Assembly (NCBI GenBank): GCA_964489405.1 | Contig: CAZAYL010000002.1 | Location: 1-62,680 of the forward strand | Source of the DNA: an uncultured Lachnospiraceae bacterium | GTDB taxonomy: Bacteria; Bacillota; Clostridia; Christensenellales; UBA1242 | Direction: 5' to 3' | Length of the DNA: 62,680 bases | Part shown: in pieces, positions 1-62,680 of the stretch | Layout of the letters: every line of letters begins with the position of its first letter | How positions within the stretch are numbered: position 1 is the first letter of the stretch | Notes under the pieces: model-generated | Told to the model about the DNA's origin: nothing | Databases searched by the model: none | The model's input: only the letters and a program-made list of their open reading frames with translations | Translations under genes and position numbers: made by a program

Positions 1-125
1 GATGAAGCGTAGGAATCTCGCGAACCGCGTGCCCCGCGTGCGGTATCGCGTCCCAAGCCCGCCACGCGCCAGCACGATGATAAAATAATTCCTTATTATG
101 CTAGCGCGGTCAATGTGCGTGGTAT
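1..125. repeat. Window-truncated copy of a G+C-rich interspersed repeat module (second copy at 22497-22640)
   Basis: nt 1-50 are identical to 22497-22546. Similarity continues with substitutions (cccaagcccgccacgcgccagcacgatgataaaat vs cccacaagcccgcctagcgctagcacgatgataaaat). The gtgcg(t)ggtatcgcgccc sub-repeat occurs twice. Confidence 0.85.
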
Positions 126-140
126 CGCGCCCACCCAAGC

Positions 141-165
141 AAAAAAAATCGGCACTTTTGCCGAT
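141..165 (-). terminator. Rho-independent terminator downstream of tRNA-Arg
   Basis: Stem atcggca (148-154) / tgccgat (159-165) with loop cttt. On the minus strand it is followed by a T-run (complement of the A-run at 141-148). Confidence 0.7.
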
Positions 166-168
166 TTT

Positions 169-245
169 TGGTGCGCCATGGGCGATTCGAACGCTCGACC
201 TTTAGTTCCGTAGACTAACGCTCTATCCAGCTGAGCTAATGGCGC
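169..245 (-). tRNA. tRNA-Arg (anticodon ACG), CCA encoded
   Basis: The reverse complement folds as a cloverleaf. Acceptor GCGCCAT/ATGGCGC; D-arm GCTC-AGCTGGATA-GAGC; anticodon stem TTAGT/ACTAA with loop CTACGGA; T-loop TTCGAAT with one A.C mismatch in the T-stem; 3' ACCA. Confidence 0.88.
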
Positions 246-325
246 ATTGATTAAATAACACACGAGTGTGCTAGTGTGCTAGGTTGATAAATTATGTATA
301 GTCTATATCTCTAACCCGCCTTTAT

Positions 326-354
326 ATTTTATATCATATAAAATTTTTTGTCAA
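326..354 (-). promoter_or_regulatory. Candidate sigma-70-type promoter for the tRNA-Arg transcript
   Basis: On the minus strand: TTGACA (rc of 349-354), 17-nt spacer, TAAAAT (rc of 326-331). It lies about 80 nt upstream of the tRNA 5' end. Confidence 0.45.
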
Positions 355-463
355 GTACTTTTATTAAATTCAAATGATTAATTCTTGCAAATTCCCATAG
401 CAAATTCCGCACCTAATCTCGCTTTGAAAATTAGGGGATATCACAAATTAACAAATAAGCAAC

Positions 464-488
464 TAAAAAGAACGGCATCGTGCCGTCC
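464..488 (-). terminator. Rho-independent terminator after the M23 peptidase gene
   Basis: Minus-strand hairpin gacggca-cga-tgccgtt followed by a T-run (complement of the aaaaag at 465-470). Confidence 0.6.
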
Positions 489-541
489 ATTAAAGCGCAT
501 TAATCGTAGAAACAATACTAACAACAACGGGGCTTCCTATG

Positions 542-1132
542 TTATTTTGTTTCGAGAGTGAGATATTGAGTAGGGTCAACCTTTGCGCCATTTTCGAGTA
601 CTTCAAAATGTAAATGCGCCCCCTGCTTAGCCTCCGCCTGATTCGAACTTGCCACCTTGCCAATGCTTTGCCCCCTTTTCACCTGATCGCCCTCTTTCAC
701 AATAGGTTCAGTGTCAAGCGAAGAATAAACCGTCGCCAACTTGTCGTTGTGCCTTATCGTAATAGTTGTTCCCATAAGATACGACGACTTCACGCTCTCC
801 ACAACTCCGTCATAAACCGCCATAACATCAGCGCCGTTTGTAGCGGAAAAATCGATTGCCTTGTGCGCCTCCCACTGGTTCAAAGTCGCATTAAACTGTA
901 ACGCGCTCCCCGAATATCCCATAAGCACCGTCGCATTCTCAAGCGGATTGGCAAAAACAATCGGCACATTGGCAGTTTCTTCAATCGGAGTGCCATTTTG
1001 ATTCAAATTTTTGTCCGCACTCGGCACCGAAAAAGCAACAATAAGCGCAAGCGTAAGAATAAACGCCGTTATCAAAACCCCATACGCCACAATCTTAATA
1101 TTTGTTTTCCTTTGATTATTTATATTTGACAT
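542..1132 (-). CDS. Membrane-anchored M23/LytM-family metallopeptidase
   Basis: 196-aa ORF with an N-terminal TM helix (IVAYGVLITAFILTLALIVAF). M23 signatures HKAIDF and GAHLHFEV are present. GGAGG Shine-Dalgarno (SD) sequence upstream. Confidence 0.8.
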   Translation of the reverse strand: MSNINNQRKTNIKIVAYGVLITAFILTLALIVAFSVPSADKNLNQNGTPIEETANVPIVFANPLENATVLMGYSGSALQFNATLNQWEAHKAIDFSATNGADVMAVYDGVVESVKSSYLMGTTITIRHNDKLATVYSSLDTEPIVKEGDQVKRGQSIGKVASSNQAEAKQGAHLHFEVLENGAKVDPTQYLTLETK

Positions 1133-1279
1133 TTTTTGTCCTCCTTGTATGAGATTGTGGACAATGTTTTATTTTTTTATACAATTTGGGAAAAATTTGC
1201 AAACAAATTTAAATTTCACTATTCAAATTGCTAGTTTTTTTGTGCATTTTGTGATAAAATAAAAAAGTGGAGGTAAAAA

Positions 1280-1747
1280 ATGGCAAAAAAATCAAAAATG
1301 ACAAACTTTATCGTCAAAGGAATTTCTGCAGTTTGTGCATTCCTTGCATCAATGATGCTCATTTGTCCGCTATATTTGAACAAAGTTGGAAGTGCAAACT
1401 TGTTTGATTGTTTGGATCACACAGAAGAACTTTTTGATTTGTATGGAACAAGCTACGCTATGATGACTATTGTCTTTGCAATTGTGTTCTTTGTTGGCTT
1501 GATTATGGCAGTTATGTTTATACTCAATATGTTCTTGAACAACAAATTGATTGACAAAATTCTTGTGATTGTTGGTGTTGCATTTGCGCTACTTGCAGTT
1601 GCAGGTTTGATTTGCACTTTTGTTTTTTGTGGAACAGACATTGCAAAATTAGCAAATTTGGGTGTTGGCGTTGGTGCAATCCTTGCTACAATCTTTGCAG
1701 TTGCTAGTTGCGCGATGACATTTGCTGAAAAATCACTATGCAAATAA
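1280..1747 (+). CDS. Hypothetical polytopic membrane protein
   Basis: 155-aa ORF with four hydrophobic segments and a GGAGG SD 7 nt upstream. No recognisable motif. Confidence 0.6.
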   Translation: MAKKSKMTNFIVKGISAVCAFLASMMLICPLYLNKVGSANLFDCLDHTEELFDLYGTSYAMMTIVFAIVFFVGLIMAVMFILNMFLNNKLIDKILVIVGVAFALLAVAGLICTFVFCGTDIAKLANLGVGVGAILATIFAVASCAMTFAEKSLCK

Positions 1748-1788
1748 TCAACTTAGTTAATGCTGACAACATCGCGGTATTTCTAAGC

Positions 1789-1829
1789 AAAAAGCATATT
1801 CTATAATATCAATAGAATATGCTTTTTTT
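1789..1829. terminator. Bidirectional hairpin terminator between convergent genes
   Basis: aaaagcatattctat / atagaatatgctttt, a perfect 15-bp stem flanked by an A-run and a T-run. Confidence 0.75.
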
Positions 1830-1878
1830 ATTGTTTTAAGTTGCGAACGATGTATGTCAATTTTATGCATCATCAAAT

Positions 1879-2718
1879 TTATCTGCTATCATTATCTTTT
1901 TCTATCACTTTTGCCGATTTATCAAGCGACTTCTCCATTTGCGACAAATAAGCGACGCGCTCAACTAAAGTTGCCACAGTGAGAGGCCCAACCCCTTTTG
2001 GCACAGGTGTGATATCGCAAATGTCTTTCAGATTTTCAAAATCGCAGTCGCCACACAATTTGTCATTAACTCTATTAATGCCGACGTCAATAATTGTGCA
2101 CCCTGCTTTGACCATATCTCTCGTGATAGTGTTTGGCTTCCCGACGGCACAAACGATGATATCAGCATTCGCAGTATAGTCTTTCAAGTTCTTAGTCTTT
2201 GAGTGGCAGATAGAAACAGTCGAATTCCTATCCAAAAGCAAATACATCATAGGTTTCCCCACAATATTGCTACGCCCCACAACGACAGCATTCTTGCCAT
2301 TGCAAAAATCTTCGCCGTAATAATAATCTAACAAGTGCATAATTCCACTAGGTGTACAAGGGGGAAACAGTGCATCCTTTGTAAAGCCGTCGACGTCCTT
2401 TGACGCCTTTATTCTGCCCACAACCTTGTCCGTATCAATGCCTTGCGGAAGGGGGAGTTGAACAATTACGCCCGAAACACTATCATCGCGATTAATCTTG
2501 TCGATTAATTCTATATAGTCTTCTGTGGTTGAACCTTCATTTGGATAAATCTCACAATGTTCTATTCCACATTCTTCACATTTCTTAATTTTATTCCTTA
2601 TATAAACTCGGCTTGCAACATCTTCCTTGTTGCCGACAATAACAAGTTTGCCGTGATTATTTTCGCTTTTTGCCTTTTCAATTAGTTGCTGTGCAACAAC
2701 ATCTCCATACAAAATCAT
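1879..2718 (-). CDS. folD: Bifunctional methylenetetrahydrofolate dehydrogenase / methenyl-THF cyclohydrolase
   Basis: 279 aa. Typical FolD motifs VGRSNIVGKPM, GVGPLTVATL and VQLPLP. SD AAGGAG upstream. Confidence 0.9.
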   Translation of the reverse strand: MILYGDVVAQQLIEKAKSENNHGKLVIVGNKEDVASRVYIRNKIKKCEECGIEHCEIYPNEGSTTEDYIELIDKINRDDSVSGVIVQLPLPQGIDTDKVVGRIKASKDVDGFTKDALFPPCTPSGIMHLLDYYYGEDFCNGKNAVVVGRSNIVGKPMMYLLLDRNSTVSICHSKTKNLKDYTANADIIVCAVGKPNTITRDMVKAGCTIIDVGINRVNDKLCGDCDFENLKDICDITPVPKGVGPLTVATLVERVAYLSQMEKSLDKSAKVIEKDNDSR

Positions 2719-3038
2719 TTTTACGCTCCTTTGTGAGTTTTTTAGTTTTTATGTTATAAAACTCTTACAATGTATTATAGCATATTTATCTCACTTTGAA
2801 TAGTACTTTTTTTCATTTTTTTTGTTTCTCTCGCAAAAAAAAACGAAAGGGGGTAATTTCGTCGCCCTTATTTAACGTACTCGAATTTGATGTAATTAAA
2901 TTAGTTAATTTTAATCACTTTTGATATTGCCGAATTTAGTTACATTAAAATTCTACTCCCACCCTTTTAAATATTTTAATTCCATTCTTAGAGCACTTTT
3001 TGCATCAAAATGCCCAATAGATAACAATTGCTAAATGG

Positions 3039-3067
3039 TTGTAAAAAAAACACAAATATGCTATAAT
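3039..3067 (+). promoter_or_regulatory. Promoter of mrnC operon; geometry implies a leaderless mRNA
   Basis: TTGTAA (3039-3044), 17-nt spacer, TGc-TATAAT (3059-3067). The ATG at 3074 is only 6 nt downstream and has no SD. Confidence 0.6.
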
Positions 3068-3073
3068 TAAAAA

Positions 3074-3520
3074 ATGAAAGAATATTTTGAAATATTAGAA
3101 AATATCAATGATGAAAAGGACGCACATTTGCGCAATGTTCTTGTACTTGCTTTTGTTGGGGACGGCTTGTGGACAGCATATGTTCGCGCACACTTAGCAA
3201 AGAATAGTCTTGAAAATAGTGGGAAATTAAATAAAATCGCAAATTCCTACGTCAAGGCAGAAAGTCAATCAATCATTTTTGACGCGCTATCGAGTGAATT
3301 AAAAGAAAACGAACTCAATGTCGCCCGTCGCGCCCGCAATGCAAAATTGCACCACACCGCAAAGAACGCTAGCATTGAGAACTACCGCACCGCCACAAGT
3401 TTTGAAAGCGTGCTTGGCTACGTCTTTATGTCGGGAGATTTAGATAGGCTTACAGAATTGATGAACAAAAGCATTGACATTGTCGAAAAAAATATACTAA
3501 AGGGAAAAATATGCAAATAG
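3074..3520 (+). CDS. mrnC: Mini-ribonuclease III
   Basis: 148 aa with the LAFVGDGLWTAYVRAHL RNase III-like signature. Gene order mrnC-rlmB-sigH matches the Bacillus yazC-yacO-...-sigH neighbourhood. Confidence 0.8.
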   Translation: MKEYFEILENINDEKDAHLRNVLVLAFVGDGLWTAYVRAHLAKNSLENSGKLNKIANSYVKAESQSIIFDALSSELKENELNVARRARNAKLHHTAKNASIENYRTATSFESVLGYVFMSGDLDRLTELMNKSIDIVEKNILKGKICK

Positions 3521-4206
3521 AAGGTAAAAACAGCGTTCTAGAAGCGTTGCGCGTCGGAAAGAAATTCGAAAGTTTACTAATCTTGCAAGGAAGTAAATCG
3601 TGCGGAGAAATTGAACAACTGGCAACACAAAAGAACATTAACATCAAGTTTGTCCCAAAGCAAAAACTCGATGACATCTCAAAGACGCACAAACATCAAG
3701 GCGTCATCGCCTACATTGAGAGTTTTAAATACGCCCCGCTTGAAAGTTTGTTCAAAGACGATGGCTTTATCGTTTTGCTCGACAGCATAGAAGACCCACA
3801 CAACCTTGGCAGTATTATCCGCACTTGCGAATGCGCTGGCGTCGATGGCGTAGTTATTCCAAAACATCGCGCGTGTGAAGTCAATGAAACAGTGTTTAAG
3901 ACAAGCGCGGGCGCGGTTAATCACATAAAAATTGCACAAGTAGGCAGTCTAAATGACGCAATAAAGAAAATGAAAGACAATGGCTACTTTGTTTTCGCGA
4001 CCGCAATGGACGGCGAACTTGCCAAAAACGCTAATCTAAAAGGCAAAATCGGCATAGTCATCGGCAATGAAGGCAGTGGCGTTCATAGATTGACTAGACA
4101 AATTTGCGACGGAACACTAAAGATTGAAATGCGTGGAAAATTAAATTCACTAAATGCGTCTATCGCGTGCGGAATAATCGTCTTTCAAGCATTGGAGCAA
4201 AGATAA
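3511..4206 (+). CDS. rlmB: SpoU/TrmH-family 23S rRNA 2'-O-methyltransferase (RlmB/YacO-like)
   Basis: 231 aa with motifs HNLGSIIRTCECAGV, GNEGSGV and LNASIACGI. Its start overlaps the mrnC stop. Confidence 0.8.
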   Translation: MQIEGKNSVLEALRVGKKFESLLILQGSKSCGEIEQLATQKNINIKFVPKQKLDDISKTHKHQGVIAYIESFKYAPLESLFKDDGFIVLLDSIEDPHNLGSIIRTCECAGVDGVVIPKHRACEVNETVFKTSAGAVNHIKIAQVGSLNDAIKKMKDNGYFVFATAMDGELAKNANLKGKIGIVIGNEGSGVHRLTRQICDGTLKIEMRGKLNSLNASIACGIIVFQALEQR

Positions 4207-4208
4207 AT

Positions 4209-4805
4209 ATGGATGACAAAGATTTAATCAATGAGTTCAAAGCGGGCAACGACTTTGCACTCGAAGAATTGTTGAAACAAAACAAACCGCTCATCAATCA
4301 AATCGCGCGCAAATATTTTTTGATTGGCGCGGAAATTGACGATTTGATTCAAGAAGGAATGATTGGTTTGTATCGCGCAATTGTAACTTTTGATGTTTCA
4401 AAGGATATCAATTTCAAAAGCTATGCCAAAGTCTGCATAGAGCGCGCCGTATTCAACGCAATCAAAAGCGCAAATTCAAAAAAGAATTTACCGCTAAATC
4501 AGTCAGTCAGTCTATCACTGCAAGACGATAGCGAAAGCGATGATGATGACGACGTTGTCGCTTATATCACGTGGGACGACAGCGACCCCGAATCTATTTT
4601 GATAAATCGCGAAAATTATTCAAAACTTTTTGAGAAAGCAACGCAAAACCTTAGCGTTTTTGAGAAAAATGTGTTAAAATTATATTTAGACGGTTTGACA
4701 TATGCTGAAATTGCGGAAAAATTAAACAAAAGCGCAAAAAGCGTCGACAATGGCTTAACTCGCATTAAGACTAAAATTTCAATATCAAACTTTCAAAATG
4801 AATAA
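4209..4805 (+). CDS. sigH: Sigma-70 family sigma factor, SigH-like
   Basis: ATG at 4209 (MDDKDLINEF). Region 2 (DDLIQEGMIGLYRAI) and region 4 HTH (LTYAEIAEKLNKSAKSVDNGLTRIK) are present. There is an unusual acidic insert, DDSESDDDDDVVAYITWDDSDPE. Synteny is with mrnC-rlmB. Confidence 0.75.
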   Translation: MDDKDLINEFKAGNDFALEELLKQNKPLINQIARKYFLIGAEIDDLIQEGMIGLYRAIVTFDVSKDINFKSYAKVCIERAVFNAIKSANSKKNLPLNQSVSLSLQDDSESDDDDDVVAYITWDDSDPESILINRENYSKLFEKATQNLSVFEKNVLKLYLDGLTYAEIAEKLNKSAKSVDNGLTRIKTKISISNFQNE

Positions 4806-4814
4806 AGGAGCAAA

Positions 4815-5918
4815 ATGGCATATTTAGCACTCTATAGAAAATATCGCCCGCAAACTTTCGACAAAGTTGTTGGGCAAGAACATATTACAAAAACACTTAT
4901 CAATCAAATAAAATCAAACAAAATAAGCCACGCGTATTTGTTTTGTGGTTCACGCGGGACGGGGAAAACAAGCGTCGCAAAAATTTTCGCACGCGCGATT
5001 AATTGCGAAACCCCAATAGACGGCTCCCCGTGCGGGAAATGCAAGTCTTGCCAAGAAGTAAATGTTTTGAACAATATGGATATTATGGAAATCGACGCTG
5101 CCAGCAACAACCGCGTCGATGAAATTCGCGACCTACGCGAAAAGGTCAAATATCCGCCCGTTACGGGTAAGTACAAAGTGTATATCGTCGACGAAGTGCA
5201 TATGCTCACAGACTCTGCATTCAATGCACTGCTAAAGACTTTGGAAGAACCCCCTGCACATTGCGTGTTCATTTTGGCGACTACTGAAGTCCAAAAATTG
5301 CCCGCGACGATTTTGTCGAGATGTATGCGCTTTGATTTCAAATTGATTGAACAAGGTATGCTTGAACAAATGCTAAAATCCGTCTTTGACGACTCGGGCA
5401 TCAAATACGACAACGACGCGGTTGCGTATATTGCCAAAGAAGGAAATGGTAGCGCGCGCGACACGCTTTCAATCGCTGATATGTGTGTGTCGTTCAGCAA
5501 TTCAAATGTTACGTATGACAGCGTTTTGCAAGTGCTGGGCGTCAATGACGACGCGGTTTTGGGCGAACTTGCACAAGCAATCATTGACGGAGATGCTGGC
5601 GCGTATCTATCAAAAATTGACGAGCTCGCCAAATTAGGGAAAAGTTTGTCAATGCTCGTGCGCGATATATCAATATATTTCCGCAACCTTATGATTGTCA
5701 AAAGTTGTAAAGGTTATAGAAATATGATTGTTTTGCGCGATGACGTCGCTCGACTTATGGAGAAGCAAGCAACTGCACTTGAAATGTCTCAAATCACAGA
5801 CTGCCTTGCGGAATTTGGCGAAGTGGAACTAAATCTAAAATACAGCGTTCGCCCTCAACTCTTGATTGAAGTCGCGGGACTTAAATGTATGAAAAAAAAA
5901 CAAATGATGAAGATTTAG
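4815..5918 (+). CDS. dnaX: DNA polymerase III gamma/tau subunit, zero-frame product (ATPase and clamp-loader domains only)
   Basis: 367 aa with Walker A GSRGTGKTS, DEVHML, the SRC motif (ILSRC) and the Zn module CGKCKSC. It stops at 5916-5918, just after an A9 run. Confidence 0.9.
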   Translation: MAYLALYRKYRPQTFDKVVGQEHITKTLINQIKSNKISHAYLFCGSRGTGKTSVAKIFARAINCETPIDGSPCGKCKSCQEVNVLNNMDIMEIDAASNNRVDEIRDLREKVKYPPVTGKYKVYIVDEVHMLTDSAFNALLKTLEEPPAHCVFILATTEVQKLPATILSRCMRFDFKLIEQGMLEQMLKSVFDDSGIKYDNDAVAYIAKEGNGSARDTLSIADMCVSFSNSNVTYDSVLQVLGVNDDAVLGELAQAIIDGDAGAYLSKIDELAKLGKSLSMLVRDISIYFRNLMIVKSCKGYRNMIVLRDDVARLMEKQATALEMSQITDCLAEFGEVELNLKYSVRPQLLIEVAGLKCMKKKQMMKI

Positions 5919-6391
5919 CGCTTGAAGACTCTTTAAATACGCAAAATGCTGATTTTGAAAACTTAAAGAATGAAACAATATTGATGGACGCGCAAATGTT
6001 CCCCACCCCTGAAAGTGCTAAAGTCGTTGACGAAGTAATTGCAAATACTGAGATTGAACTAAAAGACGACATTTTTGAAAATAAAGGGACAAGCGCGGAA
6101 CTGCGACTTTGGGGAGACATTTTGCTAAAAGTTAAACAAAGTGGCGACAATATTTTAGGAGCGATTTGCGAAACAATCGACAAAACAAAAATAAACGGCG
6201 ATAATTTTGAGATATATTTGCACTCAAATAGTTTCGACAATATTGAGTATTATAACAAAATGCAAAAAATTATTAGGGAACTTACTAACTTAAATCTCAA
6301 AGTTTGCAATTATGACAACAAAAATATGAAAATAGACAAAGATATTGAGTATCTAAAACAAAAATTTGGCGAAAAATTAAGTATTATATAA
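5885..6391 (+). CDS. dnaX: Probable C-terminal (tau-specific) part of DnaX, encoded in the -1 frame
   Basis: 168-codon ORF in the -1 frame relative to 4815-5918. That frame is closed by TAA at 5882-5884. Fusing the two frames would give about 525 aa, a typical Firmicute DnaX length. Confidence 0.6.
   Translation: MYEKKTNDEDLALEDSLNTQNADFENLKNETILMDAQMFPTPESAKVVDEVIANTEIELKDDIFENKGTSAELRLWGDILLKVKQSGDNILGAICETIDKTKINGDNFEIYLHSNSFDNIEYYNKMQKIIRELTNLNLKVCNYDNKNMKIDKDIEYLKQKFGEKLSII
5892..5900 (+). other. A9 homopolymer: candidate -1 frameshift / transcriptional slippage site in dnaX
   Basis: Nine consecutive A (A_AAA_AAA_A in the zero frame) lie inside the 34-nt overlap between the two dnaX reading frames. 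Confidence 0.6.
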
Positions 6392-6407
6392 TAAGGAGAT
6401 TATAATT

Positions 6408-6731
6408 ATGATGAAAGGTGGATTTGGTGGTATGAATATGCAACAACTAATGAAACAAGCACAAGCGATGCAACAAAAAATGGCAGAAGATAGACAAAAA
6501 CTCGATGAGAGTGTCGTTACTGCAAAAAGTGGTGGAGATTTGGTAGAAGTTACGATGAATGGTAAATACGAACTTCAGTCAATCAAAATTAACCCCAACG
6601 CGGTCGATATGGACGACTTGGAAATGCTCGAAGATTTGATTATGGCGTCAATCAATGACGCAACCGCGCAAATTAAGGAACTTGAAGAACAACTCGCGCC
6701 AAAACTTCCAAACGGAATGGGGGCATTTTAA
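6408..6731 (+). CDS. ybaB: YbaB/EbfC nucleoid-associated protein
   Basis: 107 aa starting MMKGGFGGMNMQQLMKQAQAMQQKM. Conserved dnaX-ybaB-recR order. Confidence 0.9.
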   Translation: MMKGGFGGMNMQQLMKQAQAMQQKMAEDRQKLDESVVTAKSGGDLVEVTMNGKYELQSIKINPNAVDMDDLEMLEDLIMASINDATAQIKELEEQLAPKLPNGMGAF

Positions 6732-7321
6732 TGAATCAAATTGAGAGTTTGGAAAAATTAGTAAATTTTTTCTCGAACTTACCTGGCGTTGGAATGAAAA
6801 CCGCTCAACGCTATGCCTACTATATCTTGAACAAAGATGCTGACTATGTCCGCGATTTTGCTAGCGCTATCATCGAGGCGAATAAGAGTATCCACTATTG
6901 CGCCAATTGTGGCAATTTTACTGACAAAGATATTTGCGACATTTGCGCGACACGACCGAACAAAGTCATTTGCGTCGTCAAAGAACCAAAAGACGTCCTA
7001 GCTATCGAAAAAGTCAAAGACTTCAAAGGTCAATACCACATATTGCACGGCACACTAAGTCCGCTTGACAATCGTGGCCCTGATGACATCAAAATCAAGG
7101 AACTGCTAGCGCGCGTTCAACAAGGGGGAGTCGAAGAAATAATTATGGCAACAAACCCTGACGTCGAGGGCGAGGCGACTGCAATGTATATTGCAAAATT
7201 GCTAAAACCTTTTGGCATCAAAATTACACGCCTTTCGCAAGGTGTTTCGATGGGAAGTGACATTGAATACGCTGACGAAGTTACTTTATCGCGTGCTTTG
7301 GAAGATAGAAAAGAAATTTAA
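6731..7321 (+). CDS. recR: Recombination protein RecR
   Basis: 196 aa with HhH (LPGVGMKTAQR), a Cys4 zinc finger (CANCGNFTDKDICDIC) and a Toprim region. The start overlaps the ybaB stop (TAATG). Confidence 0.92.
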   Translation: MNQIESLEKLVNFFSNLPGVGMKTAQRYAYYILNKDADYVRDFASAIIEANKSIHYCANCGNFTDKDICDICATRPNKVICVVKEPKDVLAIEKVKDFKGQYHILHGTLSPLDNRGPDDIKIKELLARVQQGGVEEIIMATNPDVEGEATAMYIAKLLKPFGIKITRLSQGVSMGSDIEYADEVTLSRALEDRKEI

Positions 7322-7335
7322 TTTTAGGAGTTAAT

Positions 7336-9693
7336 ATGTTCAACAAAAAAAAGGGAAAACAGAATAATAATAGCCTTTATTCTCACTTAAGTCCGATGGA
7401 TGCACAGTATTTTTCACAGTTGGACGAAAGTATTGCTCTTGCACAAAAGAAAAACAATAAAAACTTTTATGAGTTTTTGATAGACAAAAAACAATTTGAT
7501 ATGAATTATATCAAAGTCAAAGACGACAATAAAATTGGTAAAATAGACTTGCTTCCCACAAGTCTTTTGTCTATTTTAAATAACCGCGACAATGAAAAAT
7601 TGTTTGAAAAATATAAAAAAGACACAATGCAAGTTGCAAATATTTTGTTTGACAGCAATATGACAATTCAAGAGATTTGCGCCACGGCGTGTGAGTTTGT
7701 TAGATTGTCGACTTCCACTTTTGATAGATACGACAGCGAGAGCGTGCAAAATCCACAAAGCGTACTTTGCGGGCTACTTAGCACAAATGTGTATGGTATG
7801 CTCTCATTTTACTTTGGCGTCAGCAATTCTGTCGACCGAACGCAATTAGTTGCGTGGCTCATAAATGCGGGACTTGATATAAAACATAGTTTAAGTTACG
7901 CCGAGTGCCTTATCGACGCATACGGAAAACCCGTATGCCACATTGTTGACTTTAGCGGTAAAATGGGCGTTTCGTTTGTTGATTATGTCGGGGTCGCAAA
8001 TGCCTACACAAAAAAGATTGAGAGTCTTGCAGGACTTTGCGATTTTCTTGATTTTACAAAGGAAATTGAAAATGGCAAAAAGCGCGCGCTGAAACTTTTA
8101 ACAAAGTCTGTGCCAAGCAAACTTATGGTAAAAAATTCTAACCTTGAAAAAGCTTTGACCACTATGACGCAAATGGCATATCAAAAGATGTCGGACATCA
8201 CGCCGTGTGATATGAATATGTTGTCTTCTTTCGACGGTAAAATTTGGAAATTCTCTACACTTTGTGAGCTTTTGCTTTTCGCAAACAATGCTGAATATGA
8301 AGTCGTCCTTGACCTATTCGACGAGAACCAATATTCCTTGAAATTAAAACTCAATAGCAATAGCAATGAGAAATTTAAAATATTCCCCAATAAGGTTATT
8401 GATGAAGAATATAAATTAAATGAACCCAAAATTTACATCCTAAATAAATTAAATAATCAAACTGCTTTATCCCCTGAAGATGATTTCTTTAATGAACAAC
8501 TTGAAAACATTGGGCGCGATAATAGTGCAAAAGACGAATTTTCATTCGACGATTTCGAAATTTCAAATAATACTCAAAGTAAACAAAGTGAGTTTTCTTT
8601 TGACAATTTTGAAAACTTTGAACCAATGCCTGCATCTGACGTTTTAGATAATTTGAATCTACACTTTACGCCAAAAGAAAACGAGAGCTTGTCATTTGAA
8701 AATGGACAATTCAAATTTACCGACGACGATATGAATGAATTGTTTGACTTGTCTAATACCACGCAAGTCGACTTTGACAAAGCTGACGCTGAACAAAAAA
8801 TGCTAGAGCAGTCTATCGGTAAACAACCAACTAAAAAAGAAGAAGCAAAGCACAAAGATTTCTTTGAATTGCTAAATGAAATGACTGAGAAAGTAAAGGA
8901 AAATAAAACTAGACGCCTAAAAGAAGAATACGAAAAACTTGAGAAAAATCACGAACTAAAAACTCTAGAAAAAATTCCACCACAACAAAATGTTGATGTG
9001 GCAAATGCATTAGAAACTCAATCTCAATACGATTTTGAATTAGATGACAAACCAATTAAAAACGACGAAAATATTCTTATAAATGAAAATAGTATAGAAA
9101 ATAGTGATAATGCAGAAATTGACAACTTGCTTGCATTTTTTGACAACATACCGGCACAAAATGATAGTTTACCTACACAAAATGAAGCGTCGCCTACGCA
9201 AGAAAATACAGCCAAACAAACTGAAAGTCTTGAAAATTATGACAATATTTTTGATTTTAATCAAGATTTTAATAATCAAGAAAATGAATTAAATGAAATT
9301 ATTGACAATGACATTCAACTCGATGAAATAAACCCTTTGAGTGAAATTAATACCTTAAATAATATAGACACAAATGAAATAAATACCATAGATGAAGCCA
9401 ATGCACTAGATGATTTAGACACGTCAAATGAAAATGATGAAGCATATAGTATTTATGACGACTTAATGCAGTTCAGTGATTATAATTATAACCCTAATGA
9501 ATTAAGTGGCGAAAATCTTGACTTAAGCACAACTTCCAAAGAACAACCAACAACAAAAGTCGATACGGACGCGCAGTCAGTTCACGCAGAATTGCCGAAA
9601 CGTGCAAAAGCCCCCGCAAAAGCGCAAGCAAATTTTGCACCGTCAATCCCGCGTCGAAAGCCCGCGCCCAAAATACCTAAAAGAAAGAAATGA
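7336..9693 (+). CDS. Hypothetical 785-aa protein: about 370-aa N-terminal domain, long acidic low-complexity region, basic C-terminal tail
   Basis: AGGAG SD; no signal peptide or TM. Short motifs recur (EFSFDDFE / EFSFDNFE). D/E/N-rich from about nt 8458. Tail is PKRAKAPAKAQANFAPSIPRRKPAPKIPKRKK. Confidence 0.7.
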   Translation: MFNKKKGKQNNNSLYSHLSPMDAQYFSQLDESIALAQKKNNKNFYEFLIDKKQFDMNYIKVKDDNKIGKIDLLPTSLLSILNNRDNEKLFEKYKKDTMQVANILFDSNMTIQEICATACEFVRLSTSTFDRYDSESVQNPQSVLCGLLSTNVYGMLSFYFGVSNSVDRTQLVAWLINAGLDIKHSLSYAECLIDAYGKPVCHIVDFSGKMGVSFVDYVGVANAYTKKIESLAGLCDFLDFTKEIENGKKRALKLLTKSVPSKLMVKNSNLEKALTTMTQMAYQKMSDITPCDMNMLSSFDGKIWKFSTLCELLLFANNAEYEVVLDLFDENQYSLKLKLNSNSNEKFKIFPNKVIDEEYKLNEPKIYILNKLNNQTALSPEDDFFNEQLENIGRDNSAKDEFSFDDFEISNNTQSKQSEFSFDNFENFEPMPASDVLDNLNLHFTPKENESLSFENGQFKFTDDDMNELFDLSNTTQVDFDKADAEQKMLEQSIGKQPTKKEEAKHKDFFELLNEMTEKVKENKTRRLKEEYEKLEKNHELKTLEKIPPQQNVDVANALETQSQYDFELDDKPIKNDENILINENSIENSDNAEIDNLLAFFDNIPAQNDSLPTQNEASPTQENTAKQTESLENYDNIFDFNQDFNNQENELNEIIDNDIQLDEINPLSEINTLNNIDTNEINTIDEANALDDLDTSNENDEAYSIYDDLMQFSDYNYNPNELSGENLDLSTTSKEQPTTKVDTDAQSVHAELPKRAKAPAKAQANFAPSIPRRKPAPKIPKRKK

Positions 9694-10967
9694 AAAAAGA
9701 ACATAATATTTTTAATGGCGCAGACGTTGTCGAAATGATGAATAAAGTTAATAATGACATTTGTCAAGATACCGCCGAGAACGACCCTAAAGAATTTGAA
9801 AAAATTGAAAAATTATTGTATGAATCTTTTGGACTAAACAAAAATAAACACAAAAATAAATTAGGAGAAAGTTCACATTCGGCAGTTCTTGCAAATATGA
9901 TGAACGCTGAAATTTCAAAAAAAATAGTCTTATCAGCAAGCGCGCAAAATTCGCTTGCGAAACAAATCGTCGACGCCTACAAACAAAACAAAAAAATTGA
10001 AAAATATTTAGACAACACAGATATTTTCCAATTTGCTAGCGACTATGAGTGCGAATTAAATGTAATTGTCGAGTCTTTATTTGTCGGCGATGAGAAGTTC
10101 AAACAAATTGTCAGTAGATGTTTGAATTATGCACAATTTTCTAACATTTATGCCTTTGACAAAGAATTTGAAAAGATGAAGAAAATCAAGAAACGCCACA
10201 CTGATTTTGAACGCGCTGTTTTTAAATCTAACTCCCGCTATGCAATTATGGCGGTCGAACCACTTACAGGGTTAGGACAATCTGCATATATCGCGCTATT
10301 CGGGGGCAGAACCGTTTGCGCAGGTATTGCAACAACTACCGCAAGCATTATGGATTTAGCTTTTCAAAAATGCAATATTGATGCAAAAGCGTTCGTATCA
10401 AGTACTGATACACACGCTTTTGTGGGAATAGAAAAGGGTGAAAAAAGTTATATCGTCGACCCAACAAATTATTATGGCTCTTTCAAAGAAATTTTGCGCG
10501 ATGAAAAAGAACTTGCACAACAAGTCGACCAAAAAGTCAAGACCTTTGATTTGAGAAAATACGACGCTGATGAGCATTTCGCCGTCGTCGACCACTTTGT
10601 AAGGAAGTTTGGAATGCAAACCAAAATCAACAAAATTATAAATTTTGATGACACAATTCCAATGAAACTCGCCAAAATTATCTCATTTATGCAAAAAAAT
10701 TTGTCAAATATGTCAAAATTAATTTATCCCAAAGCAGTCATATTCGACGGCTACGAAATAAATGTTCAATTTTGCTTTGAAATGTGCTTACTTTGTGCAC
10801 ATATTCCATACAAAACTGGTTGCGCCAACGACGAATTTGTGATAAAAAATCCAAAAGAAAAGTACATAATTGACACATCTCGCATTTTTGACGCAAAAAA
10901 CAATGTCAACGAATCAAAAAAATTTTTGTTCATAAAACCTCAATCGGAGATAAATCGTGATTTATAG
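9690..10967 (+). CDS. Hypothetical 425-aa protein with transglutaminase-like (papain-fold) Cys-His-Asp pattern
   Basis: ATGA overlap with the upstream ORF suggests translational coupling. GGRTVCAGIATT (Cys codon 10317-10319), THAFVGI (His 10413-10415) and IVDPTN (Asp 10458-10460) have the spacing typical of the transglutaminase-like core. Confidence 0.65.
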   Translation: MKKEHNIFNGADVVEMMNKVNNDICQDTAENDPKEFEKIEKLLYESFGLNKNKHKNKLGESSHSAVLANMMNAEISKKIVLSASAQNSLAKQIVDAYKQNKKIEKYLDNTDIFQFASDYECELNVIVESLFVGDEKFKQIVSRCLNYAQFSNIYAFDKEFEKMKKIKKRHTDFERAVFKSNSRYAIMAVEPLTGLGQSAYIALFGGRTVCAGIATTTASIMDLAFQKCNIDAKAFVSSTDTHAFVGIEKGEKSYIVDPTNYYGSFKEILRDEKELAQQVDQKVKTFDLRKYDADEHFAVVDHFVRKFGMQTKINKIINFDDTIPMKLAKIISFMQKNLSNMSKLIYPKAVIFDGYEINVQFCFEMCLLCAHIPYKTGCANDEFVIKNPKEKYIIDTSRIFDAKNNVNESKKFLFIKPQSEINRDL

Positions 10968-11799
10968 AAAAATAGAAAACAACAAAGTGCAATCTATTAA
11001 ACAGTGCTTGCAGTATTATTGCGGAGATATTTCAAAAATGCAAATCAGTCGTGCAATTTTGGACAAAGATGTCAAAGTCAACGGCAAGCGAATCAAAACA
11101 AATATTGCCGTCTATGAAAATGACATTATCGAAGCGTATTTCAATGAAACCAAACAAAATGTTTTTGATATTGTCTACCAAGATGAAAATATTTTAGTCA
11201 TCAATAAAAAAAAGGGCATTGAAACTGTTAGTTTTGACGAAAACAAACAAACTTTGCAAACCCTTGTGCAAAAAGATTTTGCAAATGCTAGAGCCGTCCA
11301 TAGAATAGACACTAACACACTTGGGCTTATTGCATTTGCACTCAACGACACCGCAGAAAAAGAATTGCTCGACGCTTTCAAAACTGGCAATGTCGTAAAA
11401 AAATACTATGCTGTAGTTAGTAGCCATAACATCAAGGACAATGAAACTTTTGTAGATTACTTTATTAAGCCCAATAATTCAATTGTTAAATTCGGCGCAA
11501 GCGAAAAGGACGGCAAACAAGCAAGTTTGTCGTACCAATTAATAAAGCAAGTCGGCGACCTTGCACAAATTGAAGTCGATTTGCACACTGGCAAAACACA
11601 CCAAATTCGCGCACAACTTGCCTACCACAAAATTTTCATTCTAGGAGACGGAAAGTATGGCGACAAAAATTTAAATCGAAAATACAAGAAAGATGTACAA
11701 GCTCTTATTTCAGTCTATCTCCGCTTTGAAAATCTTGTCAACCTAAAATATTTGCAGTCTTTGCCTTTTGATATTCGTAAAATCACAAATTTATTGTAA
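10957..11799 (+). CDS. RluA-family pseudouridine synthase with S4-like N-terminus
   Basis: 280 aa with catalytic motif HRIDTNTLGL, plus GKTHQIRAQLA and LVINKKKG. Confidence 0.8.
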   Translation: MIYRKIENNKVQSIKQCLQYYCGDISKMQISRAILDKDVKVNGKRIKTNIAVYENDIIEAYFNETKQNVFDIVYQDENILVINKKKGIETVSFDENKQTLQTLVQKDFANARAVHRIDTNTLGLIAFALNDTAEKELLDAFKTGNVVKKYYAVVSSHNIKDNETFVDYFIKPNNSIVKFGASEKDGKQASLSYQLIKQVGDLAQIEVDLHTGKTHQIRAQLAYHKIFILGDGKYGDKNLNRKYKKDVQALISVYLRFENLVNLKYLQSLPFDIRKITNLL

Positions 11800-11859
11800 T
11801 AATTTTTGGCACAATAATAATTGTCAATAAATATAAATTATAGACAATATTATTTTGGG

Positions 11860-11897
11860 GTATCTAAACAATTAAATTAATTGTTTAGATACTTTTT
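11860..11897. terminator. Bidirectional terminator hairpin
   Basis: gtatctaaacaatt / aattgtttagatac, a perfect 14-bp stem followed by ttttt. Confidence 0.75.
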
Positions 11898-11916
11898 ATA
11901 TTGAGATTAGACGTGA

Positions 11917-13062
11917 TTATTCAATGATTGTTATACCAAATTTATACAAAAGCGTGTGGCGATTTAATAATGAAGTGTGTTTAATTGTATCAATCAATGT
12001 TTCACACTTAAGCTTACAAAAAAGCGAATATCCCGAATCATCGATTAAATTTTTTACATAAAAAGATGTCTTTTGATATAGATTTTGGAAAGACTCCGCC
12101 AACTTTTCTAAAAGTTGTGCATACACCTTGTAAATATAATTCAATTTTTCGTCCATATTCGCAGGGACTTTGGCAAGCGCTTGCGCATATTGCCCTAGCG
12201 AAACCCTTTGCTCAAAGTCGTCGCGCATAACATAAAGGGGAGATTGCAATTCATTCTTAAAATATATCTCATACAAAACCGCCAGCATTTGTGAAAACAC
12301 AAAATTAATTTTTGCAAAATCTTTGAATTGTCGCACATTTTTTATTAGATATGTATGTGTCAAATAATACGAATCGCAAAATGGGACGTCATCAACAAGC
12401 CCGTATTGTACAACCAACAATAAGTTGAGTTTTAGCAAAAATTTACGGTCGTCATCATTCTCAAATTTGCCGTTTGTTTCCAAAAGTTCAAAGTATGTGT
12501 CAAAAATCATTTTTGTATTTAGCGCGCAACGGGTTTGGAAAAATTTGTCGCAAAGATAAGATTCAAACACCCCCAACAAGTGCGCCATCGTTTGCGAAAA
12601 GGCGTCAGCAAAATCAAATTTAGGCATAGAATACACCAAACTTGCGCGCAGTTTGTGTTTGATAAAAATCGGCATTGCATCCATTATTGCGTATGGGCAT
12701 TGCGTGTATACACTCAAATACGTGTCCGTTATATACACGTACGGAACATCAATTTTGTTGCTAAGCAATTTTGCCAAATTCAGCGCGTGTTCATCGCCGA
12801 ACGCCACCAAAAGGCGTGTGTTTTCTTTCAATTGTAAGCGCGCCAAATTGACTCCCGCTAAATTATAGCAAAGCTCGGGCGGAATTTCTACAAAAGTAAC
12901 TTTATAGCATTTGCGCAATTTATCAACTTTATTAAAAAGATTTTGCCCCACAATCGCAATTTCTTGAAATTTATACTTAGTAAATATTTCGCAAAATTGC
13001 GTTTCAACGTCGTCGGTTAAAAAAATGTTATTCTTTATAAAATATTCATCTATTTCTTTCAT
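11917..13062 (-). CDS. Hypothetical protein, possibly a degenerate iron-ADH / dehydroquinate-synthase-like fold
   Basis: The start is most plausibly the ATG at 13062 (MKEIDEYF). VAFGDEHALNLAKLLSNKIDVPYVYI weakly resembles the GGG-x-D-x-AK...P-x-I-x-IPT region of that fold, but the glycines are missing. Confidence 0.5.
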   Translation of the reverse strand: MKEIDEYFIKNNIFLTDDVETQFCEIFTKYKFQEIAIVGQNLFNKVDKLRKCYKVTFVEIPPELCYNLAGVNLARLQLKENTRLLVAFGDEHALNLAKLLSNKIDVPYVYITDTYLSVYTQCPYAIMDAMPIFIKHKLRASLVYSMPKFDFADAFSQTMAHLLGVFESYLCDKFFQTRCALNTKMIFDTYFELLETNGKFENDDDRKFLLKLNLLLVVQYGLVDDVPFCDSYYLTHTYLIKNVRQFKDFAKINFVFSQMLAVLYEIYFKNELQSPLYVMRDDFEQRVSLGQYAQALAKVPANMDEKLNYIYKVYAQLLEKLAESFQNLYQKTSFYVKNLIDDSGYSLFCKLKCETLIDTIKHTSLLNRHTLLYKFGITIIE

Positions 13063-13068
13063 ACGTGC

Positions 13069-13077
13069 ATTATAACA
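13069..13077 (-). promoter_or_regulatory. Extended -10 element (TGtTATAAT) 6 nt upstream of ATG 13062; leaderless candidate
   Basis: The minus strand reads TGTTATAAT-GCACGT-ATG. It sits directly after the terminator of the upstream lipoprotein gene. Confidence 0.5.
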
Positions 13078-13090
13078 CAATAATAATAAC

Positions 13091-13127
13091 AAAAAATGCC
13101 AATTCTTGTTTGAATTTGGCATTTTTT
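13091..13127 (-). terminator. Rho-independent terminator after the lipoprotein gene
   Basis: aaaaaatgccaa / ttggcatttttt, stem with flanking A/T runs. Confidence 0.7.
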
Positions 13128-13141
13128 GTCGTTTTTGTCCA

Positions 13142-13612
13142 CTATTTCAAATATTTTAATTCGTTTGAAATCTCATTCCCTTTATAATAAATTTGTCCAA
13201 TTGTATCTTTGGTAGTCTCGAACACAATTTGTAGGTTATCCCCGCAATCTACTTTGATTGTAATTTTGTCACTAAATCCAGATGTTACTTTCCTAGTAGT
13301 CGTTGTTTCTCCCCCAATGCTAATCGTTATAGTTTCTATTTCCGTTGACGTGATAAAATTTTTACCTTTTAATTCTTCCCCATTCACAAAGGTTGTGAAA
13401 TCTTCACATACAAATTCCAAATCTTTTTTCTCGCTCATATTCAACACAAGTACCTGTGCATACACATACCCGTCCCCCGTCTCGCCCTTCTCGTCAAATT
13501 GCATCATATATTCTTTATTAGAACTGCCACACGCCGAAAATAACACTATAGCACTCATCAAAATTAAGGACATAAACACCGATAAAATTTTTACTTTCTT
13601 TGTATTAATCAT
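13142..13612 (-). CDS. Small lipoprotein, unknown function
   Basis: 156 aa with a signal peptide and lipobox (IVLFSAC-GSS). GAGAGG SD. Confidence 0.7.
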   Translation of the reverse strand: MINTKKVKILSVFMSLILMSAIVLFSACGSSNKEYMMQFDEKGETGDGYVYAQVLVLNMSEKKDLEFVCEDFTTFVNGEELKGKNFITSTEIETITISIGGETTTTRKVTSGFSDKITIKVDCGDNLQIVFETTKDTIGQIYYKGNEISNELKYLK

Positions 13613-13679
13613 TTTAACCTCTCTAATTTATTTTTCGATTTTCAATCAATTTATTAATTCAAAATAATTGTTTGCTCTA

Positions 13680-14978
13680 CTACGTCTTGCGCGTCATCAC
13701 AGTCAACGACTCAATACTATTAGTCTGTGGGAACATATCATAACTCTCCACATACTCAATATTATACATTCCTGACAAATCACGCAAATCTTTTGCAAGA
13801 CTCGTTGGACTACAACTCATATAAACAATCTTTTTCGGCGCAAGTTTAATTATCTGCTCAACAACCTGCTTACCCGCCCCCTTGCGCGGTGGGTCAAGGA
13901 AAACAACAAGGTTTGCCCTTTCATTTTCTGAAAAGTCAAGCGTTTGCAAAACTTTAGCACAATCTCCCGCATACGCGATGATTCTGTCGTCCACGCCATA
14001 TTTTTGTGCCATTTTCTTTGCCGACTCAACACTACTCTCAACGCATTCGACACTGCATACATAGTTTTTGTTCTGCGCGAACAAAACACTCGTAACGCCA
14101 AGCCCCGAATACAAATCAAGCACAACATTTCCCTGCCCAATCTCATCAATAATGTGCTTATACATCATCTCGGCGACTTCAAAATTCGTCTGTGTAAAAT
14201 TAAGCGGAGAAACTTCTATATCTAAATTGCAAAGTGAAATTGTTTCTCTCTCATCTCCCACAATGCATTTAGCATCTTTGTAATTAAGTAGTGTCGACGT
14301 TGCAAATTGTTTTGCACTCCAAAGCGAAACAACGTCAAACTGCTCCTTTAGGTAACCGTAAAATGCCTTATTGCACTCCCCGTTACTCGTCTGCACAAGC
14401 ACTAAAAGTTTGCCATCATAGTAATTTGCAAACACGCTCTCAAACATAGCATCTGTATCGACAACAAATTTTCTTATCGCACTAATTAATTTTCGGGAAT
14501 AATCGCCACAAATCAAACACTCGTCAATATCAACAATATTGTGTGTTTTATTTTCAAAGAAACCAACACGAACCTGCCCGTCGCGTTTCTCAACCTTTAG
14601 TTGCAAAGCATTCCTATACTTAAGTCTTTTCTCTCCGCAAATTGTTTCCTTGACATCAATGTCGAAATTTGTTACTTTCTTTATTGTCCTTTGTAGACTT
14701 AATTTTTTGAATAATTTTTGCGTGTCGTCGTCCATATGCATCAACTTGCACCCCCCACACCTACTAAAGTATGGGCAAGTTGGCGTCACGCGACGAAAGG
14801 ACGGCTCGATTACTTTAAGTTGATTGCACCAATGCAAATTGTCTTTTTCTTTGACAATCTCGGCAGTAACCGTTTCGCCCTCTAACGCGCCGTCTATAAA
14901 ATAGACTTCATTATCAATTCTCGCTATGCCTTCCCCCTCGACGGACATATCAATTATTTTAAATTCTTTTGTTTCCAT
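13680..14978 (-). CDS. RumA/RlmCD-family RNA (uracil-C5)-methyltransferase with TRAM domain and Fe-S cysteines
   Basis: Probable start is METKEF at 14978. Cys cluster CPYFSRCGGCKLMH; SAM motif LDLYSGLG; LDPPRKGAG; catalytic YMSCSP. Confidence 0.85.
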   Translation of the reverse strand: METKEFKIIDMSVEGEGIARIDNEVYFIDGALEGETVTAEIVKEKDNLHWCNQLKVIEPSFRRVTPTCPYFSRCGGCKLMHMDDDTQKLFKKLSLQRTIKKVTNFDIDVKETICGEKRLKYRNALQLKVEKRDGQVRVGFFENKTHNIVDIDECLICGDYSRKLISAIRKFVVDTDAMFESVFANYYDGKLLVLVQTSNGECNKAFYGYLKEQFDVVSLWSAKQFATSTLLNYKDAKCIVGDERETISLCNLDIEVSPLNFTQTNFEVAEMMYKHIIDEIGQGNVVLDLYSGLGVTSVLFAQNKNYVCSVECVESSVESAKKMAQKYGVDDRIIAYAGDCAKVLQTLDFSENERANLVVFLDPPRKGAGKQVVEQIIKLAPKKIVYMSCSPTSLAKDLRDLSGMYNIEYVESYDMFPQTNSIESLTVMTRKT

Positions 14979-15184
14979 ATATTTCTCTCTAATAATGTTT
15001 CTATAATTATAGCAAATAATCGAAAAAAATGCACTTATTTTCAATATAGTTTTTTATTTTTTTGCCCAAAACCCCCATTTTCTCTATAATTTTCGCCATT
15101 TTGCCCCCTAGTTGCAAACTCAACAAAATTACATTAACGCATAAATTTAGTCGAGTCACACCATTCTCTACTATATGTATTTTG

Positions 15185-15212
15185 AAAAAAAGTGGCAACT
15201 ACACCACTTTTT
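15185..15212 (-). terminator. Terminator after the giant surface-protein gene
   Basis: aaaaagtgg / ccacttttt stem with an 8-nt loop and a T-run on the minus strand. Confidence 0.65.
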
Positions 15213-15296
15213 CCCAAAATCAACTTTATGCCTTTTAAGTAGATAAATTTTAGATTTGATTATTTATTTTTATTAGACAAATCTACGTCAATTTCA

Positions 15297-18200
15297 TTAG
15301 ACTTCCCAAATAAGTTTAGGGTAATTGCCCGCAACGCAACTAAAGTATGTGTTTGCTTTATTTAGTTTGTCTATAATTGCCCCATCAGTTCCACTTTCCG
15401 CCTGCAATTTCTCTTTTGTTGTAATTTCCATTTTTACTGTATCAAGTGTTTGAGTAGACATCGTACAAGCGTTCGGAATTCCAACTCCCTCAATATAATA
15501 TGAGTTGTTGATATACGAATTCACGCTATTTGTATTCCACCCCACAATTGCACCAGTATTTTCAGTGAAAGTTTCGTCATTGTCGTTGTAAATATATGTT
15601 GTCCCGACATTATAGCACGTATCAATTATTCCCCCCGCAATCAACCCGACAATACCGCCAACCTTTGTTCCAGATTCAGAAGAATCATCGCCATTAGCAC
15701 GTGCGTTGACAAGGCCCGTGTTGTAGCAAGCTATCACTTGTGGCATAATGGCACCCGTTTCACTAGCACTTGTGTACTCAATCGTTCCCGCAATGCCACC
15801 TGCACGCGCAAACGCGCTACCAAGTTCTCCTTGGCTCGGTGTTGCATTAATAGAAGCCGAGTTCTTACAACTTTCAATTACTCCCGCAACCCCAACACAA
15901 TAGCCCGCAATTCCGCCAACATATGTGCCTTGAATTTGTTTTTCGCTACCTTCAATTACTCGCGTTTCACAATTTTTGATAACACCCGAGTTATACCCCA
16001 CAATACCCCCTGCATAAACAAATGTTTTTGTGTTTGTAGCATTAATTCTAATTTGCGAAAGACAATTTGCAATCACGCCCGTATTAGTATTTTCGCCCGC
16101 AATTCCGCCAACGTATGTTTGTTCTCCCCCTGCTGAATATGCTGATGTGATACCATTTGTAGTGCTTGTTGCCTTGACATTCTCAATACTCCCGCTATTT
16201 TTAGCAGTTACAAGCCCAATTTTGTAATACGAACCGCTGACTGTGAATTTTTCCAAAGTAAAATTCTTAACAACTCCACCAGCGGATATTGATGAAAATA
16301 ATCCAAATTCGCCAGTTCCCCCGAAAGCACTCGAAGTGTCATCTCCAGTACTAAATGTAATCGTATGATTGTTACCGTCAAAAACACCTTCAAAGCCATA
16401 ATCGCCAAGTTTCGCAAAACTCAACGTGTCTTTTGTTCCAAGCGGGGCAAAAGATGAACTAATCGTAACATTTTCGTCTAATTTAAATGCTTTATCATAT
16501 AGATAGTTAAGGTATGTCAATTGCTCTAATGCTGTATAAGTTTTCGCGCTCACGCCCTCGCCGTCAGTGAATCCTTTGATTATATAAGGGTCATCTGTCT
16601 CCCCACTTCCTGATGAGAACAAGTTAAACAAATACTCATCAGCAAGTTCCGATGTATCACTTTGAATGCAGTTTTCGCCAACCGCATAGACAAGTAGTTT
16701 ATACTTGCCAAGTTTGTTAAGTGTGTGGAATGTTTTACTATCGGCAAATTCGATATTGATTGTCCCCATATCAAATTCTTGCCCTTTCTCAGCATAGTAG
16801 TAACCGAACATATATTTAACATCCAATTCCTCACTACCCTCGGAAGCGGTCCAACGGAACACGCCATAATCAGCGCTCAAGTCTGTCGGCGCGCCAAGTT
16901 TCGCGCCATTAATTTGCGCTATGTCTGAATTTATGCAACTAAAACTCTTTGTGGTCGTATTTCCGTCCATAACTATATCTTTAGTCACAACATCTCCGCT
17001 TGCAAAAACTCCAAACACATACTGTCCAACCCACAATTCATCATTGCCAAATCTATAGTAGTTGGTGTCAACATTTATAGAGTTAGGTATTGTTTTATAA
17101 GTGTATGAAATTGAATAATTCAGTGCATTATCAACCGCATTCCATTCAAGACGCCCAACGTGTGCCTTTTCTTCAGTAGTCGCACCTTCAAAGTTCGAAT
17201 TAATGTGCAAGTTCTCAGGAGTTGCCATTTTGTATGCACAAAACTCTTCAGACGAAGCAGAGTTTAAATACCCCCCAGACCCAACTTGTTGCTCAGTCCC
17301 CAATAATGTAACTTTGACAAAATAATATCCTGTCTCAATTTCTTTGAATTCAAATGAATTTTCTTCAATATCTTCATCCTTAACTGCAACGCCACTATCG
17401 TTCATTATAACTATATGATATTTTTGCGCGCCATTTGATGCCCAATTTAGCACGCCGTTCTCTACATATAATATGGTTTGCTTTAATTTTTCTATCCAAA
17501 TTTCATCCGACGGGTCGCTCGTCAATTTATCTATGCTGTCCCCGACACAACGCACAGCGACTTCATATCCCATAGCACTGTACGCATCGCCAAGTGAATA
17601 GGTGGTATTAGTTTCAACATCTTTAATATACGTATCGTCGTTCAAAATTAATTCATAACTGGTTGCTCTTTCGTTTCGTGTCCACGAAATATCCCCATTT
17701 GTAACACCTAAATCTTTAGGCGCATTTAATTTCTCGAGCTTTTGAGTGTATTTATAAACATCTGAGTTGATGTATTTTGTGTCATCACCTAAAACGCTGA
17801 TAGAAATTTTGTAAGTTCCCATTTCTCCTGTCGGCAAATAATAGTTTTCAGACTTTGGTTGTAAATATGTTTCATAAGAAAGCGTATCCCCGTTAAGTTC
17901 ATCAGATTTGTAGACGTAAATTTTATATAGTGTTGCGTTGTCAATACCTTTCCAATATAATTGTCCGTCCTTTACCTGAATGTCACCATTCTCAGCAATT
18001 GGCGTCTTTAACTTCTCAACACTAAACTCCGCACTCTTATCGCTCGAAAATATTGTCGAGCCATTTCCCATTGCTGTAATCGAAACGCTGTATTCGCCCG
18101 CAGTAAAATTTTCCCCTAACTCAAACGTTGTAACATTTTTACTATTGTAGTAATCTGTTGGCTTTGATTCCGATAATAATTTCCCTATTTCAATTTTGTA

Positions 18201-21200
18201 TTCAACTGCTGAATAAATTTTCGAATAATTAATCGTTCCATTTACTACCGATAAGATAGGGACATCGAGTTTTTCAATATTAATTGACTTTGAATATGAA
18301 CTATAGAGATATTCTTGTGTTGCTGATTTATCTACAGAACGCATATACACTGTATACGTCCCTGCACCTTTACCACTTAGATATTTAGCCACATCATATT
18401 CCCCACCGTTTACACCCTTAGTTGAAGTGATTTCAATACTATCTGGCTCCCCAGTTTGTGAAAAAACAATCTCATATCCAGTTGCATTCGCAACATAATC
18501 AAAGTATAAAGTATAGTTTTCAATTCTAATATTGCGCGGTTCAGCAAGAATTTTGGCTTCAAAATTTTTTGCACCATTATGCCCGCCAAACTCGCCATTT
18601 ACGGTATCGGTATTGTTCCCATTTGCTTTGACGCGAACATAATATGATGTGCCCCCACTTAAACCATAGAGTGTGTAACTCGTGTCTGCGATTGACCGCG
18701 CACTCCCAACTATAGTGTTATTTTGGTCAACAATCTCAACATCATACGAATTTGCCCCGGCAACACTATTCCATTTAATTATATTTTTTTCAACACTAAA
18801 TGTAAACACATTTGTAAGTTTTACAACGCTCGTTTCGTTCGAAACCACTTTAGAATCTAGTATATTTGACTTATTCCCACGCGCAATCACGCTAACGGTG
18901 TGATCTCCAGCAGTGCCCGCAACCGTATATGTATTCACATTCCCGCATGTACTGCCAAGTGAGTTGCCGTCCAGAATAACTTCATAATACGTAACGCCGT
19001 CAACCGCATCCCACGTGATAAGTCCATTTTTAACATTTAACTTTATTACCGATGCAAGCCTTTTTGCAGAGATAGCCCCGCTTAGTCTACTTGTAATGTC
19101 ATAGGTGTATTCAGCGTTATCAATATCACTTGTTGCACCAATTGCACGCATTGAAATATCATAGTCGCCCGCATTTGCAAACAATGTCGAATCCGTTAAA
19201 TTTATAAATGCGACATCTGCGCCGTCGACAAACATTGTTTGTTTATTTGTTACCCCACTTGCAACATATTTAATCTCAATGTTGTATCCTGTCGCTCCGC
19301 TTTGTGTATTCCAACTCAAATTTCCATTTTCAATCTTGAGTCCCATATTGCTAGAAAGTTTGTGTAGTTTGATAGGTTCACTAAAGTTTGAGCTGATTGT
19401 GCTTTGTCCGTCGCCGATTGCTTGCAAACTAACCAAATTCACTTCGTCATCTGATAAAAATCTATCAAAGTCCAAATATTCATCATTAACTGATAAATAT
19501 GTCATATTCCCAACGCGTAAGTTGTACCCAAGGTAACTTGCGCCACTTGCCATTGAGTAATATAGGTGCCCCCCATCGACTTTAAAGTCTGTTGGGCACG
19601 AAAGCTTTTCGAATGTTATAGCCTCAGACTTTTCGCCACTGACAGACAAAGTATCTGTGCTAATTGCTTGAATTTTTATACTATAGTTTCCGCTATCATA
19701 CGTGCTCGACGAAAAATCGAAACTAGTACCACTAACACGCACCGGCTCGTTTGAATCATTGACATAAACATCATACAAGATTGCTTCGCCAACCCCTTGC
19801 CACTGAACTTTTCCGCCACTCAAAGTAACCTTAGACACTTCAATAGTACTAATTTTTCTAAATTCAAAAGATTGACTAAACTCCGAATCAACTATTTCCT
19901 TACCATTGCCTACGGCCTTTGTATTTATGATATATTTTTGCGCAGTAAATTTTTGCGTGTCGGTGTCAAAAAGATTTATGTAATTTTGCGTTTGAATAGG
20001 GAGTTCGCGTGTATCATTTAAAAGCACAATATAACCAGTGCTTGATGCAACCGTTTTCCACGTAACATCATCGCCATTGATTGAAAAACTTTTAGGTGCC
20101 TCAAGTTTTGTTACACTCAAAATATCAGAATAATCGCTATTAACAAATCTTGTTTGTTCATTGACTTTTCCACCCGTTGCAATGACTGAAAGTTTGTAAT
20201 TTCCAACATCGACGTATTTTGACGCAAAATCAAAGCGCTCATCGATCAGATCTTCTTCGATAGTTGTCTTATCGCCGTACTCTACCTTTAGTGAATACCC
20301 TGTCGCGTTGCTAACTTCGTCCCAAGTAACAATGCCGTTATTAATTTCGACATTTTGTGGTTTTGACAATTTATCTACAGCAAACTCCATTGAATATGCT
20401 GAATCTAATGTTGTGCGTCCGTCGCCGAGTGCTTGGACATAGATATTGTACCCACCCGCGCGATATGTTTCGCCAAGATTGTACTCCACATATGTTGATG
20501 TCGCATTTACTATTTCAGTCCTTTGTGCGCCTGATGCATTGTCGGTTATCCATATTCTATAGTTTTGCGCTCCGACGACACTTTTAAATGTCAAAATTTT
20601 ATCCTCAACTTGCGACTCAATTGGCGCCTCAAGTTTTGTTATTGTTATGGTGTTGGAAAAATTGGAATTATATGTGTTATTGCTAACATTTCCAAGCGCG
20701 CGAACCTTGAATGCATAAAAGCCAACATCAAGTTCATCTTCAATTAAATATGTTAGTTCTGTATAGCGATTTTTGTGCGTTTCGCCATTCATAATAATTT
20801 CGAACATATTTGCGTTTGAATTTGGAGTAATTGTTATTTTGGCATTTTCAATTGAGATGTTAGGTGCTGACAATTGTGTAAATGTGAAATCCACCGAATT
20901 TTCCGCATCAAGGTATGCTTTATTGTTGCCGAGAGCGCGTATTGAAATCACATTTTGCACGCCAATTTCAAAATCGGTAAAAAACTCCGTAACAAGCGTT
21001 TTTGTATAGGGCTCTCCATTTAAGGTAACTGCGTATCCATAATTGTGATTAACTCTGTCCCACACGACTTTTTCGCCATCAAACTTAATGTTTGTAACCG
21101 TATTGAGTTTCTCTGGGTTTGTAAATACAATAACTTTGACTACCGCGCTTGCACCCCCTGATGTTGCCGTAACTGAAACCTCTGTTTCGCCACTCGCAAC

Positions 21201-21473
21201 CGCGGTTATATTGCCGTTTTTATCAACAACTGCAACTTTTGTATCTGCACTCACAAATACCAAATCAGCATTACTTGCATTGGACGGCGAAAGCGTCAAC
21301 GTCAACTGCTCACTCGCTCCAACAACTAATTCTACTTTTGATTGCGTGATGATGATTTTGTTGATTTGTTTTGAATTATCCTCGCCACACGCGCTAAAAA
21401 GTATTGCAATTGCAAATATGATTGCCACGAGCAACACATTCCTTATTGCGCTGATTTTCTTTAGTTTTGTCAT
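15297..21473 (-). CDS. Giant (2058 aa) surface lipoprotein: Big_2-like domain, at least 14 Fn3-like tandem modules, C-terminal GLUG-motif repeat domain
   Basis: Signal peptide plus lipobox (ILFSAC-GEDN). The signature W-x-x-V-x-x-A-x-x-Y recurs every 85-95 aa (VTWDEVSNATGY, ITWDAVDGVTYY, IKWNSVAGANSY and others). The C-terminus has repeated GGIAG/GGIVG GLUG motifs (nt about 15297-16560). Confidence 0.85.
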   Translation of the reverse strand: MTKLKKISAIRNVLLVAIIFAIAILFSACGEDNSKQINKIIITQSKVELVVGASEQLTLTLSPSNASNADLVFVSADTKVAVVDKNGNITAVASGETEVSVTATSGGASAVVKVIVFTNPEKLNTVTNIKFDGEKVVWDRVNHNYGYAVTLNGEPYTKTLVTEFFTDFEIGVQNVISIRALGNNKAYLDAENSVDFTFTQLSAPNISIENAKITITPNSNANMFEIIMNGETHKNRYTELTYLIEDELDVGFYAFKVRALGNVSNNTYNSNFSNTITITKLEAPIESQVEDKILTFKSVVGAQNYRIWITDNASGAQRTEIVNATSTYVEYNLGETYRAGGYNIYVQALGDGRTTLDSAYSMEFAVDKLSKPQNVEINNGIVTWDEVSNATGYSLKVEYGDKTTIEEDLIDERFDFASKYVDVGNYKLSVIATGGKVNEQTRFVNSDYSDILSVTKLEAPKSFSINGDDVTWKTVASSTGYIVLLNDTRELPIQTQNYINLFDTDTQKFTAQKYIINTKAVGNGKEIVDSEFSQSFEFRKISTIEVSKVTLSGGKVQWQGVGEAILYDVYVNDSNEPVRVSGTSFDFSSSTYDSGNYSIKIQAISTDTLSVSGEKSEAITFEKLSCPTDFKVDGGHLYYSMASGASYLGYNLRVGNMTYLSVNDEYLDFDRFLSDDEVNLVSLQAIGDGQSTISSNFSEPIKLHKLSSNMGLKIENGNLSWNTQSGATGYNIEIKYVASGVTNKQTMFVDGADVAFINLTDSTLFANAGDYDISMRAIGATSDIDNAEYTYDITSRLSGAISAKRLASVIKLNVKNGLITWDAVDGVTYYEVILDGNSLGSTCGNVNTYTVAGTAGDHTVSVIARGNKSNILDSKVVSNETSVVKLTNVFTFSVEKNIIKWNSVAGANSYDVEIVDQNNTIVGSARSIADTSYTLYGLSGGTSYYVRVKANGNNTDTVNGEFGGHNGAKNFEAKILAEPRNIRIENYTLYFDYVANATGYEIVFSQTGEPDSIEITSTKGVNGGEYDVAKYLSGKGAGTYTVYMRSVDKSATQEYLYSSYSKSINIEKLDVPILSVVNGTINYSKIYSAVEYKIEIGKLLSESKPTDYYNSKNVTTFELGENFTAGEYSVSITAMGNGSTIFSSDKSAEFSVEKLKTPIAENGDIQVKDGQLYWKGIDNATLYKIYVYKSDELNGDTLSYETYLQPKSENYYLPTGEMGTYKISISVLGDDTKYINSDVYKYTQKLEKLNAPKDLGVTNGDISWTRNERATSYELILNDDTYIKDVETNTTYSLGDAYSAMGYEVAVRCVGDSIDKLTSDPSDEIWIEKLKQTILYVENGVLNWASNGAQKYHIVIMNDSGVAVKDEDIEENSFEFKEIETGYYFVKVTLLGTEQQVGSGGYLNSASSEEFCAYKMATPENLHINSNFEGATTEEKAHVGRLEWNAVDNALNYSISYTYKTIPNSINVDTNYYRFGNDELWVGQYVFGVFASGDVVTKDIVMDGNTTTKSFSCINSDIAQINGAKLGAPTDLSADYGVFRWTASEGSEELDVKYMFGYYYAEKGQEFDMGTINIEFADSKTFHTLNKLGKYKLLVYAVGENCIQSDTSELADEYLFNLFSSGSGETDDPYIIKGFTDGEGVSAKTYTALEQLTYLNYLYDKAFKLDENVTISSSFAPLGTKDTLSFAKLGDYGFEGVFDGNNHTITFSTGDDTSSAFGGTGEFGLFSSISAGGVVKNFTLEKFTVSGSYYKIGLVTAKNSGSIENVKATSTTNGITSAYSAGGEQTYVGGIAGENTNTGVIANCLSQIRINATNTKTFVYAGGIVGYNSGVIKNCETRVIEGSEKQIQGTYVGGIAGYCVGVAGVIESCKNSASINATPSQGELGSAFARAGGIAGTIEYTSASETGAIMPQVIACYNTGLVNARANGDDSSESGTKVGGIVGLIAGGIIDTCYNVGTTYIYNDNDETFTENTGAIVGWNTNSVNSYINNSYYIEGVGIPNACTMSTQTLDTVKMEITTKEKLQAESGTDGAIIDKLNKANTYFSCVAGNYPKLIWEV

Positions 21474-22008
21474 AACCCCTTTCTCCTTAATTCTGTTTTA
21501 TATATTTATACACTCACTTGCATTGACACAAAATATTGAATGAGTATATGTTCTTATTTATTATAAGCCCATACCCCTATTTTTTTTGTTAAGTATTTTG
21601 CCCAAATAAACGCGTTATTTACCATTTTTGCCGTTTTGAGTATAAAAAAGTTAAATAATGATATATAATAGCATTTTGTTCAAAATTTGCATTGATTTAT
21701 TATTTGTCATATCTTGCTAAAATATTTAATTTAGACCAATTTTTTATAATACAATTCACTTTGCATTATTTTTCTCATATTGTTCGTTGATATAGAAAAA
21801 TTTTCCCCCGTTTTATGCTAAAAACTTTTCCATTTTTTTATATTTTTCACGCAAAGATATAACCTAAGATTAGTATACCAAAAATGAGCAAAAAATCAAA
21901 GCATTTTGCCATTGCATTTCGCCCAACTTTGCGAATATTTTTACCCCAAAAATAGTATTCAGAAAGTAGAGTTATGTCCCACCATTATCAAATAAAACAA
22001 CTTTTTTT

Positions 22009-22470
22009 ATAAGCAAGTATAAGCCCCCACTTTAGGTCATTCAGTGTTGTTGAATGTGGTACAATAAATTAGTACACAAATCATAATGACAAAATGACAA
22101 AAAATAAAACAATATCTTTAAAAGCAATTACAAGTATATACTCTATGTCATTCAAGTTTATTAAGCAAGTATTAGCACCACTATAATACTAGCACCACTA
22201 TAATAAAATAAATCCTTATTATTAAAGCAAGTACAAGTACTCTCTTAGGGTCATTCAGTGTCGTTAAAGTAATATTAGTACCACTACAATGAAATAATTC
22301 CTTATTATTAAAGCAAGTACAAGCACTAACTTTGTGTCATTCAGGTATATCAAGCAAATACTAGTACCACTACAAATATTAGTACTGCTATAATAAAATA
22401 ATTCCTTATTATTAAAATAGTACAAGATTATTAAAATAGTACAAGCACTAACTTAGGGTCATTCAGAGCG
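22009..22470. repeat. Degenerate AT-rich tandem array (about 5 units of 86-122 bp)
   Basis: The core gtcattcag recurs at 22036, 22147, 22250, 22336 and 22458. Units share aataattccttattattaaagcaagtacaagcacta and attagtaccactacaa. Confidence 0.8.
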
Positions 22471-22640
22471 AAAATCAAACCCGCATTGTAGGGTTTGATG
22501 AAGCGTAGGAATCTCGCGAACCGCGTGCCCCGCGTGCGGTATCGCGCCCACAAGCCCGCCTAGCGCTAGCACGATGATAAAATCAATCCTTTTTGTGCGG
22601 TATCGCGCCCCACAGCCCGCCACGCGCTAGCCAAAAATCA
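22471..22640. repeat. G+C-rich repeat module capping the tandem array (other copy at 1-125)
   Basis: Perfect 9-bp hairpin atcaaaccc/gggtttgat (22474-22499). Two 37-bp sub-repeats gtgcggtatcgcgccc(c)aca(a)gcccgcc..gcgctagc follow at 22534-22570 and 22595-22631. Line 22501-22560 has 42 G+C out of 60. Confidence 0.85.
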
Positions 22641-22717
22641 AAAAAACCTTATAAATAAGATTGTTATTTAAATAATCGCATTCATTTTTCATCAAAATAG
22701 CGAAAAATTCTAATTTA

Positions 22718-22753
22718 CAAAAAAAGCTAGCAATTTAATAAAAGTGCTAGCTT
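22718..22753 (-). terminator. greA terminator
   Basis: aagctagca / tgctagctt stem with a T-run on the minus strand. Confidence 0.65.
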
Positions 22754-22763
22754 AATAAAATAA

Positions 22764-23231
22764 TTATCTAGTAATAGAAAGAATTTTGAATTTTACAATA
22801 CCCGACGGGGTGCGAACATCCACGACATCTCCTTCGCTCTTTCCTAGCAAGGCGGATCCAACAGGGGATTCGTTGCTGATGAGTTTGTTCTTAGGGTCAC
22901 TCTCAGAAGAACCAACAATTTTATATTCCAATTCTTCATTAAATTCCACGTCCAAAATTTTAACCATACAACCGATTGAAACTTTTGAAGTATCAATTTC
23001 ATTTTCTTCAATAATTTTTGAAGTACGCAATTTATGCTCAATTTCAGCGATTTCAGTTTCAATAACTGTTTGTTCGTCTTTAGCTGAATCATATTCAGCG
23101 TTTTCGCTCAAATCTCCCATTTCGCGTGCTGCTTGCAATTTTTTAGCAACCTCATTACGTCTATCCGTCTTCAAATAGTTAAGTCTACTTTGTAATGCCT
23201 CAAACCCCTCTTTAGTTAAATAACTTTCCAT
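22764..23231 (-). CDS. greA: Transcription elongation factor GreA
   Basis: Start MESYLTKEGFEALQ at 23231 with a GGAGG SD. 155 aa with a typical GreA coiled-coil and C-terminal SPVGSALLGK motif. Confidence 0.92.
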   Translation of the reverse strand: MESYLTKEGFEALQSRLNYLKTDRRNEVAKKLQAAREMGDLSENAEYDSAKDEQTVIETEIAEIEHKLRTSKIIEENEIDTSKVSIGCMVKILDVEFNEELEYKIVGSSESDPKNKLISNESPVGSALLGKSEGDVVDVRTPSGIVKFKILSITR

Positions 23232-23563
23232 AATAACCTCCAAGTAAAACAAAAAGTGCCATTGGCACTCGTGCAAGCATATCAACTTGCTATTGTTGAT
23301 ATATTATATACAATTTTACCGCTTTTGTCAAGTAATTAAATATAATACACGCCACACTTTCAGCATATTGATTCACAATTTAATTTTCACATCATTAAAA
23401 TAGAAATTAAATAAGAAATTTTTGCCATATTTATATGCAAGAATAACAAGTTTCATTATATTGCATTATTCTTTTTAAATATTGTTAGAGTGATATATAG
23501 CTTGAATTTATATAAAATATAGTTAATTGCTTAATTATATTTTTAGTTAATTATTTAACTTAT

Positions 23564-23572
23564 TTATCCACA
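23564..23572 (+). promoter_or_regulatory. Isolated perfect DnaA box (TTATCCACA)
   Basis: Exact 9-mer match within the ORF-free AT-rich region. Confidence 0.4.
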
Positions 23573-24397
23573 TTGTATACACAAAAGTTGATAAATAAAA
23601 AACTATATTACACTACCAAAATGAAATGCAACTAAAAAAATAATTTAGATAAATTATTAAAATGCATTCGATTACGGCGTAATATGTACATTTTAAATTT
23701 ATTGATTTTTAATATATAGTTATTTTGTAGTAAAAAATATTATAGAAAAAACAACCAGTAGATTTTCAAAAAAAGCGCACAACTACAAATAAAAACAAAT
23801 TAAATAACTATATAAGTAAACAATTGTAAATTTATCAACATTTTATTTTTAATCTAGAATAAAAACGGTATTTATTTTCAATTAAAAATCGAATCAATAA
23901 TACATCAATTAAAAATATTTAAAACTATACTTTACGCAAGTCTATAATTAAATAATAGAAAAATTTTACACAATATACAATAAATAATAAACTTAATACT
24001 TTTTGACATCTCACGCAATATAATATTACAATAATATAACTATTTTTACAATACTATGCATTGTTAAAATTATTTGCAAAATTAAACATTTGCGCAAATC
24101 TATTTTATGGCAGTGCGATATAAATATTTTTCATCGCCTTATGATATAAAATATATCAACCTTTTTATTATTTATATTTATGACACACATTTTATAGTGT
24201 CGCACAATTTTAAATATGTAATAAGTGTGAATATTATACTCCACATATTTTTACGTTACATAGGATATGTTATATAGTATATATTATACGGTTTGTCTTA
24301 TAAAATATAAAATATATTATATAATATATATATAGTATATATTGCAATATATGCTATATACACCAAAATCAATATAAGAAATCTAATAAAAACAAAT

Positions 24398-24413
24398 TGT
24401 TTCACGTGAAACA
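24398..24413. promoter_or_regulatory. parS site 1 (TGTTTCACGTGAAACA)
   Basis: Perfect 16-bp palindrome matching the Firmicute parS consensus tGTTnCACGTGAAACa. The palindrome extends to 26 bp (24393-24418). Confidence 0.85.
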
Positions 24414-24476
24414 ATTTGCCAATTAAAGTTAAAGATTATTTAAATATTAAAATTAAAGACTATGCCCACTCGCTAA

Positions 24477-24492
24477 TGTTTCACGTGAAACA
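24477..24492. promoter_or_regulatory. parS site 2
   Basis: Identical 16-mer TGTTTCACGTGAAACA; the palindrome extends to 22 bp. Confidence 0.85.
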
Positions 24493-24651
24493 TTAACGGA
24501 ATTGTTTTTTTAAAGTGAATTACATTTTATTATATATTAAATAAAAATATTAGTGAATTATATTTTAATATTTTTAGATATATAAATCTATATTTTAAAT
24601 ATTGATTAATGATTAAGACGTTTTGCCACTAGAGTTATAAAAATGCAAAAA

Positions 24652-24667
24652 TGTTTCACGTGAAACA
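24652..24667. promoter_or_regulatory. parS site 3
   Basis: Identical 16-mer; the palindrome extends to 26 bp (aaaaatgtttcacgtgaaacattttt). Confidence 0.85.
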
Positions 24668-24853
24668 TTTTTACATAATATAAATAAGCAATATAATAGC
24701 CATATCAAAAAATACAATACTAGAAAATAGTTTAAATAAATCAAATGATTATCACAAAGTAAATTATTTGCTTAAACGCGCTAAATTACAATAAATATCG
24801 CTTTACTTTGCAAAGAACAAAAAACAAAAAATCTTGGCAAGTATATAAATAAA

Positions 24854-24869
24854 TGTTTCACGTGAAACA
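24854..24869. promoter_or_regulatory. parS site 4
   Basis: Identical 16-mer; the palindrome extends to 28 bp. It lies 51 bp downstream of the parB stop. Confidence 0.85.
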
Positions 24870-24919
24870 TTTATTAAAAAATAGCGCTACATTATTATTT
24901 GTAGCACTATTAAATATAT

Positions 24920-25840
24920 TTACTTTAATCTATTTTTTAAGTAATCAATTAAATCACAAATTCTATTAAGGTCGTCTTTGTTGAAATAATCAATATATAT
25001 GCGCCCTTTATGGTCACTTCCAAGAATTGAGACTTTTGTAGCAAACACTCTTTGCATATCACTAACCATTTCTTTGAGCTCTAAAGATTGTTCGCGTTCT
25101 AGCTTGCGTTTCTTGATAGGTGGATTTAGGGTATCTTTAACTGCTTTTTCAAGGTCGCGGACTGACATTTTACCTTCACTTGCGCGTAATGCAAGTGAAT
25201 ATTGAATAGTTGGATCGTTTATAGCAACTAATGTGCGCGCGTGTCCTGCGGAAAGTTTATTTTCTTCAACTAATTTTAATGTTTCTTTAGATAATGAGAG
25301 TAATCGTAATGTATTTGCAATTGCGGAACGACTCTTTCCAATTCTGTCTGCAATCTCATCTTGCGTCATATTGTATTCAAGCATAACATCTTTAAGTGCG
25401 CGCGCTGTTTCGATTGGGTTTAAGTCTTCTCTTTGTAGGTTTTCAATTAGGGCAATTTCTTTAATTTGTCTTTCTGTGTAATTTTTTACAATAGCAGGTA
25501 TTGTTTTTAAGCCTGCCATTTGACTTGCTCTAAATCGACGTTCGCCCGCAATTATAACATAATTGCTATCAACGTTTTTAGCTAATACAATTGGCTGAAT
25601 AACCCCGTGGATTTTAATTGAATCACGTAGTTCTTCTAATGCTCCTTGGTCAAAGATTTTGCGAGGTTGATTTGGATTTTGTTGGATTTTATCTAATTCT
25701 ATCTCCAAAACACCCGCGTCGTTTTGTTTAATATTGTTCTTTGACTCATATTTTTTTATTTGTTCCTCTTGCTTGTTGTCATCTTCATTGTAAACTGAAA
25801 ATAATGCATCAAGTCCTTTTCCTAACCCTTTTTTAATCAT
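24920..25840 (-). CDS. parB: Chromosome partitioning protein ParB/Spo0J
   Basis: 306 aa with the ParB box IAGERRFRA, NPNQPRK, ALIENLQREDLNPIE and an HTH. Confidence 0.92.
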   Translation of the reverse strand: MIKKGLGKGLDALFSVYNEDDNKQEEQIKKYESKNNIKQNDAGVLEIELDKIQQNPNQPRKIFDQGALEELRDSIKIHGVIQPIVLAKNVDSNYVIIAGERRFRASQMAGLKTIPAIVKNYTERQIKEIALIENLQREDLNPIETARALKDVMLEYNMTQDEIADRIGKSRSAIANTLRLLSLSKETLKLVEENKLSAGHARTLVAINDPTIQYSLALRASEGKMSVRDLEKAVKDTLNPPIKKRKLEREQSLELKEMVSDMQRVFATKVSILGSDHKGRIYIDYFNKDDLNRICDLIDYLKNRLK

Positions 25841-26613
25841 TATACTCTCCTTTTGTTTTTCTTTAAAAATTCATCAGCCATTGCACGATAAGCGAGTGCC
25901 CCCGCACATTTGCTATCATATAAATAAACTGGTATTCCGTGACTTGGCGCTTCCGCAAGTCTAATATTACGCGGAATGGTTGTATCAAAAACTTTTTTCC
26001 CAAAATATTGTCTAATTTGTTCCGAAACTTGTTGTACAAGGTTTGAACGATTGTCTTTCATTGTCATAACAACTCCTTCAATTTCAAGTTCGGGGTTTAA
26101 ATGTTTTTTGACAAGTTTAACAGTATTCATCAATTGGCTTAAACCCTCCAAAGCGTAAAATTCGCATTGGATAGGTATCAAAACCGTATCAGACGCGGAA
26201 AGTGCATTTATTGTCAACAAGCCAAGTGATGGTGGACAATCAATCATAATAAAATCGTATTCATCTTTTATTTCCGACAAACTTTCTTTTAGAACTTTCT
26301 CTCGATTATTAACTGCTACTAATTCTATTTCAGCTCCCGCCAAATCGACTGTCGCTGGTAAAATTGAAAGGTTTTTAACCATCGTTTCAGTAATAGCTTC
26401 TCTAATGGGGCATTCACCATCTAAAACGCTATATATAGTCTTTAAATTCGACCCTTTTTCAACGCCAAGGCCACTCGACGCATTGCCCTGTGGGTCCATA
26501 TCAATAAGCAAAGTCTTTTTACCTAATGTAGCAATGAACGCAGATAAATTGACGCAAGTCGTTGTTTTGCCAACCCCCCCCTTTTGATTTACAAATGAAA
26601 TAATCTTTCCCAT
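25840..26613 (-). CDS. parA: Chromosome partitioning ATPase ParA/Soj
   Basis: Deviant Walker A NQKGGVGKTTT. The second ATG (26613) is preferred because AAGGAG lies 6 nt upstream of it. The stop overlaps the parB start. Confidence 0.9.
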   Translation of the reverse strand: MGKIISFVNQKGGVGKTTTCVNLSAFIATLGKKTLLIDMDPQGNASSGLGVEKGSNLKTIYSVLDGECPIREAITETMVKNLSILPATVDLAGAEIELVAVNNREKVLKESLSEIKDEYDFIMIDCPPSLGLLTINALSASDTVLIPIQCEFYALEGLSQLMNTVKLVKKHLNPELEIEGVVMTMKDNRSNLVQQVSEQIRQYFGKKVFDTTIPRNIRLAEAPSHGIPVYLYDSKCAGALAYRAMADEFLKKNKRRV

Positions 26614-26996
26614 ACTCATCTCCTTAAGTTATTTTTATATATTATAACACCTTTTTCAAAAAAAAACACTACTTTAAAGCAAAAAAAAAATATTTGAATT
26701 ATTTTTTTTTGCTATTAAATATATAAATTAGTGAATCTATATATAAATTGTGCATTCTTTAATTTATATAATCCAATCAATAAACAAAAACAATAATTTT
26801 GCTTAAATATTTAGTTAAGTATTAAACTATTATTGCAAATATATAATTTTATAGGTTAAAAACCTTAAAAAAGTGGGGGTATTTTTAAATTTTATGTATT
26901 TATTGATAACTTATTCAACCTATATAGATTTTTTTGAAATTTACCCCCACTTTTAAAGGGGTATTTTTAACAAAAATCACTTTCCTTGTTTACTTA

Positions 26997-27021
26997 ATAA
27001 AAAAAACGGCTCACGCCGTCG
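26997..27021 (-). terminator. mnmG terminator
   Basis: Minus strand gacggc-gtga-gccgtt followed by a T-run. Confidence 0.7.
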
Positions 27022-27033
27022 ACACAAAATAAA

Positions 27034-28905
27034 TTATTTTTTATTTTTCTTTAAATATATAAGCAACACAGAAATATCCGCTGGGTTGACTCCTGAAATT
27101 CTGCTTGCTTGCCCAAGTGTAAGGGGTTTTATTTTACTTAACTTTTGTCTTGCTTCTATCCTAAGTCCGTCAATATTCATATAATCTAAGTCTGGGTCAA
27201 GCTTTTGGCTTTCAGCTCGATTTTGTTGTTCGATTTGAATTTCTTGTCTTTTTAAATATCCCTCATATTTTATTTCAGTATTAACTTCATCAAGAACTGA
27301 TTTATTGAATTCATCAAATAAGTGAAAATATTTATTAAATGAATAAATATCTACATTGGCACGCTTTAATAAATTCTCAATTGTTACCCCTGATTGTAGC
27401 GGTGTTTCTCCAACATTAATTAAATAATTGTTTATATTTTCGTCGGGTTTTAGTATGTTTTTTGTGATTTTTTTCACTTTTTCTATGTTTTTTACCTTAT
27501 TTTGATAAATTTCATACTGTTTTTGACTAACTAACCCAACGCGATGTCCGTATTCTGTAAGTCGCAAATCACAATTATCTTGCCTTAATTGTAAGCGAAA
27601 TTCCGCACGCGATGTCATCATACGATAAGGTTCATTTGTTCCCTTTGTTACAAGGTCATCAATCAAAACGCCAATATAACTTTCTGAACGTTTGAGTATT
27701 AGTGGTTCTTTATTTCGCATTTTTAAACTTGCATTTATTCCTGCAATCAAACCTTGAGCGCCCGCCTCTTCATAGCCCGAAGTTCCATTTATTTGCCCTG
27801 CAAAAAACAATCCGTCATAGTCTTTACTTTCGAGAGTTGGTAAAAGTTTCGTGCTATCAATGCAGTCATATTCAATCGCGTATCCGTCGCGCATAATAAA
27901 TGTTTTCTCAAGTCCTGCCATTGATTGTACAGTTTTTCTTTGGACGTCAACAGGAAGTGAAGTTCCAAATCCTTGCAAATACCATTCATTAGTTGATGCG
28001 CTCTCTGGTTCCAAAAATAATTGATGTCTTTCTTTGTCGGCAAAACGCATAACTTTATCTTCAATTGATGGACAATATCTTGCGCCTACACCGTGAATTG
28101 AACCATTGTACAAAGGTGCGCGATGTATGTTTTCCTTTATTATATTGTGTGAATTTTCATTTGTATAAACGAGATAACAAGGCGAAACGTTGTCTTTCTT
28201 ATTTCCCGTCAAAACTGAAAAATTTTGGATATCTTCATCGCCAACTTGTTTTTCAAGTTGTGTAAAATCAATTGTTCGAGCATCCAAACGTGGTGGTGTA
28301 CCTGTTTTAAACCTTCTAAGCTCAAAACCTAATTTTGTAAGAGAATCTGACAAAAAACTTGCTTGCTTAAACCCACTCGGCCCAATATTTTCAATATATT
28401 CTCCAATAATGATTTTTGATTTTAAATAAACACCTGTACAAACAACAATTGTTCTACACGTAAATTTTTCATTTGTAGCAGTAATCACTCCACAAACTTT
28501 CCCATTTTCGACTAAAATTTCTTTTACTTCGCCTTGTTTTAGATAAAGGTTTGGTTGATTTTCCATAACAGACTTTGTAACTTTATGGTATTCCACCTTA
28601 TCAACTTGTGCGCGCAAACTATGCACAGCAGGACCTTTACCAAGATTTAACATTTTAATTTGTAAAAGTGTTTCATCGGCCGTTCTTCCCATTTGCCCGC
28701 CTAAAGCATCTATTTCGCAAACCAAATGACCCTTTGCTGAGCCCCCTATAGATGGATTACACGCCAAAAAACCAACCGCTTCAAGGTTGATTGTTAGGAC
28801 TAAAGTTTTGTGGCCTAGTCTAGCAAGCGCAAGCCCTGCCTCACTTCCTGCGTGCCCAGCACCAATGACTATTGCGTCATAATTTTCGTAATCTATATTA
28901 TCCAT
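27034..28905 (-). CDS. mnmG: tRNA uridine 5-carboxymethylaminomethyl modification enzyme MnmG (GidA)
   Basis: 623 aa with FAD motif VIGAGHAGSEA, GPRYCPSIE-like GARYCPSIEDK, and GQINGTSGYEEAGAQG. Confidence 0.95.
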   Translation of the reverse strand: MDNIDYENYDAIVIGAGHAGSEAGLALARLGHKTLVLTINLEAVGFLACNPSIGGSAKGHLVCEIDALGGQMGRTADETLLQIKMLNLGKGPAVHSLRAQVDKVEYHKVTKSVMENQPNLYLKQGEVKEILVENGKVCGVITATNEKFTCRTIVVCTGVYLKSKIIIGEYIENIGPSGFKQASFLSDSLTKLGFELRRFKTGTPPRLDARTIDFTQLEKQVGDEDIQNFSVLTGNKKDNVSPCYLVYTNENSHNIIKENIHRAPLYNGSIHGVGARYCPSIEDKVMRFADKERHQLFLEPESASTNEWYLQGFGTSLPVDVQRKTVQSMAGLEKTFIMRDGYAIEYDCIDSTKLLPTLESKDYDGLFFAGQINGTSGYEEAGAQGLIAGINASLKMRNKEPLILKRSESYIGVLIDDLVTKGTNEPYRMMTSRAEFRLQLRQDNCDLRLTEYGHRVGLVSQKQYEIYQNKVKNIEKVKKITKNILKPDENINNYLINVGETPLQSGVTIENLLKRANVDIYSFNKYFHLFDEFNKSVLDEVNTEIKYEGYLKRQEIQIEQQNRAESQKLDPDLDYMNIDGLRIEARQKLSKIKPLTLGQASRISGVNPADISVLLIYLKKNKK

Positions 28906-28996
28906 TTATCCCTCCAATTTTACTAAAATAGTAAAATTTTACATATTTTTAGTGCAAAACACACTTTTTTATAATAAATTTGTAGTAATTTAATAA

Positions 28997-30349
28997 TTAT
29001 TTTCCAAGACAAAATTTTGAAAAAATTGTATCAATAATATCTTCAATATCTCCATAGCCAACTATTTTTGACAATTCAGAATATGCGTCCATAATATCAC
29101 ACGCAACACAGTCAAGGGTTACATAATCTATATTTTCAAGCGCCCGTAAAATATTTTGTTGCGCCAAATTTAGCAATTCATAATGGCGCTGATTTAAAAT
29201 AATATTTGTGTCAAGATTGATATCTTTTGATATTGTTATTTTAAATATTTTTTCCTTAAGTTTTAGTATATCATCACTATTTTTTGCTGAAATTATAATA
29301 AATTGTTCATTTTTAAGTATTTTTTTAATATTTTCAGCAAAATTTACTTGTCTTTGTAAATCTGCTTTATTAAAAATTAATAATCTTTTTTTATTGTTTA
29401 TTTCATTTAAGATTGTATTTAAATTTACCAAATTAGTACTATCGAATACACCTAAAACTAAATCTGAAATTGCGATATTTTGTTTCGTTCTTTCGATGCC
29501 GATTTTTTCAATTGCATTCTCACTTTCGCGGATACCTGCTGTATCCACAATATTAAATCGCATATCCTTATATATATATGAATCTTTTATTGCGTCGGTT
29601 GTTGTTCCTGCGATGTCGGTAACAATTGCAACATCTCCATTCATTAAACCGTTCATAATTGATGATTTGCCCACATTTGGCTGTCCGACAAGACAAACAT
29701 TTACTCCATTTTTGATAAGGCGTCCATAATTATATGAATCAATTAATTTTTTAATTTCGATATTTAAATTTTCTAATAAACCTTTAATTTTCTCTGCTGT
29801 TTTTAATTCGTCATCGTGTTCTGGATAGTCTAGTGTAACATTAATTTGAGCTAAGCAATCTTTTAGATTGTTAATAAAATTATTAATTTGCATAGAAAAA
29901 ACCCCATTTATTAAGTTCTTACTTGCAACTAGTTCCGCGTTTGATTGCGCGTTGATATAATCCATTAAACTCTCCGCTTCATTTAGTGAGAGTTTGCCGT
30001 TCATAAAAGCGCGTTTAGTAAATTCTCCACGCTCTGCCATTGTCGCTCCAAGTTGTAGGCATTTTTTGACAATTTCGTTGACAATCATAATACCGCCGTG
30101 AACCTGAAATTCTACGACGTCTTCGCCAGTATAGGAATGTGGCGCTTTGAAATAAACAACAAAGCCGTGCTCATCTAATTTTTCTGTTTTTATTTTACCT
30201 AAGTACATATAGCGTGGTTGTTCGATGTTCTTATTAAACATTTGTTGCGCAATACTAAGACTTTTGTCGCCACTTAGTCTAACAATTCCTACTCCTGCAC
30301 TTCCTAAAGGTGTTGCTATTGCAACTATTGTTTTTTCGTTATTTTCCAT
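28997..30349 (-). CDS. mnmE: tRNA modification GTPase MnmE (TrmE)
   Basis: 450 aa with G1 GQPNVGKSS, DTAGIRE, NKADL and the C-terminal FCLGK tetrapeptide. Confidence 0.95.
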   Translation of the reverse strand: MENNEKTIVAIATPLGSAGVGIVRLSGDKSLSIAQQMFNKNIEQPRYMYLGKIKTEKLDEHGFVVYFKAPHSYTGEDVVEFQVHGGIMIVNEIVKKCLQLGATMAERGEFTKRAFMNGKLSLNEAESLMDYINAQSNAELVASKNLINGVFSMQINNFINNLKDCLAQINVTLDYPEHDDELKTAEKIKGLLENLNIEIKKLIDSYNYGRLIKNGVNVCLVGQPNVGKSSIMNGLMNGDVAIVTDIAGTTTDAIKDSYIYKDMRFNIVDTAGIRESENAIEKIGIERTKQNIAISDLVLGVFDSTNLVNLNTILNEINNKKRLLIFNKADLQRQVNFAENIKKILKNEQFIIISAKNSDDILKLKEKIFKITISKDINLDTNIILNQRHYELLNLAQQNILRALENIDYVTLDCVACDIMDAYSELSKIVGYGDIEDIIDTIFSKFCLGK

Positions 30350-30354
30350 ACCGT

Positions 30355-30383
30355 ATTATATCACTTTTATTTTTAAAAAACAA
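30355..30383 (-). promoter_or_regulatory. mnmE promoter with extended -10, 5 nt upstream of the ATG (leaderless candidate)
   Basis: The minus strand reads TTGTTT (rc 30378-30383), 17 nt, TGaTATAAT (rc 30355-30363), ACGGT, ATG (30349). No SD. Confidence 0.55.
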
Positions 30384-30394
30384 GTGTGCTATAG

Positions 30395-30504
30395 TGTGAT
30401 GGCACACAGCCACAAATGATATTTATTACTGTTGATTTACTTCCATAGACGGCAAATTGATGAGTTTTCTATAAAAAATATTTCTCGATGTGATGGCACA
30501 CAGC
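30395..30504 (+). repeat. 16-bp direct repeat tgtgatggcacacagc (30395-30410 and 30489-30504)
   Basis: Two exact copies 94 bp apart in the mnmE upstream region. Confidence 0.7.
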
Positions 30505-30599
30505 ACACATTTTAATGATTTATATATTTTTAAAGTTTGGTTGATAATTTTAACTAATGTAAAAGGAACATCACATTTATTTTGCTTTGTTCCATTTTT

Positions 30600-30619
30600 T
30601 TATTTTGCTAGTTTCAAAA
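30600..30619. repeat. 20-bp direct repeat, left copy (ttattttgctagtttcaaaa)
   Basis: Identical to 31920-31939. The two copies bracket the helicase remnant plus the Fic gene. Confidence 0.85.
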
Positions 30620-30627
30620 GTGCTAAA

Positions 30628-30804
30628 TTATATTTCTTCTATTCCTATATCTTTCAAGTATTGATATGTTTCATCATAATATTCTAGGAGTCTAGCGCCA
30701 TCTTCCCAATAGCCACTCGCGTTTTTGTTGGAATTACCTGCAGGCACACATATTATCATACCCATTCTTGCGTGGGTTAAAAGAACTCTATAAGTGTTTA
30801 ACAT
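30628..30804 (-). pseudogene. 58-codon remnant resembling the C-terminus of a DUF2075/UvrD-like helicase-domain protein
   Basis: The minus-strand translation is MLNTYRVLLTHARMGMIICVPAGNSNKNASGYWEDGARLLEYYDETYQYLKDIGIEEI. It contains the YRVLLTRAR-x-G helicase C-terminal motif. It is far too short to be a complete protein of that family. Confidence 0.5.
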
Positions 30805-30866
30805 ATATTTTATAAATTGCCGACAACTTTTCTGTGTGTACTATTATTCATATCTTTTCCTTTATC

Positions 30867-31757
30867 CTAATATTTAATTTTAAAATAATCTAGCCAAGTT
30901 TTATATTTATCTTGACAAGATAAACATGTATCAGTTAAATATCCTTTTTCATTATTCCATTCTTTAAGTCCACGATAGTAAAATAATTTATGGTCTTCAT
31001 CAATAATAAATGGAACAATACTATTTGCTAAACACTCCTTAAACATAATTAGTCTACCAACTCGACCATTCCCATCTTGAAATGGGTGAATTGATTCAAA
31101 ATCTTTATGAAATTGTAATATTTGTTCAAAAGTTTTTTTCTCTATATTATTGTAGGACGACAAAAGTTTTTTCATCTCTATTTTTACATTTTCAGGTAAG
31201 CAAGTTTCCTCACCGCCAACTTCATTTGGAAGTTTTTTATAATCTCCAACATTAAACCATTGTTTTCTACTATCACTTGTTCCATTTTTAAGCATAAAAT
31301 GAAGTTCTTTTATCATTGACTCGGATAGTGGTTTCATTGCATTATCTATAATATAGTCAACACATTTGAAGTGATTTGCAGTTTCAACAACATCATCAAC
31401 ATTGATTGTTCCTTTCTCAACACCAATTGTGTTGGTTTCAAAAATATATCTTGTTTGGTCGTGAGTTAATGTGCTACCTTCAATATGATTTGAGTTATAT
31501 GTCAATTCAATTTGCGTTTTATGATAAATTCCACCTTTAAGTTTTATATATTTTTGTTCTTTCAAAATATTTAATAATAGATTATCACTAAATGGTTTTG
31601 TTGATTCTCTTTCTGGTTTTACTGCATCAGTAGGTACATTCCAAGTTTTACCTGTCAAAAATGCACCAGGTATTCTGCCATGAGCACAATAATTTCTAAC
31701 CATTCTATCCGAAATATTCCATTTTTTAGCGATTTCCTTAACTGATAAAAACAACAT
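30867..31757 (-). CDS. Fic-domain protein with N-terminal HTH
   Basis: 296 aa with Fic motif HPFQDGNGRVGR and an internal inhibitory-helix-like motif SNHIEG (S-x-x-x-E-G). The N-terminus LSVKEIAKKWNISDRMVRNY is HTH-like. GAGG SD. Confidence 0.88.
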   Translation of the reverse strand: MLFLSVKEIAKKWNISDRMVRNYCAHGRIPGAFLTGKTWNVPTDAVKPERESTKPFSDNLLLNILKEQKYIKLKGGIYHKTQIELTYNSNHIEGSTLTHDQTRYIFETNTIGVEKGTINVDDVVETANHFKCVDYIIDNAMKPLSESMIKELHFMLKNGTSDSRKQWFNVGDYKKLPNEVGGEETCLPENVKIEMKKLLSSYNNIEKKTFEQILQFHKDFESIHPFQDGNGRVGRLIMFKECLANSIVPFIIDEDHKLFYYRGLKEWNNEKGYLTDTCLSCQDKYKTWLDYFKIKY

Positions 31758-31862
31758 AAATTACCTCAACTTTATTTTTTTATTATTATATACTTTTACC
31801 GGAAATATGTCAATTAATTTGAGAAATATTATTTCCGATAATGGTAAGTTTTATACTTTATG

Positions 31863-31904
31863 CAAAAAGAAACACAAGTCATAAAATTTAAGACTTGTGT
31901 TTCT
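31863..31904 (-). terminator. Hairpin terminator between orf166 and the Fic gene
   Basis: agaaacacaagtc / gacttgtgtttct, a perfect 13-bp stem with a T-run on the minus strand. Confidence 0.65.
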
Positions 31905-31919
31905 TAATTGAACATTATA

Positions 31920-31939
31920 TTATTTTGCTAGTTTCAAAA
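31920..31939. repeat. 20-bp direct repeat, right copy
   Basis: Identical to 30600-30619. Confidence 0.85.
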
Positions 31940-31973
31940 TAGTTAACCCTTATTATATAAATATTTATAATAT

Positions 31974-31999
31974 TTAAAAAAATACCCCTTTGGGGGTAC
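31974..31999 (-). terminator. Terminator of orf166
   Basis: Minus strand tacccc-caaa-ggggta followed by T7. Confidence 0.65.
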
Positions 32000-32013
32000 T
32001 AAATAAATTTTAT

Positions 32014-32514
32014 TTATTTAGAAATACTATCATCTTTATCTTTTTCAATTATTTTACATTGATGATATTTTTTACTTTGTAGACTTTGTTGCTCAAAACA
32101 TTTTTTAACTTTATTAATATTTGTTTTAACTTCAACTTCTTCTGGGTAAATTCCAAACTCTTCCAAAAAATCAAATCTTTTTCGAATACCAATTTCTTGT
32201 AATTTTGAAGATATTGAAAAATTTTTATCATTTGATTTAAATATATAATTTAAAATTTCGTCAAGTGCTTCATTGCAATATTTTAACTCATCACTTGTAA
32301 TAAAATTAAGATATGCTGACTCATCTTTATATTGCTTCATATCTTTTTTATCATATATGTTTTGATTCTCGCCAATATCATAAAAAGTGTTTTTAAAATT
32401 TGCAAATACACGTTGATTTTCAAGATAAACTATACTGCTAAAAAGTTTATATTTTCTTTTAAAAAGTTCTCGTTGAACAATTCTCTCTTTTTCACTCTTT
32501 AAAATTGCATCCAT
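32014..32514 (-). CDS. Hypothetical 166-aa protein, no recognisable motif
   Basis: ORF with an AGGTGG SD; Lys/Glu-rich and soluble. Confidence 0.55.
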   Translation of the reverse strand: MDAILKSEKERIVQRELFKRKYKLFSSIVYLENQRVFANFKNTFYDIGENQNIYDKKDMKQYKDESAYLNFITSDELKYCNEALDEILNYIFKSNDKNFSISSKLQEIGIRKRFDFLEEFGIYPEEVEVKTNINKVKKCFEQQSLQSKKYHQCKIIEKDKDDSISK

Positions 32515-32841
32515 TTTGCCACCTACTTATATTTTGTTATACATAGTATATAATAAATAATGATAATTGTCAATATTAAAAATTAAAATTATTAATAATA
32601 GATTATTTCTTAAATTTACAATGTAAATTTAATGTTATAATGAATTTTCACTTATAATATTAAATTTTTTATTGATTTTTTTCTAAAAAACAATAAAAAA
32701 TTTAAAAAAATAACAAAAATTGACGTTTTTTTGCCAAAATTTGTTATTTTTGTGTTTTTCTTAAATTTTTTTAAAACTTGCAATTATATAAATTTAGATT
32801 TTTATATTTAGAAATATTACTAATTTTAGGTTTTAATTATA

Positions 32842-34197
32842 TTATTCTAGCATTGCTTTAAGGTCATTAACTGCAACACTCACACTTGTCTTGTTTTTAA
32901 CCATTTCTTCGATTTTATCGCGCGAGTGAATGATGGTGGTATGGTCACGCCCACCAAATATCTCTCCAATTGTTGTCAATGGTAAATCCATCATTTCCGT
33001 GATAAGATAAACGCAAATTTGACGCGCTGTAACAATTTCTTTTGTCTTTTTTTTGCCAATTAAGTCATCTTTTGTAACATTGAAATAGTCGCAAACAACA
33101 TTTATTATGCGGTCGGTACTTAATGACTCTTTGTTTGTTTCGAGATAATTTTTGAGTGCTTCTTGCGCATCTAAAACGGTTGCAAGCGTTTTGCCAAGTA
33201 ATGAACTAAAGAAAATTACCTTTGAAAGGAAACCTTCCATTTCACGAATATTTGTATCAACACGTTCAGCGATAAATTTGATTGCATCTTTCTCTATATT
33301 GTAATTTTCGATTGTTGCCTTTTTTTCTAGAATTGCAATTCTTGTTTCAAGATCTGGTTTTTGAATGTCTTGAATCAAACCACTTACAAAGCGTGATTTC
33401 AATCTATCCTCAAGTGCCGATATTTCACGTGGTGGACGATCAGAACTAATGATGATTTGTTTATTTTTTTGATAAAGGTCATTAAATGTATGGAAAAATT
33501 CTTCTTGTAAAGCGCGTTTTTCGGAAATAAATTGAATATCGTCAACCATCAAAACATCGACATTGCGATATTTCTCTCTAAAATTTGTGATGATTGTGTC
33601 GTTAGTTGAATTAAATTTGAGCGCATAAACATAGTCATTGATAAAATTTTCACACGTAACATACACGATTTTTTTGTCTTTTGAATTGTTTTTTATGTAA
33701 TTACCTATTGCGTGTAGCAAGTGTGTTTTACCAAGTCCAACGCCCCCGTATATAAATAGTGGATTAAAACGCGTTGCTGGATTTTCCGCTACAGCCCTAC
33801 ATGCTGTGTACACGAATTGATTACTTTTCCCCACAACAAAATTGTCAAATGTGTACTTGGGGTTGAAATTATCTAAAGTATTTTGTGAAGATGTTTGCTG
33901 AATATCCTCTTCAAATGGCTTGTTATATTTTAGATACTCTTCCTTTTCTTCTGGCGTAAATATTTCAAAACTAATAACATTGTCAAACTCTGCAGTAATA
34001 GCGTTCAAAAGTTCATCTTTGAAATTTTTAAGAATTTGATTTTTAGTAACAACACTTGGCGATGCTAAAATTATAGCATTGTCTTTCAAATCAATGACTT
34101 CAAGTGGCTTTAACCATAAATCAAAACTTACGGCAGAAATGTTTGTCGCCATTCTTGTTAGGACATTTTCCCAACCTTTCAAAATCTTATTATTCAT
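32842..34197 (-). CDS. dnaA: Chromosomal replication initiator DnaA
   Basis: Walker A GGVGLGKTHLL, box VII, sensor and the C-terminal DNA-binding helix (GGRDHTTIIHSRDKI). ATG 34197 is preferred over the TTG at 34224 because the promoter -10 lies between them. Confidence 0.95.
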   Translation of the reverse strand: MNNKILKGWENVLTRMATNISAVSFDLWLKPLEVIDLKDNAIILASPSVVTKNQILKNFKDELLNAITAEFDNVISFEIFTPEEKEEYLKYNKPFEEDIQQTSSQNTLDNFNPKYTFDNFVVGKSNQFVYTACRAVAENPATRFNPLFIYGGVGLGKTHLLHAIGNYIKNNSKDKKIVYVTCENFINDYVYALKFNSTNDTIITNFREKYRNVDVLMVDDIQFISEKRALQEEFFHTFNDLYQKNKQIIISSDRPPREISALEDRLKSRFVSGLIQDIQKPDLETRIAILEKKATIENYNIEKDAIKFIAERVDTNIREMEGFLSKVIFFSSLLGKTLATVLDAQEALKNYLETNKESLSTDRIINVVCDYFNVTKDDLIGKKKTKEIVTARQICVYLITEMMDLPLTTIGEIFGGRDHTTIIHSRDKIEEMVKNKTSVSVAVNDLKAMLE

Positions 34198-34203
34198 AGT
34201 TTT

Positions 34204-34232
34204 AGTATACCATTTTTCTATCAATAAGTCAA
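34204..34232 (-). promoter_or_regulatory. dnaA promoter; ATG 6 nt after the -10 (leaderless candidate)
   Basis: The minus strand reads TTGACT (rc 34227-34232), 17 nt, TGgTATACT (rc 34204-34212), AAAACT, ATG (34197). Confidence 0.6.
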
Positions 34233-35083
34233 GTATGAAAACGCTTAGAATTTATAAAATAAATTCTAAAAGTCAAATTGAAAAATAAGTTAAAAATTTA
34301 AATTATAGTCATTTAAAAAAATAAGTCAACTAAATTTGTCCACTTTTTAAAAATTTAACAAAAAAATGTTTTTTTCTACAAATTTCGTAAAGTTCTTAAT
34401 TTTTTTTATTAAAAATGCCCCTAAAAAAATAATTATCCACACATAAAAAATCTAAAATGTTGAATGATTGTGAATAAAAATTGAAGATATACACAAAGAT
34501 TTACACAAATTTTTAATCTACATTTTGTGTTGTTTGATAAATTTTAAGCATTTTTTATACTATATATTGTGTTCCCAAAAAAAATATCCACATTTGCACA
34601 GACAATAATAATACAAGATAATATTTAAAAAATAAATTTTTCATTCCTGATGGGGACGACTTTGATATGAAAAATTTATAAAATCGCAAATAGGAAAAAA
34701 TTTATTTTTTTCATAAAATAGTACCTTTGTCGACATATATACATAAGTAAAAAATACACATTATTTGCGTAAAAAAAAAGTAGGTAAATAAATTACATCT
34801 ATAACACGTACCCGTGAATGAATTATAGTATATAATTATAATATATGTGTGTTTATATACATATACATATTACTTTATGTGTATATTATCATAATATTAA
34901 GTAATTAAATATAATATATAAAAATATATACGAGTAAAAAAAATATATTAAGTTAATAAAAAATTTTTTGTAATATGTGCAATAAATGTGGAAAAATTAA
35001 AAATAAAAAAAATTAAAAGTGTGTTCAAAACGCTTTACAGAAAAATTAAATTGTGGTAAAATGTTGTAAATTTAGGAGATAGT
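34233..35083. other. Candidate oriC (DnaA-box cluster plus AT-rich unwinding region) between divergent dnaA and dnaN
   Basis: Perfect TTATCCACA at 34433-34441. One-mismatch boxes at 34469-34477 (tgtgaataa), 34584-34592 (atatccaca) and 34987-34995 (tgtggaaaa). The stretch around 34800-34980 is extremely AT-rich and (TA)n-like. Confidence 0.65.
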
Positions 35084-36202
35084 ATGGAAATGCAAATGAA
35101 AGTTATCTGCGACGGATTAGACCTTGCAGATGCAGTTTTGAAAGTTATCAAAGCAACAGCAACGCGAACAACCAACCCTATTTTAGAAGGGATAAAATTA
35201 GTTGCTGAAAATGATTATTTGAAGTTAAGTGCGACAGACCTTGAACTTATGATTGAAACAAAAATTAAGGCCGATGTGAAGCTTGAAGGGTCAGTCGTTG
35301 TACCTGGGAAGTTCTTTAGTGAGTATGTAAGAAAATTGACAAATGAGCAAATTACCCTTGAAGTTAGTGGGAAAGACCAACTGAAACTTGCATATACAGA
35401 TAGCGTCGGTTATATGCAATGCTTGAATGCTGAAGAATTTCCAAATATTCAAAAAATTTCCAATGAACAATATTTTGAGATTAAAAAAGATGATTTTGTA
35501 GACGCTATCAATAAGACCATTTTTGCAGTGTCATTAGATGATGCAAGACCACTATTCAAAGGATGTTTCTTTGAAGTGGGCGAAAAGAAAGTGAATTTTG
35601 TTGCCCTTGATGGCTATCGTATGAGTGTCGCTAAAAAGCATATTTTATATACAACTAACGAAGCAAAATTCGTAGTTCCAGCAAAGAGTTTAGCAGAAAT
35701 AATTAAAGTTATTGATGACAAAGATGAAAGTATTAAAATATTTTTCCAAAAGCAATATGTAATGATTGAACAAGAGGGCGCTATTATAATATCACGTTTG
35801 CTTGATGGTGAATTTATAAATTATAACAACCTAATCACATCTGGCGAGTTTACAACAATTACGACCGTCAACAAGAAACAACTCGAAGAGGCTCTTGATC
35901 GTACAAGTTTGCTTGCACGTGTCGAAAGAAATAATATTGCAAAATTTGAGATTAAAGACAAGACTTTAGCGATATCTTCAAATAGTGAAATCGGAAATAT
36001 TCACGAAAATGTTACAATTTCACTAAATGGCGCAGATTTAACAACAGCATTCAACTCACGCTACTTTATCGAATGCTTAAAGGTTGTCAATGACGAATTT
36101 ATCACATTAAATTTCACAACACCTATTGCACCTTGCATTATAAAACCATTTGAGGGAGATGATTACCTTTTCCTTATATTGCCAGTTCGTATTGTGGCAT
36201 AA
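35084..36202 (+). CDS. dnaN: DNA polymerase III beta sliding clamp
   Basis: 372 aa with AGGAG SD and typical DnaN features (NPILEGIKL, ATDLEL, DGYRM, LLDGEFINY, LILPVR). Confidence 0.95.
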   Translation: MEMQMKVICDGLDLADAVLKVIKATATRTTNPILEGIKLVAENDYLKLSATDLELMIETKIKADVKLEGSVVVPGKFFSEYVRKLTNEQITLEVSGKDQLKLAYTDSVGYMQCLNAEEFPNIQKISNEQYFEIKKDDFVDAINKTIFAVSLDDARPLFKGCFFEVGEKKVNFVALDGYRMSVAKKHILYTTNEAKFVVPAKSLAEIIKVIDDKDESIKIFFQKQYVMIEQEGAIIISRLLDGEFINYNNLITSGEFTTITTVNKKQLEEALDRTSLLARVERNNIAKFEIKDKTLAISSNSEIGNIHENVTISLNGADLTTAFNSRYFIECLKVVNDEFITLNFTTPIAPCIIKPFEGDDYLFLILPVRIVA

Positions 36203-36234
36203 TGATTTGATGGAAATTTTAAAATTATAATTAT

Positions 36235-36282
36235 AAAAACACTTATCCACATAAATTAAAAAATTGTGGATAAGTGTTTTTT
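36235..36282 (+). terminator. dnaN terminator whose stem consists of two perfect inverted DnaA boxes
   Basis: acacTTATCCACA (36239-36251), 13 nt, TGTGGATAAgtgt (36265-36277), followed by ttttt. Confidence 0.75.
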
Positions 36283-36697
36283 AGTTATATTATACACTAT
36301 ATTTTTACATAACTAATTTTTAAATATTTTTTTAAAACCTATTTTTTTTAAATTTAAAAATAGATTTTTCTTTTGAATTTATATTACTATTTGTGAATAA
36401 TAAAAATATTATTACAAAAACAAAAATGATTAAAAACTTAACTATATATTATAAAAAATAAAATAATTGTCAACATTAAGATAATAATAACATTTCTCTT
36501 AAATATTGTTAAAATATAAAAAACGCGGAATACTATCAAAAAACAATAGTTATACTATTAAAAATATACAATATAACTCCTATAAAATTACTCAATTACA
36601 TAATTTACGTAATTTTACAAAAAACTATAAAATGTTTTTTTAAGGTTCTTTCTTGATAATTTTTTTATCAATATATATACCAATATGTGGAAATGAC

Positions 36698-36726
36698 TTG
36701 ACAAAAAAAAATGTTTTGTATATAAT
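36698..36726 (+). promoter_or_regulatory. Consensus sigma-70 promoter of rpmH
   Basis: TTGACA (36698-36703), 17 nt, TATAAT (36721-36726). Confidence 0.75.
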
Positions 36727-36775
36727 ATAAACACTTAAATCTAAATTAGATGAAAATTTGAAAGGAGATGTCATT

Positions 36776-36910
36776 ATGAAGAGAACTTATCAACCAAAGA
36801 AAAAGCACAGAAATAAAGTTCACGGTTTTCGTCAAAGAATGAAGACAACAGCGGGACGACGCGTTCTTAAAAGACGCAGAGCGCGCGGTAGAGCAAAGCT
36901 TACTGTATAA
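36776..36910 (+). CDS. rpmH: 50S ribosomal protein L34 (below the ORF-track size cutoff)
   Basis: The translation is [52 protein letters not shown]. Confidence 0.95.
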
Positions 36911-36912
36911 TC

Positions 36913-36947
36913 AATTGCTCATTATATTTATATAGTGAGCAATTTTT
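36913..36947 (+). terminator. Hairpin after rpmH
   Basis: aattgctca / tgagcaatt stem followed by tttt. Confidence 0.6.
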
Positions 36948-36995
36948 GTATACATTTGAAGTAAAGTTAAAATTAAAAGGGATGTTCAAAATTTA

Positions 36996-37367
36996 ATGGA
37001 TAAACAAATTGAATTAAGGGGCTATCCCCGTAAAAAATTTAGAATAAAGAAAATAAAAGAATTTAACTATATGTTTCGCAATGGCGAACGTCAAAATAGT
37101 AAATGTATAACACTTATAGTGACAAATTCTTACAAATCATACACGCGATATGGTATCAGTATAAGTTCTAAAATAGGTAACGCTGTTATTAGAAATAGAG
37201 TTAAACGTCGTATTCGCGCCTGCATTCACGACATTACCAAAAATGAGCTAAAAATTGACAAAAAAAATATTATAATCGTCGCGCGTAGTGGCATAGAAGA
37301 TATGTGTTACAATGAAATTTATAACACATTAAAAACTTTACTTAATAGAACTACACAAATAAAGTAA
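36996..37367 (+). CDS. rnpA: Ribonuclease P protein component
   Basis: 123 aa, basic, with the RNR motif (AVIRNRVKRRIR). It follows rpmH. Confidence 0.88.
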   Translation: MDKQIELRGYPRKKFRIKKIKEFNYMFRNGERQNSKCITLIVTNSYKSYTRYGISISSKIGNAVIRNRVKRRIRACIHDITKNELKIDKKNIIIVARSGIEDMCYNEIYNTLKTLLNRTTQIK

Positions 37368-37408
37368 TGAAGCGAATTATACACCACAACGTAAAATAAG
37401 GACAATCT

Positions 37409-37681
37409 ATGAATATATTTAAAATTGTACTTAAACCATTAGAGTGGTTAGCACTAGGTTTGATTTATATATATAAAGGAATAATCTCCCCATTATTACC
37501 ACACGGTTGTATATATTTGCCGACTTGTTCAACATACACACTAAAAGCAATAAAATCTTTTGGGGTGTTTAAAGGTTCTTATTTGGGGTTGAAACGAATT
37601 TTAAAATGCACTCCAAAATATTCAGGTGGAGTAGACCCAGTACCAGATAACATAAAAGGAGATTGTAAATGGCTGGTTTAA
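37409..37681 (+). CDS. yidD: Membrane protein insertion efficiency factor YidD
   Basis: 90 aa with the CIYLPTCSTY motif, located between rnpA and yidC. Confidence 0.85.
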   Translation: MNIFKIVLKPLEWLALGLIYIYKGIISPLLPHGCIYLPTCSTYTLKAIKSFGVFKGSYLGLKRILKCTPKYSGGVDPVPDNIKGDCKWLV

Positions 37682-38793
37682 TTGATTTACTATCTGCACA
37701 ATTACAAATACCAAAAGGATTAGGTGTTTGGGAAGACATTATCAGATGGTTTTATAGTGGAATTGGCGATTATGGCTTTACAATTATTTTGATAGCGGTT
37801 TTGCTAAAAATATTGATGTTGCCAATTGATTATTTTCAAAGGAAAGCAACTGCAAAACAAATGGCGCAACAAGAGCGTATCGCGCCACAAATTGCAAAAC
37901 TCAAAGAAAAATATGCAAACGACAAAAATACTCTAAATCAAAAAACAATGGAATTATATAAACGTGAGGGCATAGGTTTTGGTTCTTGCGGAATTATGGT
38001 GTTATATCTTTTTATTACCTGTTTTGTGTTCTTTACACTATTTGCTGGGATGAATAATATTTCAAGTAATGCCGTCAAAACTCAATACGAACAATTGCGC
38101 TATGCGTACAATAATGTAGAAGCACAAAGAGGCGATGAAACAGCGGAAGATTTTCAAAAACGTCAAGAACAAGCAGTGTTTGATAAATATAATGAAATTA
38201 AAGTAAATTGGTTATGGATTGAAAATATTTGGCGTCCAGATACGACGAGTAGTCCTATTGCAACATTTGATTCGTATGCAAGTTCAATAAAACTAAAAAA
38301 TAAAACCAATGAAGAAAAAGTAAAATATCAAACCGAAAAAGAAGAATATGAAAAAATTATGAATCCATTAAGGGAAAAAGTTCGTTCATCAAACGGTTAC
38401 TTTATATTGATCATACTTTCAGCGGTTGTTACATTCCTTTCTATGACATTGAGTCAAAGTAGTATAAAAAAGAAAGAGAAAAAGGAAATAAAACCTCAAG
38501 ACGAGGGACGTATTTTATCTGCAAAAGGCGAACGCGAAAATCAAAAAGAGCAAACCGCGAGTGCTCCAGCAATGAAGTTTATGAAATGGATTTTGCCGAT
38601 TGTTATGGTTTTGATTACATTAGGCTACAGCTCAGCATTCGCTATATACATTGTTACAATTTCAGGGTTCAGCGCAATTGCAAACTATGTGTTTAATCTT
38701 ATTTTAAGAAACAAAAAAGATGATTTGTCAAAACCAAATAGTAAAAACAAACAAAGAGTAATTGTTCAAAAACCTGACTATGTTAGACAATAA
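37669..38793 (+). CDS. yidC: YidC/SpoIIIJ-family membrane insertase
   Basis: 374 aa, multi-TM, with the PIDYFQRK and MELYKREGI motifs. Basic C-terminal tail. Confidence 0.88.
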   Translation: MAGLIDLLSAQLQIPKGLGVWEDIIRWFYSGIGDYGFTIILIAVLLKILMLPIDYFQRKATAKQMAQQERIAPQIAKLKEKYANDKNTLNQKTMELYKREGIGFGSCGIMVLYLFITCFVFFTLFAGMNNISSNAVKTQYEQLRYAYNNVEAQRGDETAEDFQKRQEQAVFDKYNEIKVNWLWIENIWRPDTTSSPIATFDSYASSIKLKNKTNEEKVKYQTEKEEYEKIMNPLREKVRSSNGYFILIILSAVVTFLSMTLSQSSIKKKEKKEIKPQDEGRILSAKGERENQKEQTASAPAMKFMKWILPIVMVLITLGYSSAFAIYIVTISGFSAIANYVFNLILRNKKDDLSKPNSKNKQRVIVQKPDYVRQ

Positions 38794-38806
38794 AAGAGGT
38801 GCGTAA

Positions 38807-39532
38807 ATGGAAAGTTTAGAAAGTGTTGGAAAAAATGTTCAAGACGCAATCAATAAAGGATTGCAAGAGCTTGGAGTAGAATTAGACGATGTCAAAGTTG
38901 ATGTAATATGCGAGGGTGGGTTATTTAAAAGCGCTAAAGTACGATTGACAAAAAATGAGAGTTTTGCTGAACTTTTTTCTGCTACAGAAAATATAAATAA
39001 AGAAGTTGAAGTAGAAAAAAATGAAGAAAAACAAATTCAAACAACTGAGAATGTAGATAATAAAAATATTGAAGAAAAAGGAACAATGTATTCTCTTACA
39101 GTTTTAAATAAAATATTAAAAGAATACAATCCTAATCTTTATGCAACAGAGCGAGTTCAAAACAAAGTCGTTGTATTTGAAATCCAAGGCGACGGGTGTG
39201 AAGTGTTTGGGAATACAGATGCCGTTGGTGCTTTACAAACAATTTTAAACACAATTGAACGACGCCACAACAAAACAGAGAACTTGAAAAGAATAATTGT
39301 CAATGTGGGTGATTATGAGAAAAAGCGCGAGGCAGATTTGTGTGCACAAGCGCAAAAATGTGCTGATGAAGCGATTAGTTTAGGGAGAACAATACGTATG
39401 CAACCTATGAATTCATATGAGCGCCATTTAATCCACGATTATTTAACCAATCGAAAGGATGTTATCGCTGAGTCTTTTGGTGTTGAGCCATATCGATACC
39501 TAACTATCCGCCCGTCAGAGATTGATAATTGA
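38807..39532 (+). CDS. jag: Jag/KhpB RNA-binding protein (Jag_N, KH, R3H)
   Basis: 241 aa with R3H motif NSYERHLIHDYL. Conserved position after yidC. Confidence 0.85.
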   Translation: MESLESVGKNVQDAINKGLQELGVELDDVKVDVICEGGLFKSAKVRLTKNESFAELFSATENINKEVEVEKNEEKQIQTTENVDNKNIEEKGTMYSLTVLNKILKEYNPNLYATERVQNKVVVFEIQGDGCEVFGNTDAVGALQTILNTIERRHNKTENLKRIIVNVGDYEKKREADLCAQAQKCADEAISLGRTIRMQPMNSYERHLIHDYLTNRKDVIAESFGVEPYRYLTIRPSEIDN

Positions 39533-39673
39533 AAAATAATTGAGTTATTTTAGTACATAGATAAAAATATGTACTTTTTTATTTTATATATAGAAAATTT
39601 ATAAATATACTCCATATTTAAGTGTTTGTATAAATTATTAAAATTTGATATAATAAAAAGCGAGAGGAAAAAG

Positions 39674-41083
39674 ATGAAAGCAATTACAACTGAAAACAAT
39701 ATAGAAAAATTTAAAAAAAAAGTACCCAAAGAAGCGTTGGCTCTTAGCGAAATATTTACTGCCAACAAACATAAATTATATATCGTTGGCGGATATATTC
39801 GCGATTATTTTTTAAAAATAAAAACAGAAGATATTGATATTTGTGGAACTGCTACACCACAACAACTTGAAGAATTATTATCAAATACAGACTTTAAATT
39901 TACTATCATAAATAAAAACTTAGGTACATATAAAATTTATAAAAGTAATAGCAAAATTGAATTTGAATACACCACATTGCGAGAAGAAAAATATCAAACT
40001 GGACACATACCAAGTGAAGTTAATTTTGTTGATGATGTTTTAATCGATGCACAACGCCGAGATTTTACGGTAAATACAATTTATTATGATTTTTCTAATA
40101 GTAAATTTATTGACCCATATAATGGTTTACAAGATTGCTATCATCGAGTTTTGAAACCTATAAATCATAAAGTTTTTGATAGCGACGGCTTACGTATTAT
40201 GCGCTTAGTTCGATTTGCATACACTAAAAAAATGAAAATACCTAAAGATGTTTTTGATAGTGCACATTTACGAGTATACCTTTTGCGTGATATTGCACAC
40301 GAAAGGATTGCACAAGAAATGGGTGTAATTGCGGAATATCAAAAAAACATACCCCTTAATGATATATGCAATATAATTAAATATGGAGATGAGCGTATTA
40401 ATTTAGGTGTAAGGAATGAAAAAGCTTTGTTTTCAGCTCTCGACCTATTAGATGCTCTTATGTCGCTTGGTATCATTGATTATATTTTCCCAAAGCTTTC
40501 ATTTAGTATTGATATGAATAAAATTTACACAACATACACCACCCCTATTCTGTCATATCAGTTTTTTGAATATAATTTTGGGCTTGCACTTACTTATTAC
40601 ATTTGTAAAACACTTACAACGCAAAATTATGAACTCTCTATTGAGTTTTATCAAGAACTTTTTGGCGTAGATGGTTTAATGTTGTCAAAATTATATTTAA
40701 AAGAAATGGTGCTAACTTTAGATGGTCTTTTGACATTAAATAAAATGCGCGACGAAAGTTTTTATGTCAACTTTATTCAAATGTATTACTCTGTGTTGCC
40801 AGAAATAATGTACTATGGTAAGCTAATATCAAATCATTATGATTCACAATGTGAGCGCCTTATTACAACAAATTCTCTTATGAAAGCGAATAATATTCCG
40901 CGATGTATTAAAGAGCTTGCTATTAAAGCCAAAGATATTATTAATAGATGGCCACTTATGCCACAAAAGTACATATCTTCATTATTAGAGTGTGCTATGA
41001 TTGTGGCGACAAAAGATAGATGCAATGAAAAAGAATATTTACTAAATGAACTTGGAAAATTTATAGTGAGGGAAGAAGTATGA
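39674..41083 (+). CDS. tRNA nucleotidyltransferase / poly(A) polymerase family protein (CCA-adding-enzyme-like)
   Basis: ATG 39674 follows a GAGG SD. Head-domain motifs LYIVGGYIRD, DIDICG and RRDFTVN are present. Confidence 0.75.
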   Translation: MKAITTENNIEKFKKKVPKEALALSEIFTANKHKLYIVGGYIRDYFLKIKTEDIDICGTATPQQLEELLSNTDFKFTIINKNLGTYKIYKSNSKIEFEYTTLREEKYQTGHIPSEVNFVDDVLIDAQRRDFTVNTIYYDFSNSKFIDPYNGLQDCYHRVLKPINHKVFDSDGLRIMRLVRFAYTKKMKIPKDVFDSAHLRVYLLRDIAHERIAQEMGVIAEYQKNIPLNDICNIIKYGDERINLGVRNEKALFSALDLLDALMSLGIIDYIFPKLSFSIDMNKIYTTYTTPILSYQFFEYNFGLALTYYICKTLTTQNYELSIEFYQELFGVDGLMLSKLYLKEMVLTLDGLLTLNKMRDESFYVNFIQMYYSVLPEIMYYGKLISNHYDSQCERLITTNSLMKANNIPRCIKELAIKAKDIINRWPLMPQKYISSLLECAMIVATKDRCNEKEYLLNELGKFIVREEV

Positions 41084-42411
41084 TAATAAATTTATGCGTA
41101 GTTACAAGTGCTATTGAATACGGAATATTAATTGTTGGGTTGCTATGTCTTATTTTATTAATAGTTTTACTTTTTCGTAAAGGGGAGCAAAATGGAAGTG
41201 TGCAAAAAGAACTCAATGAGCAGTTCAATAAAATAAAATTAATTAACGAAAATCTTGAGAAAATCATCACAACAAATAATGAGCAATTTGCAAGAACGCT
41301 TTATGCTTTTAAACAAGAAACAAACCAAAATATACACGCGTTCAAAACCGAACAAACACAAATTTTGCAAAATGTCGAAATTCGAGTAAAAAATCTTTTA
41401 AATGAAACCGAAACACGATTGACAAACATTGACAAAGTGATTCGAGAAATGCTTTATAAAATCAATGTAGATAATAATGAAAAATTAGATAAAATGCGCG
41501 AAACGGTCGACGAAAAATTAAACAACTCACTTGAAAAAAGACTAAACGAAAGTTTTGCAATTATTTCAGAGCGCCTTGAAAAAGTCCACAAAGGACTTGG
41601 TGAAATGCGTAGTCTTGCAACTGGTGTCGATGATTTGAAACATACACTAAGCAACATAAAAATACGTGGGGTGTGGGGAGAAGTGCAACTTGGCAATATT
41701 CTCGAGCAAATGCTTAGTCACGTGCAGTATGATAGGCAAGTTCAAATTAAACCAAATAGCAAAGAAGCTGTTGATTTTGTTATCAATATGCCAGGGAAGA
41801 ATGACAACGAAACTGTTTGGTTACCAATCGATGCAAAATTCCCACTAGAAGATTATCAACGTCTTGTGCAAGCAAGCGAATTAGGAAATAAAGACGAAGT
41901 CGAAAGGGCGCAAAAAGCACTCGAAAAGCGAATTAAAGATGAAGCAAAGAAAATTAATGAAAAATACATCGACCCGCCACGAACAACAGACTTTGCAGTT
42001 ATGTATTTAGCATTAGAGGGGTTGTATGCAGAAGCAGTCAAAAATGTTGGGTTACTTGAATATTTACAAGACAATTATCGCATAATTGTATGTGGGCCGA
42101 CAACACTATCTGCATTGATAAATTCATTACAAATGGGCTTTAAGAGTGTCGCCATCGAAAAGCGATCTAGTGAAGTTTGGGCGCTACTTTCAACATTCAA
42201 AACAGAATTTGTTAAATTTGTTGAACTACTTGCAAAAACACAAAAGAAACTTGATGAAGCATCAACAACTATAGAAGATGCGACAAAGAAATCTAAACGA
42301 ATTCAAAAGAAATTAGACAAAGTCGCCGATGTGGACGGCACACAACTCATAGAAGTTGCCGAGCAATCGCTATTAGATAGTGCATTTAATGACACCGATG
42401 CCGATGAATGA
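41080..42411 (+). CDS. rmuC: DNA recombination protein RmuC
   Basis: 443 aa with an N-terminal TM, a coiled coil, and a RmuC core (RGVWGEVQLGNILEQML, LPIDAKFPLEDY). Confidence 0.85.
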   Translation: MIINLCVVTSAIEYGILIVGLLCLILLIVLLFRKGEQNGSVQKELNEQFNKIKLINENLEKIITTNNEQFARTLYAFKQETNQNIHAFKTEQTQILQNVEIRVKNLLNETETRLTNIDKVIREMLYKINVDNNEKLDKMRETVDEKLNNSLEKRLNESFAIISERLEKVHKGLGEMRSLATGVDDLKHTLSNIKIRGVWGEVQLGNILEQMLSHVQYDRQVQIKPNSKEAVDFVINMPGKNDNETVWLPIDAKFPLEDYQRLVQASELGNKDEVERAQKALEKRIKDEAKKINEKYIDPPRTTDFAVMYLALEGLYAEAVKNVGLLEYLQDNYRIIVCGPTTLSALINSLQMGFKSVAIEKRSSEVWALLSTFKTEFVKFVELLAKTQKKLDEASTTIEDATKKSKRIQKKLDKVADVDGTQLIEVAEQSLLDSAFNDTDADE

Positions 42412-42444
42412 TATAATATGTTTTATAAAATAGTGTGATATATA

Positions 42445-42483
42445 AAAATAACTTGTTAGATAAGATTATCAACAAGTTATTTT
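42445..42483. terminator. Bidirectional terminator
   Basis: aaaataacttgtt / aacaagttatttt, a perfect 13-bp stem. Confidence 0.7.
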
Positions 42484-42503
42484 GTATTTAAAAGTTTAGA
42501 CAC

Positions 42504-43166
42504 TTATAGTCTATAAATGTGGTTTAAATAATAAGTATAGTCGCGTTTTTTTAGAATGTGTGATTTCTTATATTTAATATTGCTTTTTATGCGCGGTTTT
42601 CTTATATGATAGTGTTTTTTGAAATTTGAAACGGCGACACTTGAATGATTAGGGTAGAAGTTGCGTGTTTTTTTAAATTCAGCTATAAGTTGGTCGCGCT
42701 TTTTGATTAAATAGCGGTTTACAAATTTATCCATTATACTGATTTTATATATCTCTAGTGCAATATAAATAATTGCACTAATCATTACAAGCATACTGCC
42801 AATATTTGTTACTAATTGTGAAGAATAAATGTGAAGTAGTGGCACAAGGTCCCCCTTCAACACCAAAGGAAAAATAAATATAAAAATTATAATTGCAACA
42901 TCAATAAAAAACGAAATCCACGACGGTTGAAATAAGAAATCAAAGACAAAAATTAAACAACAACAAAACAACAAAACACCGCACAAGATATTGACTGATG
43001 TGAGGTTAAGCGCAAAAATATCAATCATCGTGTAAGTGATTTTTGATGCTTTATTATAAAACATCGGCACGAACAAACAACTAATGCTACTCAAAAATGC
43101 AACGTAACACGTGATTGAAAAATATGAAAATGGCTTTAAATCGCCGTACTTATATGTTTTTAACAT
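42504..43166 (-). CDS. Hypothetical membrane protein with basic C-terminal tail
   Basis: 220 aa with about 5 TM segments. It overlaps the radC stop by 7 nt. Confidence 0.55.
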   Translation of the reverse strand: MLKTYKYGDLKPFSYFSITCYVAFLSSISCLFVPMFYNKASKITYTMIDIFALNLTSVNILCGVLLFCCCLIFVFDFLFQPSWISFFIDVAIIIFIFIFPLVLKGDLVPLLHIYSSQLVTNIGSMLVMISAIIYIALEIYKISIMDKFVNRYLIKKRDQLIAEFKKTRNFYPNHSSVAVSNFKKHYHIRKPRIKSNIKYKKSHILKKRDYTYYLNHIYRL

Positions 43167-43936
43167 CTTTCAATTATCCTATGGCGTTGTATATCTACAG
43201 TGAATTTTGATTTACGCACAATATCGTTGTAAGAGTTTAACCACGATTGATAAATATCATCGACAGTATCTCGTATACTACAATAGCCGTCAGTCCCAAA
43301 AATAATATGGTCCATAAGGTCGACATTTAATAATTTTAAAAATATTTTAATTTTGACAGTTGATATAATATCCTCGCGCGACGGGGCACAAGAAGTGTAT
43401 GGGTGATTGTGCGAAAGAGCAACTCTTATAGGGTTTTTACGCAAAACATTTTCATAAATTTCGCGCATTTTTGTTTCAACCATTGAAGTTGAACCGATTG
43501 AGAAGTGGTCACAAGCAAAAAGGTCCATTGATTCATCAATGTATGCAATACAAAAATCTTCTTCAGGTGCATTTGTCATAAATTGTTCAAAGTAATTTCG
43601 CAGTGAACTTGTCGACGAAACGCGCACTTTAGGTATATGCAAAAATTGACTATATCTTTTAAATAATTCAGAAAAAGTTTTAATCAAAGCGACTGTCCTT
43701 TCAGAAATATTTGAGATGTGCATTAATTTTTCAGCGTCTGCATCAAAAACTCTTGGCAGAGAGCCAAACGCGCTAATCAAAGTATGGGCAATGTCATTCG
43801 TGTTTCGTCTTGGAAGTGCATAATAAAGCAAAACCTCTAACAATTCGTGGTCAAGCAAATTGTCGACGTGATTGTTTAAAATTTTTGAGCGCATTCTTTC
43901 TCTGTGTCCAACGTGTATACACTCATTTTTTTGCAA
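43160..43936 (-). CDS. radC: RadC-like JAB/MPN-domain protein
   Basis: HhH-like N-terminus (ELLEVLLYYALPRRNTNDIAHTLISAFGSL). JAMM-like motif SHNHPYTSCAPSREDI. Probable TTG start. Confidence 0.8.
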   Translation of the reverse strand: MQKNECIHVGHRERMRSKILNNHVDNLLDHELLEVLLYYALPRRNTNDIAHTLISAFGSLPRVFDADAEKLMHISNISERTVALIKTFSELFKRYSQFLHIPKVRVSSTSSLRNYFEQFMTNAPEEDFCIAYIDESMDLFACDHFSIGSTSMVETKMREIYENVLRKNPIRVALSHNHPYTSCAPSREDIISTVKIKIFLKLLNVDLMDHIIFGTDGYCSIRDTVDDIYQSWLNSYNDIVRKSKFTVDIQRHRIIERC

Positions 43937-44108
43937 GTTTATCCCTTTATCCTTCCTTTGTAAAAAAAGTCTTTAATTCTTATTAAGAATTACTCAATTA
44001 ATTATATAAGAATTGCTCAAAAAAAACAAGTATTTATTTGATATACTTGACTTAAATTGCAAAAAAATATATAATAATTTGATATAATTTTACAATATAG
44101 GAGATGTT

Positions 44109-44960
44109 ATGAGAATTAGAATTTCAGCCGATAGTACAGTTGACCTTAGTCCCGAACTCATAGAAAAATACAAAATTGCCATAATGCCACTTTTGGTTAC
44201 AATGGGCGATATAACAAAGCGCGATGGTGTTGATGTAACAACTGATGAACTCTTCAATTACGTCAAAGAAACAAAAGAATTACCCAAAACTGCTTCCCCA
44301 AGCATTGCGGTTTATCAAGATTTTTTTGATGAACTTCTAAAGGATGCCGATTGTGTAATTCATTTTGTTGTTTCGAGTAAAATGTCAAGTTGTTATAGTA
44401 GTGCATTGAAAGCTAGTGAAGAATATGGGCAAAGAGTGTTTATTGTAGACTCGCGCTCTCTTAGTACAGGGATAGCTTTACTAGTTTTGCGCGCGTGCGA
44501 TATGGCGGAAAGAGGTGTTGAACCATTCATCATCGCTAAAGAATGTAGGGAAATGTCGAGATATGTCCAAGCGTCATTTATCTTAGGCAATTTAGATTTT
44601 ATGCACAAAGGCGGTAGGTGTAGTGGTGCTATGTCGTTGAGCGCAAAATTCTTACGAATAAAACCAGCAATTTTAGTTAAAGACGGCGAAATGGTTGTCG
44701 GTAAAAAATATATGGGCAAAATGGAAAAGGTTATTGAGAATTACGTAAATGATATCCTTATAACATATTCTGATTTTGACCGTAGGCGCGTTTTTATTAC
44801 TCATACGCCAATTGAACGCGAAATTGTTGATATCGTCAAGCAACAACTCGACGGGGTGTTTGATGAAATATATGAAACTAACGCGGGGGCAACAATTGCG
44901 AGTCACTGCGGGGCAGGAACCCTTGGTATATTGTTTATGGCAAGCAAACCCGTAAAATAA
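44109..44960 (+). CDS. DegV-family fatty-acid-binding protein
   Basis: 283 aa with DSTVDLSPEL, PKTASPS and a typical DegV layout. Confidence 0.85.
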   Translation: MRIRISADSTVDLSPELIEKYKIAIMPLLVTMGDITKRDGVDVTTDELFNYVKETKELPKTASPSIAVYQDFFDELLKDADCVIHFVVSSKMSSCYSSALKASEEYGQRVFIVDSRSLSTGIALLVLRACDMAERGVEPFIIAKECREMSRYVQASFILGNLDFMHKGGRCSGAMSLSAKFLRIKPAILVKDGEMVVGKKYMGKMEKVIENYVNDILITYSDFDRRRVFITHTPIEREIVDIVKQQLDGVFDEIYETNAGATIASHCGAGTLGILFMASKPVK

Positions 44961-44977
44961 TAAATTTGCATTATTTT

Positions 44978-45005
44978 AATAGCATAGGATTCTATGCTAT
45001 TTTTA
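44978..45005 (+). terminator. degV terminator
   Basis: aatagcatag / ctatgctatt stem followed by a T-run. Confidence 0.7.
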
Positions 45006-45013
45006 GTAGTTAA

Positions 45014-45043
45014 TTGACAATAATGTTAGTGGTGTGGTAAAAT
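45014..45043 (+). promoter_or_regulatory. Promoter with the -10 element 5 nt upstream of ATG 45049 (leaderless candidate)
   Basis: TTGACA (45014-45019), 18 nt, TGgTAAAAT (45035-45043), TAATT, ATG. Confidence 0.5.
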
Positions 45044-45048
45044 TAATT

Positions 45049-46194
45049 ATGGAAAAATTTGATGTAGTAATAATTGGTGGTGGCGCAAGCGGTTTGGTAT
45101 GCGCCAATCTACTTTGCGACGTGTGTAATCTTGCGATTATTGAAAAAATGGATAGAGTCGGTAAGAAAATTCTTGCGACAGGGAATGGGCGTTGCAATTT
45201 GACTAATTTAAATATTGATAGCATTTTCTATAATAGAGATTTAAGTGCGTTTTTTCAAAGATTTTCGCAAAAAGAAAATTTGCGTTTTTTTGAAGACTGT
45301 GGGCTTTTGACTTACGCTGATGAATGTGGAAGAGTGTATCCATTTAGTAATTCTGCGACAAGTGTTCTAGATATTTTGCGTGCAAAACCTGAAAAAAATG
45401 CAACAATATTATTGGGGCAGGACGTCAAATGTATTAAAAAAGTTGATGGAAAATTTTTTATCAAAACAAGTGAGAAAGAGATTGTTACAAGATTTTGTGT
45501 CATCGCAACAGGGGGAAATTCAGCGCGTGAAATTTCACATAACATTCACACTGGTTTTGTGCCGTGCACGCGTAGTTTGGTTAGTCTAAAAACACAAAAT
45601 AACAAAGGATTAAACGGCGTGCGCGTGGATAATGTTACAGCAAAAATTGACGGCACAAACATTTGTGAAAGTGGAGAAATTTTATTCAAAGATAACGCGA
45701 TTAGTGGGATTTTAGTGTTCAATTTGTCGGCACATTTGGCGCGCCGTAAAAATTACGAAGCTTGCATTTCGGTTGATTTTATGCCCCAAATTATGTATGA
45801 TGATTTGGTAAAAATACTATCTATGCGTAAAGTAAAATTTGAAAACATTCTCATAGGAGTTTTCCATAATGCGCTTAGCAAAAACTTGTTGGAAAAGGCG
45901 GGATGTTATGATGGTTGCAAAACGCAAAACGATGTCATCAATTTAGCAAAAACAATCAAAGATTACAAAATAAAAACATTTGCGCCAATGGAAAACAATC
46001 AAGTCTATAGTGGTGGCGTTGATATGGATAGCGTCAATGCAGATTTAATGAGTAAAGAAACAGAAAATTTGTTTTTTACTGGCGAATGTCTAGATGTGGA
46101 TGGCGTGTGTGGGGGATATAATTTACAATGGGCAAGCACAAGCGCAATGATTGTTGCGAGTGCAATAGCAAGGGAGATTGAATGTTACAAATAA
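45049..46194 (+). CDS. HI0933-like FAD-dependent flavoprotein (aminoacetone-oxidase family)
   Basis: FDVVIIGGGASGL dinucleotide-binding motif, ATGNGRCN, and C-terminal GGYNLQWA. Confidence 0.8.
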   Translation: MEKFDVVIIGGGASGLVCANLLCDVCNLAIIEKMDRVGKKILATGNGRCNLTNLNIDSIFYNRDLSAFFQRFSQKENLRFFEDCGLLTYADECGRVYPFSNSATSVLDILRAKPEKNATILLGQDVKCIKKVDGKFFIKTSEKEIVTRFCVIATGGNSAREISHNIHTGFVPCTRSLVSLKTQNNKGLNGVRVDNVTAKIDGTNICESGEILFKDNAISGILVFNLSAHLARRKNYEACISVDFMPQIMYDDLVKILSMRKVKFENILIGVFHNALSKNLLEKAGCYDGCKTQNDVINLAKTIKDYKIKTFAPMENNQVYSGGVDMDSVNADLMSKETENLFFTGECLDVDGVCGGYNLQWASTSAMIVASAIAREIECYK

Positions 46195-47777
46195 ACGGAT
46201 TGAAATTAAAAATAAATTATACTTATGAAGATTTATTATGTGAATGTGCAAAGAAAATGCGTGCACGCGACGGAGAAATACTATCGATTGAGAAACTAAA
46301 AGAATCAATTGATGCGCGCGACAAAAATAACATTTTTTATGTTCTTAATGTGGCAGTGAATGTAGATAGCACATATAAAAATTTCAAACATTATACAGAT
46401 ATTTCAGTCGACCATACAGGACTTGCGTATTCAAAAGTTGTTCATACTTCCCGCCCTATTGTCGTGGGGTTTGGTCCAAGTGGAATGTTTTGTGCACTCG
46501 CCCTTGCTATTATGGGGTTGAATCCAATTATACTAGAACAGGGCAAAAATGTAGACGAGCGTAAGGAAGACGTAGCAAAATTTTGGGAGACAGGCGTTCT
46601 TGACGAAAATTCTAATGTTCAATTTGGAGAAGGGGGCGCGGGGACTTTTAGCGATGGCAAACTTAATTCAAATATCACAAACGACATTTGCAAGAAAGTT
46701 ATCAACGAATTTATTTTAGCGGGCGCACCGCAAGAAATTTTTTATAAAGCAAAACCACATATCGGAAGTGATAATTTGGTGAAAGTTGTCAAAAATATTC
46801 GCCAGCGCATTATAAATTTAGGTGGGGAAATTTTGTTCCAGCACCAATTTGTCGACTTTAAGACAAAAGATAATAAAATTTGCAAAGTGTTTGCCAAAGA
46901 TTTGCAAAGCGCCCAAATTGTTGAATTTGAAACCGATATACTTGTTCTTGGTGTGGGACATAGCGCGCTAAAAACTTTTGAATTACTATTCGATAAAGGT
47001 GTCAATCTACAGCCAAAGCCCTTTGCAATGGGTGTGCGGATTGAACATAAGCAAAAAGACATCAATATCGCGCAATATGGTAAATTTTGCGATCAACTTC
47101 CCGTTGCAGATTACAAACTTGTTACACACCTAAAAAATCAACGTAGTGTGTTTACTTTTTGTATGTGTCCAGGGGGCGTCGTCGTTGCGTCTAGTAGCGA
47201 AAAAGATACTATTGTAACGAACGGAATGAGTAACTTTGCAAGAGATGAGAAGAACGCAAATTCGGCACTACTTGTCAATGTTACGCCAGCCGACTTTTAT
47301 AAAAATTCTCCGCTAGACGGTTTGTATTTCCAAAGATTGTGGGAAAACAAAGCGTTTAGTTTGGGTGGAGCAAACTATAGTGCCCCAATTCAGACAGTTG
47401 GAGATTTCCTAGGACATAATATACAAAAGTATGAATGTGAAAATAAGGTCAATCCAACATACAAACCCAAAGTTAAATACGCAAACTTAAGTGAATGTCT
47501 TCCGCCATTTGTGTCAGAAAGTTTAAGACAAGCATTGCCCGAATTAGATAAGAAAATAAAAGGGTTTGCAAACCCTAATGCCATAATGACTGCAATTGAA
47601 AGCCGTTCAAGTTGTCCCGTCCAAATCACTCGCGACCAAAGCGGGCAATCAAGCATTTTAGGGCTTTATCCAATCGGCGAGGGTGCAGGGTATGCAGGCG
47701 GAATTATAACTAGCGCGCAGGACGGCGTCAAATGTGCGCAACAGATTGCCCAAAATCTAATTATACAAAATATCTAA
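46182..47777 (+). CDS. FAD-dependent protein (COG2509-type uncharacterised dehydrogenase)
   Basis: 531 aa with VVGFGPSGMFCAL, EGGAGTFSDGKL and GEGAGYAGGI. Confidence 0.75.
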   Translation: MLQINGLKLKINYTYEDLLCECAKKMRARDGEILSIEKLKESIDARDKNNIFYVLNVAVNVDSTYKNFKHYTDISVDHTGLAYSKVVHTSRPIVVGFGPSGMFCALALAIMGLNPIILEQGKNVDERKEDVAKFWETGVLDENSNVQFGEGGAGTFSDGKLNSNITNDICKKVINEFILAGAPQEIFYKAKPHIGSDNLVKVVKNIRQRIINLGGEILFQHQFVDFKTKDNKICKVFAKDLQSAQIVEFETDILVLGVGHSALKTFELLFDKGVNLQPKPFAMGVRIEHKQKDINIAQYGKFCDQLPVADYKLVTHLKNQRSVFTFCMCPGGVVVASSSEKDTIVTNGMSNFARDEKNANSALLVNVTPADFYKNSPLDGLYFQRLWENKAFSLGGANYSAPIQTVGDFLGHNIQKYECENKVNPTYKPKVKYANLSECLPPFVSESLRQALPELDKKIKGFANPNAIMTAIESRSSCPVQITRDQSGQSSILGLYPIGEGAGYAGGIITSAQDGVKCAQQIAQNLIIQNI

Positions 47778-47876
47778 TAATAATTGTTTTTGAATAAAAA
47801 TTGTGCTATAATTTACGCAAGTTTAGTTGCGCAAACATTTTTTTGTGCGCATTAATGTATGGATATCGGAGGAACT

Positions 47877-49451
47877 ATGATAACAATTAGCAACCTAGAA
47901 TTGCGCTTTGGTGGACAACTCTTATTTCAGGATGTAAACTTGAAATTTGTTTCGGGTAATTGCTATGGAATTATTGGCGCTAATGGAGCAGGGAAGTCGA
48001 CCTTCTTAAAAATAATTTCAGGTCAAATTGACAGCTACAAAGGCAATGTTGAAGTTGATGATAAATGCCGTATGAGTGTACTACAACAAGACCACTTTAA
48101 ATATGATGACTTTACCGTTTTTGACACTGTCATTATGGGGAATAAGAAGCTCTATGACATTATGAAAGAGAAAGAAGCGCTTTATGCAAAATATGATTTT
48201 ACGGAAGAAGATGGTTTAAAAACTGCCGAACTTGAGGCGGAGTTTGCTGAAATGAATGGCTGGGATGCGGAAACGGAAATTGCACAACTATTGGGCGGTT
48301 TAGGGCTCGATGACTCTTATTTATATCTTGAGATGAAAAATCTCAAAGAAAGTGAAAAGGTCAAAATTTTGCTTGCGCAAGCGTTGTTTGGTAGTCCTGA
48401 TATTTTGCTTTTGGATGAACCTACAAACGGGCTTGACATTAAGTCAGTTGAATGGCTCGAAGAGTTTTTAATTAACTTTGCAGGTACCGTCATTGTAGTT
48501 TCGCACGATAGACATTTCTTGAATACCGTTTGCACACATACGGTAGACATTGACTATGGCAAAATCACAACCTATGCGGGGAACTATGACTTTTGGTATC
48601 AATCAAGCCAACTCACGCAACAGTTAATGAAGAACCAAAACAAGAAAAAGGAAGAAAAGATTGCCGAACTCAAAGCGTTTATTCAACGTTTCTCTGCAAA
48701 CAAATCAAAATCAAAACAAGCGACGTCAAGAAAGAAAATTTTGGAAAAAATTCAAGTCGAAGATATGCCTGCATCAAGTCGCAAATATCCGTATGTGAAC
48801 TTTAAGGCGGAGAAAACGCTTTCAAAGGAAGTTATTCAGGCAAACAACTTGACTGTCTACAATGATGAGGGTAAGGCAATTTTATCTAATGTAGAATTTA
48901 GAATCAATAAGGATGATAAAATTGCAGTTCTTGGCGACGATATTTCGGTTACAGCATTTTTCAAAGCACTTGTGGGCGAAAGCAAATACGGCGGTTCAAT
49001 TGCAGTTGGCGCAAACACAAAAATAAGTTATTTACCTAACGACAAAAACTCATATTTTGAGTGTGAACTTAACATCATTGACTGGCTTGCGCAGTTCACA
49101 AAAGAGACCGACGAAACATTTTTGCGTGGATTTCTTGGCCGTATGCTATTTTCTGGCGAAGACGGGTTGAAGAAAGTCAAAGTTCTATCAGGTGGCGAAA
49201 AGGTGCGTTGTATGCTCTCTAAGATGATGCTCGAATCTGGCAATCTACTTATGCTTGACCAACCAACAAATCACCTTGACCTAGAAAGTATTACAGCACT
49301 CAATGACGCTTTGATTGATTTTGACGGCGTTGTGATATTTGCGTCGCACGACCACGAATTCTTGTCGTCAATTGCCAATCGCATTTTTGAAATCAAAGAC
49401 GGCAAACTTATTGACAGAATGGAAACATTCGAAGAATACATTTCGAAATAA
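47877..49451 (+). CDS. ABC-F family ATPase (two ABC cassettes, no TM domain)
   Basis: The start MITISNLEL follows a GGAGG SD. Walker A GANGAGKST, signatures LSGGEK and LLLDEPTN/LMLDQPTN, and an inter-domain linker rich in K/Q. Confidence 0.88.
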   Translation: MITISNLELRFGGQLLFQDVNLKFVSGNCYGIIGANGAGKSTFLKIISGQIDSYKGNVEVDDKCRMSVLQQDHFKYDDFTVFDTVIMGNKKLYDIMKEKEALYAKYDFTEEDGLKTAELEAEFAEMNGWDAETEIAQLLGGLGLDDSYLYLEMKNLKESEKVKILLAQALFGSPDILLLDEPTNGLDIKSVEWLEEFLINFAGTVIVVSHDRHFLNTVCTHTVDIDYGKITTYAGNYDFWYQSSQLTQQLMKNQNKKKEEKIAELKAFIQRFSANKSKSKQATSRKKILEKIQVEDMPASSRKYPYVNFKAEKTLSKEVIQANNLTVYNDEGKAILSNVEFRINKDDKIAVLGDDISVTAFFKALVGESKYGGSIAVGANTKISYLPNDKNSYFECELNIIDWLAQFTKETDETFLRGFLGRMLFSGEDGLKKVKVLSGGEKVRCMLSKMMLESGNLLMLDQPTNHLDLESITALNDALIDFDGVVIFASHDHEFLSSIANRIFEIKDGKLIDRMETFEEYISK

Positions 49452-49580
49452 TTACTTTTAATATAAATAGATATACTGAATAAGTGGCAAAAATATTGGA
49501 TTTTGCGGTAGAAAATGACAAAAAAAGTAAACTCAAAAGAGATTACTTCAAAATTTTTGTCTTTTTTATTATTATGTAAA

Positions 49581-50102
49581 TTATTTTTTATATTCATCCT
49601 CAACTGGAACTGGAGTAGTTTTTGATTTTTTGTTACTATCTTTTTTGTTTTGCAATGCAATTGGCGCCCAATGTATTGAATCTCTCACTTCAATAAATTC
49701 TGGGACATTGTAATCGCGTTTTTCTAAACGCTTGTGTAAGTGCGCATTTTTAAATATAGCATACCCGTGCGTGTTGTAAAACTTCTTTGCAAGAACTTTG
49801 CCAATTTTCCCGTGTGGAAAATAAATGCCGTCAATCCTGTTGACATAGTTTTGAAGTAGAAATTTTTCGAAAATTATACTCATACAACTACCAACGCCAG
49901 TGTTGAGATATAATGGCTCAACTTCAATCGCGTCTAGAAAGCACGCATTCTCGTCGTAGTAAATAAAAAAATCAATGTAGCCAATTAAATCTCCATTTGA
50001 GTTTAACGCGCGAACTTCAAAATAATCGCGCTCATCGGCGAATTTTGCTAAAACGATAGTAATTTTTTCGCCACCCTTAATCTTGAAATTAAATTCTTCC
50101 AT
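49581..50102 (-). CDS. Hypothetical protein, possibly GNAT-like
   Basis: 173 aa. LNTGVGSCM weakly resembles GNAT motif A. Confidence 0.45.
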   Translation of the reverse strand: MEEFNFKIKGGEKITIVLAKFADERDYFEVRALNSNGDLIGYIDFFIYYDENACFLDAIEVEPLYLNTGVGSCMSIIFEKFLLQNYVNRIDGIYFPHGKIGKVLAKKFYNTHGYAIFKNAHLHKRLEKRDYNVPEFIEVRDSIHWAPIALQNKKDSNKKSKTTPVPVEDEYKK

Positions 50103-50108
50103 AGCAAA

Positions 50109-50137
50109 AGTATAACACTTATTTCATAACTTGTCAA
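50109..50137 (-). promoter_or_regulatory. Near-consensus promoter with the -10 element 6 nt upstream of ATG 50102 (leaderless candidate)
   Basis: The minus strand reads TTGACA (rc 50132-50137), 17 nt, TGtTATACT (rc 50109-50117), TTTGCT, ATG. Confidence 0.6.
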
Positions 50138-50380
50138 TATTTATTGACTAAAGTCCACTTAATTTAGATATTTGATTGAGAATAATTGTGGAGTATTAAA
50201 CAAAATAAATAGAAACATTACTATGAAATTAATAGGTATGTCAATACTTTTTGCATAACCTATTTTTTTTATGGATTTGTTTTTAAACAAACCACACAAA
50301 AATTTTAAATTTCCTATTGACTTTTTTTGATTTTTCTTGTATTCTTAAATAAGAATTTTACATATAATTTTGGAGTGTAT

Positions 50381-53300
50381 ATGCAAAGACTAAAAAAATC
50401 AAGCAAATTATTTTTTATAGCGTTCGTATCAATAATTTTAACCTTTTCACTTTTAGGGTTGGGAGCGTATTTTGATAAAGAAAAGTTGAATTCAATTTAC
50501 GCTGACAGCACGGTTGAAACTGTCATTGAATACGGCGAATACCTTTCGAATTTGACGCCGATATCACAAACAATCGGTTATAGCACATTAAAATTGGATA
50601 AAAACATAAATGGAGATGTTATTTCTTTTATAGTCAATGGGGCTACAAAGAGTTTTAAAAAGGGACTTATTGCCCACGCGACATCGACGCTCGTTTATGA
50701 CCTTGGGGCAAGTCATCATTATGACTATTTTTCCACTTATATGGGGATAGACGCTGTGCAAAATGGCAAAGGCAATGCCAAATTTTCGGTTTACACATCT
50801 ACAGACAACGAAAATTGGACGGCGGTCCTTGAACCGACTGCAAGGACAAGTAGTGATGAAGCAATTTTTCTTCAAATTTCAATCAAAGACATTAGATATT
50901 TAAAATTTTATTTTGATTCTAATGGGGTTAATAGTTATGACCATTCGGGGCTAGGCGATTGCAAACTTTTTTCATCTGGCTATGATTTTGAAAGAAGTGA
51001 AGACTTAATCAAAACAGTTGAATATTATAATAATTTATTTACAGGCAAAACAACACAAGAAATTTTAGAAAATTATACGCTAGAACTTATGCAACGCAAA
51101 TTTATTGACACAATAGGTTATGAAACAATAAAAGACGGGCTCTTAATTGGGGAGTTTGAGCACGAACGCCGACAAATGCTAAATTGGTTATATAATGACA
51201 GCATAGCATTGAGAGATTTTGTAACAGGGGGGGCTCCTAATGGGGGCAGTTACATAAATGCGCTCAAAGTTTTGACAAGACTATACAAAGAGCATAGTGC
51301 CGACCTTAGCGACACAACGGCATTGTTTGCCCCAGAAACAGGGTCAACAAGAACTCGCGGGGACGTCTATCGCACTATGATGATTTCAATTGCATTGACA
51401 AATGCAAGGGACGTCTATGGTTGGGTAAACTCGGGCGATATTCTTGACCCACTTGCAAGATATGAAGCATTCAAATATACGTATCTTGCGGAAGGTTACC
51501 ACTTGAGATATGATATTTTTGAGAACCTTTGCGTCGAAGAGATGAGATACCTAATGAGTTCACGCATTAATAGTGAAGAAATATATTGGCTCAATGCATA
51601 CTCTACAATTAAATATTTAGAAAAAAATTCAGCAATCAAATATCCAAATGTTTATTCGCCACATTCGCACATTCGCTATGGGAGAGATTGGAACTATGCG
51701 TCAAAGGGATATTATGAAAAAGAAAACTTTGAACAGTATAATCAAAAATATATGCTAGAGCAATTCGGCGTGTATTTGACAACAACTCCACGCCTCTGGA
51801 TGGCGATGGATGGTAGTCAAATTTGTTGGGGCATTTCGTACCTTGGCACAAACTTTGCGTCCGCATTTGGTGTTCCATCTCACTATGTTAGACAGCCCGA
51901 CCACGCGGCGTTTCTTGTATACAACAAGGACTCCAACGGGAGAACCACTTGGACAATCGATAACGACATATTCGGGTGGACAAAAACTTGGATGAATGAA
52001 GACACCGTCGGGCACGGCAACAATCGTATGATGTGCGATTGGGGGACAACGGGCAGTGAACAGGTTACACATTCTAATGCCACATATATTCTCTTGTCCG
52101 CAACTGCACTTGACAATCAAGATAGTTATGAAAGAGCGGAACTTGTATTGAGTCTTAAAAGCGCAACACCGCTTGCAGAACAAGAAAACTTATTTAGATA
52201 TGCTTTGTCTATTATGCCATATCACTTAGATGCTTGGTATGAACTTGTCAAATTGTATATTAACACTAATGAAAGTGATGATAAATTGACACAACTTGCA
52301 GAAGAAATTGCACAAAATATGTATTGTTTCCCTCTCCCTATGCACGAATTAATTGCGTTGATTGAAAATGAATTGAGTGCGCGCAACACTGATTCTTCTA
52401 TTATTCAACTTGCAAACATTCGAAACATAGACAATATTGCATTGCAAAAAGCAACCAACGTAAACAACGATGAAGATGCAAAAATTTTAATCGCGCAAAC
52501 CGCTCCTTGCATTCAAGAAGCAAAATATCTACTCGGCTTAGTGGAAGAAGAAAAACTGGCAACGTTTGCTTTTGACGGCGGAAATAAAAACAAATTGGTA
52601 TTTAATTCAAACTATACAAGTGTTAGATACAAATACAGTATTGACGGGGGAACAACGTGGAGCGATTCACTTGTTACATCGGCAGATAATATTGCGCACG
52701 AATTGACTGCTAGTGAACTTGCGACTATTTCGAGTGCTAACGACATATACATTTGGCTTGAAGGTTGGGGCACAACAATTGATATTTCTAAGGCGTTCAA
52801 AATCGATATTGTGGACGGCGTCGCGATTTCTAACCTAGAAAGCAATGACAACGAGAATAGATTCTTTGGCACTTTTACAAATGTTGAATATTCACTAGAT
52901 GATGTACTTTGGCAAGATTTGAGCGAAAATAGCACATTTGAGGGGGACAAAACTATATATGTTCGCTATAAAAAGCATGGCACAACCCTACAAGGGAGTA
53001 GCACGATTTTTCAATTTGTCGACAATTTTAATTCGACAAGAAATTACATACCAATCTCATCACTTACCTTGTTTGATTATTCAAGTGAAGAAACATCTCG
53101 CAACGATTATGCAAAACACGCCATTGACGGTAAACTTTCTACGCGTTGGCACACAAAGTGGAGTGGTGGCGACACAAGCAGATTTATTACCGTGAAACTC
53201 GACAGCAGTAGGTACATTAGCGGGTTTGACTATACACCCGTTGGGGGGAATGGCACAATACTTGCTTGCAGTGTGTATGTCAGCCAAGATGGCACAAATT

Positions 53301-55411
53301 GGACTTTGGCAACGAATGTGAGCGGGTGGGGAAACAACAACACAAAGAAATCTTTGACATTTACGCCAATTTATGGGCAATATATCAAGGTTGTGGGGAC
53401 AAATACTGTTGGTGGTTTTTGTTCGGCAAGATTGTTAGAATTTTTTGAAGATACTACATTAAAAGACAAACAAATAAAAGGGCTGGAAATTGTAAGTCAA
53501 CCAAATCAAGAAGTTTACTTTATAAATCAAAAAATAAATTATAATGGCTTAAAAGTGAAAATAATTTTTCAGGACGACACTTTTGCAGTTATTCCTAATG
53601 AACTATTGACATTAGATGATATTACATTCACTCAACTTGGTACACAAGAAATAGTTGTCAAATATAATGAAACAATAAAATCAAGTTTTGTGGTTAAAAT
53701 CATAGACGTTAGCGACAGTGTAGCTTTAGTCGGCGAAAATTATTTTTCATCGCTTGACGACGCAATTGCAAACATTGAAAATGTTGGCACGATTGAACTT
53801 TTGAAGGATGTTGCCGTTTCATCGGGATATACTATTTCAAAGAAAATCACAATAAATGGCAATAATCATATTTTGACAAGACAAAGCGAGCTTTTGTCAG
53901 CGATATTTACTGTTACTGGCAGTGGAAGTTTGGCACTAGAAAATTTAATAATTGATGGTGGCGCAGTTTGGAGCGGAGACACAAACACCATTTTGGGGCG
54001 TGGGACAACGAATAATGGGATTTCCGCAACAAGTTCATTGATAAGAATGAGTGATTATTCTACACTTGTTTTAAATAATTGCACGCTGAAAAACAACTAC
54101 AACAATTATACTACAAATGCGCAAAACGCGGGTGGTGCAATCTTTTTAGGTGGTAACTCTAGTGCGACTTTGTCGAGTACAATAATTCAAAATTGTTATT
54201 CATATACATTTGGTTCAGCAATATATACGCGCGATAATTCAAATTTGGTAATTGATAGTGGGGTATTTTCAGGCAATAGTGGAAGCACAAATAACAACAC
54301 GACAGTTATTTGTGTGGACAATTCTTCGACTTGTACAATAAATGGCGGAATTTTTGAGAATAATCTCGCAAATTCAAGGGGGGGTGCAATTTGGGTTTCA
54401 AATGGGAGACTCGACATTAATGGCGGGACTTTCAGAAATAACTATGCAACATTTGGCGCGGGGATATATTTGTATGGAAACGCAAAAGTCAACATTGCAG
54501 ATTTTGAAGAAATGGAAGAAATTTATCTTCCAAGTGGCAAAAAAATCTACATTTTGGGTTTACTTTTGAACAGAACATTAAATATCAAAATGGCAAATAC
54601 CGCAGATGATACAATTCTTGCTGTTTGTGAAGATGAAGAATTGATATACAAAGTTCTAAAATCAATAAATGTGGAAAATAAACTTTTGTATGTCGATGCA
54701 ACAAATATAAAAATTGGGGACAAGACAAGCGCGAAAGCAACGATTAAAGTTGGTGAAAAAGAGATTTGTTTTTCATCTTTGATTCAAGCTATTAATTGTG
54801 CCGATAGTGGCGACACTATCGTTTTGAATGATGATGTTACGATTAATGAAGACATCTACATCGAGAAACCATTAATTGTCGACCTTGCAAATTCAATGTT
54901 TAATGGAATTGAGCATATCAAAACGCAATCGTTGTGCGTCCAATATGCTGACAACTTAATAGAAATTTGTAACCATACATATAATCAAAATGTCATATAT
55001 ACGTGGAGTGCAGATAATGCGACTTGTACCGCAGTCGGCTATTGCGAATGCGGAGAAATGCACACCGAAATTGTTCAAACAACCAAAACACTAATAACGC
55101 CAGCAAGTTATGAAAGCGAGGAACTTTCAAACTTTAGCGCCGAATTTAGTAGTTTTGAAAAACAAGAAAAAAAGAACGTTGTTACGGGCAGTCGTTTGAC
55201 AAAACCACAAACGGAAGATAACAATAAAGACAATACAAAAGATAATACTGAAACTGAAGTTGACAATACGACCAATAGCGCAAAAAATAGTAAAGAGAAA
55301 GATAATGATATAGTTTTGATATCGATAATTAGTGGTGGCGGAGTCGTTTTAATTGTGTTGGCAATATTGCTTACATTTAGGTTTAAAAGGAAAGATAAAA
55401 TTAAAAAATAA
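50381..55411 (+). CDS. Giant (1676 aa) multidomain surface protein: NPCBM-like, transglutaminase-like, F5/8 type C (discoidin), Ig-like, Pmp-type beta-helix, Cys-rich module, C-terminal TM anchor
   Basis: Start MQRLKK after a GGAG SD, followed by a signal/anchor helix. The NPCBM-like segment spans about 50504-50972. QICWGISY...QPDHAAFLVY...IDND lies at about 51800-51970. HAIDGKLSTRWHTKW discoidin lies at about 53100-53450. GGAIF/GSAIY/GGAIWV with FxxN repeats lie at about 54100-54480. The terminal helix is VLIVLAILLTF followed by RFKRKDKIKK. Confidence 0.8.
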   Translation: MQRLKKSSKLFFIAFVSIILTFSLLGLGAYFDKEKLNSIYADSTVETVIEYGEYLSNLTPISQTIGYSTLKLDKNINGDVISFIVNGATKSFKKGLIAHATSTLVYDLGASHHYDYFSTYMGIDAVQNGKGNAKFSVYTSTDNENWTAVLEPTARTSSDEAIFLQISIKDIRYLKFYFDSNGVNSYDHSGLGDCKLFSSGYDFERSEDLIKTVEYYNNLFTGKTTQEILENYTLELMQRKFIDTIGYETIKDGLLIGEFEHERRQMLNWLYNDSIALRDFVTGGAPNGGSYINALKVLTRLYKEHSADLSDTTALFAPETGSTRTRGDVYRTMMISIALTNARDVYGWVNSGDILDPLARYEAFKYTYLAEGYHLRYDIFENLCVEEMRYLMSSRINSEEIYWLNAYSTIKYLEKNSAIKYPNVYSPHSHIRYGRDWNYASKGYYEKENFEQYNQKYMLEQFGVYLTTTPRLWMAMDGSQICWGISYLGTNFASAFGVPSHYVRQPDHAAFLVYNKDSNGRTTWTIDNDIFGWTKTWMNEDTVGHGNNRMMCDWGTTGSEQVTHSNATYILLSATALDNQDSYERAELVLSLKSATPLAEQENLFRYALSIMPYHLDAWYELVKLYINTNESDDKLTQLAEEIAQNMYCFPLPMHELIALIENELSARNTDSSIIQLANIRNIDNIALQKATNVNNDEDAKILIAQTAPCIQEAKYLLGLVEEEKLATFAFDGGNKNKLVFNSNYTSVRYKYSIDGGTTWSDSLVTSADNIAHELTASELATISSANDIYIWLEGWGTTIDISKAFKIDIVDGVAISNLESNDNENRFFGTFTNVEYSLDDVLWQDLSENSTFEGDKTIYVRYKKHGTTLQGSSTIFQFVDNFNSTRNYIPISSLTLFDYSSEETSRNDYAKHAIDGKLSTRWHTKWSGGDTSRFITVKLDSSRYISGFDYTPVGGNGTILACSVYVSQDGTNWTLATNVSGWGNNNTKKSLTFTPIYGQYIKVVGTNTVGGFCSARLLEFFEDTTLKDKQIKGLEIVSQPNQEVYFINQKINYNGLKVKIIFQDDTFAVIPNELLTLDDITFTQLGTQEIVVKYNETIKSSFVVKIIDVSDSVALVGENYFSSLDDAIANIENVGTIELLKDVAVSSGYTISKKITINGNNHILTRQSELLSAIFTVTGSGSLALENLIIDGGAVWSGDTNTILGRGTTNNGISATSSLIRMSDYSTLVLNNCTLKNNYNNYTTNAQNAGGAIFLGGNSSATLSSTIIQNCYSYTFGSAIYTRDNSNLVIDSGVFSGNSGSTNNNTTVICVDNSSTCTINGGIFENNLANSRGGAIWVSNGRLDINGGTFRNNYATFGAGIYLYGNAKVNIADFEEMEEIYLPSGKKIYILGLLLNRTLNIKMANTADDTILAVCEDEELIYKVLKSINVENKLLYVDATNIKIGDKTSAKATIKVGEKEICFSSLIQAINCADSGDTIVLNDDVTINEDIYIEKPLIVDLANSMFNGIEHIKTQSLCVQYADNLIEICNHTYNQNVIYTWSADNATCTAVGYCECGEMHTEIVQTTKTLITPASYESEELSNFSAEFSSFEKQEKKNVVTGSRLTKPQTEDNNKDNTKDNTETEVDNTTNSAKNSKEKDNDIVLISIISGGGVVLIVLAILLTFRFKRKDKIKK

Positions 55412-55414
55412 TGT

Positions 55415-55451
55415 AAAAAACTGCAGATGAGAAATTTTGCAGTTTTTTTTT
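55415..55451 (+). terminator. Terminator after the giant gene
   Basis: aaaaactgca / tgcagttttt stem followed by a T-run. Confidence 0.7.
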
Positions 55452-55707
55452 ACTGAAAAAAACGTCGATATATAAATCAAACTATGCGTGAAATATAATA
55501 TAAATACTTGCCAAAAAGGAAGATTTTTTGTGAAATTTTTGTTGATTTTATCAATAATCGACATATTTTTGCATTTTTGTACAAAGTTTTTTATTATTTT
55601 GTACAAAAATGCTTTTATTTTTACGTTTTTTGTGATAAAATTACAATGTTTGACATAGTCGGTACTTGTCATCTATTATTCTTTTAGGGATATTTTAGGA
55701 GTTAAAT

Positions 55708-56457
55708 ATGAAACAAAAATTATTAATTGTTCAAGATGAGGAAACTTGCAGAATTTTAAAGGATCACTTTTCATCCAGTTTTGATTATGAAATTGTTGGT
55801 GCAGTCAGTAATGGGGATGACGCAATTGACTTTATTGTCAATTCTTGTCCCAATATTGTTATACTTGATTTAATTTTACCTATTCGCGACGGCTTTTATA
55901 TCTTGGACTACATTAGTACAAAGTTAGTATCAAACAAACCCAAAGTTTTAGTTTTGACTGCACTTATGCAAGAAAATTTTGTCAACAAAGCGATGTGTTG
56001 TGGCGCGAGTGATTTTTTGGCAAAACCCTTTGACATTGAATCTTTGCGCAAGCACTTAGGGGATTTGCAAGATGATAAAGGAGTTATTTCCTTTTGCCCG
56101 CCCAAAGTTCGTGCAATTGAGGAGCGGATATCGAATATTTTTCTTACAGTCGGCATTCCCGCACATATCAAAGGGTATCAATTTTTGCGCGAAGCCATCA
56201 AGATATGTATCAACCGTCCTGACATTATCAACAACGTAACAAAAGAGTTATACCCTTCTGTTGCGGATAAATTTGAAACATCTCCAAGTAAAGTAGAGCG
56301 CGCAATCCGTCACGCGATTGAAGTTGCGTGGAACCGCGGCAAAATTGAGAACATCAACAATATTCTTGGAATCAAAATCTATAATAGCAACGAAAAGCCA
56401 ACCAATAGTGAGTTCATTGCTCTCATCTCGGACAAAATGATAATTGATGAATGTTAG
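55708..56457 (+). CDS. spo0A: Sporulation master regulator Spo0A (receiver domain plus Spo0A_C domain)
   Basis: The C-terminal domain is nearly diagnostic: GIPAHIKGYQFLREAI, SKVERAIRHAIEVAWNRG and KPTNSEFIALISDKM. The receiver has Asp in VILDLILP, T in LTA and K in AKPF. Confidence 0.92.
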   Translation: MKQKLLIVQDEETCRILKDHFSSSFDYEIVGAVSNGDDAIDFIVNSCPNIVILDLILPIRDGFYILDYISTKLVSNKPKVLVLTALMQENFVNKAMCCGASDFLAKPFDIESLRKHLGDLQDDKGVISFCPPKVRAIEERISNIFLTVGIPAHIKGYQFLREAIKICINRPDIINNVTKELYPSVADKFETSPSKVERAIRHAIEVAWNRGKIENINNILGIKIYNSNEKPTNSEFIALISDKMIIDEC

Positions 56458-56499
56458 TCAATGTTGTTTGAAACAGACGTTATTTTCCAAGAAATAAAG

Positions 56500-56536
56500 A
56501 GCATATTTTAGGAGTTTTCCTAGAGTATGCTTTTTA
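56500..56536 (+). terminator. spo0A terminator
   Basis: 13-bp stem (with two G.U pairs) agcatattttagg / cctagagtatgct followed by ttttt. Confidence 0.6.
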
Positions 56537-56901
56537 TATAAGTTATATTTAGATTATCAAATAAACATCATAATATTTTGTGGTTATTTTAGCAATTTAT
56601 TTTGTATGTCAGTCATTACTCTTTTCCATATTTAGTTTTTGTTTAATTGTTTTTTGTATATTGTTTTATGTTTGCGTGCTTGTTTCGGGGAGAGAGAGGA
56701 AACGCCAACTTATACCAAGATAAGCATATGCTTAAATTCCACGATTTTAAATAAATTAAAAAGTATAGTGAATAGTATACAAGATGATAAGTATATTAAT
56801 AAATCTATAATATATAGAAAAATAATATGAATAACATACAAGTAGTTGCGTTTATTTATTTTTTGTGATATAATGCTTTCAGTTTTAATAGGAGATATAA
56901 A

Positions 56902-57888
56902 ATGGATAGATGTATTCCACCTTTTGAAATAACTAATGAAATGTTTGAAATATCAACCGAAATTATGGAAAATCTAGGAAAACTTTCAAATGTAAATGAA
57001 TTAGAAAAATTGCCAAGGCTTAGAAAAGTATCAAGAATAAAAAGCGTTCATTCCTCACTCTCTATTGAAAATAACACCTTATCCATAGAACAAGTAACAG
57101 ATATTTTGGATGGAAAAAGAGTTTTGGGACCAAGAGATGATATTGTTGCTGTCAAAAATGCTTTTGAAGCATACAAAGAGTTAGATTTTATCAATCCTTA
57201 TGAATTAAAAGATTTGTTGAAAATACATGGGATTATGATGAAGGATTTGGTTGAAGAAGCTGGTAATTTGCGTTCTAGAAATGTTGGGGTGTTTGATGAA
57301 CAAGGAAATATAGTTCATACTGCACCACCTGTTCAGATGGTAAGCGAATTGATTAATCAATTATTTGATTGGGTTAAAAATACAGAGATTCAAATGCTTA
57401 TTAAATCTAGTGTCTTTCATTACGAATTTGAGTTTATTCATCCTTTCCGTGATGGCAATGGCAGAATGGGAAGACTTTGGCAAACAGCACTTTTGTCAAG
57501 TTGGAAACCAATTTTTAAATATGTTCCAATAGAAAGTGTTATTAAAGATAATCAAGAAGAATATTACAATGCAATAGCAAGGTCAATGAGTGAAGGAACA
57601 TCAAATGCATTTATTCTTTTTATGCTTGATGTAATCAACAAAGCAATAAAGGATATTGTAAACGATTCACGAGATCATTACAATCACATAAATATTCCAA
57701 TAAATAAGCTTATGAAAGTGATGGAAACATATCCTCAATCAGCACGAATGATTATGGATAGATTGGGATTAAAATCTAGAATTGCGTTTAGAAAAAATTA
57801 TCTTAATCCAGCTTTAGATGCGGGATTGGTAGGAATGACGATTCCAGATAAGCCAACAAGCAAAAGTCAAATGTATTATAAGATATAA
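56902..57888 (+). CDS. Fic-domain protein with C-terminal winged-helix-like region
   Basis: 328 aa with Fic motif HPFRDGNGRMGR and the internal S-x-x-x-E-N motif (SLSIEN). C-terminal segment LNPALDAGLVGMTIPDKPTSKSQ. Confidence 0.88.
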   Translation: MDRCIPPFEITNEMFEISTEIMENLGKLSNVNELEKLPRLRKVSRIKSVHSSLSIENNTLSIEQVTDILDGKRVLGPRDDIVAVKNAFEAYKELDFINPYELKDLLKIHGIMMKDLVEEAGNLRSRNVGVFDEQGNIVHTAPPVQMVSELINQLFDWVKNTEIQMLIKSSVFHYEFEFIHPFRDGNGRMGRLWQTALLSSWKPIFKYVPIESVIKDNQEEYYNAIARSMSEGTSNAFILFMLDVINKAIKDIVNDSRDHYNHINIPINKLMKVMETYPQSARMIMDRLGLKSRIAFRKNYLNPALDAGLVGMTIPDKPTSKSQMYYKI

Positions 57889-58208
57889 AGGAGAAAAAAT
57901 GACAAATACTATTGATTTATTCACAAAGTAGCTTGCAAGAATAAAAATTGATAAACCATATATTTTACAACATATGCGTGATCTCCAAAGAGAATTACAG
58001 AAATATTATCTATTACTTTACTTCCATAATCTACTTAAAAGGAAAGAATTTATCTAACAATACAGTAAAAATACTTATGTATTGTGTAATACCACGTGTA
58101 GGTTTTGAAAGTATAAGTAAAGTGTATTATAATTTGGCGTTAGACATTGATTTTTAAGATGGGGGTAGATGTCTTAAATCTATCAGTGCCTTTAACAAAG
58201 GAGGAAAT

Positions 58209-59402
58209 ATGCCAAATTATGTACAACGGGGGAAAAGAATTTGCACACAGTGTGGGCGGGAATCAAACGGAGCGGTTTGCACTGGGTGTGGGGGTGCAAC
58301 GCTTGCTAGTGGCAAGTGGTCAGTTCGCTTTCGAACTTATGAAGACGGCGTTTGCGTCAACAAACGATTGTCGGGGTTTGCGACGCGCGCCGAGGCGGAG
58401 ATTGCCTACGATGTTTACGTTGCGACGCACAGAGCAGGAACCACAAATTTTGCGCGCTTGTTTGAACAATATTTGTCAGAAGTTCGATTTAGTCTTAAGG
58501 GCGCAACAATTTATAACAAAGTTAGAGTTTTTAGACGGCACATATTGCCGTATTTTGGCAATCGCGATGCTTTCAAGATTGCTAAGCACGAACTTATTGA
58601 GTGGCGTGCAAAACTACTCGAAACACAAAGTTTGCGTTCTTCACGCAAGTTGTCGATAAAGTACATCAATAGTATTCGCGCGGAGTTGTGTTCTTTTTAT
58701 AGCTATCTCAGTCAAACTTTTGACGTGCCAAATATCGTGCTTAATTTCAAACCACTCAAGCGCAATTGGGAACAAGTGCGTGAGATGCAGTTTTATGACT
58801 TCAAACAATTTCGGAGGTTCATAACTCGTATGCGTAGGGCAAAAAGCGAGCGAATCAAAAACCTTTGGGTTACCTTTTTTATGACGTTATACTATAGTGG
58901 GGCGCGCGTGGGCGAAGTTTTGGCGCTAAAAGATGAAGATATTGATTTTGTGGATGGGACGCTATATATTTGCAAGTCGCTGACGCGTAAAACTTTGGAC
59001 GGATCGCCATATAAAATTACAACTCCCAAAAATAAAAGCAGTATACGCAATATTAGCTTGCCTAAAGTTTTGATAAATCAATTGAAACAATTTTTGGCGT
59101 GGAAGCGCGCGCGTGGATTAGGTGCAGAATTTTTGTTTGGGAATGACGCTCCACTTGCAAGCTTCAGCTATTCGCGAATGCTAAAAAACTACGCAATTGT
59201 AGCTAATTTGCCCAAAATTCGCATCCACGACTTTCGCCACTCACACGCAAGTTTACTCATCAATATGGGTGCAAATGTTGCACTTGTGTCGCGTCGTTTA
59301 GGGCACTCAAACACGCAACAAACATTGAATACATATAGTCATATGTTCCCAAATTCCGACAGAGAAATTATACGCATTTTGGACAAAAATGCAGTCGTGT
59401 AG
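58209..59402 (+). CDS. Tyrosine recombinase/integrase with N-terminal zinc-ribbon-like CxxC...CxxC
   Basis: 397 aa with CTQCGRESNGAVCTGCGG and catalytic-region motifs GARVGEVLAL, HDFRHSHASLLI and LGHSNTQQTLNTYSH. AGGAGG SD. Confidence 0.88.
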   Translation: MPNYVQRGKRICTQCGRESNGAVCTGCGGATLASGKWSVRFRTYEDGVCVNKRLSGFATRAEAEIAYDVYVATHRAGTTNFARLFEQYLSEVRFSLKGATIYNKVRVFRRHILPYFGNRDAFKIAKHELIEWRAKLLETQSLRSSRKLSIKYINSIRAELCSFYSYLSQTFDVPNIVLNFKPLKRNWEQVREMQFYDFKQFRRFITRMRRAKSERIKNLWVTFFMTLYYSGARVGEVLALKDEDIDFVDGTLYICKSLTRKTLDGSPYKITTPKNKSSIRNISLPKVLINQLKQFLAWKRARGLGAEFLFGNDAPLASFSYSRMLKNYAIVANLPKIRIHDFRHSHASLLINMGANVALVSRRLGHSNTQQTLNTYSHMFPNSDREIIRILDKNAVV

Positions 59403-59495
59403 AGTAGGGGGAATATAGCATCAAAAAAGACAAAAACCTTTGCAAAAGTGGAAGAACATCTTGTTGATGTCCCGCACAATGCAAAGGTTTTTCTT

Positions 59496-59744
59496 TTATT
59501 CAATTTCGATAGATGGAGTAGAGATGCTTAGTGTCTCTTCTACTTTCTTTAGGCGCGTATCAAAATCTGCAATACTTGCCTTGACGGACGAAAGTTCCGC
59601 GCTAATCGCAGACAGTTGCGCGCCACAATCGCACGCATTGGCAATATTTCCAATTTGTGTTTTTAATTCCGCACGAACGCGTGAAATACGCTTCTCGAGT
59701 TCATTTATCGAGTCTTGTAAATTTGATATATTAAAATTTTCCAT
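59496..59744 (-). CDS. Small (82 aa) coiled-coil protein, unknown function
   Basis: AAAGGA SD and heptad-like sequence. It is preferred over the overlapping plus-strand ORF 59440-59856, which has no SD and low-complexity content. Confidence 0.5.
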   Translation of the reverse strand: MENFNISNLQDSINELEKRISRVRAELKTQIGNIANACDCGAQLSAISAELSSVKASIADFDTRLKKVEETLSISTPSIEIE

Positions 59745-59894
59745 ATTTTTCCTTTCGCAAAATGTTCAATTATATTATATCACACATTTTTCAAAATGTT
59801 CCCAAAAGTTTCGGGGAATTTATTTAAAATATTCAAAATCAATACAAATACAATAAAAATATGTTATTGTAGCCTTATAATGTTAAAATTATTA

Positions 59895-60884
59895 TTAAAT
59901 CTCCTTGTGTTCTTTGGCGAACTCGATTGAGCGGGTAGCGGTGGTGCGGATTGCGGTGTCGATGTCGTCAGGGAGAACTCCGAGTTTTTTATATGCGATT
60001 TTCGGGTCAATATGAGCGTTGCGGGTTTTGAACTCAAGAATTTTTACGGGATTTATTCCCGCCTCTAGCCCAGATTTGCGCCAAACTTTCATTTGTCTTT
60101 TTTTGTTTAGTTTGTACCAAAAGTTCTTGACGTACGGCACGTACGGTTTCATATTCAGTCCTTGGCAAATGAGTTCGTTGATGCGCTTGTATGAGTAGTT
60201 GTCGCCCGCGATTGCGATTGTTTCACCGCGCGTGAGTTTTTCGAACGCACCGCACACTGCTTGCGCGACTTGCTTTACCGTTATGACGGGAATCGTCCCG
60301 CGGAACGCCGAGTAGTTCGACGTGCGGTACATTTCCAAAATTTCGTCGCAGTGAAGCGGACGTCTTACGGGCATTGTTCCCCAAACTTGCGGGGCTTGCA
60401 AAACAATTACTTGGAACGATGTCGTATTGAATCTGCGCGCCGTATTTTCTTGGTCATAAGTTGCGCGGATGAAAGGGTGCCATTTTTCAAGGCGCAAGTC
60501 TGCCATAACGCTATTAAAGTAAACATATGCATTGCTAATCATCACGACTTTCTTGACGCCTGCGTCTTGTGCTAGTCGCAAAATGCGTTCGGTCGGGAAA
60601 ACGTTGTGAACCTTGAAGTAGTCGATAGCGGGTGCTTTGACAATATCGAGCGCGTTGGACGAACACGCATACAAAAGCCAGTCGGAACCTTTAATTAAAT
60701 CAATGAGTTCGTGGTCAGCCAACTGTTCAATGTTCCCCTGTGTGTATTCAACTTGCTTTGCAAAAATATCGCCTTTTGGCGGGGGAGTTAGCCCAAGACT
60801 TTTTACCTTGTGTCCGCGTGCGAGAAGTTCTTGCGAAACGTGATACCCGATGAGCCCCGTTCCGCCGACAATAAATGCTTTCAT
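59895..60884 (-). CDS. NAD(P)-binding epimerase/dehydratase-like (atypical SDR) protein
   Basis: 329 aa with Rossmann motif VGGTGLIGYHV and an AAGGAG SD. Higher G+C than its surroundings. Confidence 0.75.
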   Translation of the reverse strand: MKAFIVGGTGLIGYHVSQELLARGHKVKSLGLTPPPKGDIFAKQVEYTQGNIEQLADHELIDLIKGSDWLLYACSSNALDIVKAPAIDYFKVHNVFPTERILRLAQDAGVKKVVMISNAYVYFNSVMADLRLEKWHPFIRATYDQENTARRFNTTSFQVIVLQAPQVWGTMPVRRPLHCDEILEMYRTSNYSAFRGTIPVITVKQVAQAVCGAFEKLTRGETIAIAGDNYSYKRINELICQGLNMKPYVPYVKNFWYKLNKKRQMKVWRKSGLEAGINPVKILEFKTRNAHIDPKIAYKKLGVLPDDIDTAIRTTATRSIEFAKEHKEI

Positions 60885-61092
60885 ATCGTTTTCTCCTTTG
60901 GTGTGGTTTATTTGTTATTTATTATAACATTTTATTTTTAAAATTTCAATTTATTTTACTCTTTTTTCTCCTTTACGATATAAGTTATTTAATTTATATT
61001 GCTTTTGCAACAAAATATTTGAGAATATAATAATTTATTGCTAAAACCTTGCTATGACAATATAATTAAGGTGGAAATAAGGAGTTTCGAGT

Positions 61093-62592
61093 ATGAAAAC
61101 AGCAGTAATTTATGCTAGATATTCTAGCGATAGCCAAACCGAACAAAGTATCGAAGGGCAACTTAGAGTTTGCGGAGAATACGCGCAAAGGAACAACATT
61201 GTCGTAGTTGGGACATACATAGATAGGGCAATGACCGGTACAAATGACCACAGACCCGACTTCCAACGAATGATTAAGGATAGTTATAAAAAAGAATGGG
61301 ATTATGTCATTGTATATAAATTAGATAGATTTTCAAGGAATAAATATGAAACAACAATACACAAACACACATTATCTCAAAATGGTGTAAAGCTTCTATC
61401 CGCAATGGAAAATATTCCCGACACACCAGAAGGGATAATACTTGAGAGTTTGCTTGAAGGGATGAATCAATATTATTCAGCCGAACTCTCTCAAAAAGTT
61501 AAACGTGGCTTAAAAGAAAGTAGAATCAAAGGCAATTTTACGGGTGGGTGTATACTTTATGGATACTATGTTGAGAATCATAAAATAAAGATAAAGGAAA
61601 AGGAAGCTGAAGTTATTAGATATATTTATAAGCAATATTCACTCGGCATTTATGTTAATGAAATTATTGAATCACTAAACAAGCGACGAATTTTAAATCG
61701 CGGTAAACCTTTTACCCAAAGTGCAATATACAAAATGCTCCATAATGAGAAATATTCAGGGATTTATAGGTTCGATGACGAAATATATGAAAATATGTAT
61801 CCAAGAATTGTGCCCTTAGATGTCTTTGACAAAGTGCGCAATATATCAAGTGAAAATAAATATGGCAGAAGAAGTGTTGCAACTGTGTATTTATTAAGAA
61901 ATAAAATGATTTGTGGTTATTGCGGGATGTCAATTTGTGCCGAAAGTGGGACGGGGGGTAGAGGGGCAACTTTTCGTTATTATAAATGTCTTGGTAGAAA
62001 AAGAAAAAATGGGTGTACTCAGCCACTTTTTAAAAAAGAAATTTTTGAAGATTTTGTAATAAATACCATTTTAGAAATATTGAATAGTCCACAATATCGC
62101 GAAAAAATGATAAAAAATATATTAAAAACGCAACAATTATTATTTAAAGAGAATTCATTTTTAACAGCTTTGATTAAAGAGAAAAAACAAGCGGAGACGC
62201 GTTTGAATAACATAATGCAAGCAGTTGAACAAGGGTTGATGAATAGCACAACAAACAAAAGAATGAAAGATTTAGAAAAACAAATTGAAGAACTCGATAG
62301 AAGAATATTAATAGAGAAAAGCAAAATTGAAGCACCCCTTACAATTAAAGATATCCAAAATTTTTACTTGCAAGCCCTAAAAATGCAACCATATATGTTG
62401 ATAAATCATTTGATTAAAAATATAAAGGTTTATAAAGATAAACTTGAAATAATTCTCAATAACCCATTAGCAATAAGTCCTAATGACAGCCAAAAATTTT
62501 TGTTATATTCAAAAATTAAAAAATACCCTAAGCCCGTCCAAAACAAAAATATTCCAAACCACATTGACATATTGGTAAATATCTATGTCTAA
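61093..62592 (+). CDS. Large serine recombinase (resolvase catalytic domain, recombinase domain, zinc ribbon, coiled-coil)
   Basis: 499 aa with AVIYARYSSDSQ (catalytic Ser), YKLDRFSRN, CGYCGMSICAES...YYKC, and a C-terminal coiled-coil. Confidence 0.9.
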   Translation: MKTAVIYARYSSDSQTEQSIEGQLRVCGEYAQRNNIVVVGTYIDRAMTGTNDHRPDFQRMIKDSYKKEWDYVIVYKLDRFSRNKYETTIHKHTLSQNGVKLLSAMENIPDTPEGIILESLLEGMNQYYSAELSQKVKRGLKESRIKGNFTGGCILYGYYVENHKIKIKEKEAEVIRYIYKQYSLGIYVNEIIESLNKRRILNRGKPFTQSAIYKMLHNEKYSGIYRFDDEIYENMYPRIVPLDVFDKVRNISSENKYGRRSVATVYLLRNKMICGYCGMSICAESGTGGRGATFRYYKCLGRKRKNGCTQPLFKKEIFEDFVINTILEILNSPQYREKMIKNILKTQQLLFKENSFLTALIKEKKQAETRLNNIMQAVEQGLMNSTTNKRMKDLEKQIEELDRRILIEKSKIEAPLTIKDIQNFYLQALKMQPYMLINHLIKNIKVYKDKLEIILNNPLAISPNDSQKFLLYSKIKKYPKPVQNKNIPNHIDILVNIYV

Positions 62593-62599
62593 AAAAAAA

Positions 62600-62627
62600 G
62601 ACCTAAATCGAATGTTCGATTTAGGTC
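62600..62627. terminator. Hairpin after the serine recombinase gene
   Basis: gacctaaatcgaa / ttcgatttaggtc, a 13-bp inverted repeat. It is preceded by A9 but not followed by a T-run, so orientation and function are uncertain. Confidence 0.4.
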
Positions 62628-62680
62628 CCCATTGGCGGAATGTCAGACTTTTTATGCGAAACAAAATCATTTTTTATAGC

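Follow-up and report, generated by a model that had tools for sequence, protein, structure and literature searches.

The dnaX gene in the 62,680-nucleotide stretch of DNA analysed here (the window) is divided between two overlapping reading frames that meet at a run of nine adenines. Comparison with related lineages indicates that this division is a genuine and conserved recoding site and no assembly error, and that programmed recoding at the run very probably makes the long DnaX subunit, tau, with the short subunit, gamma, as the default product.

Organization of the dnaX locus

Read from position 4815, the zero frame of dnaX (ORF0) encodes 367 aa and ends at a TAG at 5916-5918 in the ORF list of the window. 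In the -1 frame, a TAA at 5882-5884 is followed by an open stretch from 5885 to 6391 (168 codons); ORF0 and the -1 ORF share 34 nt, and the A9 run at 5892-5900 lies inside this overlap. An earlier note on this DNA, made from its letters without database searches, had given these coordinates for ORF0, the -1 frame, the overlap and the run, and all of them hold against the sequence and the ORF list. The note had also limited the zero frame to the AAA+ and clamp-loader domains, and this was borne out by Pfam: ORF0 matched PF13177 (DNA_pol3_delta2), PF00004 (AAA), PF22608 (ATPase lid) and PF12169 (DNA_pol3_gamma3) across residues 20-360 of its 367, corresponding to domains I-III, while a Pfam search of the -1 ORF matched no family. 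The usual neighbours of dnaX, ybaB and recR, are encoded downstream. The features of the locus are as follows.

4815..5918, + strand: dnaX ORF0, gamma-like, standard decoding; Walker A, DEVHML, SRC motif and Zn module; domains I-III
5882..5884, + strand: TAA closing the -1 frame 5' of the run; 5' limit of the shift window
5892..5900, + strand: A9 run, putative recoding site; codon phase 0, AAA AAA AAA
5894..5900, + strand: in-phase A_AAA_AAA heptamer, candidate site for a tandem -1 ribosomal slip; phase counted from the ORF0 start
5900..6100, + strand: -1 frame linker, predicted tau-specific extension, acidic and poorly conserved (TNDEDLALEDS...)
5905..5907, + strand: TGA in the +1 frame, 7 nt 3' of the run; predicted end for A8 and A11 transcripts
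5916..5918, + strand: TAG, ORF0 stop, five codons 3' of the run; 3' limit of the shift window
6101..6391, + strand: -1 frame conserved C-terminal domain (WGDILLKVKQSGDN...IEYLKQKFGEKLSII), then TAA; resembles tau domain V
Predicted junction peptide of the fused product: ...VAGLKCMKKKTND...

At the run, frame 0 reads AAA AAA AAA CAA, and the heptamer A_AAA_AAA is followed by C. The slippery heptamer proposed in the note is thus present in phase at 5894-5900, but its reading of frame 0 as A_AAA_AAA_A was wrong, the actual reading being AAA_AAA_AAA_C. Likewise, the length of 525 aa that it gave for the joined product is correct, but its join carried one lysine too many: the product predicted from an A10 mRNA or from a -1 slip reads ...GLKCMKKK/TNDEDL..., with three lysines. 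Products of other run lengths were derived in silico and are short, with 363 aa for A8 and 364 aa for A11 (both ending at the TGA at 5905-5907) and 368 aa for A12.

Homopolymers of at least nine nucleotides occur ten times in the window, eight of them in intergenic DNA, and the dnaX A9 is the sole one deep within a coding sequence. Given this position, and given that the run is kept in all relatives examined, it is more than a chance feature. An Rfam scan of the window found only a tRNA, and a scan for promoters and terminators around the dnaX junction found nothing notable.

The -1 frame resembles the C-terminal part of tau

We next compared the -1 ORF with known DnaX proteins. Its last ~100 residues are collinear with the C-terminus of an uninterrupted 520-aa DnaX (E 1e-6). 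An AlphaFold (AF2) model of the residues encoded by 6077-6388 had a mean pLDDT of 82, and its top Foldseek match in the PDB was 5fku_E, a weak match (E 0.014, prob 0.98, TM 0.49); a sequence search confirmed that chain E of 5fku is E. coli tau residues 500-643, which comprise the polymerase-binding domain V. Searching the PDB with a sequence profile of the C-terminal alignment returned only noise. On this modelling, the C-terminal domain of the -1 ORF resembles the polymerase-binding domain V of tau, and the -1 ORF is tau-like. Taken together, collinearity, synteny and the structural match, the last weak alone but in agreement with the others, indicate that the long product would be a bona fide tau.

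Conservation of the run and of the frame split

To place the split in a comparative context, we examined 12 lineages, comprising the window and 11 others (including L009 and L010, from a scan of GTDB genomes), which have diverged to ~57% protein identity. All 12 carry the run, as A9 in eight lineages and as A10 in four, among them L085. The ORF0 stop lies 1-5 codons 3' of the run in every lineage, a +1 frame stop follows 7-26 nt 3' of the run (within 7-10 nt in nine of the 12), and the open stretch of the -1 frame measures 114-310 codons. In seven of the 12, a T and the first two adenines of the run itself form the TAA that closes the -1 frame; there the frame opens inside the run, which means that a shift is possible only within it. 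The frame relations of the A10 lineages are the same as those of the A9 lineages, and A10 and A9 must therefore differ by substitution rather than by an indel. The comparison of dnaX among relatives that the note had called for thus yielded a run and a frame split conserved across 12 lineages despite saturated synonymous sites.

Searches with the fused 525-aa sequence as query gave a consistent picture. Besides the 367-aa ORF of the window itself, they recovered 13 clusters that share 75-90% identity and all measure 365-372 aa; no match above 50% identity covered the C-terminal part, and the uninterrupted close relatives that the note had held would count against it were not found with this query. 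At least 42 contigs (NCBI, ENA and Logan) make up the 90% cluster of the window; their 16 distinct sequences are all 367 aa long and none is fused, and the identical 367-aa ORF is present in an independent Logan assembly. A search of the JGI metagenome collection by C-terminal alignment and by a clade-specific degenerate DNA pattern gave no match.

Some protein sequences vary at the run. Cluster member P0133, known from a single 3-kb contig, has NKK in place of KKK, and its run would be at most seven adenines long; P0075 has a QQKN tail and possibly a shorter run, and P0016 has an in-frame KKK.

Selection on the run and on the -1 frame

We then assessed selection at the codon level in nine members of the window clade, among which synonymous sites are saturated. 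A single codon is kept in all nine members at only 12 of 197 columns with an invariant residue, and of the 13 columns that are lysine throughout only two are AAA throughout. Against this background, the lysine codons of the run are AAA in 27 of 27 cases, compared to a pooled 73% elsewhere in the gene, and even in L087, where only 43% of lysine codons are AAA, the run is all AAA. These patterns indicate that selection acts on the nucleotides of the run themselves.

The sequence beyond the run points to constraint in the -1 frame. After KKK, frame 0 ends in freely varying tails (QMMKI, RMKKI, RRKKI, RMTKN, RMTSK, RVRN, L, I, D), whereas the -1 reading directly after the run is kept (TNDED, TDDEE, TDDEQ); between the window, L082 and L083, the changes just 3' of the run alter the amino acids of frame 0 but not those of the -1 frame. 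In the window clade the linker between the run and the C-terminal domain spans 58-120 codons and is conserved neither in sequence nor in length. It is nonetheless open in the -1 frame, a state that shuffled versions reach at P<=0.015 in eight of nine clade members (P = 0.002 for the window), and the other two frames across the span of the -1 ORF contain 14 and 23 stops in the window and 9-51 across lineages. Together, these patterns indicate that the -1 ORF is under purifying selection. Its start codon is not conserved among lineages: an ATG (the window, at 5885, and L083) or a GTG (L082) stands in the -1 frame just 5' of the run, the first ATG, GTG or TTG after the run comes 86 codons on in L085, 55 in L087 and 36 in L095, and the -1 ORF of L091 has no ATG at all. 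An open but unconserved linker without a conserved start implies that translation must enter the -1 frame at the run.

Alternatives to recoding at the run

Several explanations dispense with recoding altogether. The note had raised a homopolymer sequencing or assembly error as the trivial explanation of the split and, although A9 is an error-prone context and the window is one assembly, we regard such an error, like a recent inactivating mutation that has left a pseudogene, as barely credible. Independent assemblies from four sources (NCBI, ENA, JGI and Logan) carry the split, the same frame structure recurs in all 12 lineages down to ~57% identity, every one of the 16 cluster variants has 367 aa, and the A10 lineages retain their frames by substitution rather than by indel. 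Six A8 or T8 runs and one A9 within other ORFs of the window leave those ORFs unbroken, which shows that the assembly is not riddled with homopolymer errors, and purifying selection on the -1 ORF argues against a pseudogene. Long homopolymers are also hypermutable at the DNA level, and replication slippage could toggle a population between A9 (tau off) and A10 (tau on). Phase variation of this kind is nevertheless highly improbable, since an A10 'on' allele, that is, a fused ORF, is absent from the at least 42 cluster contigs and from every relative, and since tau is expected to be essential (preprint 10.1101/2022.11.10.516041), making a near-universal off state implausible.

Fission of the gene into a gamma-like DnaX and a free C-terminal protein, made by independent or coupled initiation (ATG 5885) with no fused tau, is improbable as well, if less remote. 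Separate initiation is conceivable in the window, where the ATG opens the -1 ORF, and in L083 and L082, which have an ATG and a GTG in the same place; moreover, the C-terminal domain stands alone in the group of lineages with a 381-383-aa DnaX represented by L090, suggesting that fission is viable. What speaks against it in the window clade is that the start codon is unconserved, with the first start 36-86 codons downstream in L085, L087 and L095 and no ATG in L091, that the -1 frame opens inside the run in seven lineages, that an unconserved linker of 58-120 codons is nonetheless open from the run onward, and that the Shine-Dalgarno (SD) sequence upstream of 5885 is weak. Fission would also have no need for 27 AAA codons out of 27, or for a run of at least nine adenines exactly at the junction. 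Two further candidates were rejected: stop-codon readthrough, as the downstream ORF is in another frame, and an alternative genetic code, as ORF0 stops at TAG, TAA or TGA depending on the lineage. Everything besides transcriptional and ribosomal slippage is, even jointly, quite unlikely.

Proposed transcriptional or ribosomal slippage

According to the proposal in the note, a short gamma-like product is the default at the A-run, and a -1 frameshift or transcriptional slippage there yields a full-length tau; the comparative data support this proposal. Transcriptional slippage specifically, in which A9 becomes A10 in the mRNA, has in our judgement a little better than an even chance of being the mechanism. 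Standard transcription and translation would yield the 367-aa gamma-like clamp-loader subunit (domains I-III), stopping at the TAG at 5916. In a fraction of transcripts RNA polymerase would slip on the A9 (template T9) and add one non-templated A, and ordinary translation of this A10 mRNA would pass from ...CMKKK to TNDED... and produce a 525-aa tau consisting of the clamp-loader part, the linker and the C-terminal polymerase-binding domain. Transcripts with A8 or A11 would stop at the TGA at 5905 and give further gamma-like forms. The gamma:tau ratio would thus be set by the run alone, with gamma as the default product.

Several observations bear on the choice between polymerase and ribosome. 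In the 65 nt 3' of the run, folding z-scores range from -0.55 to +1.10 across the 12 lineages (in L085 the MFE is 0 and the segment is unfolded), and we found in these lineages no stable downstream stem-loop and no structure common to lineages. As to an upstream SD-like stimulator, in none of the 12 lineages does the anti-SD duplex energy depart from the ORF background. All runs for which DNA was retrieved have at least nine adenines, though a ribosome needs only seven; nine is the length at which polymerase slips efficiently and from which many genomes show selection against A or T runs in genes, and Thermus dnaX uses a run of this length (PMC1088944). If the gene yields transcripts of differing length, a third frame that closes near the run is to be expected. 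The lack of stimulators, the length of the runs, the third-frame stops and a Thermus-like arrangement in a neighbouring lineage (L011, below) together favour the polymerase. Against it, very efficient slippage would be costly at a second in-frame A9 in the window, at 39713-39721, early in a nucleotidyltransferase-like gene.

Programmed -1 ribosomal frameshifting would operate on the A9 mRNA, with the tRNA-Lys in the P and A sites slipping on A_AAA_AAA at 5894-5900 and decoding resuming at ACA (Thr). As an A9 in any phase contains an in-phase A_AAA_AAA, such a slip gives the same 525-aa tau and is inseparable from polymerase slippage by sequence. We consider the ribosomal route possible but, on balance, doubtful. 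The in-phase heptamer is present in 12 of 12 lineages, whether the run is in phase 0, 1 or 2, and the window tolerates the other in-frame A9 at 39713-39721. In a second clade (L009, L010 and L091) the site is always A_AAA_AAC followed by a stop, a known -1 heptamer (Table S1, PMC3711429), and in at least one Chlorobium species a dnaX of comparable layout apparently uses the ribosome (Atkins et al., PMC5009743). The P0133 variant (NKK) would retain Y_AAA_AAA without a long run, and its run of at most seven adenines, if the variant is real, would fit ribosomal better than polymerase slippage. For ~50% shifting, E. coli dnaX needs both an SD-like element and a hairpin. The lineages compared here have neither a downstream hairpin (z -0.55 to +1.10) nor a conserved upstream SD-like element, their runs always have at least nine adenines where DNA was retrieved when seven would suffice for the ribosome, and E. 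coli ribosomes shift less readily on A_AAA_AAA than on A_AAA_AAG (PMC5009743). What the sequences show is the anatomy of the site, its nucleotide-level conservation, the lack of flanking stimulators and a tau-like -1 ORF; we infer that slippage occurs at the run, that it is mainly transcriptional rather than ribosomal, and that both products are functional.

Comparison with known recoded genes

A dnaX gene of reversed polarity relative to E. coli and Thermus, as the note described it, was rightly recognized in the window, but this arrangement was already known (Antonov et al. 2013, PMC3711429; Atkins et al. 2016, PMC5009743). Antonov et al. (NAR 41:6514, PMC3711429) reported reversed two-ORF dnaX in Chlorobi, Bacteroidetes and Verrucomicrobia, with 17 genes in 12 genera, 12 of the 17 having poly-A tracts of 7-10 (Chlorobium, Prosthecochloris, Pelodictyon, Chloroherpeton, Flavobacterium, Cytophaga, Capnocytophaga and Coraliomargarita; PMC3711429), and the review of Atkins et al. 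2016 repeats this account (PMC5009743). As in those genes, the first ORF of the window dnaX encodes domains I-III and the -1 frame the tau-specific part; the overlap of the two ORFs contains a poly-A tract of 7-10, directly followed by the gamma stop; the longer subunit needs recoding, and annotation leaves the recoding unmarked. The differences are that the published sites are mostly A10 followed by G, whereas that of the window is A9 followed by C, and that the window lineage belongs to uncultured gut Clostridia (Bacillota); in their native hosts both are known from sequence. Antonov et al. (PMC3711429) name no Clostridia, and a literature search found no later report. By these comparisons, the window dnaX fits every sequence-level feature of the reversed class: the layout has been known since 2013, the Clostridia lineage is new, and no new mechanism would be involved.

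In Thermus thermophilus, transcriptional slippage at dnaX was shown experimentally (Larsen et al. 2000), according to two accounts (PMC1088944, PMC5009743). As described there, the Thermus gene has an A9 at the end of the gamma-coding part without flanking stimulators, like the window, and its products are set by heterogeneity of A-length in the mRNA, a likeness that we propose for the window (PMC1088944, PMC5009743). In the same descriptions, Thermus also shares stops near the run in the non-productive frames, but differs in that its templated frame leads to tau and slipped frames to gamma, whereas in the window the templated frame leads to gamma and only transcripts with one extra nucleotide would lead to tau. 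A tau encoded in the templated frame is accordingly absent from the window, where the templated and +1 frames both close, and present in L011.

The E. coli dnaX is alike in the gene itself, in the position of the site at the end of domain III, in a slippery sequence of Lys codons and, as proposed for the window, in two products that share one N-terminus. It differs in its two stimulators, an SD-like element 10 nt 5' of the site and a stem-loop 3' of it, neither of which the window has, in a shift that leads to the short product rather than to the 525-aa product expected in the window, and in a heptamer, A_AAA_AAG, that ends in G where the window has A_AAA_AAA. Shigella flexneri mxiE, as described in PMC1088944, is comparable in its two overlapping ORFs (mxiEa and mxiEb), in a homopolymer of ~9 and, as proposed for the window, in transcriptional slippage and a longer functional protein that requires a non-templated extra base; it is, however, an unrelated gene for a transcription activator, in which slippage is regulatory and does not set a ratio of two subunits (PMC1088944). 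In model Bacillota, only full-length DnaX has been reported (PMC13220808; preprint 10.1101/2022.11.10.516041).

Neighbouring lineages

The nearest named relatives of the window are uncultured Clostridia (Bacillota). A scan of GTDB by N-terminal alignment, used as an outgroup survey, gave among the matches listed no relative above 58% identity. Among the GTDB loci listed (at least 80), a full dnaX ORF was readable in 77, and in 74 of these 77 it is uninterrupted, with 469-629 aa. In a rough neighbour-joining tree built from the first 345 residues of DnaX, the nine lineages of the window clade, all with the A-run split, formed one group with the intact L001 as its sister. A second group joined the split L009, L010 and L091 with the intact L011 (Ca. 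Caccovivens faecavium), whose A10, at the same codon (364), is in frame and has other-frame stops 4 and 11 nt away. A third group contained L014 and L093/L094, in which the C-terminal part is in the +1 frame and there is no A-run, together with L090. L093 and L094 come from two independent assemblies, and in L014 and L093 a CCC codon lies at or adjoins the ORF0 stop. In L090, stops in both frames precede a free-standing 123-codon ORF for the C-terminal domain, and an AGGTGA lies 5' of a GTG; the 381-383-aa form that L090 represents is common among the matches of the fused query.

Tentatively, the boundary between domain III and the tau-specific part may be an evolutionary hot spot at which at least four interchangeable devices set the amount of tau in these uncultured gut Clostridia, a reading that we put forward as rather unlikely. 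The four devices would be a gamma-default A-run (the window clade, L009, L010 and L091), a tau-default A-run (L011), continuation in the +1 frame beside a CCC codon (L014 and L093), and fission (L090 and the 381-383-aa group).

Implications

Annotation pipelines render this locus as a truncated 'gamma/tau' protein and a hypothetical protein. As a result, an essential polymerase-coupling subunit looks absent from these genomes, which recognition of the recoding site corrects. With the gamma-default clade, Bacillota join the phyla that have the reversed dnaX layout, which adds modestly to the existing picture. Where slippage is close to 50%, a single base can swap which product needs recoding (PMC5009743), and the presence of the same tract in both polarities in sister lineages fits this idea. 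Given that the run has no flanking stimulators, the locus would provide a clean natural substrate for comparing polymerase and ribosome slippage on A9 and A10 in a Gram-positive system. What is considered to define tau is its covalent connection of clamp loader and polymerase-binding domain; if the lineages with a fissioned gene really lack a fused tau, this connection would be dispensable, and a gamma form would also be widespread in a phylum whose models (B. subtilis and S. pyogenes) make only tau.

Arrangements of dnaX at other loci

Among the other dnaX loci are some that keep a single reading frame through the A-run and others whose split lacks such a run. The former are represented by two uninterrupted genes:

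L011, 478 aa, A10 at about codon 364, Ca. Caccovivens faecavium
L077, 542 aa, A10 at about codon 396, a Desulfobacteraceae MAG

In both genes the A10 is in frame and placed at the boundary of domains III and IV, and both of the frames not used by dnaX are closed by stops 4-12 nt past the run, which is the same arrangement as in the Thermus-type dnaX. The sister of L011 is L009, whose dnaX is split.

In a second set, made up of relatives, the C-terminal part of a split dnaX lies in the +1 frame, and no A-run is present at the split in L093, L094 or L014:

L093:2570-3085, split dnaX continued in +1 (L094 is the same gene in a second assembly)
L014:3627-4079, split dnaX continued in +1

A CCC codon directly precedes the stop of the upstream zero-frame ORF in L014 (TGC CCC TAA) and lies one codon ahead of it in L093 (TTA CCC AGT TGA). 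A +1 shift by tRNA-Pro is a possible candidate mechanism.

A third arrangement is found in L090, which belongs to a group of 381-383-aa DnaX proteins; this length is common to many of the clusters returned by the search with the fused 525-aa query.

L090, 2644-3025, dnaX junction

Here the zero-frame ORF ends at TAG, with a TGA in the +1 frame 2 nt further on. The tau C-terminal domain (LFGRILISLRKN...YNEFGKILTIK) is specified by a 123-codon ORF that comes next and has a GTG start at 2654 with AGGTGA immediately 5' of it. A simple frameshift is unable to fuse these two ORFs, and the L090 dnaX looks like a true fission.

Within the window's own 90% cluster, the protein P0133, from a single 3-kb ENA contig, ends in ...CMNKKRMTTI as opposed to ...CMKKK.... 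Asn thus takes the place of the run's first Lys, so that the A-run would be broken, and P0133 may reflect either a mistake in sequencing or natural variation with a bearing on the mechanism.

Other features of the window

Three large ORFs were recorded:

7336-9693, immediately 3' of recR, acidic, Asn-rich and low-complexity, 785 aa
15297-21473, minus strand, very long, 2058 aa
50327-55411, plus strand, very long, 1694 aa

The acidic Asn-rich ORF at 7336-9693 has no Pfam match on record; the relatives L082, L083 and L097 have its counterpart (878-898 aa) at the corresponding place, and its placement after recR is kept across the clade.

Homopolymer runs also occur away from dnaX:

26574-26710, C8, A9, A10 and T9 clustered in about 140 nt, intergenic, flanked by two minus-strand ORFs
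39713-39721, second A9 in a coding region, in frame, KKK at codons 14-16 of the gene starting at ATG 39674

The latter gene is nucleotidyltransferase-like, with a ...LYIVGGYIRD... motif, and its ORF stays unbroken. If polymerase slippage at A9 is efficient in this organism, this gene would lose some of its transcripts early.
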